NCBI GenBank assembly: GCA_043228905.1
Contig: JBHGNT010000002.1
Span: forward strand, 8,866,001-8,930,000
Source: Azolla caroliniana
Taxonomy: Eukaryota; Plantae; Polypodiophyta
Direction: 5' to 3'
Length of the DNA stretch: 64,000 nt
Shown here one piece after another: positions 1 to 64,000 of this stretch. Each line of letters opens with the position of its first letter. Within the stretch, counting starts at the first letter, position 1. The notes under the pieces were generated by a model, which saw only the letters and a list, made by a program, of their open reading frames with translations, was not told the DNA's origin and ran no database searches. The position numbers and the translations under genes were made by a program.

Positions 1-3000
1 AAATTTGCTCAAGCTCATAAGATATCCCTAAGAAAACTCCAGTGTCCAGCCTTTGTAGTAGTCATTCATGGACGTCCCATTGCTTCCGGAAATATCATAG
101 AAGAGTCAGAGCCCCTTAATATTGTCCTAGATAACTTAGCATGTGTGGTATCATTTAATATTATTAGTATCCCAGAACATCCTATAGTTTTAGGATAACT
201 GTGGTTCAAGTTACATAACCCAGACATAAATTGGAGAACAAGAGAAATCCGGTGTCGACAAACCCAAGGGTCAACTCAGAAGATGGCAACCATTTCGATA
301 CGTCAGTTGCGTAAAGAAGGGCGCAAGGAGGAAATGTTCCTCTTTGCAATATCAGTAAACCCCTCCAGCACCACTAAAGAAGAATCCACCGTTCAACTTC
401 CCGAGAAGTATCGTCATTACGCCGATGTGTTCGATAAAGTACAAGCCAACACACTTCCTCATCATCGACCGTACGATTGCCTCATCGATTTACAACCAGA
501 AAAAGAGCCGCCATGGGGACCGATCTACAATTTGTCACCAACCGAGTTGGAAGTCCTTCGGGCCTATATAGAGGAGAATTTGGAAAATGGTTTCATTCGG
601 CATTCGAAATCTCCAACCAGCGCGCCCATTTTCTTCGTCAAAAAAAAAGATGGATCGCTTTGTCTCGTTGTAGATTACCGTGGCTTGAATAAGGTTACAA
701 TCAGGAATAGGTATGCTCTTCCCCTTATCTCAAGTCTTTTAGAACGGATCAATGGTGCCAGGTTCTTCACGAAGATCAACTTACGGGGGGAGCATATAAC
801 CTCGTACGGATCCGACCAGGAGACAAATGGAAGACCGCGTTTCGCACCACATATGGACACTTCGAGTATACGGTCATGCCGTTCGGCCTCACTAATGCGC
901 CGACAGTCTTCCAACACATGGCTAATGATATATTCCGAGATCTATTGGATGATTGTTTGATCATCTATTTGGATGATCTACTGGTTTATTCAAAGACACA
1001 AGAAGAACATGATTCTCATGTCCTATTAGTACTAAAACGACTTCGAGAACATGGTCTGTATGCAAAGCTCGAAAAATGTAGTTTCGGGTGCAACCAAGTG
1101 GAATTTCTTGGCTACATCATTTCGTCAGAAGGCATCTCCATGGACCCAGCTAAGGTCAAAACGGTGGTAGAATGGCAGACTCCGCGTTCGGTGCGGGATG
1201 TGCAATGCTTCTTAGGCTTTGCCAATTTTTACCGGAAGTTCATACAAGATTACTCAAAGATCGTTCTACCTCTCACACAACTTACCAAGAAGGGACAACC
1301 GTTCATCTGGTCTGAAGAAACGGACATGGCTTTCGAGAGTCTTAAAAAGGCATTTACATCGGCTCCAATTCTAGCTCATGTCGATTCGGAAAAACCATTC
1401 ATCATCGAAGCTGACGCATCGGATTTTGCATTGTGGAGCATTTTGTCACAACAGGGGAATGATGAGAGGCTACATCCTGTGGCTTTTCACTCACGCAAGT
1501 TTGACGCCGCCGAAATCAACTACGAAATTCATGATAAGGAGCTATTGGCAATAGTGGATTCTTTTATGCAATGGAGGCATTTTCTGGAGGGATCCTCTCA
1601 TCCAGTCACCGTATTTAGTGACCACAAGAATCTTGCCTACTTTTAGGATGCTCGTGTGTTGAATCGACGTCAAGCTCGGTGGGCCCACTTCCTCATGCGT
1701 TTCGACTTCAAAATTACATATCGTCCGGGGAGGCACCAAGGGAAGGAAGATACATTATCACGGCATTCGTATCTAGCACCCCGTCCCGGCGAGCCAGCTT
1801 TCGATAACCAAAAACAAGTCATCTTGGGACTGGCACGACTACAAGCAACACAGATCTTTGACATGCCTATGGATTCCCGCGTTATCGATACCATACGTGA
1901 AGACTTGAAGACAGATGCGTTCGCCCAAGCTATACTAGCACAAATTGATCCCTCTCGAGCGTCGTGTTCACAATCGCAACCACCAGGTACAGACTATCGG
2001 CAATTCAAATACCATGATGGATTACTCTTCTTTAAATAACTTTTGTATATTCCTAATGGTTCTTGCCGCCTTCGAGTAGTACAAAACTGTCATGACACAT
2101 ATACAACTGGGCATTTTGGCAGTACTAAAACATTACATTTAGTACAACGAACATTCTGGTGGTCCTGTATGTGACAATTTGTCGAGGATTTTGTTCAGAC
2201 TTGTGATACATGTTGCAGAGCGAAAAAGCCAAGGCATCATCCATATGGTTTAGTAGAACCATTACCAATTCCAAGCAAGCCGTGGCAATCCATTGCTCTA
2301 GACTTCATCACAGATCTTCCAGTCTCTAAGGGGTTCAATGCGATTCTAACGGTGGTCAATCGATATACGAAGATGGCTCATTTCTTGCCATGTACGAAGG
2401 AGATCTCCAGTGAAGACACTGCCGAAATTGTCATGCGTGAAGTATGTCGGCATCATGGACTTCCCGATAGTATCATCAGCGACCGTGGACCCCAGTTCGT
2501 GTCAAAATTCTGGAAGCACCTTTTTAACATGCTCAAGGTCACTTGTAACCTCTCCTCCGGCTACCACCCACAAACTGACGGCCAAGCTGAACGAACAAAT
2601 CAAACGTTGGAGTAGTATCTGCGGTGCTTTCTCAGCTATCATCAAGATGACCGGGCAGATATTCTCCACTTCACCGAATTTGCCTATAACAACTCTATCC
2701 ACGCATCCACTAAAGTTACGCCATTTTATGCTTATACGGGATGTCACCCCCGGTGGAGTGTACTTGAAACCCCAGAGGTGTCCACAAATGCGTGCGTGGA
2801 GGATCGTTTGGAGCAGTTACGCAAGATACAAGTGGATTTATCTACTCATCTCCAGCAAGCTCAACAAACACACAAGGTCTATGCGGATCGTCATTGACTT
2901 CCATCCAGTTTTAATATTGGAGATCGGGTGTGGCTGCTACGACGACACATCAAGACTACTCGTCCATGTGAGAAGTTAGATTATCGGCGATTAGGTCCTT

Positions 3001-3388
3001 TCCGTATTATTGGATAGATTAATGATGTCGCTTTTCGTCTCGATCTACCTCCTCAACTTCGGATACATCCGGTGTTTCATAGTTCTCTCCTCCAACCCTA
3101 CCACGAGAGCACCATCCCAGGACGTCTTATCCAACCTCCACCCCCGATCGAGCTTGAAGATGGGCCGGAGTACGAGGTTGCCGCCATCCTTGATTCCAAG
3201 ATTGTTCGCAACAAGCTCTACTATCTAGTCGATTGGCTAGGCTATACCCCAACGAACGTACTTGGGAACCGATCGAGAATGTGACCAATGCTCGTGCTCT
3301 TCTTGAAGACTTCCATCGTCAATATCCACACAAACCAGGTCCTCAATCCAAGACGACTCGTGACACTCGTCGTTTTAAAGGGGGGATA
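1..3388 (+). pseudogene. Gypsy pol (protease end, RT, RNase H, integrase, chromodomain), broken by frameshifts and stops
   Basis: ORF pieces 283-960, 876-1646, 1656-2039, 2352-2615 and 3072-3284 are collinear pol fragments. Confidence 0.93.
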
Positions 3389-3389
3389 G

Positions 3390-3693
3390 TGTCATGATAT
3401 GGCAAGACTCGAACCCATGACTTTAGGTTATATGGGTCCAGCTCTTGACCATTAGATCATCTATTGTAATACGTAGGATATTATTTTCATTTACAATTTA
3501 TTATAGGAAATTAGTGTATATTCCAGATTTCTCTAGAACATTCTAGAAGCTTCAGGATTACTCCTGAAAACACTATAAAAGAGGGCACTAGGCATTATGT
3601 TGAACCAAATTGGTTCAACGACAGACTTAAGCCTTTTAGCCACCATTGTATATTCTCTTCATATAATACATATCTTTCTTATCATCACACACA

Positions 3694-3758
<65 letters not shown>

Positions 3759-3857
3759 GCTCACTTCTTCCTTCTCTCGAAGAAGTTCCACACCTCTCAT
3801 AGTACTAATCCTTCGTTTAGTACTAATTCCTTCTCTGTCTCAGTACTGTTCATGACA
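3390..3857 (+). repeat. 3' LTR of the Tcn1-like element (468 bp), with a (CT)n tract at about 3696-3752
   Basis: 8-bp terminal inverted repeats directly after the PPT; TATAAAA at about 3574; homologous to the reverse complement of 56961-57415. Confidence 0.93.
3397..3466 (-). promoter_or_regulatory. tRNA-like Pol III promoter (A-box + B-box) inside the LTR U3, antisense to the element
   Basis: Minus strand reads AGA-TGATCTAATGG-TCAAGAGCTGGACCCATATAACCTAAAGTCATG-GGTTCGAGTCT-TGCC, with tRNA-like box spacing. Confidence 0.6.
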
Positions 3858-6150
3858 ACACTCGATGAACCGGCCGGTGACGGTGAGGAGACAAAACCGG
3901 CTAAAGAAGGAATAGGTGAAACCGAAACTGGACAAGACCCTGAATCGAATTCAGATGAAAAGCAAATGGAGGAGCCGGTTACCGAAGCCCAAGGACAAAG
4001 ATATCCGCTCAGAGAGAGAAGGGCCCCTCGGAGACTTCCGGATCCAGAGCACGTGTTGCTAACCGATGAGGGGGAGCCAGAAAGCTTCGAGGAAGCAAAA
4101 AGTGACACCCATAGCCACAAATGGTTAAGTGTCATGGAGGATGAGACAGATTCCTTGTATAAGAACCATACGTATGAGTTGGTGGAGTTGCCGAAAGGAA
4201 AGCGGGCACTATGAAAGAAGTGGATGTACAAGTTGAAACCGGGAGATGCCGGCAACCCCCCGAGATACAAAGCCAGGATCGTGGTGAAGGGGTTCCAGCA
4301 TAAGAAGGGCGTGGACTTCGACGAGATATTTGCCCCGGTATTAAAGAGGACTTCCATCCGGACGGTGCTGAGTATAGCGGCAAGCATGGACCTCGAGGTA
4401 GAGCAGCTGGACGTGAATACGACATTCCTTCATGGTGACCTCGAAGAGGAGATCTACATGCAGCAACCGGAAGGATTTGTGGAGAAAGGGAAGGAGCACC
4501 TGGTTTGCTGGTTGAAGAAGAGCCTGTACGGACTGAAGCAGGCTCCCCGACAATGGTACTGGAAGTTCGACTCCTTCATGACCGACCAAGGATATCACAA
4601 AACACAAACCAATCACTGCGTGTTTGTGAAGAAGTTCGAAGGAGGCGACTTCCTGATACTCCTTCTATACGCGGACGACAAGTTGATCGTCAGACGAGAC
4701 CAAGCCAAAATATGGATGTTGAAGAAGGCTCTCAACCGAACTTTCTCAATGAAAGACTTGGGCCCAACAAGGCAGATACTGGGGATGCACATCATCCGGG
4801 ACCGGTCAAAGAAGCAATTGTGGTTGTCACAGGAGAAATACGTGACAAAGGTGCTTCAGCGGTTCAACATGTTAGAAGCGAAACCGGTCGGATCGACACT
4901 CTCGGCAAACTGCAAATTATCCGGTAAGCAAATCCCGAAGACAAAAGCAGAGAAGGCGGATATGATGAAGGTTCCATATTCCTCTGCCATCGGGAGTTTA
5001 ATGTACGCAATGGTGTGTACTCGACCGGATATTGGATACACAGTCGGAGTGGTGAGTCGGTTTATGAGCAATCCCGGTAAGGAGCACTGGAACGCGGTCA
5101 AATGGATACTCTGGTACTTGAAAGGCACTTTGAATATGTGTCTCGGATTCGGCTCCGATAAACCTCAACTTGAAGGTTTTACCAATTCGGATATGTCGGC
5201 TGATGTGGATACTAGCCGGTCTACATCCGAGTATTTAATGACATATGCAGGGGGAGCTGTTTCGTGGCAGTCGAGGCTATAGAAGACGGTTGTGTTGTTA
5301 ACCACGGAGGTGGAGTACATGGTGGCTATTGAAGCCGACAAGGAAATATTATGGATGAAGGACTTCATCGGAGAGCTCGGTATCCAGCAAGATGAATACC
5401 GGCTCTATTGCGACAGTCAAAGTGCCATCCACCTTGCTAAGAACGCATCGTACCATTCCAGGACGAAGCACATCCAGCGCAGGTATCACTGGATCCGGGA
5501 GCGAGTAGAAGATCGAGAGTTCGCGCTGACGAAGATCCATATGGTTGAGAACGGAGCAGATATCCTGACCAAAGTATTGATACCCGACAAGTTGGATCCA
5601 TGTCGGAAGCAGATCGGACTAGTAAGACATCCCATGCCGGAGTGAAGGGGGAGTTTGTTAGGAAACATGTCCCTCCGGATGGGAAGTGAGAAGAACTGTG
5701 TTGATGAGCAACTAGTGGAGATAGCCAACACGGAAGGCTAAGTTTGTAAATAGTCGAAAGGTTACATTAGTATATAAGCACTTAGGGCAATCATGTTAGA
5801 TGTGCGCGTTATTAAAAGGTTATTGTTGACGAGGTTGTTGTCTCCGTAACTGTGAGAGTGAACGAGTATGAGTGGGAGCGTGTGAGCTCCATAGCCGCAT
5901 GTTGGTGAAGCAGGATCTCGAGGTCGTTGCATCTGAGATCTCTGATTGTATGTCTTTCTCCCATAGTGTTCTGTTTCAGAGTTTGTGGACTCCACGTGGT
6001 TTTTTCCCAGTTCGGGTTTCCACGTTAAAATCTATGTCATTCTCAGTTTCTGCATTTTGTTTTTCCCTTTCCATTAGATTAACTATTATTCCGCACACGC
6101 AAAACCGGTTGTGGCCGGCAACGATCTGAACTTCAGAAAGGCACCCTTCA
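3858..6150 (+). mobile_element. Ty1/Copia (Tnt1/Tork-like, family A), 3' half: linker, RT, RNase H, PPT, 3' LTR
   Basis: ORFs 4224-5282 (YKARIVVKGF, SLYGLKQAPRQW, YADD) and 5292-5645 (YCDSQSAIHLAKN, RTKHI); PPT GAAGGGGGAG 5644-5653; LTR TGTTAGG...CCCTTCA about 5656-6150. Confidence 0.92.
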
Positions 6151-6539
6151 ATGAATTATAAACATCAAATAAGAAAGCTTATTCAACATGATTTGTTGTG
6201 TCCACATGAATTCTTGATCCATTAAACATGAGTTGGTTCTTGAATCCAAGAGACCATAAGGAAGACATTGATATCACCTACTTGTGTTGAGCTCATTTGT
6301 GCTACAAGAATTCTACAAACTAAATTTGAGGATTAGTATTACGAACCAACTTTACACATCCTAGATTGTCCAACCAAATAGGGTTTGTTGGACTTAAGTA
6401 TATAGGTTCCCTTCTATTTGATCCAAAACTTCAAATCTATTAAATTGAACAAGGTTGCTAGGACTCATTGGATTGGTAGATCGAATTGGAGAATGAGATT
6501 CGAAACTTTTACAAGCACACACTAGTTTACTTAATGCCT

Positions 6540-7260
6540 TGGTTTATATGGATAAATCACAACTATAGGTATCATGCCAACACACTATAACATAAATGGT
6601 TTGCTGGAGGTAGCTACTTTTCAACTTCAGACCAAGGACCTTGACAACATGCCACCTGGATCTCAATTGGATTGGGCTTTGTAGAAACTTGTAACCTTGT
6701 TGGAAAATCATGTTGGTGTTGTACTTGGCAACGTGGTTCCAACTAATCAAACTTGAGACAAGTGGTTGGATAATGAAAGGGATAAATTTGTGACTAAATG
6801 CATTTGATTGAAGTATCCTTAGAATTGAGTGTGAGCATGATTGACCTTTGTTGGAGATTTCTTATGGCTTCTTTGGCGGGCTTCGTCCTTTTAAACTTTG
6901 TTATTATAAGGATAATGAAGCGACATCCTATTTTATGTAACCCATGAATGTGGAATGTATATTTAAAAAATTTGCTACTTGCATAGTAGTTTCTTTCTTC
7001 ACTATGGGAATTAATTGTGACATTTTGATTGATATATCAACTACAACCAACACTATGTTCCATTCACATTAAGTATGAGGTAGCCCCACAAAAACAAATC
7101 CATGAACACACTTTGATATTTCTTATCTAGGACAGGAAAAAGTTGCAACAATGTGGGATAACAAACTCTCTCATGCTTAGAGGTTCTTAGAGGTCTCACA
7201 AGGAATGCACCAAGACACATAGTCAAGCAAAATTTTCTCAACATTGACATCAATGTACCT
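6540..7260 (-). pseudogene. Heavily decayed Gypsy integrase fragment
   Basis: TLLQLFPVLDKKYQSVFMDL resembles GLLQPLPIP..W.SVSMDF; followed by VVVD-like and LG.KL..S-like remnants. Confidence 0.5.
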
Positions 7261-7269
7261 CCTTATACC

Positions 7270-7697
7270 ATGACCATAGTGTTCACATGTAGGCTAGAGT
7301 AGTTAATCAAGCAACTACATCACTAGGTTTTAATGACACATGCATAACGAAATGGTGCCTCCCATGATGTAGAGAGAATTGATTCCCAAAATGTTGGTGG
7401 CCACCAAAGGTTGACAAACATTGATAAGGAGTAGGCTTAAAGATGGTAGAGACACACACATAATTAGATTCATTTTTCTAGAAAACATATCCTTCCATTA
7501 GTTTTTAAAAGCATATCAGCCACAAAATACAAAATAGATGGAAAGGAAGTGACTATCCTTCCCAGCCCGTCTTGTGTAAGACATGATTTCAACATGTATG
7601 ACCACGCCTTCATGTTAAGCCATGTGATCGGCACCCACCTTGAGGGATCTCAGCCCATCGAACACTTTATATGCATCTGATAAACTTCCACATGTTG
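7270..7697 (-). pseudogene. PLS-class PPR pseudogene, distal part (continuation of 13055-14100)
   Basis: Minus-strand YATCGSLSDAYKVFDGL motif continues GGTLVDM on the far side of the Copia insertion. Confidence 0.6.
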
Positions 7698-7702
7698 CAT
7701 AT

Positions 7703-10700
7703 TGTTGAGACTCAAGCTCAACATAGTGCAATGTGTGAACACACTTTTTGAGAATCAATGATTACTCAAAAGTCAAGAGTCACACCACTACTCTCCACAC
7801 ATTAACTATGTGTCATAGAATCATATTCTATGAAACATAACTAATGAGTTACATATTCCCCATGACTATGAGTCTTCACATTCCCCAAGAGAGAGTGGTT
7901 GTTGTAGCTTGTTAATGAAGAGAGAGGGTGACTATATATAAAGCACCCTCCTCATACTTCATACTAAGTTGGTTGTGACTCCTTGAAATGCTACATCTTT
8001 GTATCTCTTACTTTACTTGTGAACATACATCTTCTTCTTGAGTATTCCTTTTACTATCTATCTTGTGTTCTCTCTTCTCTCCTCTAATTCCTCTCACACC
8101 TACACACATAACACACATCTCTTCCGCTACACAAGAATCATACCCGATTCTTTACATGGTATCAGAGCGGTTTGGTAGCTCAATCTAACCCATCCGTAGG
8201 TGTTATGCTCTACGCCAACGTTCTAGAAGAACCGGTTCATCGTTATCGTAGTGCAACTACATATCTCGTGTTTGAGAGAGAAGGAAAAGAAGAAAGAAAG
8301 CTTCATCGATATAATGAATACTCAAATGGGGAGCGCTCTCCCTAGCGAGAAGTTGGAACGAAACAACTTCTCATCTTGGGATTACAAGATGCACCAATAC
8401 CTTGTCGGCCAAGGCTATTGGGGTTACATCAAAGGAGCACAAGAAAACCGACTTGACCCGAAAGACGCTGACTACGCAACATGGGAGCAAGCGGCAAGCC
8501 GAGTGATGTATTGCTTGGTGACATGTGTTCACGACCACATGCTCCGCTACATTCGAGAAGCCGAGATGCCAAAGGAAGCGTGGGAAAATCTACAAAAGAT
8601 TTTTGCCGCCAACACAACCGCTAGAAAGCTTCAATTCCGCCAAGACTTGAACAACATCCAACAAAGGGATATGTCCATCATGAGCTACACCTTGAAGATC
8701 AAGGAGCTTTGCGACTCGCTCAACTCAATAAGAGTCAATGTGGATGATGATGAGATGGTGCAAATATGCCTCGGCGGCCTTGCACCACGGTTCAACACGA
8801 TGAGGACCACCGTATTAGCACGGGAGAATCCGCCCTCCTTCTATGATCTTCAATCCATGTTTTTGGTTGAAAAAAACCATGTTCGAACAAGGAGCAATGC
8901 TTCGGAAGGCCACATGCTTTACTCGCACTCGGTCGGAGGAAGAGGACACGGTTCTGCAAGAAGAGGCTGATTTGGCCAAGGACGAGGTGGACGAGGCCCG
9001 ACATACGAAAACAACTCGCAATTTTAGCATCAAGACGGAAGCCATCGAGGAACCTTTGGAAGAAAGGGGAGTGTCCATTCCAGTCCGAGCCGACAAAACT
9101 CGATCAAATGCGGATATTGTGGAAAAATCGGTCACCACGAAGAAGAGTCGGCTTCCACTAACCAAAAACTCACCAATTACACCACCAACTCCGACTATGA
9201 TGATCATGGCGGAATGTTCGTGATGAGACATAGAGCAAATTCTATGTCGACTTCTGCTTCAAATAGCGCATCTAGTCCGGAAGACGTATGGTTCGTCGAC
9301 TTCGGTGCCTCGAACCATATGACGTCTCATCAAGAATGGTTTCGAGAACTTCGAGAGCTGAACTAACCCGGCTATGTTGAAACCGGAGACGATGCTATGC
9401 ATCAGATCGACACATCGGGAATGTCTCATTCAGCAAAGAAGGTAACCAAACTTTTATTAAGAATGTCTTGCATGTACCAACCATTACAAAGAATTTGGTC
9501 TCCGTCGGCCAAATAGTTGAGCAAGGGATGAAAGTATGATTTAATCAAGGCGGTTGCTTCATCGAAAAAGAGGGCCGACTCATCGCTCGCAGACGAAGAG
9601 AGGGCCAAATGTTCATTCTCGATTCACATGAGATGAAATCAGCCATGTTCGCAAAGGGCACAAAAGCCGATTCCGACATAGAGTTATGGCACAACCGGAT
9701 TGGCCATATCAACCTCCAAAAGCTCAAGGCAATGCAATCGAAAGGAGTCTTCATGGGGCTCCCGATATTCAAGGAGAAAGAGATTGAAGGCATGTGTGCC
9801 ACTTGCCAATTCGGCAAGCAACATCGGCGCCCATTTCCGAAGGAGCAGAATGTGAGCCTTTACTCAACATAATTCATTCCGATGTATGGGGTCTGGCTCA
9901 TACGACTACATTTGGCGGATGCCGATATTATGTGACCTTCATCGACGATTTCTCTAGGCACACCTAGATCTACCCCATGCGGCAAAAGAACAAAGTGTTT
10001 GGACACTTCCAAAAATTTAAGAATGAAGTCGAGAAAGCCACGGGTCGACATGTACGATGTCTTCGGTCGAATGGAGGTAAGCAATACTTCTCCGAATTTT
10101 TTTTGGCTTTTCTACGGAAAGACAGAATTCAGCAAGAGTTTTCGTGTTGACATACGCCACAACAAAATAGAGTCGTTGAACGAAAGAATTGGCATATCCT
10201 CGAAGTAGCATGAGCCATGATGAATGAAAAGCACCTGCTGAAGTCGTACTGGGTAGGAGCGGCGAACACGGCCGTATACCTCATGAATCGGTGTACGACA
10301 TTGGGTGTGCACAACTTACTCTACACAAGAAGTTTTTCGGAAAGAAGTCAGACCTATCACATATTCGGATATTCGGCTCCATTGTGTATGTGCACATCCC
10401 CGACGAGAAGCGACAAAAGCTCAACCCGAAGTCGGAGAAATGTATCCTCATAGGATACTCTTTGGAGCAAAAGGGGTACAAGTGTTATAACCCCTCAACT
10501 CGGAAATCTCAAGTAAGTCGAGACGTCGTTTTCGACGAGTCCGCATCTTGGTACGCACCAGAGACAACTTCGACTCTAGTTCCACTCGATCCGAAATCCG
10601 CTGAAATAGAAATAGAAGCCAAAGATCGGCTCACGCACATGTTCGAAGAAAGCCCGATTATGACAAGGCTTAGCTCGCAACGGCAAAAGGGTGGCACCTC

Positions 10701-13049
10701 CATCAAATGGACGTAAAGAACGCCTTTCTTCAAGGTGAAAATCAAAGCACATCTCGGCCGAGTCCGAAGCTAGAAAAAGGGAAGGCGAAAATGTCGGAGT
10801 ATGAAGACGATCACTTCGACAGCAACGAATCGACTCACACCCTTGATAGTGAGTTCAAAGGCCTTGACATCCGGACAACTGGAGTGAAAAAAGCCTTAGT
10901 ATCTGCAAATGACAAGCTCCGTCGATCCACCCGTGAAAAGAACCCCATAAGCCGATTCGGCTACAACGATTATATGGCGTACCATTATGCCTTTATGATC
11001 AAGGTAGTGACAGTACCGGAGCCGAAATCGTTTTCCGAAGCCGCGAAGAACCCCAGATGGGTTGAAGTGATGAATGAGGAGATACAAGCACTCACCAAAA
11101 AGAACACATGGGATCTTGTCCCCCACTCACCGCACAAGAAGGCAATCAGCTGCAGATGGATCTACAAGGTGAAGTATAACGCCGACGGCTCCGTAAACCG
11201 CTACAAAGCTCGACTCGTAGTAAAAGGATACACACAGACGCACGGAGTCGATTATGAAGAGACATTTGCACCGGTGGCAAAGATGACGACTGTGTACAAC
11301 CACCCGATTTTGAATCACATACTCATCCGAAATCCGTGTGCCGACGCAAGAAGCCACTCTACGGCCTCAAGCAAGCACCGCATGCTTGGCATTCGAAGAT
11401 TACGCATTATCTTCATCAAATCGGCTTTCAAATGTCAAAATATGACAACTCCCTCTATGTACGAAACGATTCTAGAAGCTCGATTGTCATCATCATATAC
11501 GTGGATGATCTAGTTATTGGAGGTGACCATTTAGTCAACATCAACAAGGTGAAATCCCTCCTCTCCGGCAAATTCGAGATGACGGACATGAAGGAGCTCC
11601 ATTACTTCCTTGGCATCGAGGTAATTTGGACTTCGGCCAGGTATTATGATATCTCAACGGCACTACATTCTCAACTTGTTATACAAGTTCGGGATGACAA
11701 CGTGTAAATCTATGGAAACCCCCCTCAATCGAAACCTCAAACTAGATGCCGATTCCGGCACAGACGAGTGTGACCCGACTCAATATCGACAACTGATCGA
11801 GATCCTCATCTATATCACGATTTCTCAACCCGACCTTAACTATCTGGTCGGCCTCCTTAGCTAATTCATGCAAACTATGCGAGATATCCATTTCGATTGC
11901 GCTCAGAGAGTATTAAGATACATGAGCAGCACAATGGATTACGACATTCTCTACGCATCGGCCACACCAATTCGACTCGAATGGTACATAAATGCCGACT
12001 GGGCCAGCTACAGAGCTGATCGACGATCGACCTCCGGATTTTTCTTCTCGCTCGGTAGCAGAGGAATATCTTGGAGTAGTAAGAAGCAGCCTATCGTTGC
12101 ACTTTCGAGTACGGAGGCCGAATACAGGGGCGCCACCATAGCTGCATGTGAAGCCGTATGGCTCAAGAGGATCTTGAAGGATTTGGGTGTTCCCATCAAG
12201 GATCCGACTCCAATTTACTGCGACAAAATGAGCAGTATATATCTGGCTCGGAACCCAGTGTTCCACGCACGCACAAAGCATATCGAAGTGCACTACCATT
12301 TCATTTGAGAGTGTGGTCAGGCCAGAGATGTCGATCTTCTACACATCAACACGAATCTTCAGACAACCGACATCTTCACCAAAACCCTAGGAGTCGACAA
12401 GCTTCGGTAATTCATGTCAGACCTTGGATTGACGATCCCTGACTTGCCAAGCTTGAGGGGGAGTGCAAGCGAGAACCAGATACCGTCTTAACGGGGTACG
12501 AACCGAAGCGGACACCGGAGATCATCCGAACCGGATATTGGATACCACATCAATCGAAAGGAACCGACCTGATTTGAGCTTGAGGGGGCATGTTGGGAAT
12601 CAAGCTCAACATAGTGCAACGTGTGAACATACCTTTTGAGAATCAATGATTACTCAAAAGTCAAGAGTCACACTGCTACTCTCTACACATTAACTATGTG
12701 TCATAGAATCATATCCTATGTCACATAACTAATGAGTTACATATTCCCCATAACTATGAGTCTTCACATTCCCCAAGAGAGAGTGGTTGTTGTAGTGAGT
12801 TAATGAAGAGAGAGGGTGACTATATATAAAGCCCTCCTCATACTTCATACTAAGTCAGTTGTGATTCCTTGTAATGCTACATTTTTGTATCTCTTACTTT
12901 ACTTGTGAACATACATCTTCTTCTTGAGTATTCCTTTTTCTATCTATCTTGTGTTCTCTCTTCTCTCCTCTAATTCCTATCACACATACACACATAACAC
13001 ACATCTCTTCCGCAACCCACTACACAAGAATCATACCCAATTCTTTACA
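7703..13049 (+). mobile_element. Full-length Ty1/Copia (Bryco/Lyco-like, family C) with two LTRs and a 5-bp TSD
   Basis: 5' LTR 7703-8156, 3' LTR 12591-13049 (TG..CA); TSD CATAT at 7698-7702 and 13050-13054; PBS TGGTATCAGAGC 8157-8168 (tRNA-iMet); PPT about 12577-12590; decayed gag-PR-INT-RT-RH. Confidence 0.96.
8314..12490 (+). pseudogene. Copia gag-pol polyprotein with many frameshifts and stops
   Basis: Gag KLERNNFSSW, PR WFVDFGASNHM, LWHNRIGH, RT YKARLVVKGY/YVDD, RH EAEYR..ARNPVFHARTKHIEVHYHF. Confidence 0.92.
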
Positions 13050-13054
13050 CATAT

Positions 13055-14100
13055 CAACTAGAGTGCCTCCAATGAGTATATCCAAGTTGATACCTAGCTA
13101 AGCGATGACAATATGGAGTTCTTTTCCTTCTTTTAAATCAAATGTGTTCAAACATAAAAATCACATCTTAAATACAAGATTTGAAGAACAATGATTGCAT
13201 CCATCTCATAAGAAGAAATGGAATTATGTTTTCAACCTATCTTGAAATCAATGTCGTCCAAGAGACTATATTATGGAATGGAAGTCTTTTGAAGCCCCTT
13301 CATTTCGTTGTATCCCCATGCTTTCTCATCTCTTTAAATAGTTGAATTGCCTTGTTAGCATAGCCTAGAATCATGAAAGAACAAGATACCACATTTAACC
13401 TTCCACAATATACAAAACCATCATTAGTGTATGAGTTGAGGATGCATATTCCAAACCCTATTTTTAGATACAACTATGCATTTCTTATCCAGTTTCTACT
13501 ACTCGAAAACTTCCACATGTTTTCAAGGCACAAACAATGTGATGACATTCAAAGATATAACTTCCGAATGCCTATGTAGGTGCCATATAAAAGCATCCTC
13601 CCCCCACCTGTTTTCAACCTATCTTGAAATCAGTGTTGTCTTGAGTGTCTCCGTAAGAAAGCCACATTTCATATACATATTCAGCAAGACAGTTCCAACA
13701 ATCACATTACTTCCAAGTAATCCTTACTTTGTTATCACCACATTCATTCCTTGGCCTTTGCTAACAACACATGCATGTCCACCTTGGCCAATACATATCC
13801 TCTAATGAGTGAGGTCCAAAGCACCACATTTGAAAGCCATGTGTAAAAATTTTATCATTTTCAGCTTTTAATGAGCTCATCCATTCTGACAAAATAGAAA
13901 AACTTCTTCCCTTTCTATACATATCCCATGTTGCCACGTGTGCTTTCAACAAACCAGAAAATAAGTCTTGAAGGTCTTTCTTCTTGGCCCAAGACTTGAG
14001 ATTGCATAGAATCTCAGTTATTTCTTTCTTTTCAACTGCTCATAGACTGCCATTGACATACATAACTCCCAAGATAGTACCAAGAACAGTTATACATAGC
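13055..14100 (-). pseudogene. PLS-class pentatricopeptide repeat (PPR) pseudogene, proximal part
   Basis: Minus-strand remnants LKSWAKKKDL, GLLGSNVIVGTVLLNMYMKCGFL, VCALKTCGS..G.EMHSCI.K.GLE and LIGGTLVDM, with stops. Confidence 0.7.
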
Positions 14101-14109
14101 CACATGCCT

Positions 14110-15880
14110 CATATCAGTGGAGGAAATACCTAAAGAGGTGGTGGATACATCCAACGTATACAATAATTAACCATGTAAAATAGATTCATCTTTTCCCATC
14201 TCTTCTTAAAAACCTCTTTCTTTCAAAAGACTGCATTTGAATCACCCTTGATAGTGTCATATTCCCCTTTTAGTATATGCACCAAAGTCAACCAAATCTT
14301 CTTGACTACATCCACAACATTCCAATGTTGAATTTGCTGAAATATCCTTTGACATCTACTAGTCCACAAAACCCATAATGTTATGGAACTAATAGTCTCC
14401 CAAACCACCTCATTATGTACTGAATTAATAGGCATACACGACGACATTTCCTCAACATATCGACCTCTTGTATGTAATGCAAAGGTAACCTTTTCTTGTT
14501 CATAATCTTGTACCTCACCCTTAATAGCAATGCAGATCATTGCCCTCATTTATATACTCTAGAGCCATATACCTCATGCAATAGATGTAATATCCTTTTC
14601 CAAACCAATTTAGCAGTCGTACATGACCAGAATATGTGATGAAGAGACTCCATCTCTAATCCACAAAAATCACACATCTTATCCATATCCTTACAATGCA
14701 TCCAAACCCTAACAGGAACCATCTAAATAGAATAATCTTCTTTGGAATTTGCATAGCCCATAGCCATTTCCAAAATGTTGTCATATGAGTAGAATCAACA
14801 TTATAACTCAACCATGTTGTAGCTGTTGTCGGGCAATGAGCTATCCTATGTCGTAACATCTCTATCCTAATCCCATTCCAATTCACATAATGGTTTTTTT
14901 CCCACTACCCATAGATCCCACCATGGATGAATAACATTAGGATCAGGGTTTGGATCCAAATCTTATCTCCCTTAGCGAGAATTCTAGTGGGTTTTAATGT
15001 AGCCTCAGCGAGACATTCATCTTCTAAGGGGATCAACCGTAATCATCCATCCTGTAAAACATCATAACTCAAGAAAGTATCCTTATCTCGAAGGCCACAG
15101 ACTCCAAGTAAAATTTGAAAATAAACCCACCCACTTATGACAATTAGAATGTATATTATCCATCAAGGGTAGCTGCAATTTCCTTAACTCATCAACCATC
15201 ATCTTTCCTTCTCTTATTCCTCTATATTCTTGTTGCATAATATCAATAGGATTTTCACGAACAAAGCGTTGCACTTACTAAGAGATGAGGCAAAAGATGA
15301 ATCCACTTGAGCCCAATTTAATCTCATTCTCCACCCCAACATAGATCCTTCATCATCTAGAAATAAAGGATTCCAAACCAAGGGTTGATGTAACCATTCA
15401 TCCTTCAAAGTGGGCCAAACTTGTTGCAAATTATCTTTTAGGGACCACCAAGATCGCGTTATCGTAGCAAAGAACCTATCATTCTGAAATACTATCTTAT
15501 GCGAATGAAAGTTAGGAATAAACCACCATAGAAGAGACCTTGTCCATTCACCTCCAGTTTTCGAGAAGACCTCTTTCATTCTTAACTGAAGAAGCATCTT
15601 CCATAGTTCATTTCCTAGCAGTAAACCTCACACTATAAATTTTGCCAATAGTGGCTTACATTGCATTAGAGGATCTACCAAACCTAAACCCCCTTGAGAG
15701 GTCGTTGCTATAATAGTTTTCCAAGCTACCTTTGGTCTAACATTCTTAAAATTAGTGGAACCCCATAAGAAATTTCTAATCTACCTCTGTAACTTTGACA
15801 ACAAAGATCTGGAGAATAATCAAGAGGAAAAAATATACCACATTGAGGAGAGTAATACTTGATTAACATAATTAGACTTA
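14110..15880 (-). mobile_element. L1/Tx1-like LINE, 5'-truncated ORF2 C-terminal region
   Basis: KVAWK..GGLGLVDP, QPLVWNPLF, FWKWLW...PKKI..F.W (zf-RVT region), ITLWVLW.SRC; homologous to 40500-42285. Confidence 0.8.
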
Positions 15881-16393
15881 TTGTAGAGACAAGTGCTTAA
15901 TTACGTAACTAGCGCTTAAGATTTACTTAGTTGAAGAACACTTGATGGATAGTATTAACGGATAGAGAACATGATTAGAGAAACAAAGTTCGATTCCCAT
16001 CCCATGGTAAAATAGGGTAGAGGCTCCACCCACACATGCAAAAACCCAATGCGAATTCACAGGACAAAGGTAGTGATCACTAAATTTTTAGCATAGCAGG
16101 ATCTTCTGGTAAGTGTTGAATAAGCAAAATATATGAGGCCATTGGACCTCATCAAATTCTTTTGTGACACCTTTTCATTCGACTAAACAAATCATTGAGA
16201 CCGTGTTGCTACTGTGTGTGACCTGTCAGTGATGAAAAATCTAGAGTCTAGTACTATCAAGCTCTCTTGGTGAGGATGGATGGATAGTGGCGATGAAGAG
16301 AGGAACAACCATTGTGGTTTTGGAGGTTCTAGGGTGGGTTTTTGAACGGTGACTTTGTTTCATTGGCCATATCGGTTTGTTGTTGTTGTGACA

Positions 16394-17949
16394 TGTTACC
16401 CTGTACGAGATGTACGGAGAGTCAAGTGTGATGAGCGAGGGTTGAATGTTATCATGATGTTGTGTATATGTAGGGGGTATAAATGTAGTTGTGAGTCTAT
16501 ACGTATGTGAACACATGACCGGATGGGCTGAACGGCCAAAATGATGATGAAGTCGGGACGATCACCGGCTTGTGGTGGCTAGACAACCAACGGCCGGAGC
16601 AGTGGCCGAACGGCAAGCAGTGGCGGCAACCGGATGGCCATGACAAAGACAGTGGTGTCGGCCTCACAGTAGCCTGATAGTGGCAGTGGCCGAACAGCGG
16701 CCAGAGCAGTGGTGATCGGATAGCCGATGAAGAAATGGCGGAAATAACCAGAAACAGCCGGTAAGAACGGCCAGACGGACTAAAAAGGACCGGGACGGAC
16801 AAACGGATGGACCGGAAGTGTCGGACAGAGACGGTAAAAGAAGTGGCTGAAAACAAGGCGGCGACCGGGAAGCAGTCGTCTGCAGTCGGGGCGGCCAAAA
16901 TGCACAGAAGTGGCCGAAATGCAGCCAGAATGACCAGAGTGGCTGAAATGTGGCCAGAAAGGCCGGACAACTGACGTCGAAACGACGGGCCGGATAGTGT
17001 AGGCAACAGATAGAGGAGTGGGGACAACCAACGGTCATGAGTGGCCGGTAGACTGATAGAGACAAAGAAATGGAGATAGTGACGAAGAGACCTTGGAATG
17101 AGAGAAAGAACGAACAACCGAACACCCGGACTACTGGATCGCCAGAAACAGAGAAGGAACTAGAACACACAGAGAAGAAAGTGCAGAGTATAGAAGAGAA
17201 GGAAGAGAAGGCATAGAACATAGGATGGGGAAAAACGAGAAAGGAAGAAGAAGACAAATACGAAAGAAGAAGTAGATGAAGAGAGGAGAGAAAGGAAGGC
17301 AAAGAGAAGCAGGAAACGAAAGCAGAAAGAAAGAGGAGGAAGAGGAAGTTAAAAGCTGAGACAAACGGCTAAGAAGGAACTGCAAGAATGACAAGAGCAT
17401 AAGAAGAAACAGAACCAAGAGAGAGAGGAGAAAAGCAGACAGAAAACAGAAAAAAGCATCCAAGGAATTTCGAAAAAAACCTAAGGGCATGTGCAAAATT
17501 TTAAAAACATGACGGTACATACTAGCATTTTCAAAATAGAAAGGCACCAACGGAATTTCAAAAACTCATCAACCTAAAAGAAATGGATGTGATCCACACG
17601 TGACTCACAAGATACAAAGAAGAACACACATAAATACAATGTTTTTTGACGACCCAAATGATGTTACCAAAGTTCATAAGTCGACAGAACGAGAATGTTC
17701 GTGTCGCAGAAGAGTTGCTAACCGACAAAGATGTTCGAGTCAAGCACTCCAATCGAGGGAGTCAATCAATGAAAGGACCGATGGAAGTTCCGATCGAAGA
17801 AATATCATCATCAAGGCATGTGGGATCGACGTGCAAGGCACTTTCCCACGGGCGTGCCATATTGTGTTACCCTGTACGAGATGTACAGAGAGTCAAGTGT
17901 GATGAGAGAGGGTTGAATGTTATCATGATGTTGTGTATGTGTAGTAACA
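16394..17949 (-). mobile_element. Non-coding LTR-type element with ~80-bp terminal direct repeats and a tRNA-Arg-like PBS (Tat-like or TRIM-like)
   Basis: 16394-16473 is nearly identical to 17865-17944; minus-strand TGGCACGCCCGTGGGA at about 17844-17859 lies just inside the right repeat; flanks TGACA/TAACA. Confidence 0.6.
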
Positions 17950-18325
17950 AATTCGATGAATGTTGAAAATCTTTGGAATCTTCGGTTCCTTGACATTCAT
18001 GCAACACACCAATAAGGGCTTGCCCCATAATTATAAAACTCTTCCACAAGACCTAGAAGTTCTATTTGGAGGCAATGTTACAAAAGTTGTAGTTGGAAAA
18101 CGTGAAATGCACATACCCATCAATCAAATAAGGTCAACGAATATCCTAATTGCCTACTATGTTCCTGGAATAACAAATTTAGGATATTCACTGACCTCAT
18201 TTGATTAGTGAAGCAACTGCCAATGGAGCCATAATAGAATTTGTTTTAATTGTGTTATTATCTTACACCAACTACCTACTAGAGAAATATTGAAAACCTC
18301 ATACCCAAAACTTGGTTGTCTTTAT

Positions 18326-18730
18326 TAACAATTGGCAACGGTTCAGGTTTAGGTTTTTAAAAATGGTTATGTTCGGTTTCAACAGTTAGAAACCGTAGTT
18401 TAAATGGTTTAATGGTTTTTTATTTATTATTATTATTTTTTAAATTTTAAAAAAAAATTAAAATTATTTTTTAACATTCTTTTCATTTTTAGACCTTATT
18501 CTCACATTTTAGGAACATCTTAAAAATTTTAAAATTAAAACAAATAAAATATGATAAATTTTAAAAATTTTAAAATTAAAATTTGACCTATGTTGAAAAT
18601 CGAAACCAAACCACGAAACCAGTTCGGTTTAACGGTTTCGTGGTTCGATTCGGTTTGGTTCAAGTTTCAAAATTTTTAAACAGTTCAGTTTGGACCCTCT
18701 CAAACCGAACCGAAATATTGCCAATTGTTA
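18326..18730. mobile_element. hAT-superfamily MITE (405 bp)
   Basis: Perfect 13-bp TIR TAACAATTGGCAA/TTGCCAATTGTTA; 8-bp TSD GTCTTTAT at 18318-18325 and 18731-18738; clustered subterminal AACCG/CGGTT motifs; AT-rich core. Confidence 0.93.
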
Positions 18731-18884
18731 GTCTTTATCCTCTTCAATTGATAGGCAAAACATTAATCCTAGCTCACACAAAATTAGGGAACCTCACCAC
18801 CAATATCAAGTTTTACTTTGACATTATTGTTTGGTCATATGAACCCAAAATGAATGAAAATAGGTATGAGTAAAAAAGAAAGAC

Positions 18885-19300
18885 TATTGTAGTGAATTCA
18901 CTCTAACATGTGTGAAGTATTGCAAAACACATGGTTGGATGGTAACAAATACATTGCCACCTTTATTGATGAACTCTACAAGATTTACAATTCAGTATTT
19001 TATGAAGGCAAAAATCTAGAGGTTTAATTGTCCTCACAACCTATAAATCTTACGTGGAGAATCAATGTCAAAGCAAAATAAGCACAATTAGAACAATGGA
19101 AATGAATATGTTTCATGAGAATGGAGAAAGTTTTGACAAGAGCGTGACAATAGAGATGAGCATATTGTTCCTTACAACTGCAACAAACTAGCATCATGAA
19201 AGGAAATAATTAAACACGATTGGATATTGGTCATAGTATGTTCACAATCAGTTCCAACAATATGCTATTGTGATAACTTGCACCTCATAAAGTTATTGGC
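18885..19300 (+). pseudogene. Decayed Copia integrase fragment
   Basis: HSNMCE....LDGNKYIATFIDE remnant followed by IRT/EY-like and YN.QQ-like remnants. Confidence 0.55.
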
Positions 19301-19888
19301 TTGAGCACTCCATATGGAGTGTTGTTTTACCACAAACCAAATCTCTCACATCTTGCAGAATTCCATGCCACTCCCTGTAATCATATTCTACAAGAAAAGG
19401 GAACAAAATAAGGTCCACCTGCTAGAAAACATACTTTTATTGGTTACGGAGAATAAACCAAAAATAAAACTTACAAATTATTTTATCCCAGACAAGGCAA
19501 TTTCTATCAAGTTGATATGTCATATTTGATGAGGAGGCCATATTGTGAAAATATGCACTCTATGTGTGAAACAAGTGCGGGACACTCAAGAACTTGAACC
19601 AAAGAGGATGGGATTAGTTTGAATTGTTGATGTCAGAGTGCTCGAAACATTTCACCTTCAACACTTGCTTTTTGGGGAATGTTTATTTCTTATAGTATTC
19701 TCGGGTGCAGTGTATTACATGATTGTGTGTGCTCGCGAAGATGTCATCTACAAAAGTTGAGGCACAACTCTGACAATAGTAGTTGCAAGTGTGAGGTTGG
19801 CGATGGTAGGTCACAGTGTCAACAATGTCTCATATTGTTGCAGCAAGATTAAGCCCTTTCCTCTATCAAGAGGAAAGCTTCAGTCACA

Positions 19889-20070
19889 AGCTTTGCTTGA
19901 AGCTTGAGGAAATGCCCCTTTCCTCATGACTTCGAGAAAAAGGGAAGGTCGAGACATGAGCTTTGCTTGACGCTTGAGGAAATGCCCCTTTCCTCATGAC
20001 TTCGAGAAAAAGGGAAGGTCGAGACATGAGCTTTCCTTGAAGCTCGAGGAAAGGCCCCTTTCCACATGGT
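19889..20070. repeat. 70-bp tandem repeat, about 2.6 copies
   Basis: Unit AGCTTTGCTTGAAGCTTGAGGAAATGCCCC...GAGACATG starts at 19889, 19959 and 20029. Confidence 0.85.
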
Positions 20071-20489
20071 TTGAAGGAAAACACTGGAAGTTCGAAACAC
20101 AACCTTTCCTTGAAACTCAAGGGAAGGCCCACTTCCATCTAGTTTGGAGGAAACGATCGACGAAGATTTCCTTGAAGCAAGGGTCAAGGCCCATCTTCAA
20201 GAAAATAAATTGACTAATATTGTAAATTTGGCCGAGTCTTCACTTCTTCTAACTTCGTTCGATGGCCAGGACACTGGCCTCAATCAACATGGCGGATTCG
20301 ACATATTCGTTTTAATCATAACTTTTTGCTTGGTGGTTTGAATCGTGTTCTGAAAATCCCTTCACAAACCTTGTCTTGGTGTGATGAATTCTTTCGTGAG
20401 AGATTCCAAAATCCATTTTTCATTGAATTTGAGATAAATCTCACGTAACTTCACATATTGTGCTCAAATTTCTAAGTCGAAAAATCTAT

Positions 20490-20663
20490 TTAGGATAATA
20501 GGTTTATCATGTGGTCGGCCACAACTGAGTCTCAATCGCACAGTGGAAGAAAATAGAAAACAGAAATAAGACAACACAAAATATTAACGTGGAAAACCCT
20601 AATCGCGAAAAAAACCACGAGAGTTCTTGAAACTTCGAACAATATCACTATAGGGAGGATGTA
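20490..20663 (-). repeat. Distal (R/U5) fragment of a Copia family A LTR
   Basis: Reverse complement matches 60602-60760 (CGTGGTTTTT..GGGTTTTCCACGT..CTCAGTTGTGGCCGA); left end approximate. Confidence 0.75.
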
Positions 20664-21761
20664 TTCAAGAAGAGTCATATGCCTCTCCTAAAGCTTCTTC
20701 AAAGGACCCCCCTGTTGTATTTTGTTGTCGTATCTTGTAGATTCTTTCTTGTAACTCATCCATGGCTACCCGACTGAAGGATATCACTTGCAATCCTTCC
20801 AGTATCCCACATCGCCTCATCTCCGCTTTGTAGTCACGTATATAGCATGACACATCATTTCCGTTGAATTGCCCGTTTCGTTGCACAAGCCGCTCTACTG
20901 CCGACTTCATCTCTGACATCGCACGTTGCTCTTGTTGCATCCGCTCAATCATCATCATCATCATGTTCATCGCCTCTTGTTGATTTTCCATCTCCTTGCC
21001 ACCCGTTTTCACGTCGGGTTCACCACTTGTGTCGTGCCTCTCAGCTCCGGATCGTTTACGTGAGTCGGGTGGGAACCGTTGAGGTTATGGACTAGGAAGA
21101 GGAAGAATTTGAGATAAGGCTAGTAATGAATAGATTATTAGAAAGAGAGATAGAAATTTCGTGAATCCCACGAGTGTATTGTATTCGATTAATCAATATT
21201 TAGATAAGAATATGTATTTAGATTGAAAGAAAGAGATAAAAGAACTTGTGAATCCCACAAGTATAGATTATTAATTGGTGTTTTAGGAAATATATCCAAT
21301 TTCCAAATATTTTTCACACCATTACATTGTGCTCCTCATCCTTATATAGAGATGAGAGAGTCTTTTCTAACCCATGCGTTTTCTCTAATTATAGACTCCA
21401 TGCTTTTCCTATATGCTTTATCTAAAGTGATTATGCTTTTTCTAACTTGTGCGTTTTTTATCAACTATAGTGTTCATGCACGCTAGATGTGCATGCGTAG
21501 CTTTTTCTTTTAGCATGCGTTTTTCTTTTAACTAAAGTTTATCCTACGTGAACTTACGTTTTTTATGTGTGACATCTACTTTTTAACATGAATGAAATGC
21601 TAGTGTAATGGTAAGACATTACATTATTAACATGGAGGTCCAAGGTTCGAATCTTGGCCTATGCATGTTATATATATTTTAATATTTTCTACTATTTATT
21701 CATATTTATTAAATCGGTACTTTATAAGTTTTTCACGTAGTGTACGAAATACACTACGACA
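20664..21761 (-). mobile_element. Phygy-like non-chromovirus Gypsy: 5' LTR, tRNA-Trp PBS and truncated gag
   Basis: LTR 21030-21761 (TGTCGTAG...GCACGACA on minus); plus-strand TCACGTCGGGTTCACCA 21009-21025 equals the plant tRNA-Trp 3' end; gag-like ORF 20665-21012 (FNGNDVSCYIRDYKAEM). Confidence 0.85.
21594..21664 (+). promoter_or_regulatory. tRNA-like cassette (A-box, partial cloverleaf, B-box) in the Phygy-like LTR U3, antisense to the element
   Basis: TAGTGTAATGG 21601-21611; D-stem GTGT/ACAT; 7-nt loop in TACAT/ATGGA stem; AGGTC; CCAAGGTTCGAATCTTGG; TTTT run at 21677-21680. Confidence 0.65.
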
Positions 21762-24700
21762 GCGCGTCCTTCGTTGCCCTTTTCTCCGCATGGCCATCAG
21801 TTGTTTCGGCGTATCCGAATCGAACATTCCGATTGAATCGAACACTTTTGATTCAATTCCGCTCTCATCCGAATTGGTTGTCTCCAATTCGTCTTCAGTC
21901 TTCAGGCCTTTGACCACATCAGACCACATCTTGGTCTTGGCCTTTACGCCCTTCTTGGCTGTATCTCCCCTTGATTTTGTTGTCGTCGGCTCTTCCCTAC
22001 TATTGCGGCTCTTGCTCTCTTCTTCGGCTTCTTCAGCCGGTCCGAAATCGAATTCTTCATCCGATTCCTCATCACGGTCACTTCCGTTGTGATGTTCCTG
22101 TTTGTCTTCCTTCCTCCCCCTCAAGTTCGGCAAGTCGAGGTGACGCAACCCAAGCGCACCCGAGAATTGCCGCAACTTGTCCAGACCAAGAGGCTTGATG
22201 AAGATGTCGGCAATTTGTCAATCCGTCGGAAGATACGCCAGTTCGACTTTACCTGAAAAGACCCGCTCGCGGACAAAATGGTAATGCACCTCAATGTGCT
22301 TGGTCCGGGCATGGAACACAGGGTTCTTCGCAAGGTGGATACGGCTAAGGTTGTCACAATAGATCGTCGTCGTATCAAACACCTCTACCTACAGATCCCA
22401 TAATAGCCATTTCAACCAAATGACTTCTCACATAGCGATAGTCGCCCCTTGATATTCGGCCTCCGTGCTCGACAGTGCTACTGTCGGCTGCTTTTTGTTG
22501 CTCCACACGATCGCCGCACTTCCCAATGAGAGCGCATATCCAGAAGTGGATCGATGATCGTGGGTGTTTCCGGCCCAATCGGCATCCGTGTAGCCGACTA
22601 ACTGTTCGGCTACGCCTGCTCAATATAGCAACGCCATGTCTTTCATGCCGCTTACATATCGCAATATCCTTTGCGCGCACTGAAAATGTTCGGTCATAGG
22701 CTATGACATGAATTGACTGATTAAGCCAACCGGGTAGCTAAGATCCGGCCGAGTAATCGTCAAATAGATAAGGCTTCCGACAATTTGTCGAAACCGTGTA
22801 GGGTCGCATGCCTTTCCCAAGTCTCGGCGAAGCTTTTCGTTTCTATCCAGAGGGGTCAAGATGGGCTTACAGTTTTCCATCCCGAACTTGAAGAGCATAT
22901 TCAACGCGAAAAATAACGTTGAGTGATCAATATGCCTTCGAGGGTATGGATCACTTCGATCTCGAGGAAGTAATGAAGGTCTCCGAGATCCTTCATTTCA
23001 AATGATGCCACAAGCTGAAACTTCACGCGGCGGATTTCATCAACATCGGCATCGGTGATGACTAAATCATCAACATACAAGAGCAACTGACCGATCCATA
23101 TTGACATTGCCGAACAAATAGAGAAGAGTCTGATTTCGACGTTGTAAAGCCCATCCTACACAGTTGTTGCATAATCTTCGCATTCCAGGCTCACATGGCT
23201 TACTTAAGTCCGTACAGTGACTTCTTCAGTCGGCAAACTGCCGAGGTGTTTCGTTTAGATAGAAATCCGGGGGGTTGTACCATGTACACCTGTTCCTCAA
23301 GATCACCTTGCAGGAACGCGTTCTTTACATCCATTTGATGTAAGTGCCACCCCTTTGCCGCAGCTACGGCTAGCAGAACACAGACGGTGGTCATCTTCGC
23401 GACAGGCGGGAAGGTCTCGTCATAGTCTACGTCGTGCTTCTGCGCGTAGCCTTTCGCTACTAAATGGGCCTTGTAGCGGTTGAGAGAGCCATCGATGTTC
23501 TATTTCACGTTATACACCCATCTGCATCCGATCGGCTTTACACCCTTCGGTGCGTCAACCAGGTCCCATGTCTCGTTTTGCGTTAAGGCGCCCATCTCTT
23601 CCTCCATCGCGACACACCAATTTGCGTCTCTCGCCGCTTTTGCGTAGCTCTCCGGCTCACGCACTTCCGCCACTTGCATCATGTACGCGTAATGGTGTGC
23701 CATGTACTCATTATACCCATATCTTTTTAAGGGGTTCTTCTGGCAGGTAGATCGGTGTAAATCATGATTACCCGATTTAACGGCTTTTTCGGCCAATTTC
23801 AACCTCTTCCGTAGAGGTTCCTTTCTGACTGGCTCGAGGTCAGTTTCACTTCGAACTGACTCAGCACTACCGAAATCGTATTCCGGCGTCTTCTTCTTCC
23901 CCTTCTCCTTGCGGGTAAACTGTCTCCTCGGTTCTTTACGCGGGGACATCATGACCAATTCTCCACTACTCACCGTCTCATCATCTGGTTGGCCATCTCG
24001 GCCCAACCCCTCATTCGGCCGACTTAGCCGAAATGAGATCGGACTCTCTCACAGTGCTCCGATTTCTTCATCATGCAGAGGCATCCAAGCCTCGCTGACT
24101 TCTTCCTCAGAATTCGGAATGGAGTCATGAGGTATTGGAGGTGAGGGCAAGTACCACGAAGCGGATTCCTCGAATACGACATCTCGACTTACGCGTACTT
24201 CCTTTGTTCAGGGGTTATAGCATTTATACCCCTTTTGCTCATCTGAATAGCCGACCAAGATACATTTCTCAGCTTTAGCATCCAGTTTCCTCCTTTTCTT
24301 CTTCGGCACGTGCATATACGCAATGCTACCGAAAATCCTCAAGTGTGCTAGATTCGGCTTCTTTCCGAAATATAGCTCATGTGGCGATACTCCTCCATTA
24401 GCAGAAGTCCAATTCTACAAGTAGAAAGCCTTCTTCACGGCTTCGGCCCAATAAAATTTCGGCATATGTTTCTCTTCAAGCATTGCCCTGGCCGCTTCTT
24501 CAATCGTCTGATTCTTCCTTTCGGCTACGCCGTTCTGCTCCGGCGTATATCTACACGAGAATTCACGCCGAATTCCCTCCTTCTGTAGATAACTCGTGAA
24601 CTGGTCGGCGAAGTACTCCTTCCCACCATCGGACCGTAGGCACTTGATCTTACGCCCCGTTTCCCTTTCCGCGAGGCTCTTCACCTCCAGGAAACATGCG

Positions 24701-26858
24701 AACACTTCGCTCTTCTTCGCGATCATGCATACCCACGTGTGCCGAGTGAAGTCGTCAATGAAGCTTACGAAGTAACGGCTTCCACCAAGACTCATGTTCT
24801 GTGCCGGTCCCCACACATCCGAATGGATCAAATCCAGCGGACTTCGACTACGATTACGCTCATTGGCGAATGGAAGTCGGTGTTGTTTTCCCATCTGACC
24901 GGCTTCGCAGACTTGGCCACTACGGCCCCGAAATTTCGGCAAGCCAAAAACAATGTTCTTCATCTACATCTCACGAAGCCGTGGGAAATTTACATGGCCG
25001 AACCGCTTATGCCACAGGTCGATATCCAATTCGACCTTTTGTCCTCTCGCGTACAACGTGGTTCCGGCTTGATTAGTGTCGAGGATAAACATCCTCCCTT
25101 CACGGCGCCCTTGCGCGATCATTTTACCTTCTTCTTCAATGAAGCAGCCGAGATGCGTGAATCGAACTTGCATACCTTGGTCGACAATTTGTCCGACCGA
25201 CACAAGGTTCTTGGTTATTGTCGGGATGTGCAACTCGTTCATGTGTTTCCCTTTCTGCCCGATGTGGCTGAGGGGAACTTCGCCAACATGTTCGATGGTA
25301 TGCGGAGTGTCGTCTCCCATTTCGACCACTCCTTGCGATTCCGGTTTCTCCAAGTACGAGAACCATTCCTCGTGACTCGTCATATGATTTAACATACCAC
25401 ACCTCGCTCGATTTTGAGGTGTTCACGGCCATCAAATTGGCCTTATGCTTCATTACGAATGTGGGGCCCAATCCACTTCCGGCTCGTTCGGGACCCTCAG
25501 TGTAGTGCGACTTTTGACGCCTTCTTGCGTCTCTTCCACTCGGTCCAACTTTGTCCAAATCAACTTGTTTCTTCCAGCACTCGCTCTCCTTGTGGCTTTT
25601 CTTGCCATAGTACCAGCAATTCGACACGGCCTTCTCTTGCTATTTTCTGGCGCCGCCATGACTCCCCCTGCTTCCGGAGGGTTCGGAATTGCTTCCGGCA
25701 TCTCGATTATGCCGTCCATTCTGCTCCTTTCGGCCGCCTCCATTGCGCTCCCATCCGCCTCATCCACCACGACAACAGGGCCTATAATCCTCCGTGTAGA
25801 ACATCTTGCCATCGGCGTGCACACTCGTCCACGCACCCACGTGGTTTTCTTCTACAAGCAACATTGATTGAAGCTCGAAAAAAGAAGCCGTATTCTCCCT
25901 CGTGCAGACCACCGTTTGGAAAGCTCCGAACTTAGACGCTAACCCGCCAAGACAAACATGCACCATCTCGTCCTCCTCGACGTTCACGTTCACAGAGGCG
26001 ATCGAATCGCAGATTTCTTTAATCTTGGTGGTGTAGTCAACCACCGACATATCTCGTTGTCGTACATTGCTCAACTCTTGCCTGAGTTGAAGCTTCCTGG
26101 CTATTGTGCTTGTGGCGAAAAGCTTTTTGAGATTCGCCCATGTGTCCTTTGGCATCTTAGCATCTCGAATATAGCTCAATAGCTGGTCGTTCACACAGGA
26201 TGCAAAGCAGTAGAGAACTCTGCTTGCCGCTTGTTCCCAAGCCGAAAAAACTCTGTGTGTCGAATCGGGTGCTACATCATTAGCTCCTTCGACATAACTC
26301 TAGTAATGGTGACCGAGCAGGTACTGGTGTATCTTGTACGACCAAGATGCGTGGTTGCTCCTGTCGAGCTTCCCATACCTCTATCCATATTGTTCAACTC
26401 TGTTTTGTCGCAAGCTTTTCTTGTCGGCTATAGAGGACTACAACCCTCGCGCTCTGATACCATGTAGAAGAATATGTGTGCGGAAGCATATGCGAAACAC
26501 AGAGTACATAGTTCAGAGAACTTAGAAAACACAGAGATGGAGAGGAAGAGGGAGAGATAGAGGGAGAGCAGACAACTCAGTTCTATTTCAAAATAATGAC
26601 GCTCTGTACATAGGATGTGCTTAGTGAGCACTTTTATACAAGTCCATACAGACTGACAGAAGTACTGACATGTACTTCAATGCTCATAAATGAACTCTAC
26701 ACTAACTCCCAAAATATATTCCTACGCGGAATATCTTTCCAACGGCCTCGCGGTTTACGCACCGCTACGGCCTATTGTGCGCACGGTTTTACGCACCCAA
26801 TTTAGGCACTGGGTTACGCACCCGATTACGCACCGAATGTTGAGCTTGTCTCTCAACA
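21762..26858 (-). mobile_element. Ty1/Copia (Bryco/Lyco-like, family B): 5' LTR plus decayed gag-pol; 3' end interrupted by the Phygy-like element
   Basis: 5' LTR 26463-26858 (TGTTGAGAGACAAGCTCAACA...TACA); PBS 26451-26462; gag, [48 protein letters not shown]. Confidence 0.93.
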
Positions 26859-27413
26859 GAAACATATTTACAAATCTATCTCTCTTCTCAGTTCATACCA
26901 GACTCCTTCTAGGTTCATCCGATCTGGTTTCCATATATGCTTCTCGTCACTCCAATTCGTTTACCTTCTTCTCCAGCTTCTCTGATCCCCATCCGGAGGG
27001 ACTAATATCTCAACAATATCCCCGTTCACTCCGGTATGGGGTCTTCATCAGTTTGATTCGTCTCCGGCATGTGTCCAACTTGTCGGCTAACATCACCTTG
27101 GTCAGCATATCCGACCTGTTCTCCTTCGTATTGATCTTCATCAGCTAAAATTATTTATCTTCTACCTTCTCTCGGAGCCAGTGATATCTCCTCTAGATGT
27201 GCTTAGTCCGAGAATGGCAAGCCACGTTCTTTGCAAGGTGGATGGCACTTTGACTATCGTTGTCGAGCTGATATTCCTCCTGCCGGATTCCTAACTCTCC
27301 GATGAAGTCCTTCATCCAGATTACTTCCTTCCCGGCTTCCACGACTGCCATGTACTCTGGTTCCATTGTCGATAGTGCAACAGACTTTTGTAGCCTCAAC
27401 TGCCACGATACGG

Positions 27414-28833
27414 TGTCGCAAAGTTTTGCGCGCATGTGTTACTTGGGCAGGACCACGGGGGTCTTGGACTAGGGAGTACTCAAGGGATAGATAATTATTT
27501 ATTTATTTATTTTAAATCTTATAAATATAAAGCACTCTTCGAACCCACACTACGAATCCTCTCTACGAACTCACTCTACGAACTCTCTCTACGAATCCTC
27601 TCTACGAACCCACTCTACGAACTCTCTCTACGAACCCACTCTACGAACTCTCTCTACGAATCCTCTCTAGAACCCACTCTATGAACCCTCTCCGAGCAAG
27701 GGCTTGTTGCCCTTTGTTTTGTGAGTTTGGTGGCTTTCGTTGATCACGACTCGTCGACCTTTCGAGATCACCGCACCAACCAAGTGATCAAACAAGTACA
27801 AGCAAAGATGATCGTGCAAGATGAATGCACAAGGGGACAATAACACAAACACGAATGCCCATACGCCTTTATGAGGAGGAGAGGTGCATGGGCATGCCCG
27901 AAACGCTCCCTCGTCACAAGACGGCCGAACGTACAAGGAAGACACGGACGAAGAAAGAAAGAAAGAAGAAAGAAACATGAATGATATCGGCCAAAGAAAT
28001 AAATACGTGTTCGATTCCAACGCTAGAGGACCCTTTATAAAATAGGGTTTGATTACAATGGCAACTTCTAGTCAACCACAAGCTCAATCAAAACATAAAT
28101 ACTAAATGACCTTAGAGACAAGAGCAAAACCGAACACGGCGAAGATGAACACACGAGCACCACCAAAATGCCAACCCCAATGAACCACGACCACCCGAAC
28201 GGCGAGCACATGGGCTCGCAACGACGAACGGAGCGAAGCAACGTCGAACCAACGAAGCTTGGGCTCACAAGCACTTCAAGTGCCAACGCGAAGAAGACGA
28301 ACACGTGGCGATGAGGGGATGAAGGGGTATGAAGAGATGAAGAGAAGTGGTGAAGAAGAAGATGAAGAGCTCCGAAGGAAAAATGGCGATAGTCTCCTCC
28401 TCCCAAAACGTCCTCCCCCCAAAATGAGCCCCCCTTGACCTCCTTTTATAGGAAATAAAAAGGGGGGGTCGCCAATTTTTTCTTGAATGCAAAAGGAATA
28501 AAATTCCTTAAATCACACTACATTGTAAGACCATATTTGAACCGTGCACCTCTAGCTAGAGGTCAATGTGACTATCTACTAACCCATTAACTCTATTATA
28601 TATAATATATAATTTTATCTCTACAAATTCATAGCTTGTCTCCCTTCTACCTTTTATTTCTCCTCTCTCTTACTTTTTACACGAGCTTCTATACATCCTT
28701 TCCACCCTTTCTTTTTCCTTTTAATTTGCATATGCACAATTAATCGTCTTTGTGTGCACACACATTGCACATGCACATTTTGACCCCCCCTTTCGCTAGT
28801 TTTTCCCACTCTCGAGCACACCATATCACGACA
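27414..28833 (-). mobile_element. Solo LTR (1.42 kb, Gypsy-type) inserted in Copia RNase H
   Basis: TGTCG...CGACA termini; splits YAKGA|VSWQ; 4-bp TSD ACGG/ATGG; minus-strand TATAAAAGG near 28450 gives the orientation. Confidence 0.8.
27537..27692. repeat. 13-bp minisatellite (CTACGAAyyywCT) x ~12 inside the solo LTR
   Basis: Directly visible head-to-tail units CTACGAATCCTCT, CTACGAACTCACT, CTACGAACTCTCT, CTACGAACCCACT. Confidence 0.9.
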
Positions 28834-31800
28834 ATGGCTCCCTTTGCATATGTCATGATGTATCCGGATGCAAATTGGCTAGTATCTGCATCAACCGACA
28901 TGTCCGAATCGGTGAAGCCTTGCAATAGGGGTTTACTGGAGCCGAATCGGAGGCACATGCTCGAGGCTCCTTTTAGGTACCGGAGTATCCACTTGACAAT
29001 GGCCCAGTGTTCTCTTTCCGGGTTGTTCATGAACCGGCTGACCACTTCGACGGCATATTGGATATCCAGTCGTGTACACACCATTGCGTACATGAGGCTT
29101 TCAATTGTAGAGGCATACGGTATCTTCATCATTTCCGACTTCTTTTCCAGATAACTTGCAGCTAGCTGGAAGTGTCGACCCGACCGGCTTCGCATCCGAC
29201 ATACTGAATCATTGGAGCACCTTCGTCACGTACTTCTCTTGTGACAACCACAATAGCTTCTTCGTCTGGCCCCAAACTATGTGCATCCCCAGTATTTGTC
29301 TCGTCGGAGCCAAATCTTTCATTAAGAAGGTCCGGTTCAAGGCCTTCTTCAAATTCCTGATTTTGTTCAGCCCGGTCCGACGATTAGCACGTCATCCACA
29401 TACAACAGGAGTATCAGGAAGTCACCTCCGTCAAATTTCTTCAAGAACATCCAGTGGTTGGCCTATGCCTTGTGGTATCCTTTGGTCAGTCATGAAGGAG
29501 TCGAACTTCCGATACCATTTTCGGGGAGATTATTTCAGTCCATATAAGCTCTTCTTCAACCGGCACACCAGGTTCTCTTTCCCTCTCTTGAAGAATCCTT
29601 CCGGTTGTTGCATGTAGATCTCTTCTTTGAGGTCTCCATGTACGAACATCGTCTTGACGTCTAGTTGCTCTACCTCGAGGTTTAGGCTTGCCACTATGCT
29701 CAACACCGTCCGGATTGATGTCATCTTCACTACCGGGGCAAAGATCTCATCAAAATCCACTCCTTTCTTCAGTTGGAAGCCATTCACCACAATGCGGGCT
29801 TTGTATCTCGGTGGATTTCCGGCGCCTCCCGGTTTCAGCTTGTACACCCACTTGTTCGGGGGGGCCTTTTCTCTCTTAGAGAGTATCTCCGTCCTTGGTT
29901 TTCGACCACTGACTCCTCCATCTATTCTTCATCTGAATTTTATTCGGGGTCTTGTCCGGTTCCGGTGTCTATTTCTTCTTCTTCAGTCGATTCGGTTCTT
30001 TGTCCAAATCCGGCCGGTTCATCATGGTCTTCGGTTGACATCCGGCTTCCGACCGGATGTGTCCTAGCATCTTCCAACCAATTTCTATCGGTCAACCCAG
30101 AGTCCACTATCTTCTTCTCTGACTCCCAATCGGTAATGGTCTTGTCTTACATGAAGATTATGTCTCAACTCCGGAAAACCTTCTTGTCGACCAAGTCCCA
30201 CACTCGATAGCCGAACTCATCATCGTCGTATCCAAGGAATATGCATGGCTATTACTTCGGGTCCAATTTTTCTCTCTTGTCCTTTGCTACATGCACATAG
30301 ACGAGACAACTAGACACCTTCAGATGCCGGTAAGACACGTCTTTACCGGTCCATACTCTCTGTGGTGTATCTTCGTCCAAGGGCGATGAGGGTGATCGGT
30401 TTATTACGTAGGTCGCGGTCATCAGTGCCTCAACCCAAAATGTCTTGGACAACTTAGCATGTGTCAACATGCTCCAGACTCTCTCCAACACAGTCCTGTT
30501 CATTCTTTCATCCAATCCATTCAGCTCCGGTGTTTTCGTCATGGTGAATTCAAGCCGGATTCCCTTCGACCACTGGTACTCCTCGAACTACCCCCGGTAT
30601 TCGCCTCTGTTGTCCGCTAGAAATCCGTTCAACTTCCGGCCAGTTTCCCTTTCCACTCTCGCATGGAATTACTTGAAGACGGATAATACCTTAATCTTCG
30701 TCTTCAGCGGTGAGACCCATAGCTTCCGGTTGTGATCATCTATGAATGTCACGAAGTATTGTGATTAGGAATGTGACTTTGTGTCCACTTGGCATACATC
30801 GGTATGTACAAGTTCCAACGGTGCATTCCATCTCAACGGTGGTCAAGTTCGGAAAGAGGTTTGGTTCTACTTGCCATCCAAATAGTCAGTGCACTTCTCA
30901 AGTTGCATGTCTTTCTCCTCTGGAATGAGGTTATCTTCGGCAAGTCTCCGCATCGCCACGTTCACTTCTTCCCAGCATATCCTGACATGCATCAGGTATA
31001 ACGTATTGATCTTCCGGGATCAGGCCACGATTAAGCTTCCTTTGCTGAATTTCATTACTCCATTCCGAATGTTACCCGTGTGGCCTTCATCATCCAGCCG
31101 ACCGGATGATATGCGGTTCAATCGAACCTCCGGAACGTGTCAAACATCTTTTAGCAACAACTTGCACCCGGTTGACGTTGTCAACCACACGTCTCCTATG
31201 CCGACAATTTGGCATGCACCTTCATTCCCCATCCGCATACAGTCGTGATCTCCGACTCTGTAGGATGCGACGCATTTCCGATCCGGAGTCAAATGGAATG
31301 ACGCGCCAGAGTCGACCACCCATGTCGTCTCGTTGCTGACAAGGTGCAACTCATTTTCCTCGGTGATGAGCAACAATTCTTCTTCACTTGTCACGATTGG
31401 AGATGTTCCTTTCCGATCCGAACTCCTCCAACCCGGTCCCTTCTTCGAGTCGGCACATCAGTTTCTTTCTCCTTCCGAAAATGTCGGCAATTCTTCTGGA
31501 AATTTCCTAGCTTTCCACAATAAAAGCAAGTTGGCCTCCCCCTTGACTTCGACCTCGTCCCCGATTTGTCCCAGTTCTCGGGGTTCCGATTCCGGCCTCT
31601 TCCCCGATTATTGTCGACTTCCGTAACCAAGGCCTTCAGATCAGTTCCGGATTCCCGGTCCTTCCGGCGAGCTTCTTCATCTAGCAAGCTCGACTTTACT
31701 CTTACTAGGGATAGGTGTTTCCCTTCCGGCCCGGCGTTGCCCAAACTGACAACCAATGTCTCCCAACTATCCGAGCGGGAACCGAGGAGCAACAACGTGA

Positions 31801-33469
31801 GTACCTCATCGGCTAGAGGTACTTCCAACGAGATTTTTTGATTTATAAGCCCTTGGAAGGCATTCATGTGGTCCGCCATACTAGAGCCGTCTTGGTATCA
31901 GAGTCTCACTAATTTCCGGAATATTGAAACCTGATTCACAACATTCTTGTTTTGAAACATGATGCATATCTTCTCCTAGAGTTCATGAGCCTTACTCTCT
32001 TCGTTGAAGTTGTTGTACAGGCTCATATCGATGAAGCATCGAATGTAGGCTATTGTCTTCATGTGCATCACCTCCTAGGTTGGCGCATCTATTTTGTCTG
32101 GTTTTGCATCTCCAAACTGTACTGGTAGCCAGAGATCTTTGACCACCAATATATTAACCTTCTCTTTTAGAATGAACCGCCACGTTGTTTTCCCTTTATA
32201 TCTTATTCTTCCCAAGGAACCTTTGGTGGGAGAAAAATGTTGTTCATCCCATTCATCCAACCTTATCATTCTGAAAATAAGCTCTTACCAGTTGAGCTAT
32301 GTCTTTTTGTTGTCTTGAGCCTCACCTTGTAGGATGTCTTAGTCATCCCTTCATCTAAACCTGGGATCTTCACCCATTCATAAACCAAAGGTTTTGAAGC
32401 ATTTCTTCCCATGAGCACACCATACCACTACATCTATCTTGTCAAATTGTAGTTCATGCAAAGTTACAAAACATTCTCATAAGATATTAATGCAAAATCT
32501 GATGCCTTTGGATACATTGCATGCATAGAGTACAAATGCTCTATTACCGAAGAAAGAGCAACAAAGCTTGATGAGAATGGAACAATTGAAAATGAAGTGT
32601 CACATTACCTTCCCCATGCAAATCAGGTGCCAACTATCACAATGCAAATCAATGATGTGAAGATGACAAAGGTGGGTATATAGACAATGAACAGGATTGA
32701 CAACGACCTATATATCAAAGTGTAATTTAAGTAAATTAGAATCTTAATGAATTCCGACTTGTACATCAAGGTGGACAATGACCAATATAATCCAATAGTC
32801 ATATGCAAGATTTTGATGATTCATTACCCAATATTGTCAATCTGCAAGATATGGTAGATTGCAACCTATGCCAACATGACAACTTCAATTTGCACAAATG
32901 AATGGGTGCCACACTTCACATTCCAACAACTATCCTCTTTTTTCCAATAGCCGACGACTTGCATAAATTTATGAACGAGGCATTGCATAGTTTGATGAAT
33001 AACGATCATCCTTTCTGACAAAATAGTTACCACCATTGTCACTAGATGCTTATAACGATAGCTTGACTCTCGAGTGCCTATTTTGAGTCTACAACAAAAT
33101 TTTCAAAGATTTCAAATCTTGGTGCTTCATCAAAATTAAACCTCAATAATGAAGAGGTGTATTTCCAACCATTACCAACATCAGAAAGAAAATTTGAAAC
33201 CATAAGAATATTTAAAAACACTTATGAACATATCAAAATGATTGAACCAATGAAGCTTTAATGGTTTATGTAGAAAATAATGATATTGCGCATGAAACTT
33301 TTGATGTTTATTTTTTAGGTTTTGATGTTTATATTTAAGTAAGACACATCATAAATTTCTTATCTAATTCTTATTTTTTAAATTAAACAAAACATATTTC
33401 GTAATTGGTGTAGTGATTATGTGTGTGTTAATGTTAGTTTAACAAAAGAAGCCTTTTAGGCTTCTAGGG

Positions 33470-34140
33470 TTTTTTTTTCCAAAAAAAAACTCCTTCCGTT
33501 AGTTATAAAATTTTACAAATGAGACCATTATGTAAAAATCCCTGTAGGGACACGATAGTTCCATCTTATGTGGATGCCCACTAACTCAAGAAAAGGAGAG
33601 GACGACCATTGTTGGATGAAGGTTATTCATTGTCTTTCAACTCCATCGGAACCACCCTTGAGGCCATCATATTGGCTCTTTAGAGTGGCTACAATTTCAC
33701 TCCATATCTCTTGCAGTAATATTGTTGGATCTACGGTTTGGTTGGAGAAGACTCGTCTACACCCTTGTTTCCATAGAATCCAAAGAGTTATTGGGCTGAC
33801 CAATTCCAACACAACTTGAGATTTGTCATTAAGAGGAGTTGAGTGGACATTGTTGTTGGTGGAGAAAAAAACATCTTGTGCTTTTATCACCAAAGTCATA
33901 CCCTCCTCTTGATGCTCATATTTGTCAACTAGGGTCTGCCATGATAGCCAACATATATTTCCCCGCTTGATTGAGCCTTGCACCTGGCATAATTGCAACA
34001 ATCGACCAACCCCTCGCCATATTCGATGGGACATTGGGCAGTCCCACAAAGCGTGCCGTATTGATTCTATTGCATTTGGGCACTCTACACAATTAATAGA
34101 GCTAAGGTTCCCATGTTGCCATGCTCCCACCGGTAGGTTT
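33470..34140 (-). mobile_element. L1-like LINE 3' fragment (zf-RVT C-terminus)
   Basis: ORF 33627-34130 CVECPNAIESIRHALWDCP and ITLWILWKQGC; T-run near 33470 as a possible poly(A) tail. Confidence 0.75.
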
Positions 34141-34299
34141 CTAGGGTTTTATGGAGTCAAGAGAGGTAAGTGCTTTGATGTGTTGAGTTATGAAATAGTG
34201 TCTTATCATTGGGAAGTGTTCCCCCCAGTCCCTTGGATAGTTGTCCATGGGCAAGGACCCACCTAGGACTTGATTTAGTTCTTAATATCAAGAAACTAC

Positions 34300-37200
34300 A
34301 TAACACATCTTTTTCCTTTTACCTTGACAAATCATTGCTCAATTGAGAGAATTTGAGGACATGTGGTCTAATGGAAGAACTACTCTCACTAACATTCTCT
34401 GCAAGGTTAGTCTTGAACCACTTATTCTGAATAAACATGTCCAATTTTTGAGCTTGTAATGTCTCACTTTCAGATATTTTGAAATGTATCGAACATAAAC
34501 ATACACATCATATACATACAATTTACACAAAAATGTCATTTCTAGTCTTTTACAATGTATTGGCTCTAGAGTCCAATAAGTCTTTTTTGTTGTGCCTTTT
34601 TCTCTTGTGCCTAGATTTGAAACATTGGTATCAATGTATATATCATCGTTGGGCTATGAAGTGTATGGAAAGTGCTTAACATCACACATTCTTGCACATC
34701 CTTGTCACGGATTCTTGCAACAATGTATTCATGCTTTTTTGCAACATCATGCCAACGATATAATACGAGCATAGGTTACACGAATATCACGTCCATAAAT
34801 GTCCAATTATATTCTATGATATACAAGGTAGACACCATTTCACGATGGGGAGGGATCATTTCAGGAATTGTCGAATTTCTAAGGCTCAACAAATATTGAA
34901 AGATAAGCCACTCACATCCCATTGGAACACTTCAAAGACATTGAACTAAACTCAACTTCCTCCAATACGACATGCTCACAACCCATTTAATCCTACATGG
35001 AGTAAACGGTGTGCAAACGAAATTACTTTTGCTTTTTAACTTTATTTAGGGTTTGTTTATTCTCATTTCTTGAACCGGTTAACAACCTATGAGATGCATG
35101 GTATGTAGGCAATGGAGGAAATGGTTTACTTTATGTAATAGATAGGTTAGAATATATGGTAAAGGAATCTTAGTGAGTGTACTAAGTCTAGTTGTTCATT
35201 TCTACTTGTTTCGAATGGTAAAGGACATTTTGACTTAGTAAACTTTGTAATATAGGCTTACAACCTATAAGACTAAACTTGTATTTTCTTCAACGCCTAG
35301 CATATTGTTGTTAATAAATCGTGCAATCGATCCACCATGGATGATTTTGCATGCATCTATCTATATAGCAATGCTATTATGCAATTAAAGTCTATGATTA
35401 ATTTGATGAATCATGAGGTTATAAATCCATGGGGTTTAACCTTGCATAGTTCAATTGTAAGAACATTAAACTAAATAGACAAGTATGTATTGGTATATCT
35501 TATGATTAAGGAGTGTTTAAGCGAACTTTAACAAGATTATGAGGGAGTCATTCTTTGAAAACATGAGATTAATGTTTTATCTAAGTTTGAAACATTTTTA
35601 ATGTCTAAATTCTTCTTATTAATTTGTGACATTATACTTCTAGGTATGCATAATTTCCAAACACTAGATGCAAACACATTGGTCGAAATTTCACCCACAT
35701 AACTTTATTTCAAAATATCTATTTTTCATGTGTAATAAAGTAATGGATATAACACTAGGAAGGGTACAATAAACTCAATGACATTGTGCAAATATGTGGA
35801 ATAAGTACTACTCTTGATTCATTAATTTCCTTTTTAAGTGTACCTACAAGCGACAACTCTTGTTGTCTTGGGTAGACAACAAATTATTGCAAACTTGCAT
35901 TATTGTTGGCACTCACCTGACGTTGTTCTCTTATTACATTCATAGTAGTATCTAAGTTTATATATATATTAAAAGGACACCTATGAGTTTCATCAAATAG
36001 TCATGAGATGGCCAAAATGCATATAATTTACAACAAATGAATACCTTTAAGTTTTGGATTATGTCTTAATAGTTGTGTCATGAGCATGGATATTCATGTT
36101 CATGTAGATCATTAGGTGAATGGGGTTTTCCCAAAAACGAACTCTAGGGAGAATGCTCTTGGTGATGTAATCACTTGCAGTAAAGATGATCTAACTCACC
36201 AAGCATCATACGACACTCTAACCTTTTTCAATTCCTTATGTTTATGTATACATAAATATATAGTCTCTACAAAGAAAAGTAGGTTATTAATGCCACAAGA
36301 GAAGAAAACTATAGATTCTATTAAGGCCCTTTGAAAAGTCCACTGAATACATACTTGTAGCACCAAAAACTATTCGAACGGTGCTAGTAGATGGGTCGTA
36401 GTATCCTTGGGATGCGTGTATTTTGGTATAGATTACAAAAAATCTCATTGGCATAAGAATCTTCTTGAGAAATAAATTTTGCAATGGAAGAAATAAAGCT
36501 TATAACTTCCTCACTACACGTTAACACAAGTGTCCACTAGATACTCACATTGGGTTTTCAGTTCATTGCACTAAGACATTTTGATGAAGGTGTAATTTCT
36601 TCAAGTTTTTGTTTTTTTTTTTTAAACAAAATATGCTTCATTAGTAAAATTCTGCATACATGACAACCTGATTAGGCTAACAACATTACAATGGCTCTAG
36701 CCATGACGACCTATGAAAACCACAAATAATACAGCCTAAGATTATTACCACTTTCTCACCTAGCATTTTCGCCAAAAACTTCAAGGCACAAAACTATTAC
36801 CATTGTTTGCATAGCATGTGATCAATGCATTCAATGGTGCCCTACCTGTTATAGGCATGGTCCATTTTTCCCCCACATCCATGTCCTATATGCCCTGTCA
36901 TCATTGCATTCCATGAAACCACATATGTAGTTAGAAGCCTCTGGAACCATTGAATGCTTCAACAAGCCGGCTAATATGATCATGAGAGCTCCCTGTCCAG
37001 CTTTCATAAAATAGTGTGTTACACCTTCCATTCCAACTACTCTTTTCTCTGCGTGAGCTTCCATTGCATTCATCGCAACAGCTACTGCCAAGGTTCATTA
37101 CAACTTTTGCACTAGAATTCCTATGAATCCTCCAAATTTCCTGCATCTTACCAAAGTTGGTTCGTAAACATGAACTCCACAATCGATGAACTTCTCCCTA

Positions 37201-37330
37201 AGTAATGTCGTTGCTATGCCAACACCCATAGCAACAAGTAATGTTGATGCCATGCCAAAGCCCATATGCACCAAGTCCATCGGATTCAACATGTTGTACA
37301 AATATAGCTTCTTTCACTATGATTCCTTGA
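34300..37330 (-). pseudogene. Decayed multi-exon coding sequence of unrecognised family
   Basis: Long frames with isolated stops (36849-37301; about 34560-34990 IKWVVSMSYWRKL..GCEWLIFQYLL..LDIYGRDIRVTYARII); CAG|GTAGG donor near 36846; AG acceptors near 36513 and 34993. Confidence 0.35.
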
Positions 37331-37439
37331 TCATTGCTGCATCTGCTACCGTCTGCAGCCGTCGTCTACCGTCGTTTGACGACTGCCGCCGTCACCGTCG
37401 CCGTCACAGGGTGTTTCTTCTCCGTTTTCTCTTGACGTT

Positions 37440-40192
37440 GTGAAGTGCCATTTTCTTGATGAGTTCGTGGGTGGGTTCTTTTGGTGTGCTCGTCGCGTGC
37501 TACAAAATGCCGATGTGATTGCGACATACACGCAAACTCGGCTAAGTCTCGAACCCATTTATTTTACCTTTTTTTCTTATTGACACCACAATGACATCTA
37601 AACGAACTAAGGAACATAAGGATATACAAGACGAGGCTATAAGTAAGGAGGACTTTTTAGATATGTTTAATCGTTTAACAAAAATAGAGATGGATATGAA
37701 AAAATGGGTGAAAGACGCAGAAACCCACAAGAAAAAAGATAGAGAGGAAAAAGACACCCTCAAGGCCGAAATAGAACAACTTAAAGTGGAAAACACCAAC
37801 CTTAAAAAACAACTTAAGGACATCGAGGTATCTCGAGAAGACGGTGAAATATCCTCTATAGAGGATATAAAGGACGAAATTAAAAAAGTTAAAGAGGAAG
37901 TTAATAATAACATAGAGTTAGCTAAAACGGGTTGGGTAGATGTGGTTAAAAGAAACATTAAAAAAGAAATAAAAGATGAAAATATTATTAATACCACCCT
38001 TGAAGAAGAGAAAATGTGTCAGGCCCGACGCTTAAATGTACGTGTCACTGGGCTCAAGGTGCATCCCCAAATGAGGATGCACAAACACTTGGGAAAATGT
38101 TAGGGTACACAGAGGCCCTACCTATCACCAAAGCATGGAGGGCCGGGCGTGACACAACTAGGAAGAGAGCCTTAGTCCTTCAATTTAAAGACTTAGACTC
38201 TAGAATCACTTTCTTTAAGAAGAGACCAATCCTTCGAGGAATGGGTGGGGACCCCATCTATCTCGATGAAGACCTCACTAAGATGCAAATTGAGCATCGC
38301 AAGAGTTGTATGCCATGAGTTATGCAAGCTCGTAAAGAAGGCCATCGCGCCTTTTACCGAGACGGGTGAGTGATCATAAATGATCACACTACTAATTGAT
38401 GGCGTGTGGCCCATGTGACAGAAAATGCACTTAGGATGACCTTATGGAATTGTAACGGCGCACTCTGGGCACACCCCGGCCGCCTAGAGGAGATACTAAA
38501 GGTATCTGATATACTTTTCTTGGTAGAAACACATCAGAGCCCAAATAGAGGACTCCCACGGGTCGAAGGATTCCGTTGGGAGTCCGCTTTTAGACAAACC
38601 TCACGTCACACACTACTAGGGGATTTGGAGGTGTCATGATACTGTTTCGTAGAGAGCTACATAATAGGATAGAAATAATGAAGATAGACCCAGAAGCTCG
38701 TTTTATGTGGGTGAAAGTCTCCACAAGCAAAGACCAGGCAGTATTTTTCGCCATTTGTTACTTTCCCCCAAAAGGATCTCGTTATAATATTGGTGGCTTG
38801 GCGAGATTAGTCGATGAAGGAATGCCACATGGGCCTTCTCCATACAAAATTGGACGCAATTAGAGAGACCATTGGTGATGATGTTATCACGCCAACTCCG
38901 AAGCAAATCGACTGTACCACATGACATTATTAGGGTTGAGTTCACGTTACCCCCAATGTTAGTAGAGGCACTTTTTCAACTTGTAGTCTTCATTCACATG
39001 ATACATAGCCAACCACATGATAGAATATCTCATCAAGCCTTTAAGGCCTCTCGATCATTGTATGAGTCCGGCTATACTAGCTCATGGTATGGCATGATGG
39101 TGAGTTGGCTTCTTGCGAATGGTCTAGACATTAATAACCTACCTCCCCTTAGGTACAACCACACAAGTGATAACACTTTAATCTCTCATGAGGACCGCAA
39201 TAAGTAATACGCCAAGAAATATGGCAGATTTACACTCGGTGTAAATGGATCACCCCACTAGAGCCACTCCCATCTAAAATGTTGTACTATAAGAAACACT
39301 TCATGCACTTCTCTGAGTTAGGTTTTATCACGCGGCCAAAATATCTAGATGTATTCTTACCACATGCACTAAGGGTTGCCATTGGACAACTTAGAATATC
39401 ATCTCACCAACTTGAGATTGAGAATGGCCGTACTAGTGGAGTCCCTAGGGAGGAAAGGATATTTAGGTTATGTCACATAGAGATGGAGGATGAGTACCAC
39501 TTTACATGCAAGTGTCCAACCTATGCCGAGATAAGGGCAAAATACCAAGACATACTTGGTTCGTCTCCCACCCTCCCCAAACTATTAGATACTCTAGATA
39601 TAAAGAAATTAGGCAAATACATTCTAGAGCTAAAACAACACAAAGAGAATAAGTTACAAAATGTTGACAATAATGTTGATAATGATCACGAACATGTAAC
39701 AAATGAAGTTTTTCAGGAACAGGGGGAGACAACGAATGTCGACACACTTGCACCACTCGGCCTTTCCATTGATGAGGCAGAAAACCAGAGAAGAACCAGA
39801 CGTCCTCGGGTGCCGGGTTTCAAAGCAACTCGACGTGATGTGGAAGCAATATTGAAAATAAGGGAACGTGAGCTACACCGCCTAGAAGCCATGGCTAGGG
39901 CACTCTCTACATTGGAACCACGGGTCACACCCACATCAAGACCCTTTGACCCCCCACTTCTTTTCGAGAGGCTTGGGTGGAAATAAAATTAGGCTTAGTG
40001 TATAATAGTCATTTTCGAGTATACTACGTATTGTACACTACTAGAACTCTTTTAGTTTAAGTTCTATTTTTTACTTAATTTTATTTTAGTTATGATGACT
40101 GGATAAATACTCTTTTGTTGTAAACCAATTGTCTCATGGGCCAAATCTGGCCTTAGAAGACGTTAATATATCTTTCTTTCTTTCTTTCTTTC
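37440..40192 (+). mobile_element. RTEX-clade LINE, internally deleted (RT missing)
   Basis: ORF1 37591-38370 (coiled coil, IYLDEDLT); APE N-terminus LWNCNG..DILFLVETH; C-terminus QLRISSHQLEIENGR..REERI..C..EDEYHFTCKCPTY; (TTTC)n tail 40171-40192; 5' end approximate. Confidence 0.85.
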
Positions 40193-40499
40193 AACCCCCA
40201 ACACCCTCATCATTCCTTCTTCTAAGAAATACAAGATGTGCTATATATTCCACGTCAATCCTGTCGCCCATTACTAGCAAGATCCTCAACCATCAAGCTG
40301 AAAGCATCAAGCTGAAAGCATCAATCTACTTGCACCAACAGAACCAGTTAGCCACCACTAATCTATTTCTACCCCCACACTTGCTAACATCATCCTTATC
40401 CAAAAACCAAATTAACCACTTCACTTTCTCGACATCAACCATCTCACCGCTTTATTTAAGTAAACCATTCTAATGCCTCCACCACCTCCTCTATCTTAA

Positions 40500-42285
40500 G
40501 TTATTGTTCACACTAAGAACAGTGCCGGTGGAGGGAACAACCAACGAGGTGGAATATAGTTCCAATTAACACCATCACATGTATCCAACATAATAGGAAT
40601 AGATGCCCAAATTCTTCAAATTTTCTTTCTTTTTCGGCTAGATGTATTGTCATAACCCTTATAACTATCATAATCACCTTTAACCATATGTACCAATAAT
40701 TCCAAGAAGGTCTTAACCTGATCCACAACATGAATTTGTTCATCATTGTATAATTTGGAACATCTCCCTTTCCAGAGAACCCATAAGGCCAAAGAGGAAA
40801 CAATCTGTCAAACCTAACTCCGTGAAAAGAACTTGAGTCCCTGGAAGGAGCTTGAAGCATAGCACACCTAAAAACCTTTTACATGTAATGCCAACGAAGA
40901 ATTATGATAATGGTAAAAAGCCATCTGTTGAGTCAATGTACCCCAAAAGATTTGCACCCTACGTGAAAATAGCTAACCTATACTTACGACCTAATAGCCT
41001 AAGAATTTGAAACCAAAAACTTTTGGCCACAACACATTCCCAAAAAACATGATGTAATGTCTCAGGTGCAAACCCACACATAACACATGATCGGTCAGGC
41101 ACTGGTCACCTCAATAAAGCTCCTACTAACAATGCAGAATGAATGAACCATCAAAAATACAATACTTTGTTCATACATTTGAATGCCCAAAATTGTTTCC
41201 AGAACTTCAACATATAAGAAGATGACACATTACCTTCCTCCCAGTACTTTTTCCCCGCAGGTACTAACTCAATGTGATTCAAGAGAATGTTTCTACCAAA
41301 CGCCACAGAATATGCGAAGAATGGAAGAACCTGGACAACTTCCAACCATAATCACATGGATCCCATTGCAAATCAGCAATTGTCCTAGAGTGTAAAACCC
41401 AAATATGAGATGCATAGTTAGCGATTAATGGATTAGGATCTATAAATATCTTTTTATCTAATCTAGCAATTACTCGCACTGGCAACTGCTTCGCAAAAGA
41501 CATAATTGGAGACTCCTCCTCTACTAATAACAACCTACCGTTATCCTGAACTTCATAAAAATAAAGGCTACCATTTTGATGATATAAATGAGCTCCTATA
41601 AGTATATTAAGTGTCGAGAACATACCATACCAACCCTGAAAATTGTCAAACTGTAAAGTTGGCACTGTTACCTGATACATCGTGGAAAATTGAGAAAACA
41701 TAATATTTGCCCCTCTTGTATTAGACAACAAATCCCTTTGGTTTTGAACCAAAATATGCAAAAACGGTAACCAATCCACAATTGCTCGGGCTAGGCCTCT
41801 ATCCATTACAACCCAAGATAACCTTAGTTGTAAACCCAAAACACATGCAGTTTCATCAATAAATAAAGGATTCCATAACAATGGCTGACGCAAGAATTGA
41901 TAATAAGTTTTTGGTGTCACAAAGACAAGTGCTTGACGAATACTTTCCCATGCACGTAGAATTCCATTAAAGAAACGTAAAGCTCCATCATTCGACTTAT
42001 GTAATGGAAAATCTCAATTAAAGAACCATCTAAGACTATCACTCCATTGACCACGTACCGATGGCTTAAACTTATAAAAATGACAAATCCATAACTCCTC
42101 TCCTGGCAATAAACTCCTAACAACATGTTTAGCAAGTAATGCTTTACTTTGCATAAAAGGATCAATCAAACCTAAACCTCCTTTTTGTTTAGGTTGTATA
42201 AGCACCGACCAAGCTACCTTTGCTACAAGATTGTCTGAACTAGCATTCCCCCAAATAAAATTCCGTACTAGACGTTGAACTTTGA
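40500..42285 (-). mobile_element. L1/Tx1-like LINE, 5'-truncated ORF2 C-terminal region
   Basis: RNFIWG, KVAW..LIQPKQKGGLGLIDP, QPLLWNPLF, zf-RVT CVMCG..ETLHHVFWEC. Confidence 0.82.
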
Positions 42286-43996
42286 GCTATGAAATGGCTC
42301 TTTGTATTGAAATCTCTATGGTCAAATATTATTGTGAGGTTCATGATGTGGGAGGGATGAAGAGTGTTTTGTTATCTCCCTAGGATCCATTGGTGAAATT
42401 TAACTCGTTGATTCAAGATTGTAGGAAGCTAACAACAATTTCTATAAAATTGATTAAGTACTAGAAATTTGAACAATAAATGAAGTCTATGGAAAACCAC
42501 ATTCTTCCATTTTGTTTTCCACTTTCTCTTTGCCTTTGCCTATATCGCTTGGTTTTGGAGTCAGCACATAAAGCTTTAGGTTTTCCCTCTTGTCAATGGT
42601 AGATCATTTCTTTTACCGGACCACCACTATTCATCTCCTTTTTTTAAGTCAAGTAGGTCCCTTTATTATTTCTCTTTTTTTCAACCTCCAATCCTTCTAC
42701 TAATAGAACTAAATGTCTTGCCATAATGTGAATTCATTATCCTTGTTCGTTTCTCAATGACATGCTTTTTTCAATATTTTATCCACACCGAAATTTGACC
42801 TGTTATTCCCTAATGTCCATTGATCTAATCCTTTTCCATCGAGCCGTCAAGCAACTTGAGGATGGGAAGAGCAAAGGGGCCATTAATTACAAAGAAACGA
42901 GAAAACCTTCATATGAAGCACAAGCTTCATGACTACACCAATGGGTGCCACATAACACAAACGCTTTGGTCTACTTAGTGGGTGCACAATCACATCAATA
43001 TAATTACCATCTGAGTATCCTTTAAGTTGATATTGACAAAAGGATTGGTTCTCTATGGTAAGTATTTCCACAATTAGATTCAAGCATTTTTTTATTGCAG
43101 TCATAAACAAATCACTTGCTCTTGACAATGACTAAGCACTAGCGTTTGATCTTTCTCTTTGTGATTCGAGAACCCTATCCCATAATGTTGTATTGATAAA
43201 TAGTTTATTAGCAAATTCTTCTTCTATTGGCCTTGCAAAGGAAAGGAAACATGTAGTGAGCTTTGCATTCCAAGTTATTTTCATGATGATTGTGTTTGGT
43301 ATGTATCTATCTATAAATTGTGATTACTCTACTAATTTTGTCACTTATCTTCACATTTAACGTTGATACTTTGAGGAAACATTTAAACTATGGAACCAAC
43401 CAATTAAGTCTTGTATTGACGCATATGATTTGTTAAACAATCAATTTTACATCTTCTATTGAAGGGGCAATTGTTACGAAACAATAGAGTCTATACAGAA
43501 CCCATCCATCAAAGCACAAGTTTTAGGATAGACAAAAGTGTTGTACCGCATATCACATATCACTCACTAGCTTCAACATTGCTTTAGGCATTTGGTTGCA
43601 TTGTTTGGATTCTCTTGGTCGTGTGGTTAATAGAATTTTTATCTTATAAGTGTAAGAGTGATGAGACATTATATTCTAACTAAGCTTAGTAGTATGTATA
43701 TTTATGAGGCCTTCACCGTATTGGGCAAGCCATGACAAGTTTCAATGTGTTACCATACAAGGAAGAAAGGGGTGAATATATGCTCATGTAAACGAAAGGA
43801 GCATATGGCTCCAAAGAATTTGTTCCGTTTTTAACTCTTCTTCTTCTTCCTTTTTTTACATTGGAGCCTTTGGCTCCTTTCCTTTACAAAAGAATTTGTT
43901 GACCTTTGTGGTACCTACTCCCCATTGAAATAAAGAATTAGTGGATAAGGAGGAGGTATTTCTAACCTAAGATTAGTTAAGAGGTAGTTGGCAAGT

Positions 43997-45262
43997 TTAT
44001 AACCTAATGGTGTGGGGCATGGTAGGCATGAGTTCAAGCAAGGATGCGGAGATGTTCCTTGCCGCGAGGCGGGTGTCAAGCGACGCGGCACTCTGTGCAA
44101 TAGCGACAGCTTTTACAAGGGCATTATGTTGGTATGCGTCACTTTTAACCTTGTCCGAGTCTGGGGAAGATTTGATAAGGAACCAAAGGATGTTAACCGC
44201 GAGGTAACTCGAATGTTCCGAGACACCACTCATGTGTTTAACAACAAGGTCTACATGAGAGCTCGTCGCTGCACGACCCTCCGCACAATGACATACCATC
44301 TCAAGGACCCTTAGGCCCAATTCCATGGTATGCTTATCCAAACTTCCACCCTTGAGAAGCCGGACGATCGATGCCACAACTTGCGCTTCTACGGCTAATA
44401 TCCTGTTCTTATTACAAGACTTGCAAAGCTCGAGGATGAGGCTCAATCCTACGCTTTTGATAGCACAACCCCCATCTTTGATGATCTCCACCAAGCTTTC
44501 CATGAAACCTTGCATCCCGCCGATCTTCCGCTTCATCACATCAGTCAATTGCAACCTCGCAAGGATCCTAACCGACACTTGCCTCGTCTCGGGCCTAGCC
44601 CGATTGGTGATGGACGCAAGGGAAGTGACCAATTCTTCGGACGCGTTCACATTATCCTCGTGTTCGGTCAAGAGATCGAGGAGACGCAAGGATTGGTCGA
44701 TGACGGCCACATTGCTCCAAGGTGTGAGGGTGTTGCCACCTAGGGCCATCGAGGCAGACAACATCATCATCATGGTAGTAGTCGAGCTACACGATTTTGA
44801 GAGGAGCTTACCCAATTGGGCTAACAAGCCCGATTGGATCATCTGATTCCGGAGGCGAGGCCGGAGGAGCAAGAGCTTGGTGAGCTTCTGGATGGAGTCT
44901 CCGGGGTCCGAGGTGCGGTCGCAGATGGCATCTACGAGGGCCGGGATCTCCTTGGTGGACGCGGGCTGGCGAGGGGTCACGATCCGCTGGATCCCCAGGC
45001 TTTGGTTTTGTTCGCACCACGATTGGATCATTCGGCGGAGGATATGGTTAGGGATGGGATCGAGCTCCTCGTCCGCATTGAGCGGGAGCCGGGTCACGGG
45101 GCATGTGTTGTGGCCTTCGTCCAGCCATTTCTCGATGCTTTGCCGATCGAATGTCTGGCCTGAGCTAAGCGTGACCGGATCCCGCATGAGCTCCAGTGAG
45201 ATCGGGCACACGAAGTAGGACGGCACCGGGACTTGGACATGGAGGTGGGGTTTCACTGACAT
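43997..45262 (-). CDS. Plant U-box (PUB) E3 ubiquitin ligase with ARM-like C-terminus, intronless, 421 aa (CMPG1/PUB20-26-like class)
   Basis: U-box PSYFVCPISLELMRDPVTLSSGQTFDRQSIEKW..NTCPVT..PNHILRRMIQSWC; RIVTPRQP; C-terminal LEMVCHCAEGRAA and AVNILW; uninterrupted ORF. Confidence 0.95.
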   Translation of the reverse strand: MSVKPHLHVQVPVPSYFVCPISLELMRDPVTLSSGQTFDRQSIEKWLDEGHNTCPVTRLPLNADEELDPIPNHILRRMIQSWCEQNQSLGIQRIVTPRQPASTKEIPALVDAICDRTSDPGDSIQKLTKLLLLRPRLRNQMIQSGLLAQLGKLLSKSCSSTTTMMMMLSASMALGGNTLTPWSNVAVIDQSLRLLDLLTEHEDNVNASEELVTSLASITNRARPETRQVSVRILARLQLTDVMKRKIGGMQGFMESLVEIIKDGGCAIKSVGLSLILELCKSCNKNRILAVEAQVVASIVRLLKGGSLDKHTMELGLRVLEMVCHCAEGRAATSSHVDLVVKHMSGVSEHSSYLAVNILWFLIKSSPDSDKVKSDAYQHNALVKAVAIAQSAASLDTRLAARNISASLLELMPTMPHTIRL

Positions 45263-45634
45263 GGCAAGAATTTCTAGGTCTAAAACAAGGGGGGGTTTCC
45301 TTGGACGGAAAAGATTTAGGGCTTGGGACTTCTAGCAAAGAAAGAAAGAAAGAAAACTTCCTAGAGTTTGGGTTTCTTAACACAGAAAGTTGTAGATGAG
45401 GGGGGGTGTTTAGAGTTCTGGGTTTCTAAAGGTAACTTTCTGAAGCAGAGAGGAAAAGAAGAAGGGAACAGAGGAAGTTAGGGTTAAGAGAGTTTGTGAA
45501 ACAGAGGATTTAGGGTTGGAGTTTTGGAAACAGGGGAAGAAGAAGAATTGGGGATGAGGAGGAGGAGGCAGAGAATTGAATGAAAGGAAATGAATTTGTT
45601 AAAAGGTTAGGTTAGGAAAGAAAGGAAGGATTGG

Positions 45635-45800
45635 AGAGCTTATATATGTCTATGGAGAGCTTTTCTTATTAGTGAGAGCGCGTTCTATTTAATTCATTCA
45701 TTTTTGTTTTGTTTTGTTTATTCAAAGGGTACTATTACTACTTACTAATAATAAGAAGAAGAAGAAAAAGAAAAAGGAGGAGGGGTAGAGTCAAATTTTT
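45635..45800 (-). promoter_or_regulatory. Putative proximal promoter of the PUB gene
   Basis: TATATAAG near 45640 upstream of a CT-rich leader; CGCG box (ACGCGC) near 45680; W-box TTGACT near 45790. Confidence 0.5.
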
Positions 45801-46185
45801 TTGAAAGAAAGAAGAAAAGGAACAACATTCAAAGTTGGAAGATTTCTACGGTTGGACTTGATCTTTATATTGAAACGAGTTTGGGGTAGGCTCTCTGGGT
45901 GGCAGTGTGAAGAGGTGGTGGGGCCTTTTGGCCTCTAGGGTCCGCCTTTTGGCCTCTGCTTTGGCTTCATTTGGACGGAGCATACCCACCCTCGCAGTAT
46001 GAAACAACCCCTATCCTTGCTTGAAAATAATAATAATAATAATAAGACACCCACATGCCTCTTGCCTCTGGGGATAACACTCCTCCGACATTCCGAAACT
46101 TTGGAAATTTGACATCACCTGATGCTGTGTTAAAGATTATTTGTAATGTAAGCATAAAACAAGGAAATAGATGATAGATCGTAAA

Positions 46186-46189
<4 letters not shown>

Positions 46190-46232
<43 letters not shown>
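46190..46232. repeat. (AG)n microsatellite
   Basis: About 21 AG units. Confidence 0.95.
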
Positions 46233-46237
<5 letters not shown>

Positions 46238-49200
46238 GGCGATCCACCTGACTCCTCGTAGCATGCATGCACTGCAACTACTATCAAAAGAAATGCAACC
46301 GACGAATTCTGTAGCCTGTATGTTGCGTCAAATGGACAATGGATTGGATTGAATGTTGTGCTAATACAACAGTAAAAATGATTGGTTGTGAAACGATAGT
46401 GTCGACGATTGTTATGTTAGCACATCTAGAGGGAGAGAATGTATGTCACACTAATATGGCAGTAAAATGCTTCGTCGCCCCAAAATGGGATTGGGATAAC
46501 ATAATTATCCAAGAACAAAATGGTGGGGGTAACAAAACACTTCATGTCGTCGATGGGGGTGGAAACTCAACAAACAACGAAGTAACGTTGATAAATGATG
46601 GCTTGCAAAGATAGTACAAAGTAGGAATTAAAGTAGTTGATGATAAAGTTTCGGAGTGAAATAGTTCCAATTGTCTACATTAATGTTGTCCCAAGTGGCA
46701 TTTTGTGCCCAAGCATTCATATGTTACTCTTTTTCTTGTTGTTCACTTGGCCCTTTCTCAATTGCATGAACCACACCCACCCTGTTTGCATCGCTTTCTT
46801 GGACATAAAAGAAGATTCTTGGTGGAAAGACCCTAGCTTCACAATAAGTATCTATCTTGTTATGTGAAGGCACTTTGTGCTCAGTTGAATATGTTTGCAA
46901 GGGGATGGCGTGCTTGTATGGCGATGATTCAGTTTTTCTTGAAAATATGCTTTGGTACATAGGTTCAGAATGGGGCCCCACAAATGTGTTTTGGGGTGAG
47001 TGAACGCTTTGGATAAAGTGAGAAAGACCCTTTAGTGTGTCTCGGGGTTTCATATTACAAAAAAGTCGGAGCGGACAATGTCATTATAAATGATTTTGTG
47101 GTAGACTAATTTCCGACGTCTTAATTGCTTTCAATTTCTTGCCTAGGCAAATTGTTCCTTCTTTATACATACTTTTTACTTTCGTAAAAACTTTTCAATT
47201 TCGTGTCATCTAATCGAGGTGAACCAAACTTTCACTTCACCAACCCTTGCAATATGTTCATACGTTTGCATGCCACTTTTCCATTCGCATTGATTGGGCA
47301 AAACACATAGTTTATTTACCAGAGCAACTAGTTAATTCAAGCACCTCAAAAAGCAACGGATCTCACTATTTCATCTTCCCTTACTATAATTAAATGGTGT
47401 TTATAACGAAATTCTTTACATCATATTTCCAATCCTCGAAGGTTTGACAATTTCCTATCATGGCTTTTTTTTAGGCTCCTTACGTTCCAGTTCACAACTA
47501 TTCTTTAAAGAAGCAAACAAAAGCAATGTGTGCACACATGTCATTGAAATGTCTCATCATCCTTGTCATTTTTTCTTCATCCCCTTGATTTTTTCTCATT
47601 ATTAGGTTTCTAGATCATTTTTTTAAGGATGACATGTGTACTTTAAACATACACTTATGAGACGTGGGCTACATCTCCGTGTCCACCGGAGATGAGGGGC
47701 CAACAACATGATACCTAAGAAAGTAATAAATCTAAGAGGTTGTTTGAAACACGTCCTATGACAATGTGACATTGGTTTTGAAGAATCCTATTATTAATAA
47801 CTCCATTCAAAGAAGCCTCGAATTTGTTGAAACAATATGCAAAATATCCCCATAAAGAACTTTCAATGTGTAGAAACAATGCTGAATAAATATTATCCTT
47901 TCAAATGACAAATTTGGGGTCATTTTATGCCATTCTTAATTGTTGCGGCTTAGAAAATCATGTCATTATAATTCTAGACAAATAGATCATATTTTTTCAA
48001 AACAATATCATCACAATTCTAAACTTTTAGGTCTTGTTTTCTTGAAAAATCCTAGCTTGTGTTGGGAATTCCCTTAATTCTAAAGTTATACTACATTTTG
48101 TGTGAGCCATGTGTGGCCAAACCCGAAGAATCAAATCTACATGGAAAGGAATTCTTCCTTTAAATTTTACAGTTAGATTCTAAAAGCACCAACACGCTAC
48201 TTAATGGCCCACTCAATGCCCAAGAAATGTTTTTCTAATCGAGGTCATCTCCCTAGTGGCTCATTTTCTTTTAGCTTGGCATATATCATGGAAAGGTATC
48301 CTTTTCTTACAACCGAGGCCCCCTATACATATATCTGTGAGTGTTCGTGCCTGTGTAAACCATTGAGACAATTGCAAAGCTTGGATGACCAAATGTATAC
48401 AATTGTCAATATTCTAACATTTTCTAGTAATAGGATGACCAAGTGCTCCCAGGTATGACAAGTAAGACTTTATAGACATCTTGCTTTTGTCTTTCTTAAG
48501 AACATAAGTCAAACTGCAAAATTATATATTCTAGAATTTGTATGGAATGAGTGCCATACTTTTAATAGACTTTACATTGGGCAATGTAATACTTAATTAC
48601 TTATTGTTTTGAGAATTACAAGAAAAGTGATTGTAGCCTTGGTTTTAAGCAAAATGTGTAATATTGATACATCCTTTCATATGCATGACCAATATGTGTA
48701 TACATAGAGGAAAATTAATCATTAATGTTTTACTCAAAATATGATAACATTCGGTGTTTCCCATCATAATCTCATTGTCTGATATGTGTGCAAACACACA
48801 TGTTCAAGGCATAGTGACATGGGAATAACCCGCATCATATAAATGTTAGTACCTACCCCTAGTAAAAAGAAAAAGGTAACTTTTTAAGTTTAGTAACCAA
48901 ATGCATTAACCCTTTCAAATCCATAGATTCCTCTGATAGTCAAAGCCATTTTCACCTTTTTTGGGCAAAGACTTTTTTTAATCTATGTATTCATCTTGAA
49001 CCTGCCTAGATGGAAAATTGTCTCATCTAAGTGTAGTGCACCTGGCATAAAATGGAATCCACGTTGCATACTATGATAGATTATTTGGGGAATCTATAGG
49101 TGAATAGATGTATCATTGGACTGAAAAATTTACCAAATGTCAAACTTTGGTGATATATTTTATTTATCTCTTTTTCTTTTAGTTTATTTCTTTATTAAAT

Positions 49201-49619
49201 GTTCAAGTCCCTATAGGATGAGGATTAATCCCACTTTCAACTCTTTGCTTGTTGGCTTGTTAGTTTACACCATAGCATCAATGTCATAAAATTAAGAGAA
49301 CCAAGAGAACCCAAGTTCAATCATCACATGGTGGACATTAAAAAGATATCTATCTATCTCTCCCAATAGCTTTTTCATCTACCGAGGTAGATGGATACAT
49401 GAATTACATGAACTAAATGCCACAATTGGGTATATTGTAGACGGATACATTGCACATGAAACATTGGATTTATTGTAGATGTATACAATTACACATGAAC
49501 TACATGGTGCTATTGGGCCTTTTATTATTGCTTAGAATGGAGACTAACATATCAGAAGAGCAATCTACAATAATTGGCTATACTATTTATATGGGAGGGA
49601 CACACACAATCATAAGAAC

Positions 49620-50280
49620 AATAGGTTTTTTATGAAGGAAATGAGCAATAATAACAAGAGAGGTTGCCTATTTTCATGGGGATCAACAATGTGGGTAGTG
49701 TTAGATTCGAGCTTGATGTTGTATGAGGTAGACGATGTTCAGGAGGCAGTGATGGTACATAATAGAAGATTGATATTAGTTAGCCCCTTTCAACAACCTC
49801 GAAAGCAAGTGTGATCTGTGCAAACAATGACTGCAGTAACGTTATGGGTATTATGGAAATGTCGATGTAACTGACATTACGATGTGGCAGATATTCGTCT
49901 CTCAAATGTCTTGCTTGAGATATGGGAGAACTTGTTGGCAATAGTTTGTGGCCAGTATGACAATATGCATGGTTCCCCAGAGAAGGAAGAAGCTTCTTCA
50001 CTTATGGAAAAAGTTTCCCTTGTTTATAGAGTCAACTAAAGGGCCGCAATGGCACTATCGACTTCCATGGACCCTTTCTTGATTATTTGTAAATCATGGC
50101 AGTGTACATCAACAAATTCCAACACCTTCCACAAAAGTCCTAACTTTGGTGTTTGGATTATTGTACATCATTGTAGATAAAAAGTTGTAAGCTTCCAGGT
50201 AGACAAGTTCAAGTTTTAGCCTTCTGGCATTTTTTCTTAATACTATTGAAGAAAATCTTTAAAAAGAAGAAGAAAGAAAG
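49620..50280 (+). mobile_element. Decayed L1-like LINE 3' fragment
   Basis: VTLWVLWKCRC and WHYRLPW remnants match the other LINE C-termini; A-rich end about 50260-50280. Confidence 0.55.
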
Positions 50281-50527
50281 CAAGAGGGGATGATAAATAG
50301 ACCTAACTTCAAGAAGTATAGAAATTTTAGAGATCAAACTTGTGCTTGATTTACACAATCAATTCCAAACCTTAACAAGGGTTTTGAGAGAGCGGGCGAG
50401 CGAGAGAATCAATGCAAGTCAAAAAAAAAAATCCATAAAAAACTTGCTCCATTGGTATTAAAATAAAAAAGGCCAGAGGCATTATACAAATAGTATATAA
50501 TGTTTGCTTCATCTCCACAAGTAATCA

Positions 50528-50745
50528 TCAAAGAAATGACCAAATATAAGTGATGACATTTGTCAAGATAAGGATAATTATAATCCATGAATACAACTCT
50601 GAACCCTTGCCAATAACATCTTTGCTACAACAAGGTAGGATACCACATATAAAGGTGATACAATTGGGGACCATACTGTCAATCTCCAACATATGAAAAC
50701 AAGTTAGTGTTTCATCGAAACATCCATGTTCTATAAGCTCTATCA
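50528..50745 (-). pseudogene. PPR (PLS-class) fragment
   Basis: EHGCFDETLTCFHMLEIDSMVPNCITFICGILPCCS...KGSELY resembles an L/S PPR motif. Confidence 0.55.
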
Positions 50746-50759
50746 TCTGAGACCACATC

Positions 50760-51465
50760 TGTAGTTAGACGCGTCTGAAATACATCTTCCTTTGCCCCTT
50801 GTCAGGGTCTCTAAAAACTTCATGTTGTAGACAAAGGTGGCTGAACTTGATTCCGCATATAGTGAAGCTCCTGGTTGTCCCACCTTGGCCGGTCATTTGA
50901 AAAATTCATGTTTGCATTTGGTTCCGCATATACTAAAGATCATGCTCAACATATAAACAACTTCCTGTAGTCCAAGAGAATACATTTCTTGCGGATAGTC
51001 ATGCTCAACATATATACCTTGGCTGTCCACTAGCTATTGCTTCTGAAGTATTAGTTCACATAACACATCCAATAATTCAATAAATACCCATACCTTGCAT
51101 ACATATGTAGAAATTGTCACAGACATTGCCCATAAAAACTGTCTTCAACAATTTGAGCATGTATAGCCAACCCAACATAGAATGCATTTGTATTGGCCCA
51201 ATCACTCAAGCCGCTTGGCAAATTTTTGTAGGTCAAGACCTTCTTCAATTGCTGCAGTTGAAGACACGAAAAACAGTCCATGATGCACATGCCGCTTGGG
51301 GTAAACCATGATGGGCCGCCTTGGATAGCCCCCATTTAGATGTCCTTCATCTCCACGACCATTGAAATGTACTTGTATTGAATCTCCGTACCATCAACAC
51401 TCCGGTTTATCACAACCTTCATGTTCTCACAACAACCATGCGCCGATAACACCACAATTATCTAC
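50760..51465 (-). pseudogene. Decayed exon(s) of an unrecognised protein
   Basis: TTTTATAG acceptor near 51466 and AAG|GTATG donor near 51092 bracket a ~120-codon frame with two stops (GGPSWFTPSG..LSDWANTNAFYVG). Confidence 0.3.
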
Positions 51466-51529
51466 CTATAAAACAAAATGATCTATGTCCTCATCTCCTC
51501 AAACAAATATGCTTCGACCCCCACATCAT

Positions 51530-51840
51530 CTATGCTCATCCTTATCACAAAACAAAATTCAGCTTCCTTCAGTCCACATCAATCATCTCACCGCTTACCA
51601 CCAAGATCTTGTACAAATAACAACAAAATAAGTCTAGTATGTTTCCTCATCCCCTCATGATCTGCTTCACCCCCCCCACCATCATCACTCCTAAAAAATA
51701 GACAAACAACTTCTTTCAGTCTGCATGAACCATCTCACTGATTACCACCAAGGTCCTATGCAAATAACAACAAAATGAGTGTAGAATGTTTCCTCATCCC
51801 CTCATGATCTGCTTCAGCCTCCACACCATCACCACTCATC
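51530..51840. repeat. ~150-bp degenerate tandem duplication, also related to 40365-40455
   Basis: CATCTCAC..TTACCACCAAG..CAAATAACAACAAAAT..ATGTTTCCTCATCCCCTCATGATCTGCTTCA occurs twice. Confidence 0.8.
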
Positions 51841-52409
51841 CTCTCGTCATAACAAATATGCTTCTATCCCCATCTCCATCATCACCAATGCAAGTAAAAT
51901 TATCTCCTTGGTGGAATGTTATTCCTACCTATTGGTGAATGTGTATGTCCCACTACCCATGTAGCAACAATGACACTTAGTTGTAGTACCATCTTAGTGT
52001 TTTTTAAACACATTTATTGATATAATTGCGTGTTTTCACCAAAAACAAAAGAGAGAGGGTTGTCGTGTAAATTCAATAGGGATGTTCTCACCTTCCTCGA
52101 TGTCCCATGCCATTGAGGGTTGATGTGAGTCGTACCTTGGGTTCCGCAAGGAACGCACATGCTTAGCTAGCAAAAGCCATAGTCACAATCTCATAGTCTC
52201 AACATAATTCAAGCCTCCCCTAATAATAATGTAGCTAGCCTCCTTATATAGGCAGAAACCCTAGGCCCAAGTGTGTTCATAGTTCATTGCTTTATTTGAA
52301 GTGGTCAAGTGATAACACACTTAATAGTGTTATCCAATAACGTCGAATTGAATATTACAATTCATACCCTTGTTTTTTTCAAAATTAACCTTCATGTACT
52401 CATCATAAG

Positions 52410-52755
52410 TGTTGAGAGACAAGCTCAACATCGGCCGGATCGGCTGAGCAAGCCGAGGACCGGATTGGTTGGGACCGGATCAGTTAGGCTGGACTGGTGC
52501 GTAAAACGGATGCGTAAACTGGTATGCAGACCGGTGCGTAGGAAGGCCATATCGGTGCGTAAACCGAAAGGCCGTTAGAGAGATATTCCTCGTAGGGAAT
52601 AGTTTTGGGAGTAAGAGTCGAGGCTCATTTATGAGCAGTCAAGTACTGTCAGTACTTGTGTCAGCCCGATTGTCAGGGCTTGTATAAAAGGTGCTCACTG
52701 AGCATGGTGTATGTACAGATTGAGTATTATTTTTTGAATAGAGTTCTAGTGTTTA

Positions 52756-52786
<31 letters not shown>

Positions 52787-55700
52787 CTGTGCGTACTGTG
52801 CAAACCTAAGCTTTCCATTAAACCTGTGTTTTCTGTTGTTCGGTTTCCTATATTGCTTCCGCACGCCATTCTTTTCATGGTATCAGAGCGCGAGGGTTGA
52901 GAACCTCTGTAGGCGACTTTGCTTGAAGGAAAAACCAACGAAGAAGAACAAGAAAACCAATGGATAGAGGAATGGCTAGCTCGCTTCCGACGGAGAAGCT
53001 CGATAGAACCAACTACGCATCTTGGTCCTACAAGATGCACCAATACCTGCTTGGGCATAGTTACTGGAGCTATGTCGAAGGAGTGAATGATGTGGCACCC
53101 GAATCGACACACAAAGACTTCCCGGTGTGGGAACAATCGGCGAGCAGAGTGCTGTACTGTTTCGCATCTTGTGTGGGCGAACAACTATTAAGTTACGTTC
53201 GGGATGCAAAAACGCCAAAGGGTGCGTGGGAAAATTTGAAGTAGATCTTCGTCGTGAGCACCACAGCCACGAAGCTTCAGCTCCGACAGGAGTTGAGCAA
53301 CCTACGACAACGTGATTTGTCGGTGGCTGACTATACCTCGAAGATCAAGGACATATGCGACTCCTGAGCTTCCATCGATGTGAACATCGAGGAAAGCGAG
53401 ATGGTTCAGGTCTATCTCGGGGGTTTGGCGTCGAAGTTCGGGGCGTTCCGAACTGCTATGTGTACCCTGGAGAATACGCCGTCCTTTTTCGACTTACAAT
53501 CGATGCTCCTGGTAGAGGAGAACCACGCGGGTGCATCAACGAGCACGCACACCGACGGCAAGATGTTGTACACAGAGGGAGATAGGCCCCGTGGACGTGG
53601 AGGACGAGGCGAGTCGGTGCGCAATGGAGGCGGCCGATGAGATCAAGGAAGGAGGCACCGAAGTGATGCCGACAGCAATTCCGGACCCTCCGAAAATAGG
53701 GGGAGTCGAGGCGACGAGAACCGGCAAGGGAAATCCGCCGCGAAATGCTGGTACTGTGGCAAGAAAGGCCATAGGGAGAGCGAGTGCTGGAAAAAGCGCG
53801 CCGAGTCGAAGAGGACCAACTCCGGATCTGGTTCCAGACATACCAACAAAGGGTCTGCCTTCGTGACGAGACACGAAGCAAACTCAATGAAGCAGAACAC
53901 CCCGAAATCGGACGAGGTGTGGTACGTCGACTCCGGCGCATCAAATCACATGACGAGCCATAAGGAGTGGTTCTCGTACCTAGAAAAACCGATGCAACTG
54001 GGAGTAGTTGCAACTGGAGACGACACTCCGCATCCGATCGCGAATGTTGGAGAAGTTCCCCTGAGCCATGTCGGGCAGAAAGGGAAACTCATGAACGTGC
54101 TACATGTTCCGACAATCACGAAGAACTTGGTGTCGGTCGGACAGATCGTCGACCAAGGGATGGAGGTCCGGTTTACACACCTTAGGTGCTTCATTGAGGA
54201 ACAAGGCCGTGTTATTGCACAAGGGCGCAGAGATGGGAGGATGTTCATCCTCGACTCTACTAACGGTGGCACCGCAATGTTCGCGAAGGGACAAAAAGTT
54301 GAGTCGAACATCGACTTATGGCACAAGCGGATAGGCCACGTCAACTACCAGCGGCTTCAAGACCTGCAATCAAAACAAGTGGTGTTCGGATTACCCAAAT
54401 TTAGTGGCCGCAAGGCAAAAATTTGTGAAGCTTGCCAGCTTGGGAAGCAACACCAACTTCCTTTCCCAAACGAGCGTAACCGGAGCCGGAACAAGCTCGA
54501 CTTGATACACTCCGATGTGTGGGGGTTGGCACAAAACGTTAGTCTTTCCTCTCCTTCATCGACGACTACATGCGACACACGTGGATCTACCTCATTGAGA
54601 GGAAGAGCGAAGTCTTCGAATGTTTCCGGGACCTCAAAGGGTTCGTAGAAACGGAAACAAGAAGAAAGATCAGGTGCCTACGGTCGGATGGCGGAAAAGA
54701 ATACTTTTCCGGTCAATTCAACGGTTATCTACAACAAATGGGAATTCGACGTGAATTCAGTTGTAGATACACTCTGGAGCAAAATGGCGTGGCCGAGAGG
54801 AAAAATCGGTCGGTTGTGGAAGCGGCACAGGCAATGCTGGAGGAGAAGAGCTTGCCCAAGTTCTACTGGGCCGAGGCGGTAAGGACCGTTGTATACATCT
54901 AGAATCGGATCAGAGAAAAAGTGTTGGAGCACGAGCTATATTTCGGAATGAAGCCGAACTTGTGACACTTACGAGTTTTCGGTAGCATTGCGTATGTGCA
55001 TGTGCCGAAGGACAAACGGAGGAAGCTGGACGCAAAGGCCGAGAAATGTATCTTGGTTGGCTACTCGGATGAGCAGAAGGGTTATAAGTGTTATAACCCA
55101 TGCACCAAACAAGCGCGCGTGAGCCACGACGTTGTGTTTGATGAGTCCGCGTCCTGGTACTTGCCTCCGACTCCGGACCTCGCCTCCAATCCGAGTTCTG
55201 ATGTTGAGGCCAATGAGGCCGAGATGTCTCCAGATGAGCCTGAAATTGGGACCCGCGAAGAGAGTCCGATTTCGTTTCGGTTAAGTGGACCGAATGGACG
55301 ACTGAGTCGGTTCGACCAGTCCGATGAAGAGCCGGCGAGTAGTGAAGACTCGGCCGTGCATTCCTTGCGCAGGAAGCCGAGGAGATGGCTTATGTGCAAA
55401 GAAAAAGGGAAGAAGAAGGTGTCGGATTATGGCACGGATAGGAACGAGTTGGATCGACGCGAGTCCGACTCCGAGGGAAGTGGTGACAGGTCTTCAAGAG
55501 CGAAGTCCGCGTCGGCTGAGAAGACCTCGACATTGGCTAATGACTGATTACGCCGATTTACCCGCTAGAAGGACCCAGTTGTGTGGTTCGGATACAATGA
55601 GTACATGGCGCATCATTATGCGTACATGACCCGTGTAGCGGAAGTGCGTGAGCCGGAGATCTACGCAGAAGCGGCTAAGGACGCGAATTGGCGCGCCGCG

Positions 55701-56960
55701 ATGGAGGAAGAGATGCACGCATTGGCGGAAAACAAGACCTGGGACCTGGTTGACGCACCGAAGGGTGTGAAGCCGATTGGTGTACAAGGTAAAGTCAAAC
55801 ACTGACGGCTCGGTCAACCGATACAAGGCCCGGTTAGTAGCGAAAGGCTACGCGCAAAAACACGGCATCGACTACGATGAGACGTTTGTGCCGGTCGTGA
55901 AGATAACGACTGTCCGTGTTTTGCTCGTGGTAGCTGCGGGAAAGGAGTGGCACTTACATCAGATGGATGTAAAGAATGCGTTCCTGCAAGGTGAGCTTGA
56001 GGAACAGGTGTACATGGTACAACCCCCCGGATTTCACTCCAAACGAACACCTCGGCGGTGTGCCGATTGAAGAAGTCCCTCTACAGACTAAAGCAAGCCC
56101 CGTGTGCCTGGAACGTGAAGGTCACGCAACAACTGCGTCGGATGGGTTTTGTGACGTCGAAATCGGACTCCTCACTGTTCATCCGGAAAGGTCGACTCAG
56201 GTCGGTTAGTATTTTACTATATGTTGATGACTTGGTCATCACCGACGCCGACCTAGGTGAAATCGACCGCGTGAAGCTCTAGCTTGCGGCATCATTCGAC
56301 ATGAAGGATCTGGGGGACCTTCATTACTTCCTCGGGATTGAAGTGATCCGCACCCCCGAAGGCATACTAATCAGGCAACGTCATTACGCGCTGAATATGC
56401 TCTTCAGATTCGGGATGGCAGACCGTAAGTCTGTCTCGACTCCTTTGGATAGAACCATCAAGCTTCGCCCCGAGTCCAGAAAGGTAGGTTCCGATAGATA
56501 GTCGGCAACCTTATCTACTTGACAATCACTTGATCCGATTTCAGTTATCCGGTCTGGGTGATCAGTCGGTTCATGGTGTGACCTACCGAGGAGCACCTTC
56601 AGTGTGCACAACGCGTACTGCGGTACGTAAGCGGCACTAAGGACCGGGGACTGCTATACCGGACCGGTACAACCTCGCAGTTGGTCGGCTACACCGATGC
56701 TGATTGGGCTGGCAACGCCACCGATCGCCGATCCACATCCGGATACGCGTTCTCTCTTGGGAGTGTCGCGATCGCGTGGACAGTTGCACTGTCGAGCACT
56801 GAAGCTGAGTACCGAGGAGCGGCTATCGCGACATGCAAAGCCATATGGTTGAAGCGGCTACTTACGGACCTGCAAGAGGAGGTGTCCGATCCGACGACGA
56901 TCTACTGCGAGAACCTTAGCAACATCCAGCTCGCGAAGAACCCCATTTTGCACGCACGGA
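52410..56960 (+). mobile_element. Ty1/Copia (Bryco/Lyco-like, family B): 5' LTR plus decayed gag-pol, interrupted in RNase H by Gypsy
   Basis: 5' LTR 52410-52877; PBS 52878-52889; gag LPTEKLDRTNYASW, CWYCGKKGH, WYVDSGASNHM, INT, RT; RH stops at KNPILHAR|. Confidence 0.94.
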
Positions 56961-59900
56961 TGTCAGGAATAGTACTAAAGCAGAGATGGAATTCGTACTA
57001 AGAAGAGCAGTACTATTAGTACTAAGAGGACGGGACTGCGTAAGATTCCTGAGAGAGGAAGTGAGAAGAGGAGAGAGAGAGAGAGAGAGAGATAGCGAGG
57101 ATGAGAGAGAGAGAAAGATGATGACAACAACTAATATATTATGTGAAAAGATAAGTACAAAGCGGCTGAGAGGCTTAAGACTGGTGTTGAACCGATTTGG
57201 TTCAACATAATGCCTAGTGCCTTCTTTTATAGTGTTGTCAGGAGTAATCCTGAAACTTCTAGAATGTTCCAGAGAAATCTGGAATATACATTACTTTCTT
57301 ATAATAAAACATAAATGAAAATAATATCCTATGAATTACAATAGATGGTGTGATGGTTAAGAGCTCGACCCATATACCATAAGGTCATGGGTTTGAGTCT
57401 TGCCATCTCATGACACTATCTCCCCCTTAAAGACGACGAGTGGAACGAGTCGACGTTGATTGCGGACCGGGTTTGTCCGGATACTTTCGGTGGAAATCAG
57501 CAAGAGATCCTGAGCATTGGCAACATGCTCGACATGTTCCCAAGTGCGTTCACTCGGACTATAACAAACCCAATCGACCAAATAATAAAGTTTGTTGCGA
57601 ATAAGTTTGGAATCGAGGATGGCAGCAACTTCATACTCCGGGCCGACATCCAACTCCAGTGGGGGCGGCGGTGGTGTAACATGATCGGGAATGGTGTTTG
57701 CTTTATGAGGTTTAAGAAGAGAACAATGGAAAACCGGATGTATCTGAAGCTGCGGAGGGAGATCAAGGCGGAATGTGACATCATTAACTTTACCAGTAAT
57801 AAGGAAAGGACCGAGTCGTCGATAATCCAACTTGTCGCACGGTCGAGTAGTCTTGATGTGACGATGTAAGAGCCATACTCGATCTCTGATGGCAAAAGAG
57901 GAGGGAAGCCGATGACGATCCGCGTATGTCTTCTTTGTCTGTTGAGCATGACGAAGATGAGTCGAGAGATCTGTCTGGATCTTGCGTAGTCTCTCCAAAT
58001 GATCCTCGGCACGAGGATTGGTAGGTAGCTCCGGGGTGTCGATCACCGACTAGCGAGGATGAGAACCGGTATAAGCGTAGAATGGGGAGACTCGAGTCGA
58101 GGAGTGAACAATGTTATTATACGCAAACTCCGCAAAGTGGAGAATCTCGGCCCAATCGTCTTGTTGATAACTCAGGAAACACCGGAGATATTGCTCCAGC
58201 GTTTGGTTTGTTCATTCTGCCTGCCCATCGGTCTGAGGATGGTAGCCGGAGGAGAGGTTGCAAGAGACCTTGAGCATCTTGAAGAGATGCTGCCAAAATT
58301 TGGAGACAAATTGCGGTCCTCGGTCACTGATGATACTGTCTGGGAGGCCATGATGCCGAAATGCCTCACGCATGACTAGGGCGGCGGTTTCCTCGCTAGT
58401 GATGGCCTTTATACACGGAACAAAAACTGGCATCTTCGTATATCGATCGACGACGGTTAAGATAGCATTGAACCCCTGCGAGACCGGCAGATCTGTGATA
58501 AAATCAAGACAAATAGATTGCCACGGCTTACTTGGAATCGGTAAGGGTTCCAACAAGCCATATGGATGGTGTCGTGGCATCTTTGCTCGGCAGCAAGCAT
58601 CACAGGTCCGAACGTAGTCGTCGACAAAACGATGCATGTGGGGCCACCAAAAAGATTGCTGCACTAGCTCCAACATCTTAGTACTACCGAAATGTCCCGC
58701 CGTATGGGTGTCGTGACAATGCTGGACGATTTGAAGGTGACAGGAGCAATCGGGGACATATACGCGCTTTTTAAAGAATAACAAACCATCATGATATTCG
58801 AATTGTCGGTAGTCAATACCTGGTTGTTGAGACTGAGAACAGGATGCCCGAGAAGTATCAATGTGCGCCAAGATGTTTTGAGCAAAACTATCCATCTTCA
58901 AGTTTGCACGTATGTCATCGGTAATCCGTGAATCCATCGGGGTGTGAAAAATCTGCGTTGTGTGAAAAATCCGCATCGTGTGCAATTGTGTTGGTCCCAA
59001 GATTACTTGCTTTTGATTATCAAATGTTGGATCACCAGGACGAGGTGCAAGATATGAACGCCGTGATAGTGCATCTGCTTTTCCTTGCTGCTTCCCTGGT
59101 CGATATGTGATTTTGAAGTCGAAACGCGTGAGGAATTGCGCCCACCGAGCTTGCCGTCGATTTAGTACGCGAGCATTCTGGAAATAAGCAAGATTTTTAT
59201 GATCACTAAAGACAACGACCTGATGTGGAGAGCCCTCTAAGAAATGCCGCTATTGCACAAATGAATCCACGATGGCTAATAACTCCTTGTCATGTATTTC
59301 GTAGTTGATTTCCGCAACATCGAATTTGCGCGAATGGAAAGCCACCGGATGCAACTCTTCTTTATCTCCTTGTTGAGAAAGGATGCTACCAAGGGCGAAA
59401 TCTGAAGCATCGGCCTCCATGATTAATGGTTTGCTAGTATCCACATGAGCTAGAATCGGTGCTGATGTAAAGGCTTTCTTAAGATGCCGAAAAGCCATAT
59501 CTGCTTCAATGGACCAAATAAATGCTTGGCCCTTCTTCGTAAGTTGTGTGAGGGGTAAGATAATCTTCGAGTAATCATGTATAAACTTACGGTAGAAGTT
59601 AGCAAAACCTAGAAAACATTGTACATCTCGTACTGACCGTGGAATTTGCTACTCTAGTACAGTTTGGACTTTTGCTGGATCCATGGCGATGCCCTTTGAG
59701 GAGATGACGTAGCCTAGAAATTCCACTTGCTTGCAGTCAAAGCTACATTTTTCTAGCTTGGCATAAAGACCATTCTCGCGGAGTCGCTTTAGTACTAATA
59801 GTACATGAGAATCGTGCTCTTGCTGGGTCTTCGAATAAATCAATAGATCATCAAGATAGATGATCAAACAGATATCCAAGAGGTCTCTGAATATATCATT

Positions 59901-60177
59901 TGCCATGTGTTGGAAGACTGCGGGTGCATTGGTTAGGCCGAACGACATAACAATATACTCGAAATGCCCATACCGCGTGCGAAAGGCGGTCTTCCATTCA
60001 TCTCCCAGTCGGATCCGCACGAGGTTATACGCTCCTCGTAGATCGATTTTGGTAAAAAACTTGGCACCATTAACTCGCTCCAAAAGACTTGATATAAGAG
60101 GAAGTGCATACCTATTCCGGATGGTGACCTTATTCAATCCGCGGTAATCAACGACCAGACGAAGTGATCCATCTTTC
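56961..60177 (-). mobile_element. Ty3/Gypsy chromovirus (Tcn1-like), 3' part; same family as 1-3857; RT interrupted by Copia
   Basis: 3' LTR 56961-57415; PPT AAGGGGGAGATAG 57416-57428; chromodomain, INT (58212-59000), RH, RT YLDD; cut at K|KDGSL. Confidence 0.95.
57339..57408 (+). promoter_or_regulatory. tRNA-like A-box/B-box cassette in the second Tcn1-like LTR, antisense to the element
   Basis: TGGTGTGATGG 57346-57356 ... AAGGTCATG-GGTTTGAGTCT-TGCCATCT; AGATGG/CCATCT can close a stem. Confidence 0.55.
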
Positions 60178-60444
60178 TGTTGGGAGACAGGTCCCTCCGG
60201 ATGGTGCAGACCCGGTGAGAACTGGATGAGGAGTACCCGACTACGGAGAGCCGGATGGTGCAGACCCGGTGAGGAATGCTCACCGGATGAAGAGACATAT
60301 TTGTAAATATGTTTCTGAGAGTCCATCGTGGCTACATTTGTAAATAGCCGAAAAGTCATATTAGTATAAATATGACTTAGGCAAACTTTTAGTTGTTATT
60401 GTTATTCTTGTTGGTGCAAGAAGAAGATAGAGCGCGTAACAGTG

Positions 60445-60525
<81 letters not shown>

Positions 60526-63500
60526 CGTTGCCTCTGTTGTAACCGCCGCCTGTGGCGAAGATCGTGAGCACGAGGTCGTTGCCTCCGTGAACTCACTGTT
60601 GTACATTCTAACATAGTGATAGTTTACAGTTTGTGGGCTGCCGTGGTTTTTCCCTTAGTTTGGGTTTTCCACGTAAACATCCTACGTACTCGTCTCCTCT
60701 TCGTATCGTTCATTATTTCCCGTTTTCTGTGTATGATTCTAAGCTCAGTTGTGGCCGAGCGTTGTGCATAAGGAGCGTTGAGCTCCCGTCAAGTGGTATC
60801 AGAGCGAAACGACACAGAAAATGGACGAATCGTTAGGAGGCATGTTCAAGCTCACCGGCTCCAACTATTCGGTGTGGAAGTCGAAGATGAGGGACATGCT
60901 CGTGGTTAAAGACCTCTGGCTGCCGGTTCAGTTCGGGGACAAGAGACCGGACAAAATCAACGCCACGATATGGGAGGTGATGCACATGAAGACAACGGCG
61001 TACATACGGTGCTTCATCGACATGAGCCTGTACAACAACTTCAATGAGGAGAGCAAGGCTCATGAGCTCTGGGAGAAGATCAACATAATGTTTCGAAACG
61101 AAAATGCTGTTAATCAGGTTTCCGTATTCCGGAAGCTAGTAAGACTCCGGTACCAAGATGGCTCCAGCATGGCGGAGCACATGAATGCCTTCCAGGGGCT
61201 GATCCACCAGGCAACATCATTGGAAGTACCTCTCGCCGACGAGGTACTAGCGCTACTCCTGCTCGGTTCCCTCCCGGATAGCTGGGAGACGTTGGTTGTC
61301 ACTTTGGGCAACGCCGGGCCGGAAGGAAAGCGGTTATCCCTAGCAAGAGTAAAGTCGAGCTTGCTAGATGAGGAGGTGCGTCGGAAAGATAAAGATACGA
61401 GCTCCGACTCCAAAGCGCTCCTTACTGAATCGGAACGCGGAAGACAGAGAAATTGTAGTCCCCAGAACCGGGAGAAGTCGGGGACACGGTCAAAGTCAAG
61501 GGGGAGGCCTACTTGCTTCTATTGCGGCAAGCCAGGACACTTCCAAAAGAACTGTCGGCATTTCTGTAAAGACAAGGAAATCGACGGTACCGATTCGAAG
61601 CGGACCCCGGACCAGAACGGTAAAGACCGGAGGGGAACGGACCGGAAGGGAACGATGGCAATCGCGGCAAGTGAAGAAGAGTTGATGCTCATCACCGAGG
61701 AGAGTGAGATAAACCTTGCCGGCGACGAGATGACCTGGGTGGTAGACTCTGGAGCATCGTTCCACCTTACCCCGGACCGGAAATGCTTCTCATCCTACTC
61801 AGCCGGTGATCACGGCTGTGTCCGGATGGGGAATGAACGTACATGCCGAATTGTCGGCATAGGAGACGTGTGGCTGTCAACACCAACCGGATGCAAGTTG
61901 CTGCTGAAGGATGTCCGACACGTTCCGGAGGTTCATCTGAACCTGATATCAGCCGGTCGGCTAGATGATGAAGGCTACACGGGTAGCATTCGGAACGGTG
62001 TCATGAAGTTCAGCAAAGGGAGCCTGATTGTGGCTCGGGCCCGGAAGGTCAACACACTGTACCTGATGAATGCCCGGTTATGTCCGGAAGAAGTGAACGT
62101 GGCATCCGACACTGCCGGTGAGCTGTGGCACAAGAGGCTATGTCATATGAGCGAGAAGGGGATGAAGAGGCTTGCAGACGACAACCTCATTCCAGTGAAG
62201 AACGTGCACTTGGAGAAGTGCAATGATTGCCTGGCCGGTAAGCAAAACCGGACCTCCTTCCGACCAAGGACACCGATGAGACGTAATGCACCACTGGAGT
62301 TGGTGCATACAGATGTGTGTCAATTAGACACGAAGTCACATGCCGGAGCACAGTATTTCGTGACGTTCATAGATGAGCACAGCCGGAAGCTGTGGGCCAC
62401 ACCGTTGAAGACGAAGGATCAGGTGCTATCCGTCTTCAAAGAGCTCCACGTGAGAGTGGAAAGAGAAACCGGCCGGAAGCTAAAGGCGGATCGAGCAGAT
62501 AACGGAGGAGAATACCGGGGGCAGTTCGAGGAGTACTGCCGCTCGAAGGGAATCCGGCTCGAATTTACCGTGCCGAAGATGCCGGAACTAAACGGACTGG
62601 CCGAGAGGATGAACCGGACCATAATGGAGAGGGTCTAGAGTATGCTAGCGCATGCAAAATTACCCAAGAAGTTTTGGGCTGAGGCATTGTCGACGGCGAC
62701 ATATGTGATAAATAGATCACCCTCAGTACCCTTGGACGCAGACACGCCACAGAGAGTATGGACCGGTAAGGAAGTATCCTACCGGCATCTGAAGGTGTTC
62801 GGGTGTCTCGCGTACGTGCATGTAGCTAAGGACCGGAGAGGAAAGTTAGATCCAAAGACCCGGCCATGCATCTTCCTCGGTTACGGTGCCGATGAGTTCA
62901 GCTACCGAGTGTGGGACCTGGTTGACAAGAAGGTATTCCGGAGTCGAGATATTATCTTCATAGAGGACAAGACACTCGCCGACTAGGAGTCGGAGAAGAA
63001 GATAATGAACCCCGAGTCGACCGGTAAGGATCGACTCTATGATGAGCAGAAGTAGAGGAAGCTAAAACCGGAACCGGCCAAGACCCCGAATCGGATTCGG
63101 ATGAAGAGCAAATAGAGGAGCCGGTTACCGAAGCCCAAAGACAGAGATATCCTCTCAGAGAGAGAAGGCCCCCCCGGAGATTTCCGGATGCAGAGCATGT
63201 TCTGCCGACCGATGAGGGGAGCCAGAAAGCTTCGAAGAAGCGAAGGATGACACCCACAACCGCAAATGGTTAAGTGCCATGCAGGACGAGATGGATTCCC
63301 TGCATGAGAACCATACGTACGAATTGGTGGAGTTGCCGAAAGGAAAGCGGGCACTCCGAAACAAGTGGGTGTACAAGTTGAAACTGGGAGATGCTGGCAA
63401 CCCCCCGAGATACAAAGCCAGGATCGTGGTGAAGGGGTTCCAGCAGAAAAAGGGCGTGGACTTTGACGAGATATTTGCCCCGGTAGTAAAGATGACCTCC

Positions 63501-64000
63501 ATCCGGACGGTGCTGAGTATAGCAGCAAGCATGGACCTCGAGGTAGAACAGTTGGATGTGAAGACGACATTCCTTCACGGCGACCTCGAACAGGAGATCT
63601 ACATGCAGCAACCGGAAGGATTCGTGGAGAAAGGGAAGGAGCACCTGATATGCTGGTTGAAGAAGAGCCTGTACGGACTGAAGCAGGCTCCCCGACAATG
63701 GTACCGGAAGTTCGATTCCTTCATGACCGATCAAGGGTACCACAAGACGCAGGCCGATCATTGCGTGTTTGTGAAGAAGTTCGAAGGAGGCGACTTCCTG
63801 ATACTCCTTCTGTACGTGGACGACATGTTGATCATCGGGCGGGACCAAGCCAAAATACGGATGCTGAAGAAGGCTCTCAATCGGACCTTCTCAATGAAAG
63901 ACTTGGGTCTGGCAAGATAGATGTTGGGGATGCACATCATTCGGGACCGGTCAAGGAAGCAATTATGGCTGTCACAGGAGAAGTACGTGACAAAGGTGCT
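60178..64000 (+). mobile_element. Ty1/Copia (Tnt1/Tork-like, family A), 5' part, inserted in Gypsy RT
   Basis: 5' LTR 60178-60791 (TGTTGGG...CCCGTCA; internal 23-bp duplication at 60197/60251; (AG)n 60448-60522); PBS TGGTATCAGAGC 60794-60805. Confidence 0.95.
60821..62638 (+). CDS. Copia Gag-protease-integrase (N-part) ORF, 605 aa, ending at a premature stop
   Basis: KLTGSNYSVW, zinc knuckle CFYCGKPGHFQKNC, WVVDSGAS, LWHKRLCHMS, LVHTDVC, ADNGGEY; continues in ORFs 62642-62986 and 63279-63920 (RT, YVDD). Confidence 0.9.
   Translation: MDESLGGMFKLTGSNYSVWKSKMRDMLVVKDLWLPVQFGDKRPDKINATIWEVMHMKTTAYIRCFIDMSLYNNFNEESKAHELWEKINIMFRNENAVNQVSVFRKLVRLRYQDGSSMAEHMNAFQGLIHQATSLEVPLADEVLALLLLGSLPDSWETLVVTLGNAGPEGKRLSLARVKSSLLDEEVRRKDKDTSSDSKALLTESERGRQRNCSPQNREKSGTRSKSRGRPTCFYCGKPGHFQKNCRHFCKDKEIDGTDSKRTPDQNGKDRRGTDRKGTMAIAASEEELMLITEESEINLAGDEMTWVVDSGASFHLTPDRKCFSSYSAGDHGCVRMGNERTCRIVGIGDVWLSTPTGCKLLLKDVRHVPEVHLNLISAGRLDDEGYTGSIRNGVMKFSKGSLIVARARKVNTLYLMNARLCPEEVNVASDTAGELWHKRLCHMSEKGMKRLADDNLIPVKNVHLEKCNDCLAGKQNRTSFRPRTPMRRNAPLELVHTDVCQLDTKSHAGAQYFVTFIDEHSRKLWATPLKTKDQVLSVFKELHVRVERETGRKLKADRADNGGEYRGQFEEYCRSKGIRLEFTVPKMPELNGLAERMNRTIMERV

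What the first reader, a model, noticed from the sequence alone, without database searches (positions are those of the whole stretch)
3390..3470. Tcn1-like chromovirus LTRs carry an antisense tRNA-like Pol III promoter at the U3 tip
Seen: within ~75 bp of the LTR start, the opposite strand reads CAA-TAGA-TG(A/G)T(C/G)T(A/G)ATGG (A-box)...CCCATATA..AGTC/GGTC-ATG-GGTT(C/T)GAGTCT (B-box) with tRNA spacing. It occurs in both independent copies (3397-3466 minus, 57339-57408 plus), so it belongs to the element rather than being a later SINE insertion. An AT-rich stretch and CAA precede it, as in plant tRNA genes. Established: Cassandra TRIMs carry 5S-derived Pol III promoters in their LTRs, and TFIIIC-bound B-boxes can act as chromatin barriers. 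Inference: this may be a tRNA-derived LTR module that fires outward from the 5' LTR and antisense over the PPT/chromodomain from the 3' LTR, or that insulates the LTR from heterochromatin.
Basis: partly seen in the sequence, partly recalled or inferred. Interest (0 to 1): 0.78.

Follow-up and report, generated by a model that had tools for sequence, protein, structure and literature searches.

The report
Backwards tRNA promoter in retrotransposon LTRs
The end repeats of an abundant jumping gene, likely from a fern, carry a back-to-front tRNA-derived stretch, two other repeat families from the same material carry one too, and it likely acts as a docking site for the tRNA-gene transcription machinery beside the element's own promoter, though no binding or transcript has been shown.

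Summary
Both 3' LTRs (3390-3857 plus; 57415-56961 minus) of a Tcn1-type chromovirus, host likely a fern, carry an antisense tRNA-like module at LTR nt 12-70 in tRNA register. An A/B-box scan gives 3 hits in the window against 0.27 by chance. The module sits at the same place in 63 of 67 fetched loci. It is not a tRNA: no Rfam or ARAGORN call, no cloverleaf; it folds as a 20-bp hairpin. The third hit (21601-21659) lies antisense in the U3 of an unrelated gypsy LTR, and a further chromovirus LTR (L012) has one without the hairpin. Between these families the box arms are the only alignable LTR sequence. Against a working promoter: the A-box is no better conserved than the rest of U3, 16 of 48 copies break it, both window copies are imperfect, there is no terminator, and no usable RNA data. 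Best reading: a selected TFIIIC/Pol III-type cis-element (0.5); rivals are hairpin function and passive relic. Closest known: Helenus TRIMs (sense, non-autonomous). This scan noted similar modules before in fungal LTRs.

The parts
3390..3857 (+). 3' LTR of chromovirus copy 1 (468 bp, TG...CA)
   Evidence: follows the PPT and the integrase-chromodomain region
3377..3386 (+). Polypurine tract of copy 1
   Evidence: sequence
3401..3466 (-). tRNA-derived module, copy 1 (tRNA positions about 1-66), antisense to the element
3449..3459 (-). A-box, copy 1 (G10>A against the consensus)
3406..3415 (-). B-box, copy 1 (matches the 10-nt consensus pattern)
3399..3452 (.). 20-bp imperfect hairpin overlapping the B-box and the 3' half of the A-box; folds on both strands
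   Evidence: z -3.3 antisense, -2.2 sense; 95.7% of 700 cells paired, 0 compensatory changes
3496..3505 (-). TATA-like A/T run about 30-39 nt upstream of tRNA position 1; candidate TFIIIB site (inferred)
   Evidence: column counts; AT-rich context makes this weak
3574..3580 (+). Pol II TATA box of the LTR (inferred from position and conservation)
   Evidence: 0 of 8 sites with shared variants
3599..3619 (+). Palindrome at the predicted R start; its 3' half is complementary to the sequence after the LTR in L039 and L048 (self-priming, predicted)
56961..57415 (-). 3' LTR of chromovirus copy 2 (455 bp)
57339..57404 (+). tRNA-derived module, copy 2 (A-box 57346-57356 with A14>G; B-box 57390-57399 with C56>T)
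57441..58049 (-). Integrase C-terminus, SH3 and chromodomain of copy 2; aromatic-cage residues read by eye
21030..21761 (-). 5' LTR (732 bp) of a second, unrelated gypsy-like family, followed by a TGG-type primer site (21025-21010) and a gag start
21601..21659 (+). Second tRNA-derived module, antisense in the U3 of the 732-bp LTR (A-box 21601-21611, B-box 21644-21653); best tRNA hit in the window
   Evidence: 20.8 bits; 21.0 bits, E 0.0003

Best explanation
The LTR carries an antisense tRNA-derived sequence whose A and B boxes are likely kept by selection as a TFIIIC/Pol III-type binding site, and it likely works on local chromatin next to the LTR's own Pol II promoter rather than by making a defined small RNA. 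Shown: position, orientation, tRNA register, presence across the family, recurrence in two other LTR families, and lack of a dedicated terminator. Inferred: a tRNA gene or tRNA-SINE head was captured into U3 once or several times; TFIIIC binds the B-box about 160 bp upstream of the Pol II TATA; TFIIIB would load on the AT-rich stretch between the two; this would keep the LTR promoter open in the silent chromatin that a chromodomain integrase is thought to target. Any Pol III transcript would run outward from 5' and solo LTRs and antisense over PPT and chromodomain from 3' LTRs, with variable length. In this family the module was also remodelled into a hairpin.
For: Between LTR families, the only alignable LTR segments are the B-box arm for family 1 vs L012 (18-20 nt) and for the 21761 family vs L012 (22 nt), and the A-box for L048 vs the 21761 family (17 nt). 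All are antisense, in U3, at A-B spacing 43-45. The L012 module has no hairpin (z +0.7), so the boxes and not the fold are the shared feature. All 3 A+B pairs in the window lie in LTR U3, antisense. In family 1 the 4 degenerate A-box columns carry 16 changes and the 5 diagnostic ones 7 (binomial P 0.013, post hoc), and 8 of 10 internal-branch changes stay inside the consensus. The B-box C56>T break occurs on terminal branches in 5 of 5 events. Contig depth peaks over the B-box arm (about 528,000 against 170,000-194,000 over 3434-3472 in run X3). Precedents: Cassandra and Helenus (PMC10886601), and Pol III units in foamy virus LTRs whose box mutants lose expression (PMC3993851).
Against: The A-box is no more conserved than the rest of U3, and its unpaired 5' part is more variable (P 0.03-0.04). 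16 of 48 copies break the A-box, including two subfamilies that spread (T8>A in 8 copies, G10>A in 3 plus collapsed contig L039). 10 of the 16 degenerate-site changes are in one column. The B-box lies inside the hairpin and next to the integrase end, so its conservation has other possible causes, and my metagenome set was selected on that arm. The two other copies of the 21761 family (L026, L057) and the one copy of a fourth family (L052) have decayed boxes. The Selaginella SM-Tcn1 LTR shows no such module by eye. No terminator: first T4 is 58-1378 nt away at 8 of 9 3' LTRs, none within 605 nt in the ninth, and median 152 nt at 58 other LTRs. No transcript or binding data.
Confidence: 0.5

Rival explanations
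1. Passive relic. A tRNA-derived SINE inserted into ancestral LTRs and is copied along with U3. It looks conserved because the whole U3 is conserved among young subfamilies, and recurrence reflects how often such SINEs land in LTRs.
For: A-box not more conserved than U3; two subfamilies spread with broken A-boxes; decayed boxes in L026, L057 and L052; two similar modules in the sense orientation in 1 of 11 more distant elements (L191); Kojima notes that not a few Repbase LTRs hold tRNA-like parts.
Against: Family 1 and the L012 family share nothing else alignable in their LTRs; the same orientation and region recur in three families; B-box breaks are terminal in 5 of 5 events.
Confidence: 0.23
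2. In this family the selected feature is the hairpin at the U3 tip, acting in the genomic RNA just after the PPT (stability, packaging, plus-strand initiation or small-RNA processing); the boxes survive because they lie in or beside the stem.
For: z -2.2 to -6.5 on both strands in the 2 window copies and 4 fetched copies folded; 95.7% of cells paired; distal arm has 4 internal vs 27 terminal changes against 30 vs 67 in U3 nt 71-127 (Fisher P 0.06); variation concentrates in the loop and outside the stem; the tRNA T-stem and anticodon stem were lost in favour of this stem.
Against: 0 compensatory changes, though one arm was fixed by my search pattern; the distal arm is not significantly more conserved than U3 by permutation (P 0.30); the L012 module has no hairpin and the 21601 module folds into two different ones.
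Confidence: 0.2
3. The sense RNA carries the complement of a tRNA, so a host tRNA anneals to U3 and helps strand transfer, as titled for HIV-1 U3-R and as recalled for the bipartite primer site of Ty3.
For: The orientation is what such annealing needs; the HIV-1 precedent was seen only as a reference title.
Against: Family 1 is predicted to self-prime and has no tRNA primer site; the hairpin would sequester the site; the module does not end in a full acceptor strand plus CCA; no host tRNA set was available to show a close match.
Confidence: 0.07

Closest known systems
Helenus TRIMs (TRIMp3; Kojima 2024, PMC10886601; parts 1-4 of 6 of the text and supplement passages read)
   Same: tRNA-derived sequence inside an LTR, similarity centred on boxes A and B, unlikely to be a functional tRNA, proposed origin by SINE insertion into an LTR; function not validated there either.
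   Different: Helenus is non-autonomous and 311-1263 bp, and in the supplement entries seen the tRNA part is in the sense orientation as the presumed main promoter. Here it is antisense, points away from the R region, and sits in a pol-coding element with its own TATA box. The paper argues that autonomous partners must use Pol II.
Cassandra TRIMs (5S-derived Pol III promoter in the LTR; as described in PMC10886601)
   Same: Pol III-type internal promoter inside a plant LTR.
   Different: 5S rather than tRNA origin, non-autonomous, and it drives the element's own transcript with promoter and terminator; here there is no terminator and the direction is outward.
Pol III miRNA units in foamy virus LTRs (Kincaid et al. 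2014, PMC3993851; passages read)
   Same: A/B-box units overlapping hairpins inside the LTR of an autonomous retroelement; box mutants lose expression.
   Different: They have a T-run terminator and proven small RNAs; here neither is shown.
tRNA-Lys3 gene-like sequence in HIV-1 U3-R (Piekna-Przybylska et al. 2010; title only, in the reference list of PMC11241228)
   Same: tRNA-like sequence embedded in the 3' LTR region.
   Different: By its title it serves minus-strand transfer of a tRNA-primed virus; this family is predicted to self-prime.
Tcn1 clade chromoviruses (PMC2864245 passages and supplement S3; PMC6317226 passages)
   Same: Class I chromodomain, predicted self-priming, integrase grouping with fungal and vertebrate Tf1/sushi-type proteins, similar LTR-to-gag junction and pre-PPT sequence to SM-Tcn1.
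   Different: Those two papers list plant Tcn1 only from mosses and lycophytes, the passages found mention no tRNA-like LTR part, and the SM-Tcn1 LTR shows none by eye.

Membership tests
Functional tRNA gene | Cloverleaf scoring above a tRNA model threshold | tested here: not met
   ARAGORN 0 genes; no Rfam tRNA hit at E up to 10; own model 12.6 bits for copy 1, copy 2 not listed; best fetched copy 23.3 bits with broken anticodon stem
Type 2 Pol III promoter | A-box and B-box at tRNA spacing | tested here: met
   44 nt T8-G52; 3 pairs vs 0.27 expected; 32 of 48 copies keep a consensus A-box; both window copies have mismatches
Type 2 Pol III promoter | Boxes more conserved than neighbouring sequence | tested here: inconclusive
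   Not met within family 1 for the A-box; met between families; B-box arm biased by the search pattern
Type 2 Pol III promoter | Upstream TATA-like element and CAA at -1 to -10 (plant tRNA genes) | tested here: inconclusive
   TATA-like run at about -39 to -30 in AT-rich DNA; CAA at +1 to +3
Type 2 Pol III promoter | Poly(T) terminator close downstream | tested here: not met
   First T4 at 908 and 1378 nt in the window copies; variable elsewhere
Type 2 Pol III promoter | TFIIIC binding and Pol III transcription | not testable with these tools
   Only contigs were available; 2 low-depth contigs in X23 and 0 in X19
Helenus / TRIMp3 | Non-autonomous and shorter than about 1.3 kb | tested here: not met
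   RT, RNase H, integrase and chromodomain present
Helenus / TRIMp3 | tRNA-derived part in the LTR, sense to the element | tested here: not met
   Present but antisense; sense in the Helenus entries seen
Tcn1 chromovirus | Chromodomain with aromatic cage | tested here: met
   PF00385 E 3e-08; cage residues read by eye from recalled positions
Tcn1 chromovirus | Self-priming site instead of a tRNA primer site | tested here: met
   12-nt complement of the predicted R start follows the LTR in 2 of 2 loci that join LTR to gag (L039, L048; collapsed contigs); a sequence prediction only
Tcn1 chromovirus | Phylogenetic placement with reference Tcn1 elements | tested here: inconclusive
   Integrase tree of 28 rows puts it with fungal and vertebrate Tf1/sushi-type hits, apart from L189-L196 (100/97), but holds no named Tcn1 reference

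The most novel reading that the evidence does not exclude
Autonomous LTR retrotransposons of several lineages have repeatedly captured and kept tRNA-type A/B boxes in U3 as a built-in TFIIIC site: a self-carried insulator or divergent Pol III promoter that protects the LTR promoter in heterochromatin and can send antisense RNA over the PPT and chromodomain. This would be a general, overlooked LTR cis-element, and every solo LTR would spread a Pol III site through the genome.
Probability: 0.3. Interest if true: 0.78.

Novelty: new variant of a known kind. Interest (0 to 1): 0.52.

Why it matters
Pol III promoters in LTRs are described for non-autonomous TRIMs, where they drive the element, and for foamy virus miRNAs. 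An outward-facing one kept in the LTRs of several autonomous plant families would need a different purpose, most simply chromatin control of the LTR promoter. It makes a testable link between heterochromatin-targeting chromoviruses and how they stay expressed, and it predicts many dispersed TFIIIC sites in repeat-rich fern genomes. If it is only a relic, it is still a source of false tRNA and SINE calls in such genomes.

Tried and rejected
No genome is held for this window, so no genome-wide survey was possible. Rfam found no tRNA family on either LTR or on the 91-nt module; its other hits were far below gathering scores. ARAGORN at 80% threshold calls 3393-3460 but among 34 noise-level calls; rejected as evidence. 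blastn of the L011 module against phages gave 9 records, all chance-level, so no tRNA isotype is assigned. Searches for related elements with the integrase end in viral contigs and with RNase H-integrase in genome contigs found none; the alignment search of viral contigs gave 11 distant elements, of which 1 (L191) has modules, in sense. Weak tRNA-like hit at 32227-32306 has an A-box half only and no B-box; rejected. Depletion of Pol III terminators over the last 900 nt before the 3' LTR, which would favour a long antisense transcript: not significant in any of 8 copies (P 0.11-0.74). Joints that skip the module in DNA runs are single contigs of low depth with unknown letters between; not interpreted. 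Absence of variants at 3401-3421 in laid contigs is weak, since one search also missed variants known at 3455-3457. RNA: X23 (RNA is a guess) 2 contigs under 90% alike, X19 none; no conclusion. The fourth family L052 matches a module profile only at E 0.08; kept as a hint. Literature: searches found no paper describing antisense tRNA-type boxes in LTRs of autonomous plant elements; subscription papers are not covered, and five .doc supplements of PMC2864245 could not be read.

Full report
Setting. The window is repeat-rich plant DNA. A U-box/ARM gene at 44000-45331 has ferns (Adiantum, 39-47% identity) as its best named hits, so the host is likely a fern; no genome is held. Two copies of one gypsy family lie at 1-3857 (plus) and about 56961-60250 (minus). 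They carry RT, RNase H, integrase, SH3 and chromodomain. Each ends in a PPT and a 3' LTR (3390-3857; 57415-56961). The family looks Tcn1-type: the integrase groups with fungal and vertebrate Tf1/sushi-type proteins in a 28-row tree without a named Tcn1 reference, and in the 2 loci that join LTR to gag the sequence after the LTR is complementary over 12 nt to the predicted RNA start (L039, L048). Self-priming is what PMC6317226 (passages) predicts for Tcn1. The junctions resemble SM-Tcn1 (supplement of PMC2864245, by eye).

Observation. The motifs are there. On the strand opposite to the element, LTR nt 70-60 read as an A-box and nt 26-17 as a B-box, 44 nt apart. A scan with recalled consensus boxes finds 3 pairs in the window against a mean of 0.27 in 30 shuffles. 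A profile HMM of 339 tRNAs taken from viral contigs ranks the two copies 2nd and 3rd, with 0 of 1000 shuffles as high, and aligns several fetched copies without gaps from model position 7 to 66. These are not plant tRNAs, so scores are conservative and no isotype is assigned. It is not a tRNA: ARAGORN and Rfam find none; a cloverleaf model of 120 tRNAs gives copy 1 12.6 bits and does not list copy 2, no better than the structure-free model (14.3 and 6.2 bits). The best of 34 fetched loci searched, L048, reaches 23.3 bits. Instead nt 10-63 fold as one 20-bp hairpin on either strand.

It belongs to the LTR. A 21-nt pattern over the B-box arm found 67 metagenome loci. 63 are this family (65 matches); 2 are tRNA/SINE-like sequences in unrelated DNA (L003, L055) and 2 are chance (L047, L056). 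The module always sits at the LTR tip, after a PPT in 7 loci and after unrelated flanks in the rest. Some loci are the same site assembled twice, and nearly all come from a few related assemblies. DNA runs of at least four organism labels hold the stretch, and 841-3843 contigs per DNA-like run lay on it.

Selection within the family. Of 67 copies (65 plus 2 window), 60 were distinct and 48 covered the first 80 nt; 34 went into a tree. The A-box is not better conserved than the rest of U3 (minor fraction 0.131 vs 0.088), and its unpaired 5' part is more variable (P 0.03-0.04). 32 of 48 copies keep a consensus A-box; 16 break it, among them two subfamilies and both window copies. The pattern of change is still box-like: 16 events in 4 degenerate columns against 7 in 5 diagnostic ones (P 0.013, post hoc, 10 events in one column), and 8 of 10 internal-branch events stay in consensus. 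The one B-box break that my pattern allowed occurs in 8 of 48 copies and is terminal in 5 of 5 tree events. The B-box arm cannot be judged from these loci since the search fixed it; contig depth peaks there and again at 3525-3550, which is rough support. The hairpin is 95.7% paired with 0 compensatory changes in 35 distinct rows, and its distal arm shows a borderline deficit of internal changes (P 0.06).

The best tRNA hit in the window is 21601-21659. It lies antisense in the U3 of a different 732-bp LTR (21761-21030) that is followed by a TGG-type primer site and a gag start with unnamed homologs, two of 12 carrying PF13352. Two more copies of that LTR have the module at the same place with decayed boxes (L026, L057). 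A third family, seen once at the end of L012 after a near-identical PPT region, has an antisense module at LTR nt 36-100 with an intact B-box, an A-box with one mismatch and no hairpin. A fourth (L052, 49% identity in the integrase end) shows only a faint trace (E 0.08). Between families 1, 2 and 3 the only LTR segments that align are the box arms; family 1 and L052 share a different 20-nt motif. Among 11 more distant elements, L191 has two modules in its LTR, in sense; SM-Tcn1 has none by eye.

Mechanism. The module cannot drive the element's genomic RNA since it faces away from R. It has no terminator: the first T4 lies 58-1378 nt downstream at 8 of 9 3' LTRs and at a median of 152 nt at 58 other LTRs, and terminators are not significantly depleted before the 3' LTR. 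The CAA is at +1 to +3 rather than upstream (PMC11700998, passages). I therefore favour a TFIIIC-type binding site with a chromatin role beside the Pol II promoter (0.5), with read-through transcription possible but secondary. Binding, insulation and transcription are all inferred; TFIIIC barrier activity is recalled knowledge. Rivals: passive SINE relic (0.23), hairpin function (0.2), tRNA annealing (0.07). The laid RNA-labelled runs were contigs and told nothing.

Comparison and novelty. Helenus TRIMs carry tRNA-derived LTR parts, but are non-autonomous and, in the entries seen, sense (PMC10886601). That paper says in passing that not a few Repbase LTRs hold tRNA-like parts, so the bare fact is noted in print. 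Foamy virus LTRs hold proven Pol III units (PMC3993851, passages). Six searches found no description of antisense tRNA-type boxes in LTRs of autonomous plant elements. Unchecked notes of this scan report similar modules in fungal LTRs, one read as a passenger and one as a landing pad. Verdict: real feature, new variant of a known kind, function open; interest 0.52.

Noticed in passing
window 21030-21761 (minus) and 21025-21010: 5' LTR of a second gypsy-like family with its own antisense tRNA-like module, a TGG-type primer site and a gag fragment; inserted at the end of a copia RNase H region.
   Followed up: partly
L012:1900-2444 (minus): 3' LTR of a third, Tcn1-like family with an antisense A/B module, a TATA and an R-start palindrome like family 1 but otherwise unalignable.
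   Followed up: partly
L052:1-800 (minus): Decayed chromovirus of a fourth family; faint module trace at LTR nt 30-90 and a 20-nt TTCTAGAA-containing motif shared with family 1, a candidate conserved U3 enhancer.
   Followed up: partly
L191:4726-5070: LTR of a distant chromovirus (seed-plant type by recall) with two tRNA-like A/B modules in the sense orientation.
   Followed up: partly
L039, L048; window 3599-3619: Predicted self-priming: 12 nt after the LTR are complementary to the R-start palindrome. Tcn1-type elements in a likely fern host; the two papers read list only mosses and lycophytes.
   Followed up: partly
window 3820-3850 and 56965-57030: Three to four AGTACT-containing repeats in U5 just before the LTR end in all full LTRs seen.
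   Followed up: no
L002, L012:1068-1191, L064: LTR tip truncated at nt 86-91 and joined to an inverted piece of nt 54-86; same site in three assemblies.
   Followed up: no
window 60250-62638 and 56960: Nesting: chromovirus copy 2 sits in a copia element and is itself interrupted in RT by another copia element.
   Followed up: no
window 27509-27690 and 19868-20150: Tandem arrays of a 13-bp unit (about 14 copies) and a 70-bp unit (4 copies).
   Followed up: no
window 44000-45331 (minus): U-box/ARM E3 ligase gene, single open frame of 444 codons; best named hits are ferns.
   Followed up: partly
L003:499-573 and L055:1502-1558: tRNA/SINE-like sequences in unrelated metagenome DNA that share the 21-nt B-box arm exactly.
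   Followed up: no
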